Below are positions 1 through 32,000 of a stretch of 32,000 nt of DNA, piece after piece. The DNA comes from Promethearchaeota archaeon. GTDB taxonomy: Archaea > Asgardarchaeota > Lokiarchaeia > Sigyniarchaeales > Promethearchaeaceae. Below the pieces are notes generated by a model, which was not told the origin of the DNA, made no database searches, and was given only the letters and a program-made list of their open reading frames with translations. Position 1 is the first letter of the stretch. Each line of letters begins with the position of its first letter. A program made the translations under genes and the position numbers. The stretch spans positions 150,001-182,000 of the forward strand of contig JAFGBS010000028.1 of assembly GCA_016933055.1 (NCBI GenBank), given 5' to 3'.

Positions 1-2
1 TT

Positions 3-194
3 TGCCCTCAACCCTTATTAGAAACCAGAACAGCTTTGAACCAATTGGAAATAAATCAAATTTTGGAAGTTTATGCAGATGATCCCGCAGCAGAATCGGA
101 TATCAAGAGTCTCGTAAAGCGAACTGATAATGAACTAGTGAAATTTGAAGACAATAATGGTGAATTTAGATTCCTCATTAGAAAATTAAAATAA
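3..194 (+). CDS. tusA: TusA/SirA-family sulfur carrier protein (5'-truncated by window edge)
   Basis: Not in ORF track. Frame 3 reads CPQPLLETRTALNQLEINQILEVYADDPAAESDIKSLVKRTDNELVKFEDNNGEFRFLIRKLK*, with the CPxP motif, the 'LEVxxDDPAAxxDI' segment and a C-terminal 'FxIRK' strand typical of TusA. Stop TAA at 192-194. Confidence 0.9.
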   Translation, partial: CPQPLLETRTALNQLEINQILEVYADDPAAESDIKSLVKRTDNELVKFEDNNGEFRFLIRKLK

Positions 195-205
195 ATGTGA
201 AATAT

Positions 206-568
206 ATGCCAGAAGATAAATTTCTATTATATGTTCAAACCTCCGACGACCCCGAGAGACAATACTCTCCCTTAGTACTGGCACAAACTGCCAAAGCTAT
301 GGATATCGAAGCGAAAGTATACTATCTTGGTCAAGGATTACGGATACTAAAAGGAGACACCGCAAAAAAAATCCAGATGGGAAATTTCCCTAGTATATAT
401 GACATGCAACAAAAATGCATGGAAATGGGAATTGAAATCTATGTTTGTGAAGCAAGCAAACAAATGCTTGGTTGGGATAAAATAGAATTAGCCCCCGGTT
501 TAAAAATTGTTGGTGCTGGAACCTTAAATGATTTAGTACTAGATGCAGCAGGTACCATGTGGTTTTAG
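206..568 (+). CDS. DsrE/DsrF-like sulfur relay protein
   Basis: About 120 aa with DsrE-type pattern: 'SPLVLAQTAKAMDIEAKVYYLGQG', conserved Cys in 'IYVCEAS', 'GAGTLNDLV'. ATG 206 preferred over GTG 197. Confidence 0.85.
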   Translation: MPEDKFLLYVQTSDDPERQYSPLVLAQTAKAMDIEAKVYYLGQGLRILKGDTAKKIQMGNFPSIYDMQQKCMEMGIEIYVCEASKQMLGWDKIELAPGLKIVGAGTLNDLVLDAAGTMWF

Positions 569-615
569 ATGAATGAAAATGAATTTTACTAATAGGAAAT
601 AGGGTGCTAATAACA

Positions 616-1806
616 ATGACGACACAACAACCGTTTGCGTGCGAGGATGTGTATCTAGACTATCAAAGTGCAAAGCCTGTCGATCCTCGGGTAATTTCCA
701 AAATGTTACCATATTTCAACGAACTGTTCGGAAATCCCTCCTCGTTGCATGGTGTCGGGGATGTAGCAACTAATATATTAGACGAAAACCGAGAATTGAT
801 TGCAAATTTTATCAACGCGAAACCAGAAGAAATTATATTCACATCCGGAGCAACTGAAGCAAATAATCTCGCTTTAATTGGTTATGCAATGAGAAACCAA
901 AAGAAAGGAAAACATATTATCATTTCTGAAGTGGAACATATCTCCATCCACAATATCGCAAAATATCTCACACGGCAGGGATTTGAAATCTCTAAATTGC
1001 CAGTAGATATTTACGGGCAAGTTATTATTCATAAACTAAAATCCCGCATTCGAAAGGATACAATTTTAATCTCTGTTGGATATGCTTCTAATGAAATCGG
1101 GACATTACAACCCATTCGAGAGATTGCAAAAATTGCCCGTGAGCGAGATATTGCATTCCATGTTGATGCGGTTGCCGCTGAAGGGCTAATTCCCATTGAT
1201 GTACAAAAGGATGATATTGATCTTCTTACTTTATCCTCAAATGATATTTACGGTCCTAGAGGAGTCGGTGCTTTGTATCTCCGAAAAGGATACCGGGTAA
1301 ATCCGATATTAATCGGTGGTGGGCAAGAACATGGACTACGTTCTGGTTCTGAGAATATTCCCGGAATTGTAGGTTTTGCTGAAGCTGCTCGTATTATGAT
1401 GGAAGAGATGAAGGAGGAGACCAATAGATTGGAATCCTATCGAAATAAACTTCTTGAAACTATCCCCAATCTAATTCCAAAGGCATATATTAACGGTCAT
1501 CCCACTGAGAGATTACCTAACAATGCTCATTTTCGCTTTGAAGCGATTGAAGGGGAAAGCATTTTACTATCACTTAAAGACGAAGGTATCGCTATCGCTA
1601 CTGGTTCTGCTTGTTCATCTAAAACCTTAGAACCTTCCCATACTCTTATTGCTACTGGTTTATTGCATGAAGAAGCTCATGGGAGTTTGCAAATTACGCT
1701 TGGTAGGTTTACTAAGGAGGAAGATGTTGATAAATTGATTAAGATACTACCTGGGGTCGTCTCACGTTTACGTAAATTATCACCTTTATGGAAAGAGGAA
1801 CAATAA
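616..1806 (+). CDS. iscS: IscS/NifS-family (class V PLP fold) cysteine desulfurase homolog with Lys-to-Asp substitution at the PLP site
   Basis: Motifs YLDY, FGNPSS, FTSGATEANN, EVEH, HVDA, YGPRGVGALY, RSGSEN and catalytic loop ATGSACSS. The canonical SxHK reads SSND. ATG 616 has AGGGTG at 601-606 upstream (track start GTG 604). Confidence 0.93.
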   Translation: MTTQQPFACEDVYLDYQSAKPVDPRVISKMLPYFNELFGNPSSLHGVGDVATNILDENRELIANFINAKPEEIIFTSGATEANNLALIGYAMRNQKKGKHIIISEVEHISIHNIAKYLTRQGFEISKLPVDIYGQVIIHKLKSRIRKDTILISVGYASNEIGTLQPIREIAKIARERDIAFHVDAVAAEGLIPIDVQKDDIDLLTLSSNDIYGPRGVGALYLRKGYRVNPILIGGGQEHGLRSGSENIPGIVGFAEAARIMMEEMKEETNRLESYRNKLLETIPNLIPKAYINGHPTERLPNNAHFRFEAIEGESILLSLKDEGIAIATGSACSSKTLEPSHTLIATGLLHEEAHGSLQITLGRFTKEEDVDKLIKILPGVVSRLRKLSPLWKEEQ

Positions 1807-1810
1807 AAAA

Positions 1811-2641
1811 ATGAAGTCAACAAACTATTCTGAAAAAGTTATGGACCACTTTCGGCATCCCCGAAACCAAGGGCACCTCATTGGTTTTGATGTGAGTTGG
1901 GGGAGGGTCGGAAATCCCGTCTGTGGGGATCTAATGGATATTTATATTCGGGTTCATGATGATATAATTATAGATATCAAGTTTGAAACCTTTGGTTGTG
2001 GTTCAGCTGTTGCTACCAGTTCTATGATTACCGAAATGGTGAAAGGTAAAACGCTGGATGAAGCATACAAGGTCTCAAGAGGCGATATAGCAGAAGAACT
2101 TGATGGTTTACCACCAATAAAGATGCATTGTTCCAATCTCGCTGCAGATGCATTAAAAAAGGCTATAGACAACTGGAGAGAAGGATTTCGAGTGGGAGAG
2201 AGGTTACCGGACGAACCCGAATTGGTATCTGCATGTGCATCAAGTGAAGTAGCAAAAAAAATTGCGAAATTGGGAAAAACTATCGAAGGCCTTGACGATT
2301 ATAAGGGTAATGGTGTATTTAATTATGTGAACAAATATGAGGATTTTTCTGGATTACGCACTCTTATCTTGTTTAACGGAGATAAATCAGTAGAAATCGC
2401 CATGAAACTAACAGAATACACAAACCGAGTTATTCTGGTGACAGATGAGCCTTCAGTGAAGACTGATGATCCTGAATTAAAAACCCGGTTAAAAACTTCT
2501 GCAGTAAAAATTCTCACACAATCTGAAATACTTCGTATAAGTGGAGAGGGAGAAGTGGAAAAAGTAGAATTATTAGAACTGGATGAAAAGGATAAATTTG
2601 AGCTATTCGTGGATGCAGTCATTGTATTAGAGTCAAATTAA
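1811..2641 (+). CDS. iscU: IscU/NifU-N Fe-S scaffold fused to a C-terminal thioredoxin-reductase-like NAD(P)H-binding domain
   Basis: N-terminal ~125 aa: YSEKVMDHFRHPRN, GNPVCGD, FETFGCGSA, PPIKMHCS (three Cys plus Asp and His). The C-terminal ~125 aa follows the TrxB NADPH-domain pattern by eye. Confidence 0.9.
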   Translation: MKSTNYSEKVMDHFRHPRNQGHLIGFDVSWGRVGNPVCGDLMDIYIRVHDDIIIDIKFETFGCGSAVATSSMITEMVKGKTLDEAYKVSRGDIAEELDGLPPIKMHCSNLAADALKKAIDNWREGFRVGERLPDEPELVSACASSEVAKKIAKLGKTIEGLDDYKGNGVFNYVNKYEDFSGLRTLILFNGDKSVEIAMKLTEYTNRVILVTDEPSVKTDDPELKTRLKTSAVKILTQSEILRISGEGEVEKVELLELDEKDKFELFVDAVIVLESN

Positions 2642-2667
2642 TTTTTTTCTGTATCCGATTTTATTTC

Positions 2668-3531
2668 CTATAACTCTTCTACGTACCCTTCATTGGGTAA
2701 AATATCACATGGCTCGGAAAGGTCTATTCCATGTCCTTTTGTGAACATTTGCCGAAATGTAGCAATGAATCGAGCTGCGTCCGCCCCATCAATCACGTTA
2801 TGGTCTATGCTAAAACAGGCATGGAGAAATTCTCGATTCTTTAGCTCACCATTAATGAATCGCGGTTGCCAATCCGTTCCTCCAACTTGAAAACTGACAA
2901 CGTGTGGAGTCACTGCAATAGGATTACCTCCTTCTTGCAAAAACATTCCAATTGATGTTAATCCAATTGTTCCATTAAACTGTTTTTTCTGATGAGGGTT
3001 TCTCATTGCTTTTTTTAATAAGATTCTTCGTAGCCATCCTGGCATCTTGGTGAACATCTTTACCCTTCGGGCTTGTTTCTTTTTTTTATCATCATATTGG
3101 AGCCCTTTTGCTTTCCGAGTCTGTGCATTCCGAATTTCTTTGTGAATCTCTTTCCAATGTTTTTTTTGAGCTGCTCGAATAGTATAAGCGGTTGGTATCG
3201 GTCGTTCATACCCTTCGAACTGTCTTTCAACGATTGCGACAATATCAACATCTTCAAATATAATGATTTTCTTACGTCCTTTCATGTATGCATTTATATG
3301 GGGGTGTTCTTTGATTGCTTGCCCCAGTAAATATGCTATATACCCCGTAAAACTGTAGGGTTTACCATATTCATCTAAATGGGAGCGAAAATAGTTCCGA
3401 ACTTCTGTTACATCAATTACTCCTATTGCCGAGATATTATTCTTATTTCTACCCAAGCTAATAAAATCTATCTCAGCTTGTTTAGTTTTCGTGATGTTGC
3501 GAACTTCATACTTATAGTTGTATTTTCTCAT
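2668..3531 (-). CDS. 2-oxoacid dehydrogenase E2-type acyltransferase, catalytic domain only (paralog 1)
   Basis: GTIGLTSIGMF (cf. GTFTISNLG) and SIDHNVIDGADAARF (cf. DHRxxDG). No lipoyl or subunit-binding domain. ATG 3531 (MRKYNY) preferred over the track start at 3585. Confidence 0.85.
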   Translation of the reverse strand: MRKYNYKYEVRNITKTKQAEIDFISLGRNKNNISAIGVIDVTEVRNYFRSHLDEYGKPYSFTGYIAYLLGQAIKEHPHINAYMKGRKKIIIFEDVDIVAIVERQFEGYERPIPTAYTIRAAQKKHWKEIHKEIRNAQTRKAKGLQYDDKKKKQARRVKMFTKMPGWLRRILLKKAMRNPHQKKQFNGTIGLTSIGMFLQEGGNPIAVTPHVVSFQVGGTDWQPRFINGELKNREFLHACFSIDHNVIDGADAARFIATFRQMFTKGHGIDLSEPCDILPNEGYVEEL

Positions 3532-3632
3532 TACGTTCACCAGAAAAAGCAATAAATTTTGATCTGATAACGTTGGGGTATCCAATAAAAACCAATTGGT
3601 TATTATTCACATAATGTTTTGAAGGAGTGGTA

Positions 3633-3642
3633 AGGTTTTTTT
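3633..3642 (+). promoter_or_regulatory. putative BRE/TATA-position element AAGGTTTTTT (paralog 2)
   Basis: T-run 3636-3642 lies 23-29 nt before ATG 3665; the same motif and spacing recur before paralog 3. Confidence 0.4.
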
Positions 3643-3664
3643 ACTGAAAATCGTTTTTCGTTTT

Positions 3665-4492
3665 ATGGCAAAATCAAAACCTTCAGCAACTTTCAAGTCG
3701 ATAACTAAAGCACGAGGAGTGATTATTGATTTATTAGAACATGGGTGGGCTGCTCACCGAATTCATGCTTATGGAGAAGAAGATGTTGATGATGCAATTC
3801 ATCGCCTAAAGGTTATCTCTGAGAAATTGGGTAGAAAAATTTCGGTTACAGCATTTTTTGTTACTTGTTGGGCGAGTACAGTAGCGAATCACAAGATTCT
3901 CCAAGCTTATCGCATCAATAAAAGGAATATGATCATATTTGATGAAGTTGATTGCGTGGTCAATATAGAGAAGGATATTGAAGGTAGAAAAGTACCTACG
4001 AGTTATATTGTGCGAAATGCAGACAAAAAGAATGTTATAGAAATTTCAGACGAAATTCGAGAGGCACAACAATCTAAATCGGATTCTGCTGTTAGCACAT
4101 CCAGTAAGAATAAACAATCTAAAGCTCGATTTCTGCTTAAATTTCCACGATTTATGCGGAAATTCTTTGTAAAACGAATGGTAAAAAATCCGTACATGAA
4201 AAAGGAATTATATGGTACTATCGGATTATCATCTATTGGTATGTTTACAATGGGAACAGGAAGCGCAATCTCATTAACAGTTCATGCTTCTAGCATAATA
4301 ATTGGGGGTATAGGAAAAAGACCTTGGGTGGTAAATGATAAAGTAGTACCAAGGTATGCTTATACAGGTACTATTACAATGGACCACGATTTAGTAGATG
4401 GGGGACCAGCTGCACGTGCAATAGCTGAATTTCGTACTAAAACACGGACAGCTTATGGATTGGATGAGATAGAGAAAAAATTGGGATTGTAA
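3665..4492 (+). CDS. E2-type acyltransferase, catalytic domain only (paralog 2)
   Basis: GTIGLSSIGMF and TMDHDLVDGGPAARAI; 275 aa, no lipoyl domain. Confidence 0.85.
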   Translation: MAKSKPSATFKSITKARGVIIDLLEHGWAAHRIHAYGEEDVDDAIHRLKVISEKLGRKISVTAFFVTCWASTVANHKILQAYRINKRNMIIFDEVDCVVNIEKDIEGRKVPTSYIVRNADKKNVIEISDEIREAQQSKSDSAVSTSSKNKQSKARFLLKFPRFMRKFFVKRMVKNPYMKKELYGTIGLSSIGMFTMGTGSAISLTVHASSIIIGGIGKRPWVVNDKVVPRYAYTGTITMDHDLVDGGPAARAIAEFRTKTRTAYGLDEIEKKLGL

Positions 4493-4574
4493 CTAAAACC
4501 ATTGACCCTTATATTCAGTTTACTTCTTTTTTTTACATATTTGATACAGCAACCTCATTTTTATCGAACATAAA

Positions 4575-4585
4575 AAGGTTTTTTT
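4575..4585 (+). promoter_or_regulatory. putative BRE/TATA-position element AAGGTTTTTTT (paralog 3)
   Basis: T-run 4579-4585 lies 24-30 nt before ATG 4609. Confidence 0.4.
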
Positions 4586-4608
4586 CCGACTAGCTTTTTT
4601 GTTTGTAT

Positions 4609-5442
4609 ATGAAGAAGTCCGATGTTCCCGTCAAAATTCTAAAAATGAAACCAGCAAGGAAAGTGATAATAGATCTTCTACATTTAGGATTAAAAGTATC
4701 CCGAATTCATGCCTATGGAGAAGATGATTGTACCGAAGCTTTACAACGCTTAAATGTTATTAGTGAGAAATTGGGACGAAAAATCTCATTTACCGCTTAT
4801 CTTGCAACTTGTTGGGCTTCTACAATTTATAATCACAAAATTATGCACGCATATCGAAGAAGAAATAAAATTGTTTTATTTGAGGACGTAGATGTTGCAT
4901 GCGTTGTAGAACGAGATATTGTAGACAAGAAAGTCCCTACGAGTTATATCATTCGAGAAGCTCAAAACAAAAACGTAGTTCATATTTCGGATGAAATTCA
5001 AGAAGCAAAGCAATCTAAATCAGAAACCGCTGCCACATCAACAAAAAAACTGAAACAAAGCAAAGCTAGTTTGATTACACGATTACCCGGATTCATTCGA
5101 AGATTTATTCTCAAACACATGACCAAGAATCCATGGCTAAAAAAAGAGATATTCGGTACTGTAGGTCTTTCCTCAATAGGAATGTTTACGATGGGAAGCG
5201 GAAGCGCTATTCCCGTAACAGTGCATAGTTCAACATTTATCGTCGGAGGGATCGCGAAAAAACCTTGGGTAGTAGGGAATGAAATAAAAATACGAGATAT
5301 TATAACTGGCACTATTTCGATGGATCATGATCTAGTTGATGGCGGTCCTGCTGCACGAGCGATTGCCGAACTCAGAAATAAAATCCGGGAGTGTCACGGG
5401 TTAAATGCAATTGAAAAGGAATTAGGAATTCAATACGATTAA
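4609..5442 (+). CDS. E2-type acyltransferase, catalytic domain only (paralog 3)
   Basis: GTVGLSSIGMF and SMDHDLVDGGPAARAI; closely similar to paralog 2 along its length. ATG 4609 preferred over TTG 4603. Confidence 0.85.
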   Translation: MKKSDVPVKILKMKPARKVIIDLLHLGLKVSRIHAYGEDDCTEALQRLNVISEKLGRKISFTAYLATCWASTIYNHKIMHAYRRRNKIVLFEDVDVACVVERDIVDKKVPTSYIIREAQNKNVVHISDEIQEAKQSKSETAATSTKKLKQSKASLITRLPGFIRRFILKHMTKNPWLKKEIFGTVGLSSIGMFTMGSGSAIPVTVHSSTFIVGGIAKKPWVVGNEIKIRDIITGTISMDHDLVDGGPAARAIAELRNKIRECHGLNAIEKELGIQYD

Positions 5443-5762
5443 GAATTTTCGCTTTTCTTTGATTTCTTTCTTTCTTTTAATGGTTCGGTTGCTGAAACAA
5501 CGATTTCTACAAGAGTCACAGCAATTTGAGTATGACCTTCTCCATCTAAAGCGTTCGCAAGCTCTAATAACGCAGCAATTGCTCCGATTATTTCATCGCC
5601 ATTGAAATACTTCTCAAATTCTGTTTGCACCATTCTTCTGGATTCATCACTAAGATACAACACCTTCATTTCAGGTAATCCCATATTTTCATACATGGGA
5701 TCAAATTCAACTAAGCTAAGAACCTTTTCTATCAGAGGATGTCTTTTGTTTTGTTTGATCAT
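5439..5762 (-). CDS. hypothetical protein (107 aa, acidic, probably helical)
   Basis: Open frame with ATG and protein-like composition; its stop overlaps the convergent gene's stop in TTAA (5439-5442). No recognised motif. Confidence 0.6.
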   Translation of the reverse strand: MIKQNKRHPLIEKVLSLVEFDPMYENMGLPEMKVLYLSDESRRMVQTEFEKYFNGDEIIGAIAALLELANALDGEGHTQIAVTLVEIVVSATEPLKERKKSKKSENS

Positions 5763-5769
5763 TACTTTA

Positions 5770-5807
5770 TGGATAATTGATAAAGGATTATTTTTTTATC
5801 TTATCCA
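5770..5807. repeat. imperfect inverted repeat between divergent genes (candidate operator or hairpin)
   Basis: TGGATAA-tt-GATAAA (5770-5784) is complementary to TTTATC-TTATCCA (5795-5807): 13 bp with a 2-nt bulge. Confidence 0.45.
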
Positions 5808-5877
5808 CTACAAGTCTTGAAAAAATTCGACAGATGGTCTCCTAAGAATTTATAATGGAACTTTTGTTTCTTTACTT

Positions 5878-7182
5878 GTGAAAGTATCAAAGAAAAAAGT
5901 GAGATACCTGGTTTTTGAGGGAGGTGGTGGTAAGGGGCTTATATACTTGGGAGTGGTCAAAGCATTAGGCGAAACTGGCGTTTTGGAATACATTACAAAA
6001 CAGATATCTGGGAATGAGGTTTACCGTTTAAATCCCAAGAAAATTCGAGGAGTAGCTGGGACAAGTGTCGGATCCTTGGCAGCCACTTTAATAGCATCGG
6101 GTTATACACCGGATGAATTACACCATATTTTAACCCAAGATTTTGGAATGTATGTCTTGGACAAAATTGATTATGGCACTATTCCAACCGTATCTACAAA
6201 AGAAAATCCAGGTTATATTGTTAAAAACCAACCAATTCCAGAAGACAGAGAAACTTTAGATAACTATTGGAGGAATTATATAAAGACCGACAAAAGATCG
6301 TTCAAACGAATAATGAGACTTCCGGGAAAAGCTTTTACTCATCTTAACCGGAAGTTTTTTGTCAGTCTAATGAAATGGTGGTTGGATTACAAAGAACGTC
6401 AGATCGCGAAAAATTCATCAGAATCCGAATTGGATGATTTTGATTCCATCTTTAAAATGGAGACAACAAAGACCGCATTTGAAAAAGTATTAGAATCCCC
6501 AGATACTATGAATAGTCTCAAATATGATCTTGGTCTATTTCTATCCGAATTTATTCGTGAGTTTATTGATTCTCAAATTGAAAAGAAATCTGGTATAAAA
6601 AATTGTACATTTCAGCAGTTTTACAATGAATTTGGCATTGATTTAGTCATAACAGGATTCAACATAACTAGAAATGAGATATTATATTTTCGTAATGAGG
6701 GTATTTGGAGAGATTTGTCCGTTGCAGACGCTGTTCGAATGAGCGTCTCCATACCATTAATCTTTAAGCCAGTATTTTTCTGCTATGATGATTCAAAGAT
6801 CTACCCGATACCAGAGAATGTGGATTTGAAGAAATGTGATTTGATGGTGGACGGGGGGGTCGGAAATAATTTTCCGCTGCATGTTTTTGATGAATCAAGA
6901 TCACGGTCATCTAGATTAAACAATCAAGTATTGGGTTTTAGACTGAAACGAACAAGAAATGAATGTTACGATGAAGAACTAACTCTAGCTCAATTCATAG
7001 AAAAAATAGGATTTTCATTGTTGGGGCAGACAACTGAGCTTCAAATTCGAACGGATGAAGAAAAAGATCAAGTCATTGAGCTTGAACATGAGGGAATAAA
7101 TACCCTTGATTTTCTCTATTCCGAAAAAACTCAAAGATATATAGATATGGCATATGATACCACAATGGAATATTTTGAATAA
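5878..7182 (+). CDS. patatin-like phospholipase
   Basis: Oxyanion loop VFEGGGGKG, nucleophile GTSVG, AVRMSVSIP and catalytic VDGGVGNNFP. TATA-like TTTATAA about 25-31 nt upstream of the GTG. Confidence 0.92.
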   Translation: MKVSKKKVRYLVFEGGGGKGLIYLGVVKALGETGVLEYITKQISGNEVYRLNPKKIRGVAGTSVGSLAATLIASGYTPDELHHILTQDFGMYVLDKIDYGTIPTVSTKENPGYIVKNQPIPEDRETLDNYWRNYIKTDKRSFKRIMRLPGKAFTHLNRKFFVSLMKWWLDYKERQIAKNSSESELDDFDSIFKMETTKTAFEKVLESPDTMNSLKYDLGLFLSEFIREFIDSQIEKKSGIKNCTFQQFYNEFGIDLVITGFNITRNEILYFRNEGIWRDLSVADAVRMSVSIPLIFKPVFFCYDDSKIYPIPENVDLKKCDLMVDGGVGNNFPLHVFDESRSRSSRLNNQVLGFRLKRTRNECYDEELTLAQFIEKIGFSLLGQTTELQIRTDEEKDQVIELEHEGINTLDFLYSEKTQRYIDMAYDTTMEYFE

Positions 7183-7190
7183 AAAAAAGG

Positions 7191-8393
7191 TTAGAGCTCG
7201 TAATGTTCTCTTTCTTTCAAAAAAATGGCCAAAATCGTACCACCTAAAAATAATATTGACATTACGACCATAAACCATTGGGCTACGATGAAAACAAATA
7301 ATATACCACTGATTTGTCCCGCTAACATTAAAACTCCAGTGGATGTTTCTTCGGGAACTGGATAGGTTATTTCAGCACCATAAGTTAAGCCAACAGGAAG
7401 TGCAGAGACCAATAAAAATCCAAATATGAAACCTAAGATAAATATGATAACAATATTTTGGGTGAATTCAAGGAGTAGAACCAATGGAACTGCACTTCCC
7501 ATTGCCAATAATAGAAAAGGTTTTCGTTTTTTGGTTTTATCTGAAAGCCCTGATAGTACCACAGCTCCAAAAATTCCCCCCAGAATCATTACACCGCCTA
7601 CAAATCCGACTGTTTCTGAATCTGGAATTTGATCGAAGATGGATTCAATTTTTGTACTGAGAGCGTTAAATGCACCCAAACCTATGAAAATACAGGTTAG
7701 GAGAATAAGGAAATCTTTGGAGAGAAAGAGTTTTTTCACGCCATCCCACATCAATACTTTTGTTTTTTCAGCATAGGGATTTGGAGGACTTGGGGGTTTC
7801 TGTCTTACGAACATAATATATAAAACTGAAATTCCAATTCCAAAAATTCCATAACTTAGTAGTAACACATTCATACTGTATGCTTCAAATAAGATTGGAG
7901 ATACAACCATTCCAATAATGCTTCCAAGGAGTACAGACATAGTTCCCAATCCGGTTGCCATAGTCTTTTCGTTTTCTGTAAACCATGTCGCAGCCACTTT
8001 AGTACTAGCGTTGAGAACAAAAGGTTGACCAATTGCAATTCCAATTTGCATCAATAAAACCCAAAGAAAATTTGTGTTATTAAATGCTCTAAGTAATCCA
8101 AAAACACCTGTTAAAATTACACCAACACCTACTCCCCAGCGTAATCCCCATTTATCAATTAAATAACTTGCAAGAAAATTGATCGGAATATATGCATATA
8201 GAAAAGTTGCAGTAAGTTGCTCTATGTGAAATGCCGTTACTCCCATATGGGTTGCGGTAGCATCGGTAATTGGCGCAAATGTAAGCCAAAAAATCTGTGT
8301 GACTATTCCTATTAACACATACATAATCAAGACTATCCAGCGATAAGGATATGCCTTGTATTCAGATGAAACTGTTTCATTCATGATAATCAT
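7191..8393 (-). CDS. MFS transporter, FLVCR/SLC49-like
   Basis: About 12 hydrophobic segments; N-terminal YPYRWIVL...FWLTFAPI; MFS loop motifs LIDKWGLR and LSDKTKKRK; ELTYP-like EITYPVPE. The start could be the third Met (MNETVSS). Confidence 0.85.
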   Translation of the reverse strand: MIIMNETVSSEYKAYPYRWIVLIMYVLIGIVTQIFWLTFAPITDATATHMGVTAFHIEQLTATFLYAYIPINFLASYLIDKWGLRWGVGVGVILTGVFGLLRAFNNTNFLWVLLMQIGIAIGQPFVLNASTKVAATWFTENEKTMATGLGTMSVLLGSIIGMVVSPILFEAYSMNVLLLSYGIFGIGISVLYIMFVRQKPPSPPNPYAEKTKVLMWDGVKKLFLSKDFLILLTCIFIGLGAFNALSTKIESIFDQIPDSETVGFVGGVMILGGIFGAVVLSGLSDKTKKRKPFLLLAMGSAVPLVLLLEFTQNIVIIFILGFIFGFLLVSALPVGLTYGAEITYPVPEETSTGVLMLAGQISGILFVFIVAQWFMVVMSILFLGGTILAIFLKEREHYEL

Positions 8394-8470
8394 CTACATG
8401 TCAGTATGTAAGTTAAAAAAACTAGATCTCAATTGAAATTTCACAATGGGAACAAATAAGAAAATAAGAA

Positions 8471-9772
8471 TTAATGGTTCTGATGTTGTATATAATTAAT
8501 GATGAGATAGGTCTCTACAATTATGAAACTCACAATGTCAATATAAGTAACCAGAGCACAAATATTTAGCGGAAAAAGTGTCCCACTGATTATAATTCGT
8601 GCAAGATAACAAGTCATATAAAACGGAAGAAGGGAAATCAACCAAATTATTGATTTCTCTGGAAATGATCGTTGTTTAAATTTTCTAAATATTAATCCTT
8701 TCTGGTATAACGTGTACAGGGGTATGTCCAATAATAGAATTATGAGAATTCCCATCCATGTTTCCAACTCAAAACCAATTCCTAACGCTTCTAGTGCTCC
8801 GTTCAATCCCCCTCTCAGACTTTCTTGGATTCCAAAAAGAAATAGACCTAAATGTGCTATAAGATAAGTTAGAATTTTTCCCCCCATGGTGTTTTTAGGG
8901 TAATAAGGGAAATCAATATCTGCCGATTGGGGCTGGTTGCGAGTCTTTCGATAGTAAAATATCATTACTAAGATCCCTATGACGAATCCGGTAAAATATT
9001 CCCATAAGGACCAGAACGGTAATCCCCAATCCAAATTATTACGGCCTATAGCTTGCCACACATCTGCTATACTGAATCCGATTCCGAAAAAAATCATTAT
9101 CATCAGAGAATCCCCAACAAATTTACACTCTTTTCCTGCAAATCCCAAATAAATCAAAACTGGAATAATAGCAAACGCTACTGCAAAATTATCCCTCATC
9201 GCTTTATAATTACGAGCAGTTCCATCCAGACCATTTATATACACTTGGTAGGTAAGAGGTGAAATGTGGGGGATTATGGCACGTGCAATTAATATCCCTA
9301 ATACCCAACTTGCAATGAAAATCACCAAACTTAACCAAAAATCATAGAGAGTATATTGATTTTTCCTACTAAACATATATCCTCCCAGAAATAACGCAGC
9401 TAATGTACTCCATGCAATACCACATACAAAAAGCCAGAAATACCCATACCACCAAGGCACTATAATGCCAAATCTATCATACACTCCCGGATATACCCAA
9501 GGAATACCTGCTTGTCCTACTAAAGTTCCCCATCCCCTCCGGAGTACTCGAAATAGAATTACAATCACACCAAAGATATATGGATTGAATTTTTTTCGTG
9601 GACCAAACACAATTGACAAAAAGAGTAATAATAGAAGCATCGCAACAGTAGGATCACTTGTTCCAGATCCCCGAATGTGCCATCCTATACCAAATAGGAG
9701 CGCTCCAATTATTGTGATCCCGAATTTATTTCTCACTCCAATAATCGATTTTGATTCAAAGGATTTTTCCAT
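8471..9772 (-). CDS. uncharacterised polytopic membrane protein
   Basis: Ten or more hydrophobic segments, with conserved-looking motifs GWHIRG, WYGYFWLF and WSLWEYFTGF. ATG 9772 (MEKSF) preferred over 9808. Confidence 0.7.
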   Translation of the reverse strand: MEKSFESKSIIGVRNKFGITIIGALLFGIGWHIRGSGTSDPTVAMLLLLLFLSIVFGPRKKFNPYIFGVIVILFRVLRRGWGTLVGQAGIPWVYPGVYDRFGIIVPWWYGYFWLFVCGIAWSTLAALFLGGYMFSRKNQYTLYDFWLSLVIFIASWVLGILIARAIIPHISPLTYQVYINGLDGTARNYKAMRDNFAVAFAIIPVLIYLGFAGKECKFVGDSLMIMIFFGIGFSIADVWQAIGRNNLDWGLPFWSLWEYFTGFVIGILVMIFYYRKTRNQPQSADIDFPYYPKNTMGGKILTYLIAHLGLFLFGIQESLRGGLNGALEALGIGFELETWMGILIILLLDIPLYTLYQKGLIFRKFKQRSFPEKSIIWLISLLPFYMTCYLARIIISGTLFPLNICALVTYIDIVSFIIVETYLIINYIQHQNH

Positions 9773-9809
9773 ATATTCTTTTGTTAGTTTGATATATAAA
9801 AAAACCACT

Positions 9810-10172
9810 TAGCTATATTTTTTGGTTTCATTTGATAGTAGACATGATAATTACAACATATATTGTAGTAATTCGTCCGATGGTGGGACATAATTTTCCG
9901 CTAATGAGAGAATAACAGAAGTTGGTTTTAGCCTTTCCTTTGAACGACCAGGAGATTATTTTTGTATGCGCCAGGATTCAGTAACAGGTAATATGTTAAT
10001 CTTATGGACAAATGGGCATAACAGAAAGAATTATGACATCTATTTTGCACGGTATGGAGTAGAAAAACTTCAGATATGGTTGATTGCGACGATTACTACA
10101 TCGAGTAAGGTAATGATTTGTGCAGCAACAGTCATTGCTGTCTTTTCAATTAGACAAAAACGACACATCTAA
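9810..10172 (+). pseudogene. remnant of a BNR/Asp-box (sialidase-like beta-propeller) surface protein with C-terminal membrane anchor
   Basis: Frame of track ORF 9966 extended upstream: LAIFLVSFDSRHDNYNIYCSNSSDGGT*FSANERITE...RPGDYFCM...LWTNGHNRKNYDIYFARYG...hydrophobic tail+RQKRHI. Asp-box SxDGGxxF is broken by TAA at 9891-9893 and the 5' part is missing. Confidence 0.65.
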
Positions 10173-11234
10173 CCATTTTTTTTTCACGAATTCATATACC
10201 TTGTTTCCTTTCCATTTATGACCATATGGTGTTACATCAATTCCTAAATTTTCTGTCTTTCCTAATAATTCATAGATTTTCCGTAGTTCATTATAGGTAT
10301 GAATTGCAGACTCTATCGGAAAAATAGGATCTTTTACGCCATTAATGAAAAACAGAGGGCGAGGAGCAACTAAACTTAAAATTTTCCCTAATTCACCGTA
10401 TTTTAGAATTTTCGGAACATAATTATCTGTGCAATGCTGTTTTTCTAGTATGGAAGATTTGAACGTACTGCAAAATCCTGCAACAATTGCCATGGATATT
10501 CTTATATCAATTGCAGCTGTATAGGATGCAATAGTTCCTCCCATACTCAATCCAGCAACGCCAATTTTGGAAGAATCCACATCTTCTCGAGAAAGGAGAT
10601 AATCCACCTGCTGCATCGTATCATAAATACGTAAACCGCTGATCGTGTGACCCAAAATTAACATATTTAAAGCATATTTTCGTTCTAAGTGATCATAGTT
10701 TTTTTTTACTGATTTTCTTGCATGCCCCCTTTCGCCAAAACCCCATTGATCCGCAGTAATAGTAATACATCCTAATTCAGCGAGATCTTTTGCCCATGTA
10801 CCAGAGTAAATTAAATTTTTTCGCAATCCTACTAAATTTTCTTTTCTCATTAAATGACCGTGTAAACAGATAAAAGCTGGAAGATCATCAGCTCTTTCTA
10901 GTTTTGGAATGCATATAATCGCGGGAATAAGGGTTTCGAACCATGATTTTATATAAATCATTTCCGTTTCATATTTTTTGAATGAATGAATATTCTTGGA
11001 TGTGCTTTCCGCTATTACTATGCATTCCTCCTTCCTCTTTCTATCAGGAATTTTTATTAATTTAATGAATTTCTTCCGTAAAGTGGACTGCCATTCTACA
11101 AAATCATTTGGATTTTGTAAGTAGCTTAGATCAAAATCTTCTTCCCAATCCAACTTTTCATATATTTTATTGCAAAGTTCAGTAAAGGAGCAAGCTTGTT
11201 TGATTTCTTTATCATTCCAATGCTCTATCTTCAT
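10146..11234 (-). CDS. alpha/beta-fold hydrolase (dienelactone hydrolase/acetylxylan esterase-like)
   Basis: CLHGH, DQWGFGER, nucleophile elbow GLSMGG, NGVKDPIFP (Asp) and GHKW (His). Confidence 0.85.
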   Translation of the reverse strand: MKIEHWNDKEIKQACSFTELCNKIYEKLDWEEDFDLSYLQNPNDFVEWQSTLRKKFIKLIKIPDRKRKEECIVIAESTSKNIHSFKKYETEMIYIKSWFETLIPAIICIPKLERADDLPAFICLHGHLMRKENLVGLRKNLIYSGTWAKDLAELGCITITADQWGFGERGHARKSVKKNYDHLERKYALNMLILGHTISGLRIYDTMQQVDYLLSREDVDSSKIGVAGLSMGGTIASYTAAIDIRISMAIVAGFCSTFKSSILEKQHCTDNYVPKILKYGELGKILSLVAPRPLFFINGVKDPIFPIESAIHTYNELRKIYELLGKTENLGIDVTPYGHKWKGNKVYEFVKKKWLDVSFLSN

Positions 11235-11403
11235 ATCTATACATAAAACAGAAGCTAAGATAAAATAATTCTAAAATTAAAAAAAGGTTTGAATTGATTG
11301 ACATATACTAGTTTTCTTCGATGTACTAGCATAAAGATACCACCTAAAATAACGATCCACCAATACTTCCTAGATAAATCCACAGAAGAACAGATTTTTT
11401 AAA

Positions 11404-12243
11404 TTAAAGATGCACTGATTTTATTGAACGATAACCTGCTGCATTGGTGATTTTTTTCACTCTTTCTACTAGTTTGGGATCTTCATTACCTAATGATTCA
11501 TTCTGTTCCAGTTTCAATAAAATACGATCCAAATCTGTGTATTTCATATCTAAAGCAAATTCATCGGTTACCCCTGGCATAAGATCGGGCGAGGGGGATT
11601 TATGAATAATTACTTCGGGTATGTCTAATGCATGAGCTAATTCATATACTTGAGTCTTATATAGATGCGCAATAGGTGCGATATCCGATGAATCATCACC
11701 ATATTTAACAAAAAATCCAGAAACAAGTTCTGTTTTGTTTGTACATCCAACTACCGCATATCGGAGTCGTTCAGCGTAAAAATACTCCAAAATCATGCGA
11801 AGTCGATGTTTAATCCTATAATAAGCAAATCCTTTACGCATTTTTTCTGGTCCTGCATTATGTAAATCGTCAATAAAAGGATCTTCACTTACGGCACTCA
11901 TGGTTTTTCGGGTCCATTTTTCTTGGAATTTACGGGGAAATAACCATGCGGGTGGAAATAAACGGTAAACACCTATAAATCGCAAAACCCAAGTTAATTT
12001 CATGACTTTATAGCCTATTCCAAGAGAATTAGCTACAAGTTTAGACTCTTTCAAAGTGTTCTTAGAAGAATCTCGATCTGGCATTAATAATCCTAAAACT
12101 TTTTCCTGACCTAATGCCAATACCGTTAACTTTGCCGTGACAGCGGAATCAATTCCTCCTGAGATTCCAATCACAGCCCCTTTATAATGATATTTATAGA
12201 TTTTCTCCCGGATGAATTCTACAATCTCGTCAATCTCCACCAT
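11404..12243 (-). CDS. nadE: NH3-dependent NAD+ synthetase
   Basis: GISGGIDSAV PP-loop, NKTE..GFFVKYGD, APIAHLYKTQV, SPSPDL..G.TDE. No glutaminase domain. Confidence 0.93.
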   Translation of the reverse strand: MVEIDEIVEFIREKIYKYHYKGAVIGISGGIDSAVTAKLTVLALGQEKVLGLLMPDRDSSKNTLKESKLVANSLGIGYKVMKLTWVLRFIGVYRLFPPAWLFPRKFQEKWTRKTMSAVSEDPFIDDLHNAGPEKMRKGFAYYRIKHRLRMILEYFYAERLRYAVVGCTNKTELVSGFFVKYGDDSSDIAPIAHLYKTQVYELAHALDIPEVIIHKSPSPDLMPGVTDEFALDMKYTDLDRILLKLEQNESLGNEDPKLVERVKKITNAAGYRSIKSVHL

Positions 12244-12366
12244 ATAATTCTAAACTCGAGAGTATTTATTAAATCATTTATGAAATTTTAGAAATATATT
12301 GACGCAATACTAATCATGTTTAAAATTTATATCAGCAATTTCTTTTTATCAGTGGGTGGTAGGTAG

Positions 12367-15300
12367 ATGTATCATTTTCAGGAATATCAAGATATCGAAA
12401 TAACGGTTTACAATCCCTTTATCTGCACTTTAGTGGGGATAGTGAACTTGAATTTAGACAATAACATCGCTATATGCTCGTTAGAAGATGATTCTGGCAA
12501 CCGAATTGTCGGATTTTTCTATCAAAAATTCGCAGATCTGCTTTCTGATCATCACTTACAAACCCGGATACCTTTCAAAATAAGTATAGTCGCAGGTGAT
12601 ATTAAAAATCAAGGAGAAAAACAGTTCTTCGAAGTATATCAATGTATATTTGAGAAGGATTTTTTAATAAATAGCAGTTTATTGGCATCACACAGTTATT
12701 GTGAAATGTCCACTTATCTTAATAGTCATATCCATGTACATTCTCCCTTTAATCCATCCCAGATTTTCGGTATCGTTTACCATGATTATTTAATGTATTT
12801 ATTTGAAGATCAAGAATTATTGAAATTACCCATAGAAGATCCGAAAATCTCTCTAAAGGTTAGAATCGCATTTCAACAAGCAATATTTCGCAACTGGAAA
12901 CCTCTTGCAACTTTTAATATTGATGAAAACCTCTATTTAGATTACTTTTTGACATATTTTGGTGAACGAGAAATAGAATTCATCAATTTTGAACTGAAAA
13001 AATTAAAACCATATGGTGATGACTGCTCCTTTCAAGCTGAGGTTATGGTTCGTTCGCGAAATCTGGGATTACAAGGGAGGGTTGATCGCATTTTATGGAA
13101 CAAGAATAAAAACTCGTTTATCTTATACGAAACAAAAACAGGTCGAACTTCTTTTTCATCGGAGAACACTGCAAAATTTCAATTAATGGCTTATTCTTTA
13201 ATTTTAAATGAGTACTATTCAAAACAACTAGAAGGCTTATTTCTTGAATACCCCAGAAATGATCTTCAAGATCGGTTAAAATTGATAGAATATGATGAGA
13301 AACAAATTGTTCGTTTAATAAATATGCGTAATCAAATTTGGGCAATTAGTATTGGTAAACGACCTGAAGAGGGACCGTTCAAGAGCTGTTCTTCTGAATG
13401 TTTTCAAAAAGATGTTTGTGCTTTTTATTGCTTGCGTTCTTTCTTAACAAAACATTGTATTGAATGTGACCGCTGCAATTATAATCCCATTCTGCTTCGA
13501 AAGGAGGATTTTGAAGAATTTCGTAGAATTAATGTGTACTATGATTGGTTTTACCAATTTTTAGAAATGGAATATCTGAATAATCAAGATTTATTATTAG
13601 AATTAGGGTTACCATCAAAAGATCGAGAATCTTTGGGAAATTGTTTTTCAAGAGTGGTAATAGCTGATTTACTACGGGAAATGAGTGAAAATGATGGAGA
13701 GACTAATTCAAATAAATTTTGGATCAAATTTGGTCGTGAAAACAATTATGACTCAGATTTTACGAATACCCGTATGGATTCTTCAGATTATATATTAATC
13801 ACACCGCAAAATTATCGTCCCCTCACCTTACAATCAATTCCTGGAATTATACATAATATTCAGAAGCACCATGTGATAGTAGAGGTTACTTTAGATTATT
13901 TCTCCCAAGTCTCAAATTACTCCAAAGATACAATATTTCGAATTGACATGATAACCTCAAATCGAATTATTAACAATGAAAAATCCGCTTTAGACGCTTT
14001 TCTTCGAATCCCATATCATAAAGGTTATGAAAATCTCAAACAAATTCGAAAATATTTAATCAATTTCAATATCAAACTTGCGGAAACATCAATACCTCTT
14101 AAGAAAGAAATTCAAGATAAATTAAAAAAAAAGCATTATAACACAGATCAAATCAGCGCAATACAAAAATCCCTATCCTTCGAGGATCTTCTCTTAATTC
14201 AAGGACCTCCTGGAACAGGAAAAACTACAGTAATAACAGAAATAGTACACCAATTAAACAGAAAGATGGAGCATATACCAAATTTTATAAAATCCCATAA
14301 ACCAAAAAAAGAGGAACAAAACAAAGAATTCAAGCGAAATAAAAATGAGAAGGATAAAAATCAAATTTACAATGAATCAACTAATCAAGTTCCGGATTTC
14401 GAGGTCGAAAATTACTACATACGAAAAAAGATTCTCATAACTGCTTATACTAACCGAGCTGTAGATACAATGGTGGAAATGCTCTTAAAAAAGTATCCAT
14501 CAATTGATATACTCCGCATTGGAGCAGAATTATCGGTGTCCAATTCGGTTAAACAATATTCTATAGATTTTAAATGTAAGAAGCAAGTAAAATTCGATGA
14601 CGGTCATTTATATACCGTGAATTCTTCGAAAAATGCTCATGATTTGATTAACAATGCTAGCATAATTGCAACTACATGCTTAGGTGCTAACTCAGTATTA
14701 TTACAAGATATAGAATTTGAATATGTGATAATTGACGAAGCAGGACAATTAATTGAACCTGCTGCACTTATACCAATATTAAAATCCAAACGCGTCATAT
14801 TAGTTGGAGATGATGCTCAACTACCTCCTATCTCGGTGAAAGAACAAAATCCATTGCTTAGCTCAGAATATTTTACTGAAAAAAAATATTTACATGGATT
14901 TGAAGGAACAATTCTTGACTATCAGCAAGGAAATAAAGATACTACTCAAATCATTGATAGTCGAAAACAAATATTCCTAAAAGAATTAGAGCAGTTAGGT
15001 ATCAATCCTACAGATACGTTAAGTATTTCACTATTCCAGCGATTGAAACGAATTTTTCAAAGAAGTGATTTTTATATTTTACTCACACATCAGTATCGGA
15101 TGCATAAATCTATCTGTAAATTCGTTTCCGATCAATTTTACGAATCAAAACTTGTACCAGGGGAAATTAATGGTACAAATATAGGCGATCAGTCGGTGTC
15201 TATTTTTTACAAAGCACATAACATAAAATTAAACGGGCATATTAAAGAAAATAATTTGTCAGTGATACCATTTTTAAAAATTTGGCAACCCCATTTACCT

Positions 15301-16032
15301 ATGATTTTTCTGGATACTAAATCTGTAAATGCATTTGATTCCAAACTAGATGAGAGATATGACGAGATGAGTTCCAGATTTAATGAAAAAGAAGCAGATT
15401 TCTTAGTTAAAACTGTCGCGTATTTATTACATTTACATCCAATCTGTCAACGTAATTCTTCCACATCCAGCAAAGAGTATGAATTAAAACAAGAAGATTT
15501 TAAGAGATTTCTTTCAAACATCGGCATAATAACTCCTTATCGAGCACAAGTTCGGAAAATTGGAGATTTATTATCTGACGCTTTTAGGGAGGACAAAACT
15601 ATTCAAAAACTCATCTCCAAGTTCCTTATCGTAGATACTGTGGATAAATTCCAAGGAAAAGAATGTGAAATAGTACTAATCAGTCTTGTTGATTCCAATC
15701 CTGATAAAAAATTAAGTGCACTGTATTCAGAACTTCGAAGAATGAACGTATCAATAACCCGTGCAAAAACTAAACTCATCGTGATAGGTAATTCGGATAT
15801 GTTTCAACGAACGACACCGAAAAAAACTCATTCAATTTTAGATTTCTTTATTTCTCCAACGTCCGTGTCTTATCATTCCAAAAATAAAGATAATCGTCCT
15901 CCAGAGAATAATTTAAAAAGCATTAAAAAAATTCACCAATTTTTTACTAATTTAGTGCAATATGTTCAAACACATAATGGCTACGTGTTATTGGACGAAA
16001 ACATGATAACTAGCATGGAACTGAAAGATTGA
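12367..16032 (+). CDS. dna2: Dna2-like nuclease/helicase (PD-(D/E)XK Fe-S nuclease + SF1B helicase)
   Basis: Nuclease GLQGRVD...YETKTG and QLMAY; Cys at SYCEM and CSSECFQKDVC. Helicase motifs QGPPGTGKT, AYTNRAVD, DEAGQ, VGDDAQLPP, QYRMH, ITPYRAQ, TVDKFQGKE and NVSITRAK. Confidence 0.85.
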   Translation: MYHFQEYQDIEITVYNPFICTLVGIVNLNLDNNIAICSLEDDSGNRIVGFFYQKFADLLSDHHLQTRIPFKISIVAGDIKNQGEKQFFEVYQCIFEKDFLINSSLLASHSYCEMSTYLNSHIHVHSPFNPSQIFGIVYHDYLMYLFEDQELLKLPIEDPKISLKVRIAFQQAIFRNWKPLATFNIDENLYLDYFLTYFGEREIEFINFELKKLKPYGDDCSFQAEVMVRSRNLGLQGRVDRILWNKNKNSFILYETKTGRTSFSSENTAKFQLMAYSLILNEYYSKQLEGLFLEYPRNDLQDRLKLIEYDEKQIVRLINMRNQIWAISIGKRPEEGPFKSCSSECFQKDVCAFYCLRSFLTKHCIECDRCNYNPILLRKEDFEEFRRINVYYDWFYQFLEMEYLNNQDLLLELGLPSKDRESLGNCFSRVVIADLLREMSENDGETNSNKFWIKFGRENNYDSDFTNTRMDSSDYILITPQNYRPLTLQSIPGIIHNIQKHHVIVEVTLDYFSQVSNYSKDTIFRIDMITSNRIINNEKSALDAFLRIPYHKGYENLKQIRKYLINFNIKLAETSIPLKKEIQDKLKKKHYNTDQISAIQKSLSFEDLLLIQGPPGTGKTTVITEIVHQLNRKMEHIPNFIKSHKPKKEEQNKEFKRNKNEKDKNQIYNESTNQVPDFEVENYYIRKKILITAYTNRAVDTMVEMLLKKYPSIDILRIGAELSVSNSVKQYSIDFKCKKQVKFDDGHLYTVNSSKNAHDLINNASIIATTCLGANSVLLQDIEFEYVIIDEAGQLIEPAALIPILKSKRVILVGDDAQLPPISVKEQNPLLSSEYFTEKKYLHGFEGTILDYQQGNKDTTQIIDSRKQIFLKELEQLGINPTDTLSISLFQRLKRIFQRSDFYILLTHQYRMHKSICKFVSDQFYESKLVPGEINGTNIGDQSVSIFYKAHNIKLNGHIKENNLSVIPFLKIWQPHLPMIFLDTKSVNAFDSKLDERYDEMSSRFNEKEADFLVKTVAYLLHLHPICQRNSSTSSKEYELKQEDFKRFLSNIGIITPYRAQVRKIGDLLSDAFREDKTIQKLISKFLIVDTVDKFQGKECEIVLISLVDSNPDKKLSALYSELRRMNVSITRAKTKLIVIGNSDMFQRTTPKKTHSILDFFISPTSVSYHSKNKDNRPPENNLKSIKKIHQFFTNLVQYVQTHNGYVLLDENMITSMELKD

Positions 16033-16112
16033 GTCACAAACTAAATCCTAGTGTTGTGGTCGTTTTTCAGCAAAAACATAAAAGATAGGAATAATATTAT
16101 CTATTTAAAGAC

Positions 16113-16760
16113 ATGGTAATCGAAGGAACCCGAGAGCCTTTGCCATCTTCAATCCAAAATCTGTTATTAGATTCAGAGAATAGAATCCTCCAAACGGGAT
16201 TTCATAAAGGTTCAATAATCACAAAACTTAAAGATGGTCAGAATTCTATTGTATTCTCTGATACCATAGATATATCGGAAGATCTGTCAAAAATCGATGG
16301 TTTAAAAGTAGGTGTTAATGGGGACCTTGCAATTGCAGAAAAAGGAGTTTTTGAAATTTCCAAATCCAAAATTTTGTATTCCGTGAAAATGGATAAGGAA
16401 ATTGTTAAGACTTTTGATAAAGCTCGGTTTAATACCAGTTTTCCATATATTACAGCGTTTTTGCATACCAGCTGTTTGTATAACTACTCTCAGAAACATC
16501 CAATAAACCATCTAGATTTTGTTAGAGGAGAAATTTTAAGTCATCCGGTAGCTTTATTATATCACAATAGTATTTTAGTTGGAGATAGAGCCGTAATCGA
16601 TGATCAAGGATATCCCGTTTTTTATAATGCGTTTCTTATTCAACGATCCGAGTCTTCTCAACCTGAGGAATTGATTTCATTTACATATGAACCGATTTTT
16701 CGAATGAATATTCATTTTATCAAATGGATTATCATTTTGGGAGTCGAAATGCTGAAGTGA
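16113..16760 (+). CDS. hypothetical protein (215 aa)
   Basis: Open frame with ATG; its TGA stop overlaps an in-frame GTG of the next gene (GTGA at 16757-16760). No recognised motif. Confidence 0.7.
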   Translation: MVIEGTREPLPSSIQNLLLDSENRILQTGFHKGSIITKLKDGQNSIVFSDTIDISEDLSKIDGLKVGVNGDLAIAEKGVFEISKSKILYSVKMDKEIVKTFDKARFNTSFPYITAFLHTSCLYNYSQKHPINHLDFVRGEILSHPVALLYHNSILVGDRAVIDDQGYPVFYNAFLIQRSESSQPEELISFTYEPIFRMNIHFIKWIIILGVEMLK

Positions 16761-18046
16761 CCTTCGATTCTGCATATAAGGATAAGTTTGTTAAAAAGCT
16801 CTCTTTTTTATTGCCACCTTTTGATCGTTTTGTTGCAAAAGTAGAACTTCCAGAGCAGGAACCCGTGTTTCCCTCCCGTGAGAATGAAATAAGAAAGATT
16901 GCGGATATGATAAAGGGCAACCGATCCATGATTATTCCTGTAATTAGCGAAGTAGGTGCAGGAAAAACTCATTTTTTATGGGGAATTTACAACAGTTTTG
17001 ATGTAGAGGCTATCACTACGTTTCTTTCTTTTCCGCGCTCGAAAGAAAAATTTTTGTATTATCTTTATTCAAATTTTATCAAGCAATTCGGTCAAAATAA
17101 CCTAAGAGATTTTTCTCAGAATTTTGGAGAAAAATTTGGAGCAGCGGAGAGATTATATGGACTATTTCGCACTCAAAATACAGAACGAATCGTAATATCT
17201 GCAATTGATCAATTAAAAGATGAATACGATCCAGAGTGCTTAGAACAATGTGTTAATGTGACTATTCAGCATCTTATGGACAACGATAAGTCTCAAATTG
17301 CAGAACGCTGGTTGTTAGGACAAGTCATGGATGTCGAAGACTTGTTTCTCATCAATGCCACCGATGACCTTTCCAATGAGTGTATGGCAAAAACCATGTT
17401 GAAATTGATTATTGAAAATCATAATGAGGAAATTGTCCTTTTATTCGATGATCTCGATAAAGTAGCCAAGGAATTTGACAGTTCTACGGTATTTAATGAA
17501 ACTGGTGTAGATGTGAATTGGGCTGGAGATCTAGAGGAAGTATGCGAAAAAAACAGTCCAGATTCAGGAGAGTTTGCCCTTCTTGAGGAATTAATCGCAT
17601 TGATGAAAGACATCAATAATTTAAAAATTGTGGTAACACTGGAACAAGAAGAATCGGGACGATTTATAGAATGGCTAAAGGATAAACAAGATAAATGCTC
17701 AATATATATCGCAGATCCCATTCAATTGGGTCCTATTTCACTCAAAGATGCATATCATCTCTATTTTTCCCGCTTAAAAAATTTCTGCCTTAAATATAAC
17801 ATCAATCACCCCACCGCCGATCGTTTTTTTAAACCTGAGAAAGATTTGGAAGAATATTTAGATATATATAGGGAAGATCTCTATTTTCCACTGAATCAAG
17901 AAATATTAGAGGTAATTTATGGGATCACTTTTGGAAATCCTCGTCAAATTTTGAAGAATTTTAAGCGAATTTTTGATGCAATTATTTTCGAGGAAATTCG
18001 AGTTGAGGATATTAAAACGGAATACAAACGTTTTTTGCGCAAATAG
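16724..18046 (+). CDS. P-loop AAA+-type ATPase (BrxD/DUF2791-like)
   Basis: Walker A variant SEVGAGKTH, Walker B IVLLFDDLD, AERWLLG and C-terminal GNPRQIL. Alternative start GTG 16757. The family label is tentative. Confidence 0.7.
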   Translation: MDYHFGSRNAEVTFDSAYKDKFVKKLSFLLPPFDRFVAKVELPEQEPVFPSRENEIRKIADMIKGNRSMIIPVISEVGAGKTHFLWGIYNSFDVEAITTFLSFPRSKEKFLYYLYSNFIKQFGQNNLRDFSQNFGEKFGAAERLYGLFRTQNTERIVISAIDQLKDEYDPECLEQCVNVTIQHLMDNDKSQIAERWLLGQVMDVEDLFLINATDDLSNECMAKTMLKLIIENHNEEIVLLFDDLDKVAKEFDSSTVFNETGVDVNWAGDLEEVCEKNSPDSGEFALLEELIALMKDINNLKIVVTLEQEESGRFIEWLKDKQDKCSIYIADPIQLGPISLKDAYHLYFSRLKNFCLKYNINHPTADRFFKPEKDLEEYLDIYREDLYFPLNQEILEVIYGITFGNPRQILKNFKRIFDAIIFEEIRVEDIKTEYKRFLRK

Positions 18047-18050
18047 TTTT

Positions 18051-20291
18051 TTATTTTCTTTCGATACACTTTCCTTTAATAACATGATATTTTTCACATG
18101 AAAAACAAAATCCTTTCCCTTTCTCATTATTGTCTAATCCCCGTTTGAAACAGTTGGGACACATCTCGTATTGGAACTTTTTCTTGTTTTTTATTCCACT
18201 TATTTTTACGATATTAAATCCACAAATAGAACAAGTCCCTTTTAATAGGCGAGGATTTCCATTATGTGGGAGAGGAATTCTATATTTGCAATCTTCATTT
18301 AAGCAAAGCAAATACTTTTTTCTGTCCTTTGTTATAATGAGCTGCATTACATTTTTCTTACAACGAGGGCAATATGCAGTAGTAGAGGATGATTTTTCAG
18401 ACTCAACGATAGAAGGATTTTGCTCTTGTTTTTTTGAGTAAAATTTTTTGATGGTTGTATTTTTTCCTTTAATTATGTTGCCTGATTGCTCTAATGTCCT
18501 CATATTATTGAGAAATTGAGATTTTTGGGCTCGAAATTTATCAAATAATTTTAAGAATTCCTTGCGTATTATATCTACCGCCTTATCCATAGATATTTTT
18601 CCCTCCTTTACTGCATTCAGATATGTTTCTACCCATTCCGTGAACTTTGGTTCTAAAAATGAGAGCCATATATTCTTTAATGAATCCATTAAAGTATATC
18701 CTAATTCCATTACAAAGTAAGTTTTTTGAATGCGTTTGATGTATTCTCTACTTTCTAAGGTTTCAATATGACTGGGACGGGTAGATTTGGTACCCAAGTT
18801 ATTTTTTTCCATTAACTTTAGGATAGTTGTATCAGTATATCGCGGAGGTGGTTGGGTTTCTTTTTCTAATAATAAAATATCCTTTATGGGAATTATTCCT
18901 TTGGAAAATTTTAGATCTATATCATATTTTGGTTTTAGAAATGGAGCTATTTCATAAAATCCAGGAGAAATTAAGATTAAGAACCTTCCTATAAAAATTT
19001 CTTTTAAAATATCAACTTCTATCTTGGTTTGCACTTCTTCTGCATCTTCCCCAAATAATGCTAAATAGTGACGTACAATTATATCATATACTTTTTCTTG
19101 CAGAGAATTTTTAAATTGGGAAGATTGGGGATTCACAGATTCAATTGGGGTTATTGGAGGATGATCTCCTGCATCTATAGGACCATTTCGGGGGATAACC
19201 TTACCACATTGAAATAATTTTTGTATCCAAGTGCCGTAATTAGGGTGGATCATTAATTTTTTTAAATATTGCACATGATTGAAGTTAGGGTTATATTTAT
19301 TACTGTCTGTACGAGGATAACTAATCAATTTATTGAGATATAAGTCTTCCAATGTCTTTAATGCGACATTAGCAGAAATACCTAGCTTCCTAGTAAGCAA
19401 AATTAATGCATTTGAAGTATTAAGTGGATAAGGGGGTTTAACTCTTCGAGGAGTATTACTTATGTCGGTTATTGACCCACTCTGGGCATTTTTTATTTTA
19501 TTATAGGTATTATCTGCTACTTTCTGGTCCTTAAATGGATTACTAATGTGTTGAACTTTCAAGGAAATTGGTTCAGCGGTAGTTTTGGGTAATAAATCCG
19601 CTTGAATTACCCAGTATTTGTCAGGTTTAAAGGTTCGAATTTCATTTTCTCTCAAATAAAGTAAGTAAAGTAATGAACTTTGAACTCTACCAATTGAAGC
19701 AAATTTAGCTTGAAGTTTTTGTAGTAACGGTTTTAAGGTTAAAGAAACTTCTCGTGTGGCACTAAAACCTATAATTGCGTCGACAATGGCTCTTGTTTCC
19801 CCAGAGTCTGCCCAATCATATTTTGGAGGTATTAAATTTGAGAATGCTTGTTGGATATCTTGGGTTTGTAATGTGTTTAACCAAAGTTGTGATACCTTTA
19901 TGGATTTATTTGCGGGTTTAATATTGGATAATGCGTCGATCAGTCCAATGTTACATCCCTCTACATCTGCATCCGTTGCAATAATACATTGTTCACATTT
20001 TTTAGCGTAATTTTTCAGTACTTTAATGTAGGGACCGGCATACGAAACGGGGAATTTAGCAATTGCATTTTGATCAGTAATGATTTCACGGGGATCATGT
20101 GCGGCCCATTTTTTATATTTCGGGGTATTCTGATAACCTAAGATGTGTCCTCTCAAAGGAATAATATATAAATCACGAGAGGAATTGTAAAAAATAGAGA
20201 AACCGGGTTGTTTTATGGTGGTATACGTTCCTAATGCATCTGCAATTGCTTGGGCTGCTTTATATTTTTCGCTAATTAGCATCGTCGGCAT
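18051..20291 (-). CDS. topA: DNA topoisomerase type IA (archaeal TopA/Topo III-like) with C-terminal zinc ribbons
   Basis: TOPRIM ISEK and ATDADVEG, SIGRVQS, catalytic ISYPRTDS, DHPPITP and GTKSTR. C-terminal CPRC/CLNEDC/CSIC/CPNC/CFSC. SD GGTGA upstream. Confidence 0.95.
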   Translation of the reverse strand: MPTMLISEKYKAAQAIADALGTYTTIKQPGFSIFYNSSRDLYIIPLRGHILGYQNTPKYKKWAAHDPREIITDQNAIAKFPVSYAGPYIKVLKNYAKKCEQCIIATDADVEGCNIGLIDALSNIKPANKSIKVSQLWLNTLQTQDIQQAFSNLIPPKYDWADSGETRAIVDAIIGFSATREVSLTLKPLLQKLQAKFASIGRVQSSLLYLLYLRENEIRTFKPDKYWVIQADLLPKTTAEPISLKVQHISNPFKDQKVADNTYNKIKNAQSGSITDISNTPRRVKPPYPLNTSNALILLTRKLGISANVALKTLEDLYLNKLISYPRTDSNKYNPNFNHVQYLKKLMIHPNYGTWIQKLFQCGKVIPRNGPIDAGDHPPITPIESVNPQSSQFKNSLQEKVYDIIVRHYLALFGEDAEEVQTKIEVDILKEIFIGRFLILISPGFYEIAPFLKPKYDIDLKFSKGIIPIKDILLLEKETQPPPRYTDTTILKLMEKNNLGTKSTRPSHIETLESREYIKRIQKTYFVMELGYTLMDSLKNIWLSFLEPKFTEWVETYLNAVKEGKISMDKAVDIIRKEFLKLFDKFRAQKSQFLNNMRTLEQSGNIIKGKNTTIKKFYSKKQEQNPSIVESEKSSSTTAYCPRCKKNVMQLIITKDRKKYLLCLNEDCKYRIPLPHNGNPRLLKGTCSICGFNIVKISGIKNKKKFQYEMCPNCFKRGLDNNEKGKGFCFSCEKYHVIKGKCIERK

Positions 20292-20418
20292 CCTAATATT
20301 TCACCAGAATCATTACCGCAGTCTTTGAAATATTAATAATCCTTCACTATTTAATTCCACTTAGTCTTTCCCATAACGATTACCTTAAATCTAAAAGCCA
20401 TTTAACAAACATATTAAA

Positions 20419-21765
20419 ATGAAAGATCTCTCGCCATTTTTTGCACCTAAAAGTGTCTTGATTATTGGTGCTTCTAGAAATGAATTCACATTTAACTGGC
20501 AAATTGTAAAAAACTTGCGGGAATTGATGTATAAGGGAGAGATATATGTAATTAATCCAAACGCTGATGATATTTTGGGCATTAAATGTTATTCTTCCTT
20601 AGAAGAATTACCAACGATTCCCAACCTTGCGATAATTCTTTTGATGAAAAATATCACAGAGACAGTAGAAGAACTCGCAAAATATGGGGTTAAACATTGT
20701 ATTATCCAAGCAGATTTAAGTATATCAGATAATTATGAGGATTTCATTCAAGAACTCCAACGAATTTCTGATGAATATAAAATATTAATAATTGGTCCCG
20801 GAAGTATTGGTTTGATAAATACATCAAATTTCTTTACTTCTTCTATTATACCTGTTCGTCGTCATATTATACAGAATCACCGGAAGAATCGTACAAATGG
20901 ATCCTTGAGTTTTTATGCCCAATCTGGGGGGTTATCTGGTGCATTAGGATGGTGGAATCCCATTCAAGAATTTCCTATATCAAAAGTAATCCATATTGGT
21001 GAATCCATCAATGTGACAGCAGCCGAAGTGATTCAATATCTATTTGATGACATAGAAACCCAAGTTATCAGTTTATATCTTCGGACTTTAACTCCAGAAG
21101 TCGTTAATGTCATACAGTCGAATGATTCTCGCAAACCTGTCTTATTTAAGTACGTTGGTGAGAACTCTGCACTATTGGAAAACTTGCAAAGAACTTTAGC
21201 AATTGAAGTAAACAATTATATCGAACTTTTCGAGTTTGCAAAAGTCTTTTTATGGTGTCCACCTCCAAAAGGGAACACAGTCGGAATCATTGGACCTTCA
21301 AGTGGTGCAATACATTTAGTTGTATCAGAGATGCATCATACAGGAATAGACCTTGCAAATCTTAATTCTCAAACAAGGAAAATAATTTTGGATAAAGTAG
21401 GAGGATCTACAAGTTTAAGGGGAAATCCCGTTGATTACTGGCCTCCAAAAAAATTCATCGGAACGGATGTTTGTAATGTTTATTATATTTCTAGCAATGC
21501 CTTACTTGAAGATAGTAAAGTGGATGCCCTTTTCTTAGCCCTAGAATTTTTTTCCGAAATTGAATTTGATTTCAGTATTTTTTCAACTATTCAAAAAAGA
21601 TTTCCCCATAAACCAATAATTGCAGTATTAATAATGGCGGAGAAAGAAGGACGAGAACGAATCATTACGTGTGCCACGCAACTTCACATTCCGGTATTTG
21701 TGGACGAAGTGGAGCGTGCAATTCGAGCTTACGCAGCGTTTATTGGATATCATTTAAAAAAATAA
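20419..21765 (+). CDS. ADP-forming acyl-CoA synthetase alpha-subunit homolog (CoA-binding), lacking the phosphohistidine loop
   Basis: PKSVLIIGAS CoA-binding Rossmann fold, IIGPGSIG, AQSGG, P.PKGN.V.II and GNPVD. The SHTG segment is absent. Confidence 0.85.
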   Translation: MKDLSPFFAPKSVLIIGASRNEFTFNWQIVKNLRELMYKGEIYVINPNADDILGIKCYSSLEELPTIPNLAIILLMKNITETVEELAKYGVKHCIIQADLSISDNYEDFIQELQRISDEYKILIIGPGSIGLINTSNFFTSSIIPVRRHIIQNHRKNRTNGSLSFYAQSGGLSGALGWWNPIQEFPISKVIHIGESINVTAAEVIQYLFDDIETQVISLYLRTLTPEVVNVIQSNDSRKPVLFKYVGENSALLENLQRTLAIEVNNYIELFEFAKVFLWCPPPKGNTVGIIGPSSGAIHLVVSEMHHTGIDLANLNSQTRKIILDKVGGSTSLRGNPVDYWPPKKFIGTDVCNVYYISSNALLEDSKVDALFLALEFFSEIEFDFSIFSTIQKRFPHKPIIAVLIMAEKEGRERIITCATQLHIPVFVDEVERAIRAYAAFIGYHLKK

Positions 21766-21795
21766 AATAACAGAAATTGTATCAAAAGAAAAATG

Positions 21796-23325
21796 TTAGA
21801 AAATTGATTTTAACTGATCTGGTATTACTTCATTAGGGGTTGGAACTAATAGGAATGGTTCAACCTTACATTTTTCGCATTTTTGTCCCATTAACAAATA
21901 AAATTTGAATCCATTATGTTCTTTTGAGGTGACTAATTGAACATCGATTAGTTTAGCAGTGTCATCGCATCCACATGGAATTTTAAATGCTTCAAAATCA
22001 CTAAATCGTTTCTTGGGATCATTTAATTTTTTGAAGGTGGACTCCGCAAGCAGATTTTGTACATTAGTGTTGTTTTCGATAATTAGTGGAGTATAATCAC
22101 TCAGCTGCAAAACTCCCTCCTCGTTGTATGTAACATTTCTCATTACGCTGAACAAATCTACTTCCATGTTTTCCTCAGATTTTGCTTCCATAGGAATTGG
22201 GTCGATGAAAATATCAGTTAATTCCTCTGGCACATTCATATTGGGCAGAGGAGTGAGAACAAATGGATTGGTTTTACATTTCTCACATTTCTTCCCAATC
22301 ATTAAGTAGAAGTGAAATTCTTTGTAAGATTTTGGTGTTACTTTTTGGATTTCACCTATCTTTACTGGAGAACCGCAATCACAGTGAATTGCATTAAACT
22401 CTTCAATATTAGGTATGATTTTATCGATGTCTTCGATTCTGTCAAATAAGGAATTTTCCAAAAGCGATTCTACAATGGGTTTGAATCCTAATTGCACAAA
22501 ATCTATATCATCTGTGAGCAATTGCCCATTTTCATCATATTTGGGATCTTTTATGATTAAAAATAGGTCATTTTCATCATCTTCACTTAAATCCATAGTG
22601 GAAACTGCTGTAGGTTTACCAACTCCTCCCGTTTTTATGGTTTGCGGTGTTTCAAATGGTTCTATACCTTCAGGATACTCAAATCGAAATATATATTGGA
22701 CTTGTTCTTCTTGTATGTTTTCCCGAACGAGAGAAAGACTGGTATAATCGTTAGACATTAATGGAAATTCTAGAACTTGTAAAGGAAACTGTTCCTCAAG
22801 CATATAATCTCGTGCATCATCAAGTAGAATCTGAATAAATGTTTTTATCTTATTTGCTTGATCATAGATCTCTTGCTGCAATTCTTCCCGATGCATGTAC
22901 TTGAACTCATTCCACTTCTTTTTCATATATTTCTTCAAGAAATTAGGCAGAAAACAGACTGGTAATATTAACAAAAAGGAATAGATTTGATACGGACGTA
23001 GGGTAGGTATGTAAAATATAAAAATCGTTCCAATCAAGGCTGCCATAATGACAAGATTTATACGATTGAACCTTTTTAAATAAGGAGCTCGAATATTATG
23101 TTGTTTTGCAATTTCTTCTGAACGTTCTTTAATAGTAAATGCAGCTTCTCTAATATTTAGTCGTTCATATTCTGCTCTTAATTTGGCTATTCGATCCTTT
23201 TCCGTAGGATGTGTCTTTTCAACGTTCAAAAAATCTTCCGTGTGGTTTGTTATATATTGATCGTAAATCTTCTGTTGGAAGATAAAATCAAAACTTTCCT
23301 CTGAAATCCAATCTAGAAATCTCAC
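21796..23325 (-). CDS. hypothetical membrane protein with 2 TM helices and a tandemly duplicated CxC...CxxC domain
   Basis: Two hydrophobic helices, then two ~125-aa repeats each containing CxC and KCEKC. The reading frame stays open upstream to 23475 without a canonical start. Confidence 0.8.
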   Translation of the reverse strand: MRFLDWISEESFDFIFQQKIYDQYITNHTEDFLNVEKTHPTEKDRIAKLRAEYERLNIREAAFTIKERSEEIAKQHNIRAPYLKRFNRINLVIMAALIGTIFIFYIPTLRPYQIYSFLLILPVCFLPNFLKKYMKKKWNEFKYMHREELQQEIYDQANKIKTFIQILLDDARDYMLEEQFPLQVLEFPLMSNDYTSLSLVRENIQEEQVQYIFRFEYPEGIEPFETPQTIKTGGVGKPTAVSTMDLSEDDENDLFLIIKDPKYDENGQLLTDDIDFVQLGFKPIVESLLENSLFDRIEDIDKIIPNIEEFNAIHCDCGSPVKIGEIQKVTPKSYKEFHFYLMIGKKCEKCKTNPFVLTPLPNMNVPEELTDIFIDPIPMEAKSEENMEVDLFSVMRNVTYNEEGVLQLSDYTPLIIENNTNVQNLLAESTFKKLNDPKKRFSDFEAFKIPCGCDDTAKLIDVQLVTSKEHNGFKFYLLMGQKCEKCKVEPFLLVPTPNEVIPDQLKSIF

Positions 23326-23583
23326 ACTTAATAACTCTTTTTCAAGGTAAGACCGAATTTTCGAGCTTATTTGTGCACCATCAGAAACAGAACTTGTAGT
23401 TTCATCTTTTTTTTTATCTTCTTCTTCCGGTGGATTCTTACTAAATCGGTCTCTTAGTCGTTTGAAAATCGATATTCACCAAGCCAACTTAATAATAGAA
23501 CCTAATTAATGTTTTTGTTAAAGATTATAGTATGATTACTTTAAGGTATGCATGTCAGAAAGGAACTGATTTCACAGAGTTAG

Positions 23584-23967
23584 TTAGAAAATACTACGAA
23601 TCCAATTAACTAACATCATAAATCCCCAAATATTCAGCAGTACACCTACCATAAAAAGCATATATACGGTCGTGGCTTGTTCGGGACTGGTTAAATAGTC
23701 TGTCAATTGCGAACCTCTGAATCCGTCATCGGATAGTTCTTCATCTCCAAGTTCATCATTGATTCTGAGTTTTCTTCTCATTTGGTATTTACTCGTAATA
23801 GCCATCCCTGTGCCTCCTATAATCAACAGTCCCATTCCCATTGGGACAACCCATGCTATGATGCTTTCAATCTCTGGAATAAGTTGGTAAATAAACGCAA
23901 ATACAAAACCAACTGAACCAATGCAAAAGAGAGTAATAAAAAAAATTCGATGAGTGATCCTGCTCAC
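23584..23967 (-). CDS. small hypothetical membrane protein (3 TM)
   Basis: GTG start and three hydrophobic segments. Confidence 0.65.
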   Translation of the reverse strand: MSRITHRIFFITLFCIGSVGFVFAFIYQLIPEIESIIAWVVPMGMGLLIIGGTGMAITSKYQMRRKLRINDELGDEELSDDGFRGSQLTDYLTSPEQATTVYMLFMVGVLLNIWGFMMLVNWIRSIF

Positions 23968-24055
23968 GGGGTTTTACCTACTAATTAAGTGTTCATATTT
24001 ACAAAATTGATGGCACTTTATTAATTTAGTGACTTATAAAGGGAGATAACGAGGA

Positions 24056-25243
24056 TCATATTATTTCCAAATATTTACCAATTTTCTCCAATGCATCTAT
24101 TGCATAATCCAGATCTTTATTCTCTAGCAATGCGTTCATTTGAACACGAATTCGAGATAATTCCTTTGCAACCATTGGAAACACAATGGGAGTTGTAAAG
24201 ATGGATTCTTCTTTAAAAAGAAGCTTCGCTAAATTCTGTGCTTTCCCAGGGTCTCCCACTATTAAGGGAATTATAGGAGTTTGTGAATTTCCGGTGTTGT
24301 ACCCAAGATTTTGCACATGTTTCTTAAAATAATTTGTATTATCCCACAGTTTCTTGTTATGTTCTGGCTCTGTCGATGCTACTTCCACGGCAGCAATACA
24401 TGCCGCAACCGTTGGAGGGGGATGAGCTGTGCTAAGCAAGTATGAACGACTTTTATTAGTCGCAAATAAAATTAAATCGTTTGAACCGGCAATTGTACCT
24501 CCAAATACCCCAAATCCTTTGGACATTGAACCTCCTTCTACATGAACCTTGTGCTGTAGATTGAAATGTGCGACAATTCCACGACCTGCCCCTAGAACTC
24601 CCTCACCGTGACAATCATCTACAAACACCATGGCTCCATAAGACTCGCAAGCCTTTACTATATCTGGTAAGGGGGCAATATCCCCATCCATAGAAAACAC
24701 CCCATCGGTAATGACTAGTATTCTGCGTGCACCTGCATCATCCGCTTCTTTAAGACTGTTTTCGAGTCCTCCTACGTCTGTATGAGGATAAACTAAACGT
24801 TTCGCACGAGTGAGTCGTATACCGTCAATTATAGATCCATGGTTTAATTCATCACTTATTACATAATCTTCTTCGCCAATTAAGGTGGGAATGAGTCCTT
24901 GATTGACTGCAAAACCTGTCTGGCAGAGTAAAGACGCTTCTACTCCTTTAAATTCAGCAAATTTTTCTTGGAAAATTCTTGTGAGATCATATGTCCCAGC
25001 AATAACAGGTACTGCCCCAGCACCAGCTCCATATTTTTTTGCGGCATCGATTGTTGCTTGTACTACCTTAGGATGGGTGGCAAGACCAAGATAATTATTC
25101 GTGTTCAACATTAAGACTTCTCGACCATCAACGACTGCATGGGGTTTAGAACCAGATTCTAAAGCGCGAATTATCCATTCTAAATTCAAATCAACTAAAT
25201 TTTCATATTCTTCTTTAAGGAAAATAGTGGGATTTCGTTTCAT
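24056..25243 (-). CDS. kbl: glycine C-acetyltransferase (2-amino-3-ketobutyrate CoA ligase), PLP-dependent
   Basis: NTNNYLGLA, SDELNHGSIIDG, DGVFSMDGD, VDDCHG and PLP Lys in SMSKGFG. A threonine dehydrogenase lies nearby, favouring Kbl over BioF. Confidence 0.85.
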   Translation of the reverse strand: MKRNPTIFLKEEYENLVDLNLEWIIRALESGSKPHAVVDGREVLMLNTNNYLGLATHPKVVQATIDAAKKYGAGAGAVPVIAGTYDLTRIFQEKFAEFKGVEASLLCQTGFAVNQGLIPTLIGEEDYVISDELNHGSIIDGIRLTRAKRLVYPHTDVGGLENSLKEADDAGARRILVITDGVFSMDGDIAPLPDIVKACESYGAMVFVDDCHGEGVLGAGRGIVAHFNLQHKVHVEGGSMSKGFGVFGGTIAGSNDLILFATNKSRSYLLSTAHPPPTVAACIAAVEVASTEPEHNKKLWDNTNYFKKHVQNLGYNTGNSQTPIIPLIVGDPGKAQNLAKLLFKEESIFTTPIVFPMVAKELSRIRVQMNALLENKDLDYAIDALEKIGKYLEII

Positions 25244-25288
25244 GAGTTTTGATTCAACAAAATAGAAAATAAATTTTTGGTGTAATCT

Positions 25289-27094
25289 TTATGGTATTAT
25301 ATTTCGATGGATTTTTTGGAGAAATTCTTTATCATATTTTAAAATACGATCATAGGTCATGTATCCGTTAATTTCTTGTTCTACATCGCTTATCTGTGTA
25401 TAAATGGCAGTGGTCAATCCTTGTTCCTTTAATTTTTTAACTTTTTGTAACAATACAGCATATTCTTGTTGCAGTTCTTCTTGGGTTTTATAAGTTTGGT
25501 ATGCCCAATATTTCGGTCCCTTCCACATGTGTCCAGGTACCTTAAGTCCCAATCCTCCAAACTCCCCATTTACTGATACTCTAAATTCTTCAAGTTCTGG
25601 CATCATTGGGCCAGGATATTTATGAAGATCCCGCATATCTCCCACATTTTTATCTACCCAACCACTAACAGAATCGATTAACCGAGAGGAATCCCATTCT
25701 CGAATTTTGTTTGTTAATTCAATAGTCCGATGTTGACCCCAACCTTCATTAAAAATCACCCATGTAATAATAGATGGAAAATGATTTAATTTCTCTACCA
25801 TATCTTGGAGTTCGTGCTCGAATTGGGTTATTACCTCTTTATTTTTTCGCAAAGCTCTTGTCTTCCATAACCATCTCCCCCTAAATAGTATTTGACTGAT
25901 ACTTCCTCGAATAATTGAGCCTGCATATGGCATATCCTGCCAAACTAAGATTCCTATTTTATCACAATGATGATACCAGATTGCTGGTTCGATTTTTACA
26001 TGTTTACGTATCATATTCAATCCGATATCTTTAGCGATGTTCGCATCATAATAGAGTGCCTCCTCATTGGGAGCAGTATATAAGCCATCTGGGAAATATC
26101 CTTGATCTAATACTCCGAGTTGAAAAATTTCTTCATCATTCAAAAAAATTTTTGGGATGCCTGCTGAATCTTTTTTCACTTCTATTTTTCGTAACCCAGA
26201 ATAACTGAGGACGGTATCTTCGATGGTTTCATTTATTACTAAGCTAATTCTGAAATCATATAATTGAGGGGATTCAGAACTCCAATATTTGGGCTCAGAA
26301 ATCTTAACCTTGATAGGGATTGAGGTTTCTCCCTCGGTTGATTGAACAATTTTTCCTTGTTGAAAGACCTCAATAATAACTCGAGTTTTAGGAGTGGAAA
26401 CAAGTTCATTTTTTAGAATAGATCGTTTGTCGGTGTCAATAACTGTTATTTCAAATTCATCTGAGTCAAATATGGGTGTGATTTTTATAGTATTTATACT
26501 TAAGTTAGAAACGGGTTCTATCCATATTGTCTGCCAAATTCCAGAAATTGCTGTATAAAACGCAGCCCATGGCTTTAATATTTGTTTTCCTCTCGGTTGC
26601 GAACCTTTATTGGTAGGATCTTGTACAGCCACAAAAATCTCATTTGGATTTTTCCAACTGACGTGTTCAGTTATATCAAAGAAAAATCCACCAAATCCCC
26701 CTTGATGAGATCCCACTTTATGCTTATTTATATATACTATGCAATTCCAATCCACAGCACCGAAGTTAAGCAAAATTCTCTTTTCGTGCCATTCTGGCGG
26801 TATTATGAGCATACGATGATACCATAAAACCTCACGAGGTTTTAATGGTCGTTTTACTCCACTTAATGCCGATTCTATGGGATATGGCACAAGTATTTTA
26901 TCGTCATATCGTGTCGGAAATTTGTCCATAGTTCTTGTGATTACGTAATTCCATAATCCATTCAAAGATAGCCATCTATCTCTTTTCATTTGAGGCCGAG
27001 GATAGGATGGATAGGGATTAGTTGAGTCTACGTCTTCTGCCCATTTAGTCATAATTTGACCTTTTACGGGATTCCATTGGGTCATATTCATCAC
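25289..27094 (-). CDS. glycoside hydrolase family 2 (beta-galactosidase/beta-glucuronidase-like)
   Basis: LNFGAVDW, SGIWQTIWIE, NMIRKHVKIEP, GILVWQD, acid/base FNEGWG and nucleophile GEFGG. Confidence 0.9.
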   Translation of the reverse strand: MMNMTQWNPVKGQIMTKWAEDVDSTNPYPSYPRPQMKRDRWLSLNGLWNYVITRTMDKFPTRYDDKILVPYPIESALSGVKRPLKPREVLWYHRMLIIPPEWHEKRILLNFGAVDWNCIVYINKHKVGSHQGGFGGFFFDITEHVSWKNPNEIFVAVQDPTNKGSQPRGKQILKPWAAFYTAISGIWQTIWIEPVSNLSINTIKITPIFDSDEFEITVIDTDKRSILKNELVSTPKTRVIIEVFQQGKIVQSTEGETSIPIKVKISEPKYWSSESPQLYDFRISLVINETIEDTVLSYSGLRKIEVKKDSAGIPKIFLNDEEIFQLGVLDQGYFPDGLYTAPNEEALYYDANIAKDIGLNMIRKHVKIEPAIWYHHCDKIGILVWQDMPYAGSIIRGSISQILFRGRWLWKTRALRKNKEVITQFEHELQDMVEKLNHFPSIITWVIFNEGWGQHRTIELTNKIREWDSSRLIDSVSGWVDKNVGDMRDLHKYPGPMMPELEEFRVSVNGEFGGLGLKVPGHMWKGPKYWAYQTYKTQEELQQEYAVLLQKVKKLKEQGLTTAIYTQISDVEQEINGYMTYDRILKYDKEFLQKIHRNIIP

Positions 27095-27205
27095 TCTGAT
27101 GAAAAGGTTAAAATTTTTATTGCTACTTATAGATAGAAATATACCAAGTGTTTAGTCTTATTTCTAACTCAACAAAATAATAATATTACATGAAGTTGTA
27201 TCTCT

Positions 27206-28150
27206 ATGAAAACAATTCTGATTATAGGTGCCTGCGGTCAGATCGGAAGTGAATTAGTTCCCGCGCTTCAATCTCTGGACTTTGATGCTGTTTACGCTTC
27301 AGATAAAAAGAAACCCCCCAGAGAACTTCTGGAAAAATTTCACTCCTTTCATTATTTAGATGTTCTTGATTATGATCTTTTAGATAATCTCGTCAAAGAT
27401 AATAATATCGATACAATTTTTCATTTAGCTTCTTTATTATCCGCTAAAAGTGAGAAATACCCGCAAATGGCTTGGAATTTAAACATGAATGGGTTATTGA
27501 ATGTTTTAGAAGTAGGACGAAAATATAATCTGAAGAGAATAATATGGCCCAGCAGCATAGCCGTATTTGGTCCAACAACCCCAAAACGCAATACTCCAAA
27601 TGAGACGATTCTTCAACCAACCTCAATTTACGGAATAACCAAAGTTGCTGGAGAACTTCTGTGCAAATATTATTTTAATAGATATGGATTGGATGTAAGA
27701 AGTGTTAGGTTACCTGGAATAATCAGTAGTGAAACCTTACCTGGTGGGGGTACGACCGATTATGCGGTAGAGATCTTTTATGAAGCCATACAAAATAATC
27801 AATATACATGTTTTTTGGAAAAAGATACTATTCTTCCTATGTTATATATGAAAGACTGCATTAAAGCCCTAATCCACTTAATGGAAGCTGATTCTGTCAA
27901 ACTTAAACATCGTATATTCAATTTGACGGGTGTGAGTTTCTCATGTGAACAGCTGGCGGATGAAATAAAAAAACATATCCCTAATTTCTCGATTAAATAT
28001 CAACCCGATGAGAGACAGCTGATTGCAGATAGTTGGCCTCAATCGATTGATGATTCGTTAGCTAGAATTGAATGGGGATGGGAACATGCCTATAACTTAG
28101 AAGAATTAACTATTGATATGCTACAATGTCTTCGTAAACGATTATTATAG
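27206..28150 (+). CDS. tdh: L-threonine 3-dehydrogenase (SDR/NAD-dependent epimerase type)
   Basis: GACGQIG, HLASLLSA, PSSIAVFG, YGITK, GGGTTDYAV, LPMLYMKDC and IADSWP are signatures of SDR-type ThrDH. Confidence 0.85.
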   Translation: MKTILIIGACGQIGSELVPALQSLDFDAVYASDKKKPPRELLEKFHSFHYLDVLDYDLLDNLVKDNNIDTIFHLASLLSAKSEKYPQMAWNLNMNGLLNVLEVGRKYNLKRIIWPSSIAVFGPTTPKRNTPNETILQPTSIYGITKVAGELLCKYYFNRYGLDVRSVRLPGIISSETLPGGGTTDYAVEIFYEAIQNNQYTCFLEKDTILPMLYMKDCIKALIHLMEADSVKLKHRIFNLTGVSFSCEQLADEIKKHIPNFSIKYQPDERQLIADSWPQSIDDSLARIEWGWEHAYNLEELTIDMLQCLRKRLL

Positions 28151-28215
28151 ATTTTGTTTGTCCGATTCCCAATAAAAAAACAATTTTAAGGTGGGAATAA
28201 TTCGCTCATTTAAGG

Positions 28216-29145
28216 ATGTCTAATAAAAAGCAAACAGCTGTAATTGGTGCTGGCAGTTTTGGTAAAGCACATGCACGTAATTACAATGATATATCGGATC
28301 TTATCGCTATATGCGACTCAAACATGGAATCGGCAAAGAATGCCGCACTAGCATACGAAGATGTTCGAGTCTATAATGATGTTGATAAAATGCTAAAAGA
28401 AGAAAAGATCGATGCGATCAGCATAGTTACTCCCCCTTCTGTCATCCCAGCACTAACTGAGAAGTGTGCCCAAAAAGGAATAAACGTGTTAATGGAAAAG
28501 CCTATGGGCTTAAAATATGCGGATGTGGAAGCACTTACTGCGTATAATTCCGTTCGAATTCATCCTGGTTTTATTGAGTTATATAATCCCGTTGTTGATG
28601 AAGCAAAACAATATTTGTCTCGTATTGGAAATATCTTAACAATTAGTTCCAAGCGTATTGGATTGTTTCCACGAAGATATTGGGGTATGGGAGTGGTTCT
28701 AGACTTGACTGTACACGATGTATACCTACAAAGGGATTTTTTAGGGGATATTCAATCCGTTAAAAGCATGGTTCGATATTTTCATGATAGTCAATTTGAA
28801 GATGCCGCTTATGTATTGTTAGATTTCGGAGATGCGAAAGGTTTAATAGAATCTAATTGGCTAACTCCGACGAAATATCGTAAAATGTTCATTTCAGGTG
28901 AAAATGGTACAATAGAAGTCGATTTCATTAGACAATACCTCACCTTTCTTGAGGGAAAAGACCTAACCAAAGCGAAACCTGAGATATGGGAAACAAAAAT
29001 TAATTATCTTCGACCAAAAGAACCTTTAAGAGAAGAACTCATGGATTTTTTATATTCAGATATTCCCAAAGTAACATTGGAGAACCATGGATTAAAAGCG
29101 TTAAAAGTGGTATTGGATGTTTTAAAAGAAGCAAAGAAAAAATAA
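28216..29145 (+). CDS. Gfo/Idh/MocA-family oxidoreductase (UDP-GlcNAc 3-dehydrogenase-like)
   Basis: VIGAGSFGKAH, LMEKPM, GFIELYNP, GVVLDLTVHD and SNWLTP.K.R. Confidence 0.85.
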   Translation: MSNKKQTAVIGAGSFGKAHARNYNDISDLIAICDSNMESAKNAALAYEDVRVYNDVDKMLKEEKIDAISIVTPPSVIPALTEKCAQKGINVLMEKPMGLKYADVEALTAYNSVRIHPGFIELYNPVVDEAKQYLSRIGNILTISSKRIGLFPRRYWGMGVVLDLTVHDVYLQRDFLGDIQSVKSMVRYFHDSQFEDAAYVLLDFGDAKGLIESNWLTPTKYRKMFISGENGTIEVDFIRQYLTFLEGKDLTKAKPEIWETKINYLRPKEPLREELMDFLYSDIPKVTLENHGLKALKVVLDVLKEAKKK

Positions 29146-29181
29146 AGCGATCATCAACATCTATTGAATCTAATCACAATA

Positions 29182-29205
29182 TTTTCTTTTTTTTTCAAAT
29201 GACAG
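29182..29205 (+). terminator. oligo-T archaeal-type terminator candidate
   Basis: TTTTCTTTTTTTTT about 40 nt after the oxidoreductase stop codon. Confidence 0.4.
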
Positions 29206-29374
29206 ATGTTAAAAGGAGTAACTATACTGAATGCGGTGCGCTTGGTTAGCTATACTGATGATGGCATGAAAAAATAGAATTTCGGATGGATTCTTGGGGT
29301 GAAAGGAGGGGATCGCACAGTACTAAAGGAAAAGGATTAATTTTTATCATTTAACTTCGGTAAAAAAGATCACT

Positions 29375-30574
29375 CTATTTTTTTTGCTTTCGAAGAAATG
29401 CAAGCATGGGCTTCTTTTCTCGTTGTATACCTTGAACTTGTGCTTCTTCAATTCCAAAATAGGTATCTATCAAGTCCTTTGCACCTTCAAAAAGAGACAT
29501 ATCCCCCGTCCAATTTGAAATATAATTGCCAAATTTCTCTTCTATTTCTGGAGTCAATTTTTCTAATTTATAACGATAAATTTCTAAATTCTCAGTTACT
29601 ATCAAAATAACGATTACATACCGGCTTTTCTCAAAAATCATCTTATAGTTACCTTGATCGATTAAATCTACATTTTCTTCCGATCCTGTGATTTCTTTAA
29701 TAATATCTTGTATACCCGAGAAGGCAGCCGCAACTAAATCTGGATGAGTAGAGGATTTTAAGGTGCGTTCTTCATAAAATCGTCTATTATATAGTTCTAT
29801 TCCATTATAAGACACGATATGGATTTCCAATAAATAATTTGACCAGTTTAATTCCATAATACTTGGGAATTCTTGGAATGAAAATTGAATTATAAAAATA
29901 CTTGCTATAACAATGCCATCTCCTGCTAAAAGTCGGATGTACAAGATATCGTTAGTGTTTCCAAATGTATTAGTAAATGGTTCAATAAACAGATTTAATA
30001 TAAAATCTGTCTTCAAAATGTTCCCTAAGAAAAGGAGAATAAACCCTAGGATGAAAATAACTAACATGTCTACTAGCTTAGGGTGATGTTCAACTCTTGA
30101 TTGAATTGCCGCATAAATTATTCCTAATGTTGCAAAAAATGCGACAAATATAAATAATGTTAAATAATTTGAGGGAAAATTATAGAAAAAAATCGCACAT
30201 AAAGAAATTAGACTTATAATTATAGTATTGATATACCCACTTTTCAAAATTCGTTCAATCTGAATGGATATATATACTAATCCAAGTAGTCCCAGCGCAT
30301 TTGCTACATTATTTAGATATGCTCGATCAATAAGCTCGGGTATATGATCTTGATAAAAATCTGCATACATCTTAACCGCATCGAATAAAAATTGACCAAG
30401 AAAGAAAAAACCCCATGCGAGGTTCATTTCCATTGGTTCTTTTTTCTTCTTTTTATGTATTGCTTCTACAAAGAAACGCATACTATAAAAAAGGTAAAAA
30501 GCTCCTATTATCGACTCTAAACCTATAAGTAACTCTCGTAATGTTCTTTTTTGCATTAGGATATCGTCGATCAT
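29375..30574 (-). CDS. 7-TM membrane protein with C-terminal longin-like domain
   Basis: Seven hydrophobic segments in the first ~245 aa. The C-terminus LEIHIVSYNGIELY...DLVAAAFSGIQDIIKEIT...IDQGNYKMIFEK...ILIV...LEKLTPEIEEKF follows the beta-beta-alpha-beta-beta-beta-alpha-alpha longin pattern. Confidence 0.65.
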   Translation of the reverse strand: MIDDILMQKRTLRELLIGLESIIGAFYLFYSMRFFVEAIHKKKKKEPMEMNLAWGFFFLGQFLFDAVKMYADFYQDHIPELIDRAYLNNVANALGLLGLVYISIQIERILKSGYINTIIISLISLCAIFFYNFPSNYLTLFIFVAFFATLGIIYAAIQSRVEHHPKLVDMLVIFILGFILLFLGNILKTDFILNLFIEPFTNTFGNTNDILYIRLLAGDGIVIASIFIIQFSFQEFPSIMELNWSNYLLEIHIVSYNGIELYNRRFYEERTLKSSTHPDLVAAAFSGIQDIIKEITGSEENVDLIDQGNYKMIFEKSRYVIVILIVTENLEIYRYKLEKLTPEIEEKFGNYISNWTGDMSLFEGAKDLIDTYFGIEEAQVQGIQREKKPMLAFLRKQKK

Positions 30575-30823
30575 TTTTTTCCACAGTATTGGTTATGATT
30601 TTTCTAGTGGAAGTTCTATTTGAAATTAGTGTAGTAATGTGGTTAGTAGAATTTACCCTTTACTTCCACGATTATTGAAGTGGATTTATGTTGCTTCAAA
30701 AATTTTACTTATTAACTAGAAATGAGGAAAAATTTTATAGTTTTGTAAATTCTCAAGGCATATTCTAGCTGTTTCATATGTTCTGGAAACGTATTAAGCT
30801 GAAAATAATGGATTTGCTTAAAA

Positions 30824-32000
30824 ATGCCTAAAGAAAAATGGATAATTACCTCTGCGTGGCCTTATGTTAATGCTACTCCTCATCTGGGCAACATAATCGG
30901 TAGTGTATTAAGTGGAGATGTTTTTGCTCGATTTCTTCGACTCCAGAAAAATACTGAAGTTTTATACGTTTCTGGTAGTGATATGCATGGTACACCCGTA
31001 GCTGTGGATGCTATCAAGAAAGGGATTACATCTGAAGAATTAGCGTATTCCAAACATGAAGACATCGTGAAATTATTTTCAGATTGGAATTTACAATATG
31101 ATAATTATACTCAAACCCACAATCCCACCCATATTAAATTCACCCAAGATTTTTATTTGGAAATCCAAAAGAATGGATATATTATTGAGGAAGAAACCGA
31201 AGGTTACTACTGTCCCGAAGATGATTTCTTCTTACCGGACCGTTTCATTGAGGGCACATGCCCCTATTGTGGGCAATCAGGTGCTCGAGGGGACCAGTGT
31301 GATAATCCCTCATGTGGGCGAGTTCTAGAATCAAACCAATTATTAAACCCCGAATGTAAAATATGTCTCCTAAAGAACAAACACACAACACCCATCCGAA
31401 AAAAAACTAAACATTGGTATTTGGATTTTCCTCAATTGGAAGACAAATTACGAGATTTTATAGTTAATAATCATTATATCAATCCAAATGCTAAAACATT
31501 ATGCTTAAATTCCATCAAAGAAGGACTTCCTCGTCGATCAATAACCAGAGATCTGAAATGGGGGATACCAGCTCCTTTCGAAGGAGCTGAAAATAAGACA
31601 ATTTATGTTTGGTTTGAAGCAGTTCTTGGGTATATCTCAGCGGTTAAAGAATGGGCGCAAATTAAAGAACAACCAGACTTATTTGATTACTACTGGAAGG
31701 ATCCTAAAACTAAATCTGTGTATTTCATTGGTAAAGATAATATTATTTTCCACTGGATTATTTTTCCTGGTCTAATATTTGCATACAATAAAGGAAAATC
31801 TATTGAAGATCAATTAACTCTTCCGTATAATGTAAGTAGTACTGAATTCTTAATGTATGAAAATGATAAATTTTCTAAAAGTCGAGGGATAGGAATATGG
31901 GCTGATGAAGCATTAGAGCTCCTTCCTGCAGATTATTGGAGATATGCGCTAATACGAAATCGTCCAGAGGGAAGGGATGTATCTTTTATTTGGAACGAAT
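30824..32000 (+). CDS. metG: methionyl-tRNA synthetase (3'-truncated by window edge)
   Basis: Not in ORF track. ATG 30824 MPKEKWIITSAWPYVNATPHLGN (HIGH-type), SGSDMHGTP, Zn knuckles CPxC and CDxxxC, SITRDLKWG, YVWFEA, FIGKDNIIFH and KFSKS. The frame stays open to the window end. Confidence 0.96.
   Translation, partial: MPKEKWIITSAWPYVNATPHLGNIIGSVLSGDVFARFLRLQKNTEVLYVSGSDMHGTPVAVDAIKKGITSEELAYSKHEDIVKLFSDWNLQYDNYTQTHNPTHIKFTQDFYLEIQKNGYIIEEETEGYYCPEDDFFLPDRFIEGTCPYCGQSGARGDQCDNPSCGRVLESNQLLNPECKICLLKNKHTTPIRKKTKHWYLDFPQLEDKLRDFIVNNHYINPNAKTLCLNSIKEGLPRRSITRDLKWGIPAPFEGAENKTIYVWFEAVLGYISAVKEWAQIKEQPDLFDYYWKDPKTKSVYFIGKDNIIFHWIIFPGLIFAYNKGKSIEDQLTLPYNVSSTEFLMYENDKFSKSRGIGIWADEALELLPADYWRYALIRNRPEGRDVSFIWNE

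Follow-up and report, generated by a model that had tools for sequence, protein, structure and literature searches.

A candidate carrier-fed iron-sulfur assembly cassette built around a lysine-less IscS in a Promethearchaeota archaeon

Genes for the putative sulfur carriers TusA and DsrE are found, among the genomes sampled here, beside iscS genes that lack the catalytic lysine and not beside their Lys-bearing relatives. We report the gene content, motif states, clade membership, carrier linkage and extra-domain fold of one such cassette, located at the start of a 32,000-nucleotide stretch of a Promethearchaeota archaeon genome (hereafter the window). As a tentative reading, to which we give slightly less than an even chance, its four genes would constitute one conserved, horizontally mobile Fe-S assembly module of the MIS/ISC type, in which sulfur is fed from outside by TusA, with or without DsrE. 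It is also possible, although we would not put it at even odds, that a TusA persulfide relay of this kind, in which DsrE may or may not take part, supplies a pseudo-desulfurase IscS-IscU pair without cysteine desulfuration and is widespread, occurring in Asgard archaea (including the cultured Promethearchaeum) as well as in Archaeoglobi, methanogens and anaerobic bacteria.

Gene organization of the cassette

The list of open reading frames together with profile matches revealed four closely packed, co-oriented ORFs on the + strand, tusA, dsrE, iscS and iscU, with intergenic gaps to the ATG starts of 11, 47 and 4 nt (tusA/dsrE, dsrE/iscS and iscS/iscU, respectively). Chance ORFs are excluded for all four genes because their HMM E-values range from 1e-14 to 1e-76. 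The iscU ORF as a whole extends from 1811 to 2641; its NifU_N match spans residues 6-123 and is followed by approximately 150 more residues. The individual features are as follows.

1..194 (ORF read from 3), + strand: tusA, 3' part; PF01206, 72 bits; truncated by the window start
Start 55 nt upstream of the window, G000:C2:149946 (L002:9946-10194), + strand: tusA, full gene; 82 aa; ORF in flanking sequence
197..568, + strand: dsrE; 123 aa; GTG start, or ATG at 206; PF02635 and PF13686
604..1806, + strand: iscS/misS pseudo-desulfurase (putative); 400 aa from GTG; ATG at 616; PF00266
1811..2194, + strand: iscU scaffold domain; residues 1-128; PF01592, 156 bits
2195..2275, + strand: IscU linker, disordered; residues 129-155; pLDDT below 50 over residues 137-155
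2276..2641, + strand: IscU C-terminal domain; residues 156-276; thioredoxin reductase (TrxR) NADPH-domain fold by AF2 and Foldseek

Features of the encoded proteins

The IscS protein gives a full-length family match to PF00266 (256 bits over residues 16-378) and scores 473.7 bits against the NifS model TIGR03402 and 409 bits against the IscS model TIGR02006, both under the equivalog cut-offs. The PLP Schiff-base Lys of the S-x-H-K motif is absent; the corresponding motif reads SSNDIYGP, with Asn213-Asp214 (nt 1240-1245; Asp at 1243-1245) in place of the canonical His-Lys, and the PLP site as a whole carries three joint changes (His to Asn, Lys to Asp and Gln to Ala). The Lys-to-Asp reading was confirmed by residue-by-residue alignment to 4EB5/4HVK and to the engineered D199K variant, 4R5F. 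Since SSND replaces the His-Lys motif, the protein appears to be a homolog, rather than a functional member, of the type I cysteine desulfurases. The persulfide Cys of the mobile loop, Cys337, is present within ATGSACSS (nt 1612-1614). The best PDB match is Archaeoglobus fulgidus IscS2 (4EB5; 477 bits over the full length, with an identical SSNDIYGP), and on the phylogenetic tree the window iscS falls inside a 61-row Lys-to-Asp clade (support 99). By sequence, the protein is an ortholog-level relative of the inactive A. fulgidus IscS (AfIscS). The latter is reported to have no cysteine desulfurase activity (as cited in PMC7585200 and PMC8918507). PMC8918507 also describes non-covalent binding of PLP or PMP, with the D199K variant still binding PMP but not PLP. 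A role for the loop Cys as fourth ligand of the nascent [2Fe-2S] cluster on IscU, seen in the 4EB5 complex, has been described for A. fulgidus alone (PMC8918507).

Both carrier genes retain the residues expected of their families. In addition to its PF01206 match, TusA contains CPQP, D45 and D51; in CPQP, the Cys that carries sulfur (codon at window positions 3-5) is aligned with that of E. coli TusA (3LVJ_C), the best PDB match. The CPxP Cys, D45 and D51 are kept in 60/60 cassette TusAs. DsrE matches PF02635 at 51 bits and has a candidate active Cys84 in VCEAS (nt 446-448), which aligns with the conserved Cys of its best PDB match, 3MC3 (SSO1125, a DsrE3A-type protein). An xxxCEAS motif occurs in 40 of the 49 cassette DsrE matches, and the product is best described, by homology, as a putative DsrE3-like single-domain sulfur carrier. 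The dsrE gene is absent from about a quarter of cassettes.

The IscU cluster ligands C38, D40, C63, H106 and C107, together with LPPIK, are present and are invariant in 42 fusion homologs, and the scaffold domain is modeled by AF2 at a pLDDT of approximately 90. Cys142 of the linker is partly conserved, occurring in many homologs within a variable part of the alignment. For the C-terminal domain (AF2 pLDDT of 94.7), a Foldseek search of the PDB returned TrxR and TrxR-like FNR as top matches (E as low as 3e-12, TM 0.85-0.91); an hhalign comparison with the TrxR encoded in the same genome gave a probability of 95.6% and placed its CATC opposite residues other than Cys; and weak Pyr_redox matches were obtained in 19/42 fusion homologs. 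The domain comprises only about 120 residues, with no FAD domain, no CxxC and Phe in place of the first Gly of GxGxxA. It therefore appears, from its modeled structure, to be a degenerate TrxR NADPH-domain fold and not a TrxR. The possibility that this domain is an active NAD(P)H reductase was rejected, given the missing FAD domain and CxxC, the degenerate Gly motif and the absence of the HRR phosphate-binding residues. A docking or regulatory module is the most likely role, and the domain might recruit electrons or partners for sulfane-sulfur reduction.

These results bear out the gene-level content of the original prediction, which had described four co-oriented genes with the spacings given above, a CPxP Cys in TusA and a VCEAS Cys in DsrE, an IscS lacking the PLP Lys with its persulfide Cys intact, and an IscU with an extra domain. 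In the IscS, SSND stands where canonical enzymes have SGHK.

Linkage of carriers to the lysine state of IscS

The Lys state of IscS homologs was scored from alignment columns. Among loci with complete flanks, tusA is located beside 50, dsrE beside 38 and iscU beside 50 of the 53 Lys-to-Asp iscS genes, whereas neither tusA nor dsrE is located beside any of the Lys-bearing relatives (0/72), 63 of which adjoin iscU. When all sampled loci are considered, carrier linkage is found for 60/64 members of the main Lys-less clade, for 5/7 members of a second Lys-less clade that branches apart from the first (support 99), and for 0/79 Lys-bearing relatives. Gene orders in the second clade include iscS-iscU-dsrE-tusA, dsrE-tusA-iscS and iscS-dsrE-tusA. 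No Pfam TusA match was obtained anywhere in 29 of the 50 genomes carrying the nearest Lys-bearing IscS. The linkage extends across archaea and bacteria: the same cassette is present in Promethearchaeum syntrophicum and other Asgard archaea, in Halobacteriota, in Bathyarchaeia and in bacterial MAGs labeled Actinobacteria and Spirochaetota. Four Lys-less members (P0186, P0236, L143 and L146) have no nearby carrier.

The refuting outcome named in the original prediction, tusA/dsrE linkage no commoner with Lys-less than with canonical iscS, was thus not obtained in the samples, although the contrast of 65/71 versus 0/79 represents about four evolutionary events, rather than some 140 independent loci, and is not a statistical proof. 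The tree requires only about four changes of lysine state, namely two deep clades, both linked, and two singletons, both unlinked; for this reason, an independent-pairs test could not reach significance (2-4 usable contrasts, p 0.5-1).

A proposed sulfur route and its alternatives

Together, the restriction of the linkage to Lys-less IscS and the existence of three cassette-bearing genomes with no other desulfurase found (described below) support an external, carrier-borne sulfur supply. The neighbors of the cassette in other hosts (ferritin, rubrerythrin, peroxiredoxin, TrxR/Trx, Nfu and a CoADR-rhodanese-TusA flavoprotein among them) likewise fit the handling of iron-sulfur and sulfane sulfur. 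Like A. fulgidus IscS2, IscS would act as a pseudo-desulfurase, forming no persulfide from cysteine because its PLP Lys is Asp, so that sulfur would have to come from outside. We infer the transfer steps, their direction and an inorganic or other non-cysteine source to be the following. Protein-bound sulfane sulfur would arrive on TusA, the near-universal partner; the optional DsrE3-like carrier may load or assist TusA, drawing on sulfur other than that of cysteine (polysulfide, persulfide or sulfur derived from sulfide); the sulfur would then be handed to Cys337 of IscS, straight to IscU, or both; and it would finally be reduced on IscS/IscU and built into clusters.

An alternative in which cysteine is the ultimate source, and which we regard as unlikely, is a division of labor whereby a separate, active desulfurase loads TusA for delivery to the inactive IscS-IscU pair. 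In this host the enzyme could be a canonical Lys- and Cys-bearing NifS-like protein encoded on contig 11 (SAHK; L010:6013-7233), which scores 401 bits against TIGR03402, below the model cut-off, and could load TusA from cysteine. Two IscS-like matches occur in the majority of genomes sampled from this order, SufS-type genes in G075 and G354, and, at the Ser-Asp variant locus L201, which has no tusA, a Lys-bearing class-V gene directly after iscU, while E. coli IscS is established as a sulfur donor to TusA (PMC2854127). However, in three complete Archaeoglobi-like genomes with a tusA-iscS-iscU cassette (G352, G370 and G378), we found no second strong Aminotran_5 match and no other IscS/SufS-type enzyme; the remaining class-V enzymes of G352 are a BhcA-like aminotransferase and SepCysS. 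Moreover, the active paralog never adjoins the cassette in the loci examined, and DsrE-type carriers load from inorganic sulfur compounds (PMC11094781). The carrier-fed, cysteine-independent assembly originally proposed stands in part: the linkage favors the external, carrier-borne supply, but cysteine independence is only a possibility for this host, whose genome also encodes the NifS-like desulfurase.

Two further explanations appear less probable. IscS-IscU might use free sulfide while TusA and DsrE perform another task (sulfane-sulfur buffering or detoxification, tRNA thiolation, or Moco synthesis), sharing regulation rather than a pathway; we consider this quite improbable, although sulfide is the source hypothesized for AfIscS-IscU (PMC8918507) and chemical reconstitution of IscU with sulfide is possible (PMC7585200). 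One Lys-less IscS-TusA pair does sit among Moco and tRNA-thiolation genes (ThiS, MoaE, ApbC and ThiI), and thus the destination of the sulfur need not be Fe-S clusters only. Stress genes also surround the cassette in some hosts. What separate roles would leave unexplained is the confinement of carriers to Lys-less IscS, the persistence of the linkage through several rearrangements and between-domain transfers, and the gaps of only a few bases between tusA and iscS. The remaining explanation, that IscS is still a desulfurase by way of non-covalent PLP or another base, with TusA as acceptor and sulfur flowing outward as in E. coli, is very hard to sustain. The IscS fold and loop Cys are intact and AfIscS retains non-covalent binding of the cofactor, but, as cited in PMC8918507, AfIscS with the same motif is inactive and even its D199K variant does not bind PLP; in addition, three PLP-site residues are altered together in the window protein.

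Relationship to known systems

How clusters form on an A. fulgidus-type IscS-IscU pair whose IscS does not desulfurate is still listed as open in reviews, and a carrier-fed relay, if true, would explain the sulfur supply of the crystallized A. fulgidus pair. A carrier pair tied specifically to Lys-less enzymes across two domains turns this open point into an experiment with four proteins and three cysteines. A wider question is by what path sulfide or sulfane sulfur enters cluster assembly in anaerobes. Such a gene cluster can be studied in two organisms, M. acetivorans (isc1), which is open to genetics, and P. syntrophicum, which is in culture. The cassette is also relevant to how ISC/MIS evolved early on, possibly independently of cysteine, and to the making of Fe-S clusters in archaea related to eukaryotes.

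The closest characterized relative is A. fulgidus IscS2-IscU (4EB5, 4EB7 and 4HVK, with 4R5F as the D199K form), which belongs to the same clade, keeps the loop Cys and is paired with iscU. Relatives of the A. fulgidus protein (L133, L135 and L138) have tusA directly upstream, and the sampled Archaeoglobi-like cassettes are tusA-iscS-iscU with a plain IscU; compared with this type, the window adds dsrE and the TrxR-NADPH-like domain on IscU. The 4EB5 sequence was not found by peptide look-up in 44 Halobacteriota/Archaeoglobi loci, a set covering relatives of A. fulgidus and not its own genome. The published A. fulgidus work proposes free sulfide and does not discuss TusA or DsrE as donors. In Methanosarcina acetivorans, isc1 comprises the same four families (MA0810, SirA-like; MA0809, DrsE superfamily; MA0808, IscS1; and MA0807, IscU1), a likeness at the level of family, and the window has the same co-oriented adjacency around a Lys-less IscS that is drawn for isc1. 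The catalytic lysine is reported to be missing from IscS1, and IscU1, at 24.2 kDa, is enlarged (Deere et al. 2020, PMC7585200). That report presents isc1 only as a drawing (Fig. S1), terms the extra genes 'of unknown function', and contains neither a link to the missing lysine nor an isc1 experiment. A literature search, with many subscription papers outside its scope, found the cassette only as this uninterpreted supplementary drawing.

In the E. coli IscS-TusA complex (3LVJ), TusA is of the same family with the same CPxP Cys, the interface residue R27 is conserved in the cassette, and helix alpha-2 of IscS is the docking site (PMC2854127). The W45(IscS)/F58(TusA) stacking pair of E. coli is replaced by Asp in 40 of 61 cassette IscS proteins and by Arg/Lys in 56 of 60 TusAs, which could represent a re-made contact; the W45 site is occupied by Phe or Leu in A. 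fulgidus-like IscS. A predicted complex of two IscS chains with TusA scored 0.08, a value that speaks neither for nor against contact. In E. coli an active IscS passes sulfur to TusA for tRNA thiolation and Moco; the window IscS is predicted to be unable to generate sulfur, so any transfer would have to run towards IscS/IscU. The DsrE3A/TusA relays (Metallosphaera cuprina; sHdr systems; 3MC3) likewise combine a single-domain DsrE3-like protein with an adjoining TusA, with the conserved Cys aligned. Their sulfur goes to dissimilatory oxidation (sHdr, rDsr), whereas the target here would be an Fe-S scaffold; neither the window nor the flank upstream of it showed sHdr or rDsr genes. Finally, the MIS (MisS-MisU) and sulfide-using SMS (SmsCB) systems share with the cassette a core of just two genes, IscS-IscU, with no chaperones, ferredoxin or A-type carrier, and one SufB-like gene is also present in the host, but MIS is described as a cysteine desulfurase and a scaffold, whereas the window appears to combine a dead desulfurase with two dedicated sulfur carriers.

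The cassette and its lysine-less IscS

The source genome, G000, in which the window spans positions 150001-182000 of contig 2, is a 3.76-Mb genome bin of 36 contigs that is 91% complete. The DNA of the window also occurs in a sediment metagenome, and part of it in a hot-spring metagenome; named relatives of its proteins come from Promethearchaeota, Thorarchaeota and Helarchaeota MAGs and from Promethearchaeum syntrophicum, which makes an Asgard archaeon the probable host. The window starts with four ORFs, all in the same orientation, which Pfam and NCBIfam models assigned to the TusA, DsrE, Aminotran_5 (NifS/IscS type) and NifU_N families, the last also matching Pyr_redox weakly over its final 120 residues. 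The tusA gene is truncated at the window edge. Because the full gene (82 aa) starts 55 nt upstream, and is separated by 156 nt from a preceding, unrelated membrane-protein gene, tusA is the first gene of the unit. The gene directly 3′ of the cassette is on the opposite strand. Direct inspection found CPQP in TusA, Cys84 within VCEAS in DsrE, Asn213-Asp214 and Cys337 in IscS, and C38/D40/C63/H106/C107 in IscU. The ORFs, the family models and this check of motifs and coordinates bear out the original prediction of a four-gene cassette containing an IscS without the PLP Schiff-base lysine (Lys-less).

Other genes of the window include the following.

2668-3585 (-), 3665-4492 (+) and 4603-5442 (+): three paralogues, 275-305 aa long, immediately 3′ of the cassette, each matching only PF00198 (2-oxoacid dehydrogenase acyltransferase catalytic domain); a domain search found no lipoyl or E3-binding domain in any of the three
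12367-16032 (+): 1221-aa protein, PD-(D/E)XK nuclease domain joined to a superfamily-1 helicase (AAA_11/AAA_12)
16113-18046 (+): two ORFs without a Pfam match, with a type IA topoisomerase on the other strand

The best solved relative of the window IscS is A. fulgidus IscS2 (AfIscS; 4EB5/4HVK), matched over its full length at 477 bits. SSNDIYGP is identical in the two proteins, and the engineered D199K protein 4R5F differs exactly at the Asp of SSND. The window protein also has Ala at the position of E. coli Gln183, so that, with Asn213-Asp214, the PLP site is altered at three positions. AfIscS lacks desulfurase activity, holds PMP or PLP without a covalent bond, and contributes its loop Cys as the fourth ligand of the [2Fe-2S] cluster on IscU (PMC8918507, PMC7585200). 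The sulfur source of the AfIscS-IscU pair is treated as an open question in a review that names free sulfide as a hypothesis (PMC8918507).

The IscU extension is common, with thousands of homologues, nearly all of the 120 listed being similar in length and covering the query; it is characteristic of the subclade in which the Asgard and bacterial cassettes fall. Its predicted fold (pLDDT 94.7) matches that of the NADPH domain in low-Mr thioredoxin reductases and in TrxR-like ferredoxin-NADP reductases on superposition (TM 0.85-0.91). Profile comparison with the G000 thioredoxin reductase (TrxR) aligned it to TrxR residues 124-234, with CATC opposite non-Cys residues and GGSDTA opposite FNGDKS in the IscU domain. 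Since an FAD domain is absent, a reductase function for the extension by itself was ruled out. We propose that it could be a docking or regulatory relic, which is the weakest part of our account.

Among solved structures the window TusA comes closest to E. coli TusA (3LVJ), and their Cys residues align. Every one of the 60 cassette TusAs retains the CPxP Cys, D45 and D51, and 59/60 have Arg or Lys at R27, a residue that E. coli TusA needs to bind IscS (PMC2854127). In contrast to the E. coli stacking pair IscS-W45/TusA-F58, the cassettes have Asp (40/61 IscS) and Arg/Lys (56/60 TusA); judged from these residues, the change would agree with a contact rebuilt at this site, but is no more than suggestive. 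The window DsrE is closest to 3MC3 (DsrE3A-type), to whose conserved Cys its Cys84 aligns. Inorganic donors can load DsrE3-type proteins and TusA with sulfane or thiosulfonate sulfur, which these proteins also exchange (PMC11094781).

Linkage of tusA and dsrE to lysine-less IscS

Neighbourhoods of iscS were sampled four ways. Scanning one genome per species, six of the best 80 loci had a Lys-to-Asp IscS, and tusA adjoined iscS in all six (Thorarchaeota, Promethearchaeota, Bathyarchaeia, two MAGs labelled Actinobacteria, one Spirochaetota). Two further Lys-less forms (Asn-Thr and Asn-Val, named for the residues replacing His-Lys) had dsrE and tusA in differing orders, and a single His-Met form had neither. 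None of the 72 Lys-bearing iscS genes among these best 80 loci had tusA or dsrE beside it; most had iscU. Within the phylum of the window, 251 of 300 genomes had an IscS match; the best 29 loci were all SSND with tusA, except for two at contig edges, and dsrE was present in about 20 and the IscU fusion in nearly all. Among the best 30 loci from 150 Halobacteriota genomes, 23 were SSND, 19 of these with tusA, which adjoined none of the seven Lys-bearing loci. One cassette, L128 (Halobacteriota G387), is near-identical to those of L126, L127 and L129 and has no TusA ORF despite 1.5 kb of upstream DNA, which may reflect a frameshift or assembly error.

A search through 1.8 billion protein representatives yielded further Lys-less forms, and the contigs of these forms were looked up. 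Ser-Ala and Asn-Ser forms lie in tusA-dsrE-iscS-iscU, a Gln-Gly form in iscS-dsrE-tusA, and a Gln-Ser form with a divergent dsrE; neither carrier gene was found at the Gln-Gln, Asn-Gln and His-Thr loci. At L207:3200-7717, an Arg-Ser IscS is encoded within thiS-moaE-iscS-tusA-apbC/mrp-thiI, without IscU, placing a Lys-less IscS-TusA pair in thio-cofactor and tRNA-thiolation surroundings. The Ser-Asp IscS and IscU of L201:3897-6635 lack TusA and DsrE; a Lys-bearing class-V aminotransferase-fold gene (SVHK) immediately follows iscU and may be an alternative sulfur supply for the dead IscS.

Carrier genes and iscU at iscS loci with complete flanks
IscS type: loci; tusA; dsrE; iscU
Lys-to-Asp: 53; 50; 38; 50
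Lys-bearing: 72; 0; 0; 63

The predicted preference of tusA/dsrE for Lys-less over canonical iscS thus holds for tusA at 50/53 versus 0/72 loci. As a sensitivity check, the Pfam TusA model had no match genome-wide in 29 of 50 genomes with the nearest Lys-bearing IscS; complete genomes among them have TusA far from iscS.

In a FastTree phylogeny, one clade takes in all Lys-to-Asp forms as well as the Ser-Ala, Asn-Ser and Ser-Asp variants (64 rows, 60 of them linked, that is, with tusA and/or dsrE adjoining iscS). The remaining Lys-less forms make up a second clade of seven rows (support 99, five linked), apart from His-Thr and His-Met, each of which branches singly and is unlinked; all 79 Lys-bearing rows are unlinked. 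This pattern implies that the lysine was lost about four times, so an independent-pairs test is unable to reach significance and the argument for association is qualitative: the carriers are present in both old Lys-less clades, and the link persists through archaea-bacteria transfer and through dsrE loss, IscU-domain gain and several gene orders.

Genomic context and sulfur supply

In some Halobacteriota, genes for a complete TrxR, a small CPYC redoxin and an Nfu-like protein lie upstream of tusA, TrxR directly preceding it, with Hcp and flavodiiron-type genes further upstream and a peroxiredoxin gene after iscU. One such redox-stress island surrounds tusA-dsrE-iscS(ND)-iscU at L170:114-7956 (Halobacteriota G354); identities were read from translations, in this order:

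hybrid-cluster protein
flavodiiron/MBL protein
Nfu-like protein, 74 aa
CPYC redoxin
complete TrxR
cassette
peroxiredoxin

Cassette neighbours elsewhere include ferritin, rubrerythrin, flavodoxin and a CoADR-rhodanese-TusA flavoprotein. In a Promethearchaeota MAG (L019:7994-12357), the cassette is followed 3′ by an HdrD-like CCG/4Fe-4S protein, a 798-aa flavoprotein and rubrerythrin. The flavoprotein is of the CoA-disulfide-reductase type, has one TusA and two rhodanese domains, and may supply either persulfide or electrons. Neighbourhoods of this kind are consistent with a unit that assembles or repairs Fe-S clusters and draws on iron, electrons and sulfane sulfur.

G000 also encodes a single SufB-like protein, an additional, orphan TusA on contig 16 (L195:3407-3637), and a 457-aa metallo-beta-lactamase protein with two rhodanese domains on contig 17 (L196:1215-2588). 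Genes for a molybdopterin oxidoreductase and its 4Fe-4S subunit precede the orphan TusA by about 1.7 kb, and an M32 carboxypeptidase gene occupies the interval. Contig 11 carries a divergent pair:

G000:C11:41016-42233 (L010:6013-7233), minus strand: NifS-like desulfurase, 406 aa, with canonical motifs (SAHK and loop Cys)
L010:7439-8365, plus strand: thioredoxin reductase

The original prediction held that inorganic sulfur may reach the cassette through DsrE/TusA, independently of cysteine. The tie between the carriers and Lys-less IscS in our samples supports this in part; the canonical NifS-like desulfurase of G000 speaks against it, and could be the enzyme of the nearest rival, an identical relay loaded by a separate desulfurase. 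Three complete Archaeoglobi-like genomes carry tusA-iscS-iscU and have no strong Aminotran_5 match other than the Lys-less IscS; in one of them a BhcA-like aminotransferase and SepCysS come next. Reliance on a canonical desulfurase thus cannot be general for the cassette, although in G000 itself the NifS-like protein is a candidate donor. We regard loading by a separate desulfurase as unlikely. A relay fed from sources other than cysteine, in which sulfane sulfur would pass via TusA, with or without DsrE, to IscS Cys337 and/or IscU, has in our estimate a little under an even chance of being correct.

Comparison with known systems

Relays of TusA and DsrE are known systems, Lys-less IscS is already known from A. 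fulgidus and M. acetivorans IscS1, and MIS is the name given to the minimal IscS-IscU system. In the literature, we found the combination of carriers with a Lys-less IscS only in the legend of supplementary Fig. S1 of PMC7585200, where MA0810 (SirA-like) and MA0809 (DrsE superfamily protein) are listed with IscS1 and IscU1; in the main text they appear as genes whose function is unknown. Set beside these systems, the cassette is a minimal ISC-type machine with a dead desulfurase and its own sulfur carriers.

Follow-up and report, generated by a model that had tools for sequence, protein, structure and literature searches.

A relic NAD(P)H-binding domain fused to the Fe-S scaffold IscU in Asgard archaea and its predicted docking on IscS-IscU

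In the 32,000-nucleotide stretch of Promethearchaeota DNA analysed here (hereafter the window) the Fe-S scaffold protein IscU continues, in a single open reading frame, into a C-terminal domain with the fold of the NAD(P)H-binding domain of thioredoxin reductase (TrxR)-like flavoproteins. The fusion is the standard IscU in the sampled Promethearchaeota, Thor-, Hermod-, Hod- and Sigynarchaeia, and there is strong support for an old architecture that purifying selection maintains in several Asgard classes. With regard to its role, we give about an even chance to the proposal that the scaffold of this "minimal" IscS-IscU (MIS) system descends from a full-length fusion, the relic domain having been retained as a tethered protein-protein module on IscS-IscU beside the assembly site. 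The preliminary description of this DNA knew of no IscU with such an architecture, and our own search of open-access papers and preprints likewise returned no paper describing IscU/flavoprotein fusions, whether truncated or full-length.

The features of the locus are collected in Table 1. The fusion gene is the only NifU_N locus in the source genome (n = 1; genome 91% complete) and thus its sole IscU. Residues 6-123 match Pfam NifU_N (PF01592) with 156 bits against a cut-off of 22, and the ligands C38, C63 and C107 are present together with D40, H106 and the LPPIK motif (100-104), all of them invariant among relatives. In an alignment with E. coli IscU (55% identity) the three cysteines correspond to C37, C63 and C106, and Foldseek matched the domain to the IscU structures 7c8m, 4eb5 and 3lvl. 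The linker that follows has a pLDDT below 50 at residues 135-155 in the AlphaFold model of the whole protein (pTM 0.51) and spans 27 residues as delimited in Table 1; in a comparison with 20 relatives it counts 31 residues in the window's protein and 16-21 in 18 of them. In this short segment of predicted disorder a remnant of the N-terminal FAD segment was sought, and nothing recognisable was seen.

Table 1. Coordinates of the iscU fusion, its parts and the upstream genes (positions in the window)
Feature	Position	Strand	Remarks
TusA gene, clipped by the window edge	3..194	+	Pfam TusA, E 3e-20
DsrE-like sulfur-carrier gene	197..568	+	Pfam DsrE
IscS/MisS gene	616..1806	+	Ends 4 bp 5' of iscU
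iscU/MisU with relic NAD(P)H domain, entire gene	1811..2641	+	276 aa
IscU domain, residues 1-127	1811..2191	+	Pfam NifU_N, E 6e-46
Linker, residues 128-154	2192..2272	+	Predicted disorder, weak conservation
C-domain, residues 155-276 (122 residues)	2273..2638	+	FAD-less NAD(P)H-domain fold of the TrxR-like flavoprotein family
NYVNK (171-175), at the TrxB CxxC position	2321..2335	+	By alignment, including 2zbw
Degenerate dinucleotide loop F188-N-G190-D-K-S193	2372..2389	+	Replaces GxGxxA (G-G-G-D-S-A)
T211-D-E, at the HRR 2'-phosphate site	2441..2449	+	By alignment
Conserved beta-meander: GEGEVE (245-250) and acidic hairpin/strand E256-V267	2543..2611	+	With R183, R206 and K233, the predicted contact surface

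The genomic context of the fusion is a conserved one, and in the window the TusA, DsrE-like and IscS genes belong to one operon with iscU. IscS, here of the lysine-less type throughout, lies directly 5' of the fusion in 20 of 21 loci and a DsrE gene is found in 17 of the 21, the window counted in both cases, while a TusA-sized gene occurs in 13 of 20 related loci. These three are the only conserved neighbours, with no flavoprotein or ferredoxin gene conserved beside the fusion in 20 loci, and the operon in the window has no HscAB, Fdx or IscA genes. Downstream of iscU lie genes for an acyltransferase-like protein, a patatin and an MFS protein; in six loci, all of a single family, a gene of ~795 aa is found 3' of the fusion. 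In the window's IscS the loop cysteine is retained as C333, and SSND (residues 207-210, nt 1234-1245) stands in place of the PLP lysine. Its R223, K224 and R227 correspond to E. coli R219, R220 and R225, so that the basic patch is partly kept. Judged at the level of the operon, the locus encodes the working Fe-S scaffold of an MIS-type system.

Evidence for the nature of the C-domain comes from both sequence and structure. Pfam PF00070 (Pyr_redox, cut-off 22) gives 22.5 bits on residues 139-276 alone and 20.4 in the whole protein, and PF13738 and PF07992 are under their cut-offs. A sequence search of the PDB with the C-domain matched residues 131-247 of the Thermus TrxR-like protein 2zbw (E 2e-9) and the B. 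subtilis FNR 3lzw (E 8e-6). Modelled alone by AlphaFold the domain has a pLDDT of 95.3, and 121 of the model's 122 residues can be fitted to the NAD(P)H domain (126-250) of 2zbw with an rmsd of 1.7 Å (VIA Z 19.6, Foldseek E 1.2e-12); dozens of TrxR, AhpF and FNR chains reach Z 18-19.5 against it. The resemblance is far above chance and bears out the preliminary description, which had recognised by eye a TrxR-type NAD(P)H domain without FAD domain in 2270-2641 (residues 154-276) and had named a profile or structure search for Rossmann/TrxB similarity as the check. The FAD domain is indeed absent, IscU being followed by the linker and this in turn by the NAD(P)H domain, and the protein stops at the boundary of the latter, its C-terminal VDAVIVLESN marking the exact point at which full-length enzymes re-enter the FAD domain. 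The C-domain is devoid of cysteines and, its fold being Rossmann-type, is neither a frataxin sandwich nor a four-Cys ferredoxin. Its mean net charge across the family is about -9.

A profile built from the truncated domains scores highest on IscU-fused full-length flavoproteins, at 82-94 bits, with stand-alone TrxR-like proteins at 50-77 bits and the TrxR of the source genome at 33; the one stand-alone exception, P0115 at 85 bits, probably represents a fusion whose start was mis-called. In the phylogenetic tree the truncated domains are monophyletic (100/100) on a long stem of 1.3 changes per column and nest together with all of the fused full-length forms, a clade of moderate support (91/87) within which one stand-alone flavoprotein, P0189, also falls. 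The acidic hairpin DLDEDEEYEL is common only to truncated and fused forms, and a Jordarchaeia genome retains a 449-aa open frame in a TusA-IscS context. A single origin of the truncated form is most likely, by loss of both FAD-domain segments from a full-length fusion of IscU with a flavoprotein; that the FAD domain was lost is probable since the truncated clade nests among the full-length fusions of Methanoperedens and Jordarchaeia. The preliminary description had looked instead to TrxB itself as the source, with an altered CxxC. Cysteines are however also missing at this position from the IscU-fused and FNR-like relatives, the real TrxR of the source genome having CATC, and we reject a degenerate TrxB with a lost CxxC: because the C-domain is most closely related to IscU-fused flavoproteins and to TrxR-like ferredoxin-NADP reductases without CxxC, its clade never had a CxxC to lose.

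The fusion is found in single frames of ~260-300 aa in most genomes of the window's class, and it also occurs in a second large Asgard family. In the GTDB genome set 234 loci matched the domain pattern, and the genomes with the fusion whose titles name a lineage are from Promethearchaeota, Thor-, Hermod- and Hodarchaeota and Sigynarchaeum. A search in other archaea had been suggested in the preliminary description, with absence from all relatives through an assembly chimera as a refuting outcome; a chimera and a gene-calling artefact are both rejected, as the fusion stands in one frame in hundreds of genomes, closed ones included. Between the window's C-domain and relatives from other families identity is 33-50%, with 11 invariant columns. 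Some Asgard genomes, L048 for one, have a plain IscU pair as well.

We predicted the complex of one IscS protomer, IscU 1-127 and the C-domain in three runs with 3 controls, all within a single job. The ipSAE was 0.70 (runs 0.73, 0.70 and 0.69) where the best of the 3 controls gave 0.00. The partners had a pLDDT of at least 88, and the runs agreed in no less than 76% of the contacts. In the calibration of the method 58 of 80 solved complexes attain this mark, as do 2 of 110 mismatched pairs; this calibration applies only roughly here because author-made alignments went into the prediction. The C-domain is placed against IscS, at E105, S126, P129, K140 and I345-H351, and against the Cys38 loop of IscU. 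On its own side the predicted interface takes in every invariant charged residue, namely R183, R206, K233, E250 and E259, and interface residues are more conserved than others (0.77 vs 0.57, permutation p 0.0006), an enrichment that is not fully independent of the prediction since such models favour conserved surfaces as interfaces. IscS covaries with the fusion: E105, K140, I345 and H351 are found in 19 of 19 fusion-partnered IscS sequences, which are mutually related, where IscS proteins partnered with plain IscU have K at the first of these positions, E at the second, L or R at the third and T or D at the fourth, the comparators being two or three only (the second pair of L048 and E. coli).

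The region contacted in the prediction is that bound by ferredoxin (FDX2) and frataxin (CyaY) in the bacterial and mitochondrial ISC systems. IscS I345 aligns with E. coli R340 and, counting 12 residues past the loop cysteine, we take its position to be that of human NFS1 R393; E. coli IscU C37, which is C38 here, presumably corresponds to ISCU2 C69. The R340E substitution in E. coli IscS abolishes CyaY binding (PMC2854127), and in the human complex NFS1 R393 touches the C-terminus of the proximal FDX2 and ISCU2 C69 is contacted by FXN (PMC11618653).

On the model that we favour the relic would have been kept as a tethered protein-protein module, seated beside the assembly site where it would touch IscS I345-H351, the hairpin near K140 and the Cys38 loop of IscU. 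From there it would act as a stabiliser or gate of the complex, give the Cys38 loop its shape and govern the entry of the sulfur and electron donors; the relic itself would be no electron carrier. A more specific version, in which it acts as a tethered counterpart of frataxin or ferredoxin that sits permanently in the effector cleft of a lysine-less IscS-IscU and gates the entry of both sulfur and electrons, is tentative and in our judgement rather unlikely. The lysine-less type of IscS does not need such a domain, since A. fulgidus pairs an IscS of this type with a plain IscU.

The former nucleotide-binding site bears on what else the domain might do. Alignment agrees with the preliminary description that NYVNK, FNG(DKS) and TDE stand at the CxxC, GGG and HRR sites respectively. 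In no member of the truncated family does a Gly open the GxGxxA motif, its place being taken by F, Y, H, D, E, K or T. G190 is present in 86% of sequences, with S or D among the replacements, and the conserved T211 is followed by two variable positions (DE, EE, PE, EL, SS, PS, RF, RG). With both the dinucleotide loop and the 2'-phosphate site degenerate, the C-domain alone is, as judged from its sequence, incapable of reductase activity. A residual nucleotide or redox sensor had nevertheless been put forward, which through non-canonical NAD(P)(H)-type binding would tune the scaffold to the redox or energy state. The Rossmann-type fold is intact and modelled with high confidence, G190, S193, A197 and T211 are mostly conserved, many members have an acidic residue after beta-2 (TDE, TEE), a trait of NAD-preferring folds, and a predicted interface formed by the beta-meander and the "bottom" of the sheet would, from the geometry, leave the old nucleotide cleft free. 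A sensor is nonetheless improbable. Neither the glycine loop nor the positions that recognise ribose and phosphate are conserved in the family, those after T211 varying freely, the Pfam dinucleotide-domain models score at or under their cut-offs, and the invariant residues sit elsewhere, where the predicted interface explains them.

We attach a similarly small probability to an adaptor that would recruit an external donor, either a TrxR-like/NADH flavoprotein or a ferredoxin, to IscU by mimicking the surface that an NAD(P)H domain offers to its FAD domain or substrate. The electron donors of MIS systems are unknown according to a 2026 review (PMC13066941), the ancestors of the domain were reductases fused to IscU, and the C-domain is strongly acidic. 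IscS keeps R223, K224 and R227, and ferredoxin could still take part given that this portion of the basic patch is retained. Against an adaptor, a close TrxR-like paralog was looked for in the source genome and not found: the fusion gene is the sole hit of the family profile with an E value of 1e-8 or lower, and among the 28 Pyr_redox_2 matches in the genome only the ordinary CATC TrxR resembles the C-domain, at 33 bits. The loci have no flavoprotein or ferredoxin as a conserved neighbour, and the predicted contact with IscS-IscU already explains the invariant surface residues. The docking domain of the preliminary description is in this way upheld in part, docking being predicted on the protein's own IscS-IscU while the TrxR-like paralog that had been expected as its partner was not found.

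Paired C-domains might also join two IscU molecules, for example for the conversion of two [2Fe-2S] into one [4Fe-4S], a dimerisation role that we consider quite improbable as TrxR-type enzymes dimerise through their FAD domains, the NAD(P)H domain having no part in the interface, and the invariant residues are already used by the predicted IscS contact. It would draw on the former interdomain surface that removal of the FAD domain should expose, and in other systems cluster maturation involves the dimerisation of IscU (PMC8617193). An inert vestige, without specific role beyond folding or solubility, would fit the loss of the catalytic motifs, the working of A. fulgidus-type lysine-less IscS with plain IscU (PDB 4eb5) and the plain IscU pair of some Asgard genomes such as L048, but is very improbable for the sole IscU of a genome, when full length and an invariant charged surface are kept in at least 5 Asgard lineages and hundreds of genomes, identity across families and the invariant columns are as given above, and the conservation that sets in after a long stem suggests that a new constraint arose.

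It has been proposed that MIS systems are ancestral Fe-S machineries. The fusions form an evolutionary series from IscU with a complete NAD(P)H/FAD reductase to IscU with a stripped, still strongly conserved NAD(P)H domain, and this series would show where electrons once entered and points to the IscS-IscU cleft used by mitochondrial ferredoxin and frataxin as an add-on site. Since the fusion is the standard IscU in the sampled Asgard lineages and the only one in this genome, reconstructions of Fe-S biogenesis in the archaeal relatives of eukaryotes must account for it. If the more specific version given above, with the relic as a tethered counterpart of frataxin or ferredoxin, is true, Asgard MIS systems have internalised a regulatory step that is carried out in bacteria and mitochondria by exchangeable proteins, and the full-length fusions of Jordarchaeia and Methanoperedens would be the long-sought self-contained electron donor of MIS systems.

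Among solved structures the closest relative of the window's IscS is that of the A. fulgidus IscS2-IscU system, likewise of the MIS type (4eb5, 4eb7, 4hvk; D199K 4r5f), with E 2.6e-142 and with SSND and the loop cysteine common to both. The IscU domain is ~60% identical to chain C of 4eb5, and both systems have a two-gene IscS-IscU core in an operon without chaperone or ferredoxin genes. The A. fulgidus IscU is however of one domain (138 residues, 4eb5_C) where the protein described here has a further domain of 122 residues, its IscS has A, F and M in place of E105, K140 and I345, and only here are TusA and DsrE genes found 5' of iscS-iscU.

By sequence as well as by structure the C-domain is matched best by the TrxR-like ferredoxin/flavodoxin-NAD(P)+ oxidoreductases (2zbw; YumC, 3lzw; B. 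cereus FNR2, 6gas), from which CxxC is likewise absent. These enzymes, ~330 residues long, are FAD-containing homodimers and have kept the NADPH site intact, whereas the IscU fusion has only the inserted NAD(P)H domain in degenerate form. With frataxin/CyaY and FDX2/Fdx the likeness is positional and hypothetical: the predicted contacts coincide at the E. coli R340/human R393 position and at the loop of the first Cys ligand of IscU, and all are acidic (PMC2854127; PMC11618653), but no sequence or fold is shared, and those proteins are exchangeable where the relic is tethered and has no cluster.

NifU is a three-domain scaffold with a permanent [2Fe-2S] ferredoxin-like central domain (PMC13066941) and embodies a similar concept, the joining of an IscU-type scaffold to a module that derives from the electron supply of cluster assembly. 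Its ferredoxin-like and Nfu domains are unrelated to the C-domain and its central domain is redox-active, in contrast to the Rossmann-type relic without cofactor motif found here. Also closely related are the full-length IscU-TrxR-like fusions (~444 aa) of Ca. Methanoperedens, other Methanosarcinales and Jordarchaeia (P0121, P0067, P0182), annotated only as 'NifU' or 'thioredoxin reductase'. With the window's protein they share the N-terminal IscU, the lineage of the NAD(P)H domain, a CxxC-less VYYxV segment and the acidic EDExF/YE hairpin, as well as, in G117, the TusA-IscS context with a lysine-less IscS. Unlike it they keep both FAD segments (GGGPAG ... GD), an intact GxGxxA and the H-R/K-x site, and with FAD segments and NAD(P)H motifs intact they can plausibly act as reductases.

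The fused gene encodes a 276 residue protein in which residues 6-123 are unambiguously IscU (Pfam NifU_N, E 6e-46), with 55% identity to E. coli IscU and the full set of C38, C63, C107, D40, H106 and LPPIK present. A linker (128-154) of low conservation and predicted disorder joins this part to the C-domain (155-276). As the fused iscU is the sole NifU_N locus in a genome that is 91% complete it is the working IscU, and a SufB-like gene is also encoded in the same genome. The protein belongs to the IscU/MisU family and lies outside the TrxB and FNR-like reductases, since the FAD domain and the nucleotide motifs that define these were looked for and are absent.

Coordinates of features in the window
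Feature	Position	Strand	Remark
TusA gene	3-194	same as iscS	clipped by window edge
DsrE-like gene	197-568	same as iscS	
IscS gene	616-1806		upstream of iscU
SSND motif, IscS residues 207-210	1234-1245		SGHK in E. coli
IscU-fusion ORF	1811-2641	+	276 residues encoded
Span flagged earlier	2270-2641		residues 154-276
E2 acyltransferase paralogue	2668-3585	-	catalytic domain only
E2 acyltransferase paralogue	3665-4492	+	catalytic domain only
E2 acyltransferase paralogue	4603-5442	+	catalytic domain only
Patatin-like phospholipase gene	5878-7182	+	after acyltransferase-like genes
MFS transporter gene	7191-8393	-	after acyltransferase-like genes

Pfam Pyr_redox matches to the C-domain are borderline only, with PF00070 reaching 22.5 bits on the C-terminal part alone (cut-off 22). 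In a PDB sequence search it matched residues 131-247 of the Thermus TrxR-like protein 2zbw (E 2e-9) and the B. subtilis ferredoxin-NADP reductase 3lzw (E 8e-6). An AlphaFold model of the C-domain alone, from an input alignment of 30 relatives, has a pLDDT of 95.3. Its superposition on 2zbw (NAD(P)H domain, 126-250) gives a Z of 19.6 and an rmsd of 1.7 Å over 121 of 122 residues, and that on residues 118-246 of E. coli TrxR a Z of 17.7; the best Foldseek E-values go down to 1e-12. The NAD(P)H-domain fold that the preliminary description placed after IscU is borne out by the sequence matches, the model and the 2zbw superposition. Alignment with full-length relatives likewise confirms the altered motifs and the missing FAD domain that it reported, with residues 188-193 reading F-N-G-D-K-S where the relatives have G-G-G-D/N-S/T-A, 211-213 reading T-D-E where they have H-R-R/K, NYVNK (171-175) at the position of the TrxB CxxC, and the C-terminus VDAVIVLESN falling at the exact point where they enter the second FAD-domain segment. 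The view of a degenerate TrxB-like module holds for the TrxR-type fold and the altered motifs but not for the loss of CxxC, as the closest relatives (FNR-like enzymes and IscU-fused flavoproteins) are also without CxxC and the cysteines were therefore not lost in this protein. The genome's own TrxR has CATC, and its score is a mere 33 bits with the C-domain profile of the truncated family (IscU joined to the FAD-less domain). Within this family the first loop glycine is a glycine in no member, the G190 position is S or D in some and the two positions following T211 vary freely, so that on sequence grounds canonical dinucleotide binding is unlikely.

The fusion is genuine, ancient and conserved. 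The same architecture is found in 17 close relatives, with a C-domain identity of 74-82%, and in more distant Promethearchaeota and Thorarchaeota proteins. The preliminary description had proposed looking for it in other archaea, and when the GTDB genome set was scanned for the fusion pattern 234 loci were recovered, with record titles that include Promethearchaeota, Thorarchaeota, Hermodarchaeota, Hodarchaeota and Sigynarchaeum. Searching 400 genomes of the phylum with a C-domain profile, we obtained strong matches (E < 1e-39) in open frames of ~260-300 aa; they turn up in almost every genome of the window's class as well as in a second large family. Identity is lower in the C-domain (42-53%) than in the IscU part (65-76%), and the invariant C-domain residues are G160, G168, R183, A197, R206, V207, G245, E250, E259, L265 and D268. 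Database labels for these proteins are 'NifU-like' or 'Fe-S cluster assembly scaffold', and among open-access papers and preprints we found none describing the truncated or the full-length fusion. Five GTDB MAG contigs (L094, L111, L138, L139, L143), titled Coriobacteriia, Eubacteriales, Smithella, Actinomycetes and Deltaproteobacteria with a GC of 49-67%, also carry the fused IscU with an IscS in which the PLP lysine is replaced, which may reflect either horizontal transfer to bacteria or the mis-binning of archaeal contigs.

When the C-domain alone was the query in an exhaustive profile-free search, the matches included the truncated family and a 443-aa protein in which IscU is joined to an entire TrxR-like flavoprotein. 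Full-length fusions of this kind (~444 aa; motifs GGGPAG, GGGNSA, HR[H/K] and GD) are frequent in Ca. Methanoperedens and other Methanosarcinales and occur also in Asgard Jordarchaeia, and in a closed Jordarchaeia-like genome the fusion fills an open frame of 449 aa, with TusA and a lysine-less IscS as its context. The truncated-family profile gives its highest scores to the NAD(P)H domains of fused forms, at 82-94 bits, and places stand-alone TrxR-like proteins at 50-77, one probable mis-called fusion apart. In a maximum-likelihood tree of 40 domains the truncated forms come out as a single clade (100/100), whose stem is long at 1.3 changes per column and which lies inside a group (91/87) holding all 7 full-length fusions, 1 probable mis-called fusion and 1 stand-alone protein. 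An acidic hairpin, DLDEDEEYEL, and a VEKV strand are common to truncated and fused forms in the alignment and missing from stand-alone enzymes. The most economical reading is a single origin from an IscU-flavoprotein fusion, in which both FAD-domain segments would have been lost from the ancestral fusion, followed by a burst of change and then purifying selection. The direction from full-length to truncated is secure, given that the flavoprotein family encloses the domain in the tree, and that the ancestor of the truncated form was already fused to IscU is likely, with moderate support.

The IscS gene lies directly upstream of the fused IscU in 20 of 21 loci compared, with a DsrE-like gene ahead of the pair in 17 and a TusA gene in 13. 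The gaps between TusA, the DsrE-like gene and iscS are short, and this order through to the fused IscU was found in most related loci. The TusA-DsrE order points to sulfur being relayed as persulfide to an IscS that is desulfurase-dead. The position of the PLP Schiff-base lysine is Asp in the window IscS, SSND is found in 19/19 IscS partners of fused IscU, and the loop cysteine C333 (GSACSS) is intact. Its nearest solved relative is A. fulgidus IscS2 (E 2.6e-142), also lysine-less with Asp at that position, and this together with the IscS-IscU gene pair makes it a MIS-type minimal system, the electron donors of which are unknown according to a recent review (PMC13066941). One related genome has two IscS-IscU pairs ~3 kb apart (L048, G165:C9, 7109-9100 and 12029-13606), a lysine-less IscS with fused IscU and a PLP-lysine-keeping IscS with a plain 128-aa IscU. 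A ~795-aa gene, absent from the window, lies near the fused iscU in 6 loci of one Promethearchaeota family (L049, L052, L053, L055, L058, L063), immediately downstream in 4, one gene apart in 1 and, in L052, as a 344-aa fragment four genes apart. The three 2-oxoacid dehydrogenase E2 paralogues (PF00198, E 1e-17 to 1e-22) have no Pfam match to a lipoyl or E3-binding domain and are not conserved beside iscU in relatives; the patatin-like and MFS genes look ordinary, with no evident tie to the Fe-S operon.

A complex of IscS (19-row alignment), IscU 1-127 (20 rows) and, as the scored partner, the C-domain (30 rows) was predicted with an ipSAE of 0.70 (runs 0.73, 0.70 and 0.69), against 0.00 for the best of 3 controls, the partner pLDDT being no lower than 88 and no fewer than 76% of contacts recurring between runs. 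In the calibration of the prediction tool this ipSAE mark is attained by 58/80 solved complexes and 2/110 mismatched pairs, a calibration that is rough here given our own alignments and three chains. We know of no comparable solved complex, which makes recall of a known structure by the predictor an unlikely source of the pass. Predicted contacts involve E105, S126, P129, I132, K140, S143-R144, I345-G348 and L350-H351 of IscS, G34, N35, V37 and C38 of IscU, and G181, R183, N205, R206, I208, K233, L235, Q237, E246, G247, E250, E256, D258, E259, D261 and F263-V267 of the C-domain. Mean top-residue frequency is 0.77 at the interface versus 0.57 in the rest of the C-domain (permutation p 0.0006), and all invariant charged C-domain residues fall in the predicted interface. 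E105, K140, I345 and H351 are kept in 19/19 IscS partners of the fusion, sequences that are mutually related, whereas these positions are K, E, L and T in the IscS beside a plain 128-aa IscU in one of these genomes and K, E, R and D in E. coli, so that the charges at 105 and 140 are swapped between IscS types, with comparators being few. Linker length is narrow (16-21 residues in 18/20 relatives). Interface conservation, IscS covariation and linker length all fit the docking.

By pairwise alignment IscS C333 corresponds to E. coli C328 and I345 to R340, IscU C38 aligns with E. coli C37, and the basic patch of the second IscS protomer is partly kept (R223, K224, R227). Counting 12 residues past the loop cysteine we take the I345 position to be human NFS1 R393, and we take ISCU2 Cys69 to be E. 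coli C37, hence C38 here. In E. coli IscS, R340E abolishes CyaY and ThiI binding and lowers that of IscX and TusA (PMC2854127). NFS1 R393 forms a salt bridge to the FDX2 C-terminus in the 'proximal', electron-transfer-competent pose, and FXN, which touches ISCU2 Cys69, competes with FDX2 for that NFS1 region (PMC11618653). The model thus predicts that the C-domain fills the portion of the ferredoxin/frataxin cleft built jointly by one IscS protomer and IscU. As it lacks an FAD domain, any cysteine and a cluster motif, it cannot transfer electrons. In the ancestral fused reductase docking would have brought the flavin to the assembly site, and the docking module may have outlasted the flavin domain as a structural or gating element. 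This docking mechanism is plausible and testable but unproven.

The phylogenetic link between truncated and full-length fusions, the predicted docking site and the covarying IscS residues were derived in this analysis. The fused IscU is of real interest for how the archaeal relatives of eukaryotes make Fe-S clusters. The likeness to NifU is conceptual only, both being a scaffold joined to an electron-side module, while that of the C-domain to frataxin and ferredoxin is one of predicted position only.

Follow-up and report, generated by a model that had tools for sequence, protein, structure and literature searches.

Most known dimers of longin or roadblock domains bind GTPases, and longin dimers are platforms, not catalysts, which may serve a GEF, a GAP or neither (PMC3747258). 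The canonical dimer surface of these domains is formed by α1 and β3, and the two-helix face of the dimer binds GTPases (PMC3747258, PMC3199381). We analyzed a window of 32,000 nucleotides from a Promethearchaeota archaeon (positions 150,001–182,000 of contig JAFGBS010000028.1), in which one gene encodes a protein of seven predicted transmembrane (TM) helices and a C-terminal longin domain.

The longin fold is shared with TRAPP Bet5/Trs23 (TRAPPC1/C4), Mon1–Ccz1, Fuzzy–Inturned (CPLANE) and BLOC-3 (Z 10–14). Dimerization through α1 and β3, as in the platforms of the TRAPP and Mon1–Ccz1 type (PMC3747258), is predicted here as well. The TRAPP-type platforms are soluble heterodimers with extra subunits, whereas a homodimer fused to a seven-helix (7TM) domain is predicted for our protein. 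The identity to the TRAPP-type longins is 10–14%, and the docking of a GTPase is putative in our case. MglB, the partner of MglA in Thermus and Myxococcus, also resembles our protein as a homodimeric platform from one gene (predicted here) and in the core fold (Z 10.6, 107 aligned residues). The platform helix of MglB carries small residues four apart (A68/A72), like residues 283 and 287 here in a presumed register; replacement of A68/A72 with Arg lowers the MglA binding tenfold (PMC3199381). Unlike the 7TM-longin protein, MglB is of the circularly permuted roadblock form, is soluble and is encoded beside its GTPase.

Soluble and GTPase-fused longin/roadblock proteins of Asgard archaea (PMC10933270; PDB entry 8yqg) belong to the same lineage and have the same fold. 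They and the NPRL2-like longin fusions of Asgard archaea (10.1101/2020.10.19.343400) also share domain shuffling with signalling modules, and Liu et al. describe longin fusions to two-component domains. The relevant passages of these two sources (PMC10933270, 10.1101/2020.10.19.343400) describe no seven-helix membrane fusion. The sensors of the HisKA_7TM (PF16927) and 7TMR-DISM_7TM (PF07695) families share the N-out 7TM domain with an output domain right behind it in the cytoplasm, and the 7TM of our family also heads Asgard histidine kinases. Their output is a kinase or a cyclase in place of the longin, and no member of our family passes the Pfam cut-off. The actinobacterial conservon CvnA-D already unites, within prokaryotes, a sensor in the membrane with a protein of the roadblock type and a small GTPase (PMC13343842). 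The concept is shared; however, the conservon consists of four separate operon-encoded proteins with a histidine-kinase-like sensor, whereas in our protein the putative sensor shares a single chain with the platform, and any GTPase would be encoded apart from it. By analogy, the layout would work like a prokaryotic 7TM sensor fused to a platform of the MglB or TRAPP type.

A literature search of paper texts gave no account of a 7TM-longin fusion. A passage of a 2026 preprint names '7TM proteins' among the Asgard eukaryotic-signature families of Eme 2023 or Liu 2021, and thus the family may already be contained in a supplementary table of one of these studies. What the locus offers is a model that can be tested, rather than a new system. 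A self-assembling longin dimer in a membrane protein, as predicted here, is a minimal single-gene candidate for bringing small GTPases to the membrane, and such a protein possibly ties GTPases to an outside cue.

Architecture and topology

The features are summarized in Table 1. The AlphaFold2 (AF2) model of the 399-residue protein has a mean pLDDT of 90.1 and a pTM of 0.85, and contains seven long helices (residues 11–43, 49–73, 84–110, 115–129, 135–161, 165–188 and 207–235). Seven peaks are also observed in the family-averaged hydropathy, and TM1–TM3 are weaker in the hydropathy of the single sequence. The seven hydrophobic segments read from the DNA in the initial annotation are thus reproduced. 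The family means of Lys plus Arg are 0.2 at the N-terminus, 3.7 in loop 1, 1.0 in loop 2, 2.5 in loop 3, 0.2 in loop 4, 1.6 in loop 5 and 0.6 in loop 6. This charge distribution points to the N-out/C-in orientation, by which the longin domain is placed in the cytoplasm, as had been proposed. Conservation in the family is highest in the linker helix after TM7: Trp244 is invariant, Glu241 is conserved in 91% and Pro237 in 82%. The C-terminal tail ends in a basic, aromatic and possibly amphipathic segment, which is restricted to this subfamily. According to the models and the alignments, seven TM helices in the N-out/C-in orientation are almost certainly joined through the conserved linker helix to the longin domain.

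Table 1. Features of the 7TM-longin gene and its product (positions in the window).
Feature	Residues	Position	Strand	Remarks
7TM-longin gene		29375–30574	minus	399-residue ORF, ATG start
Seven-helix membrane domain	11–235	29870–30544	minus	Helices arranged as in GPCRs; predicted N-out/C-in; without Pfam match
TM1	11–43	30446–30544	minus	Outer half, with residues 73–74 (DFY motif, end of TM2), is the predicted membrane dimer interface
Linker helix after TM7	236–247	29834–29869	minus	Family motif P-S-x-x-E-L-x-W
Cytoplasmic longin domain	248–375	29450–29833	minus	From models and structure matches
Longin helix α1	278–296	29687–29743	minus	DLxxxxxSxIxxxxxE motif and predicted dimer stripe
C-terminal tail	376–399	29378–29449	minus	Low model confidence

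The longin domain

A domain of longin pattern had been located at about 29845–29440 (residues 244–379), and the model places the longin domain there. The DLxxxxxSxIxxxxxE helix of the initial annotation corresponds to Asp279–Glu294 in α1. The best structure match is the TRAPP subunit 2j3t_D (Z 13.7, r.m.s. difference 2.7, 124 aligned residues), and Sec22b (Z 13.4, 2.7, 121 aligned residues) and Fuzzy (Z 12.6; 11.8 for the domain folded alone) are close to it. Folded alone, the domain aligns over its whole length with Fuzzy, Sec22, TRAPP and VAMP7. The secondary structure assigned by DSSP in two models is that of a longin, and two C-terminal helices in the model set the domain apart from a roadblock. 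The Z scores of the roadblocks (MglB and the MK-D1 roadblocks) differ from those of the longins by no more than about 1; their chains align from about their own residue 25, stop at about residue 350 of the model and miss the last helix. Such a partial alignment is expected from the circular permutation of the roadblock relative to the longin (PMC3747258).

The Pfam scan of the 399-residue protein gave no real match. Weak matches to the longin clan are present across the 7TM-longin members, a further likeness to the TRAPP-type platforms: ten of 71 match Sybindin (best E 2.4e-4), six match Fuz_longin_1 and four match Intu_longin_1. The search of PDB sequences with the family profile gave weak rows only (TRAPPC1, E 0.04), and Foldseek gave nothing at an E-value of 0.001 or better. 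Judging from the models, the cytoplasmic domain is a longin. Neither a fold other than a longin/profilin-like one nor an extracellular location, either of which would contradict the initial annotation, was found for it.

Positions 283 and 287 of α1 are both Gly, Ala or Ser in 89% of the family. The same small pair is present in about 20 of the 23 longins of the source genome, including soluble ones, and is thus not specific to the 7TM fusion.

Predicted homodimer

Two copies of residues 1–377 were modeled together, with three controls. The homodimer score is 0.59, against 0.00 for the best of the three controls. Of 30 solved homodimers, 20 reach the mark, as does one of 23 single chains; these counts are only rough with the alignment used. 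The runs share at least 97% of the contacts, and the pLDDT of the partner is at least 77. Besides the membrane contact listed in Table 1, in which the DFY motif is conserved, the interface consists of α1 (276–298) and β3 (300–310) of the longin, and both parts form together in one symmetric dimer model. The stripe on α1 comprises residues 280, 281, 284, 285, 288 and 291–296. Residues 283 and 287 lie outside the interface, and a helical wheel would place them on an exposed stripe beside the partner helix.

The 14 TM interface positions are somewhat more conserved than random sets from the TM domain (p about 0.02). In the longin part of the interface, conservation does not exceed that of the remaining longin residues (p 0.34). 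The pass of the homodimer may stem in part from the solved longin dimers (TRAPP, Mon1–Ccz1 and the Loki longin dimer 8yqg); to our knowledge, no solved template exists for the TM1 contact. In the models, the protein is predicted to pair with itself through TM1–TM1 and the canonical α1/β3 interface of the longin.

Coevolution was also tried for orienting the longin relative to the membrane domain, and was rejected. With 123 sequences (effective number 98), the signal was mostly noise. The top pair, 53–342, is unconvincing: its joint counts are spread widely, with the clade's own Ala–Pro pair among them.

Proposed mechanism and the GTPase link

We tentatively prefer a reading in which the protein is a membrane sensor, dimerizes and offers a longin platform to a small GTPase. 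The first step is practically assured on the models: seven TM helices are in the N-out/C-in orientation, and the conserved linker helix would couple the bundle to the longin. Secondly, two copies would probably pair through TM1 and the TM2 end in the membrane and through α1/β3 of the longin. Thirdly, by analogy with known platforms, the two-helix face of the dimer, which would point toward the cytoplasm, may quite possibly dock one of the small GTPases, about 50 of which are encoded in the source genome, or a longin–GTPase fusion; the docked GTPase would thereby gain a membrane address. Fourthly, and more doubtfully, a ligand in a putative polar pocket of the outer half would shift the dimer and modulate either GTPase docking or nucleotide state. 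This step could be GEF-like, GAP-like or one of recruitment only. The initial annotation had proposed a GEF architecture; this role finds no support, because longin dimers are platforms that serve a GEF, a GAP or neither (PMC3747258).

A wider proposal is rather unlikely to hold in full. It would make the family a widespread group of ligand-gated seven-helix receptors of Asgard archaea, in which dimerization builds a longin platform recruiting and switching Rab/Arf-like GTPases at the membrane. If true, the product of a lone gene like the present one would act as a homodimer and those of tandem pairs as heterodimers, and the family would provide a one-component switch from receptor to small GTPase for which no counterpart is described.

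A Rab-like GTPase gene is located 7.2 kb upstream of the 7TM-longin gene, just outside the window, and its synteny is limited to close relatives (two). It overlaps by four bases with a 425-residue gene, and this pair (L026:8486–10311; G000:C2:186485-188310) is syntenic in L021 and L022. The 425-residue product has a degenerate KaiC-like ATPase N-terminus and a C-terminal domain without assignment. As 19.5% of the ORFs in the source genome have a GTPase within 7.2 kb, and as the Rab-like gene is coupled to the KaiC-like gene, it was rejected as evidence for a partner. A GTPase gene within 1.5 kb was found at one of about 40 short family loci, compared with a background of 5.7%. A specific partner for the small-GTPase switch of the initial annotation is therefore not supported by the neighbouring genes, among which GTPases are not enriched above background. 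According to the relevant passages of PMC10933270, the small GTPases of Asgard archaea, which number in the dozens, generally lie outside operons with longin or roadblock genes, so that the regulators are hard to match.

Indirect support for a GTPase link comes from relatives. In two genomes, genes for a small longin, a double-7TM protein of 500–520 residues and a Rab-like GTPase are tightly packed and co-oriented (L073:3591–6058 and L074:1577–4063). These double-7TM proteins match the 7TM profile at 21–22 bits (controls at most 4.6), and in L074 a second Rab-like gene is located 1.1 kb upstream of the unit.

Distribution of the modules and a possible static role

The full-length profile recovers 1376 clusters at 50% identity, many of them through the longin alone, and has matches in 268 of 301 Asgard genomes. 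In the search for the 7TM module, the profile of the 7TM alone gave matches in 68 of 121. The atlas neighbours of the protein are 93–100% archaeal, and a named homologue (79% identical) is from a Promethearchaeota archaeon, in agreement with the Asgard origin assumed at first. The 7TM-longin layout is real and common in Asgard archaea.

The gene belongs to a narrow clade of 13 sequences (FastTree support 0.998), which occurs at close identity in the same genus only and at 34% identity in one other genus of the family. Tandem pairs are frequent among members elsewhere (11 of 46 loci, with some double counts), whereas the clade genes are unpaired wherever the flanks were read. Because it is unpaired and predicted to be a homodimer, this copy can be tested more easily than the paired genes. 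A second member in the source genome (C17:102059-103159) is distant and unlinked.

Both modules are shuffled. Among the top family matches, the same longin subfamily is found on about 16 proteins with 10–12 TM segments, five of which have MFS_1 above the cut-off, and on about 13 large single-pass ectodomain proteins. About 20 longins of this kind occur in varied settings in the source genome. Since it also tails MFS-type transporters and single-pass proteins, the longin is a generic module, that is, a general tail of membrane proteins in Asgard archaea and not specific to receptors. The 7TM module is found with the longin, alone, doubled, or before a histidine kinase, an Rce1-like CAAX protease or a zinc-ribbon-like domain. 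A domain-alignment search for longer 7TM fusions gave no matches, which is weak evidence, and the genome searches did find fusions.

This shuffling favours a static anchor or sorting tag, in which the generic longin tail would dimerize or cluster proteins or pass them on to partners resembling coats or adaptors, while the 7TM carries out a function of its own and sends the tail no signal. SNARE and AP-complex longins match our domain as well as GEF longins do in the structure comparison, which fits the same reading. On the other hand, the linker helix and Glu107 rank near the top of the family in conservation, which fits a fixed coupling between the 7TM and the longin. The kinase fusion and the polar residues specific to the clade, both described below, point to sensing. 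We consider the static tag somewhat unlikely, and continue with the dimeric sensor.

The 7TM domain as a possible sensor

The 7TM profile matches the N-terminus of a histidine kinase at 38 bits, whereas reversed or locally shuffled controls reach at most 0.2 bits, and HisKA is present in 75 of the 108 relatives of the matched 7TM histidine kinase. This fusion is the best evidence that the seven-helix bundle can act as a sensor. HisKA_7TM is not among the Pfam matches of the members, and its atlas feature score of 0.81 is a lead only; hhalign against six Asgard HisKA_7TM domains gave a probability of 1.6% with a shallow template, and one stand-alone 7TM relative matches it at an E-value of 1.5e-4, under the cut-off. 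PF07695 is weakly matched in six of 68 members (best E 4e-4), none above the Pfam cut-off.

Polar residues at mid-membrane or in the outer half are kept in the narrow clade (Glu20, Gln61, Asp65, Lys68, Asn88, Asn89, Asn185, Arg214 and Asp219). Outside the clade, a polar residue is found at position 61 in 3%, at 88 in 14%, at 68 in 19% and at 185 in 22%. These residues would fit a predicted subfamily-specific pocket; as the clade members are close kin, their conservation is inflated. Because a related 7TM heads histidine kinases and because the clade keeps the polar residues, a sensor role is suggested for the 7TM domain. The receptor-like protein of the initial annotation therefore survives in its sensor part, by inference from the kinases, and not in the longin tail, which is not receptor-specific.

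The output of such a sensor might be other than a GTPase. The longin could pair with a soluble longin–winged-helix protein or a similar adaptor and act on transcription or two-component signalling. In five genomes, stand-alone 7TM relatives are convergent to genes of about 200 residues for a longin plus a tail, NPRL2-like longins are fused to two-component domains in the passages on Asgard archaea of 10.1101/2020.10.19.343400, and histidine kinases use the 7TM. However, the dimer surface of the longin is already taken up in the homodimer model, the convergent neighbours are not co-transcribed, and most known longin/roadblock dimers bind GTPases (PMC3747258). An output other than a GTPase is unlikely, and the platform for a small GTPase is retained as the preferred reading.

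Relation to GPCRs and other seven-helix folds

All seven helices of the TM domain can be superposed on those of GPCRs of several classes, including adhesion receptors and classes A and C (Z 10.5–12.8, r.m.s. difference about 4, 7–13% identity). Like eukaryotic GPCRs, it shows the seven-helix arrangement, the N-out/C-in orientation and a short helix after TM7, which resembles helix 8. Glu107 at the inner end of TM3 is Glu in 83% of the family and is followed by Arg (29%) or Lys (25%), with no Tyr; in the family sequences, it is the sole echo of the D/E-R-Y motif. These features would suit a common ancestor with eukaryotic GPCRs and a longin that catalyzes nucleotide exchange. However, equivalent scores are obtained for AdipoR1 (Z 13.3) and for a GPCR-like fold designed de novo (Z 12.7), and the identities among the fold matches are 4–14%. 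Z scores under about 13 are common among helical bundles. The class A set of D/E-R-Y in TM3, CWxP in TM6, NPxxY in TM7 and a disulfide between TM3 and ECL2 is absent: the TM domain has no NPxxY, no full D/E-R-Y and no Cys in more than 25% at any position; GPCR Pfam families are not among the member matches, although kinship is still compatible with that absence. Seven TM helices in a GPCR-like, N-out/C-in bundle are therefore found, with Z scores tied with those of non-GPCR folds and no sequence link. Moreover, a longin is fused on the cytoplasmic face, and longins are platforms and not catalysts (PMC3747258). The proto-GPCR of the initial annotation is thereby reduced to a likeness of fold, a genuine relative of GPCRs that carries its own GEF is very unlikely, and coupling to heterotrimeric G proteins is not implied.

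A PAQR/CREST-type membrane enzyme or a rhodopsin is extremely improbable: the fold also matches AdipoR, alkaline ceramidase and sodium-pump rhodopsins (Z 10–13) and the profile weakly matches channelrhodopsins (E about 1), but the three conserved Zn-binding His of such hydrolases are absent (no His exceeds 25% in residues 1–240 across the family), no retinal-binding Lys is present in residues 207–235 or conserved in TM7, and PAQRs have the opposite topology. By the motifs examined, the protein belongs to the longin family and is neither a class A GPCR nor a rhodopsin nor a PAQR.

Gene neighbourhood and related proteins

The start Met of the ORF matches the start of the homologues. The gene is divergent from metG (30824 onwards, plus strand) and convergent with a Gfo/Idh/MocA oxidoreductase gene (28216–29145, plus strand), and thus lies outside any operon. 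Both neighbours are kept in relatives. A scan for promoters and terminators gave chance-level results.

Several proteins with related modules were observed. MFS-type 12-TM proteins with a C-terminal longin (P0063, P0064, P0128, P0159 and L012) are often in tandem in Lokiarchaeial genomes and have a transceptor-like layout of transporter plus platform. A 751-residue protein with about 12 TM segments, a C-terminal longin and no Pfam match (L028:5419–7671; G000:C5:78415-80670) carries the longin of the source genome closest to that of the window protein. Two 7TM-longin proteins have C-terminal extensions of 151 residues (P0062) and 280 residues (P0125) with no clear Pfam match, and P0101 (2171 residues) contains three copies of the same longin domain and no TM segment. 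The stand-alone 7TM relatives convergent to the longin-plus-tail genes (L076–L078, L080 and L081) carry the DFY motif. The fusion of the 7TM module to the Rce1-like CAAX protease domain is found at L070:2947–4527, L071:2866–4575 and L072:2790–4325. A sister group of the 7TM histidine kinases (400 residues; L075:2665–3894 and P0213–P0265) has a domain with weak zinc-ribbon matches in place of the kinase.

Within the window, a 445-residue ORF without Pfam match is located at 8471–9808. A 509-residue protein at 21796–23325 has weak Pfam matches only, with a possible zinc ribbon near the C-terminus, and is conserved in L022 and L023. At 12367–18046, a 1221-residue Dna2-like nuclease-helicase is followed by a 215-residue gene without assignment and a 440-residue AAA/STAND-like ATPase. 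Three adjacent paralogues of the stand-alone catalytic domain of 2-oxoacid dehydrogenase acyltransferases (PF00198) are encoded at 2668–5442.
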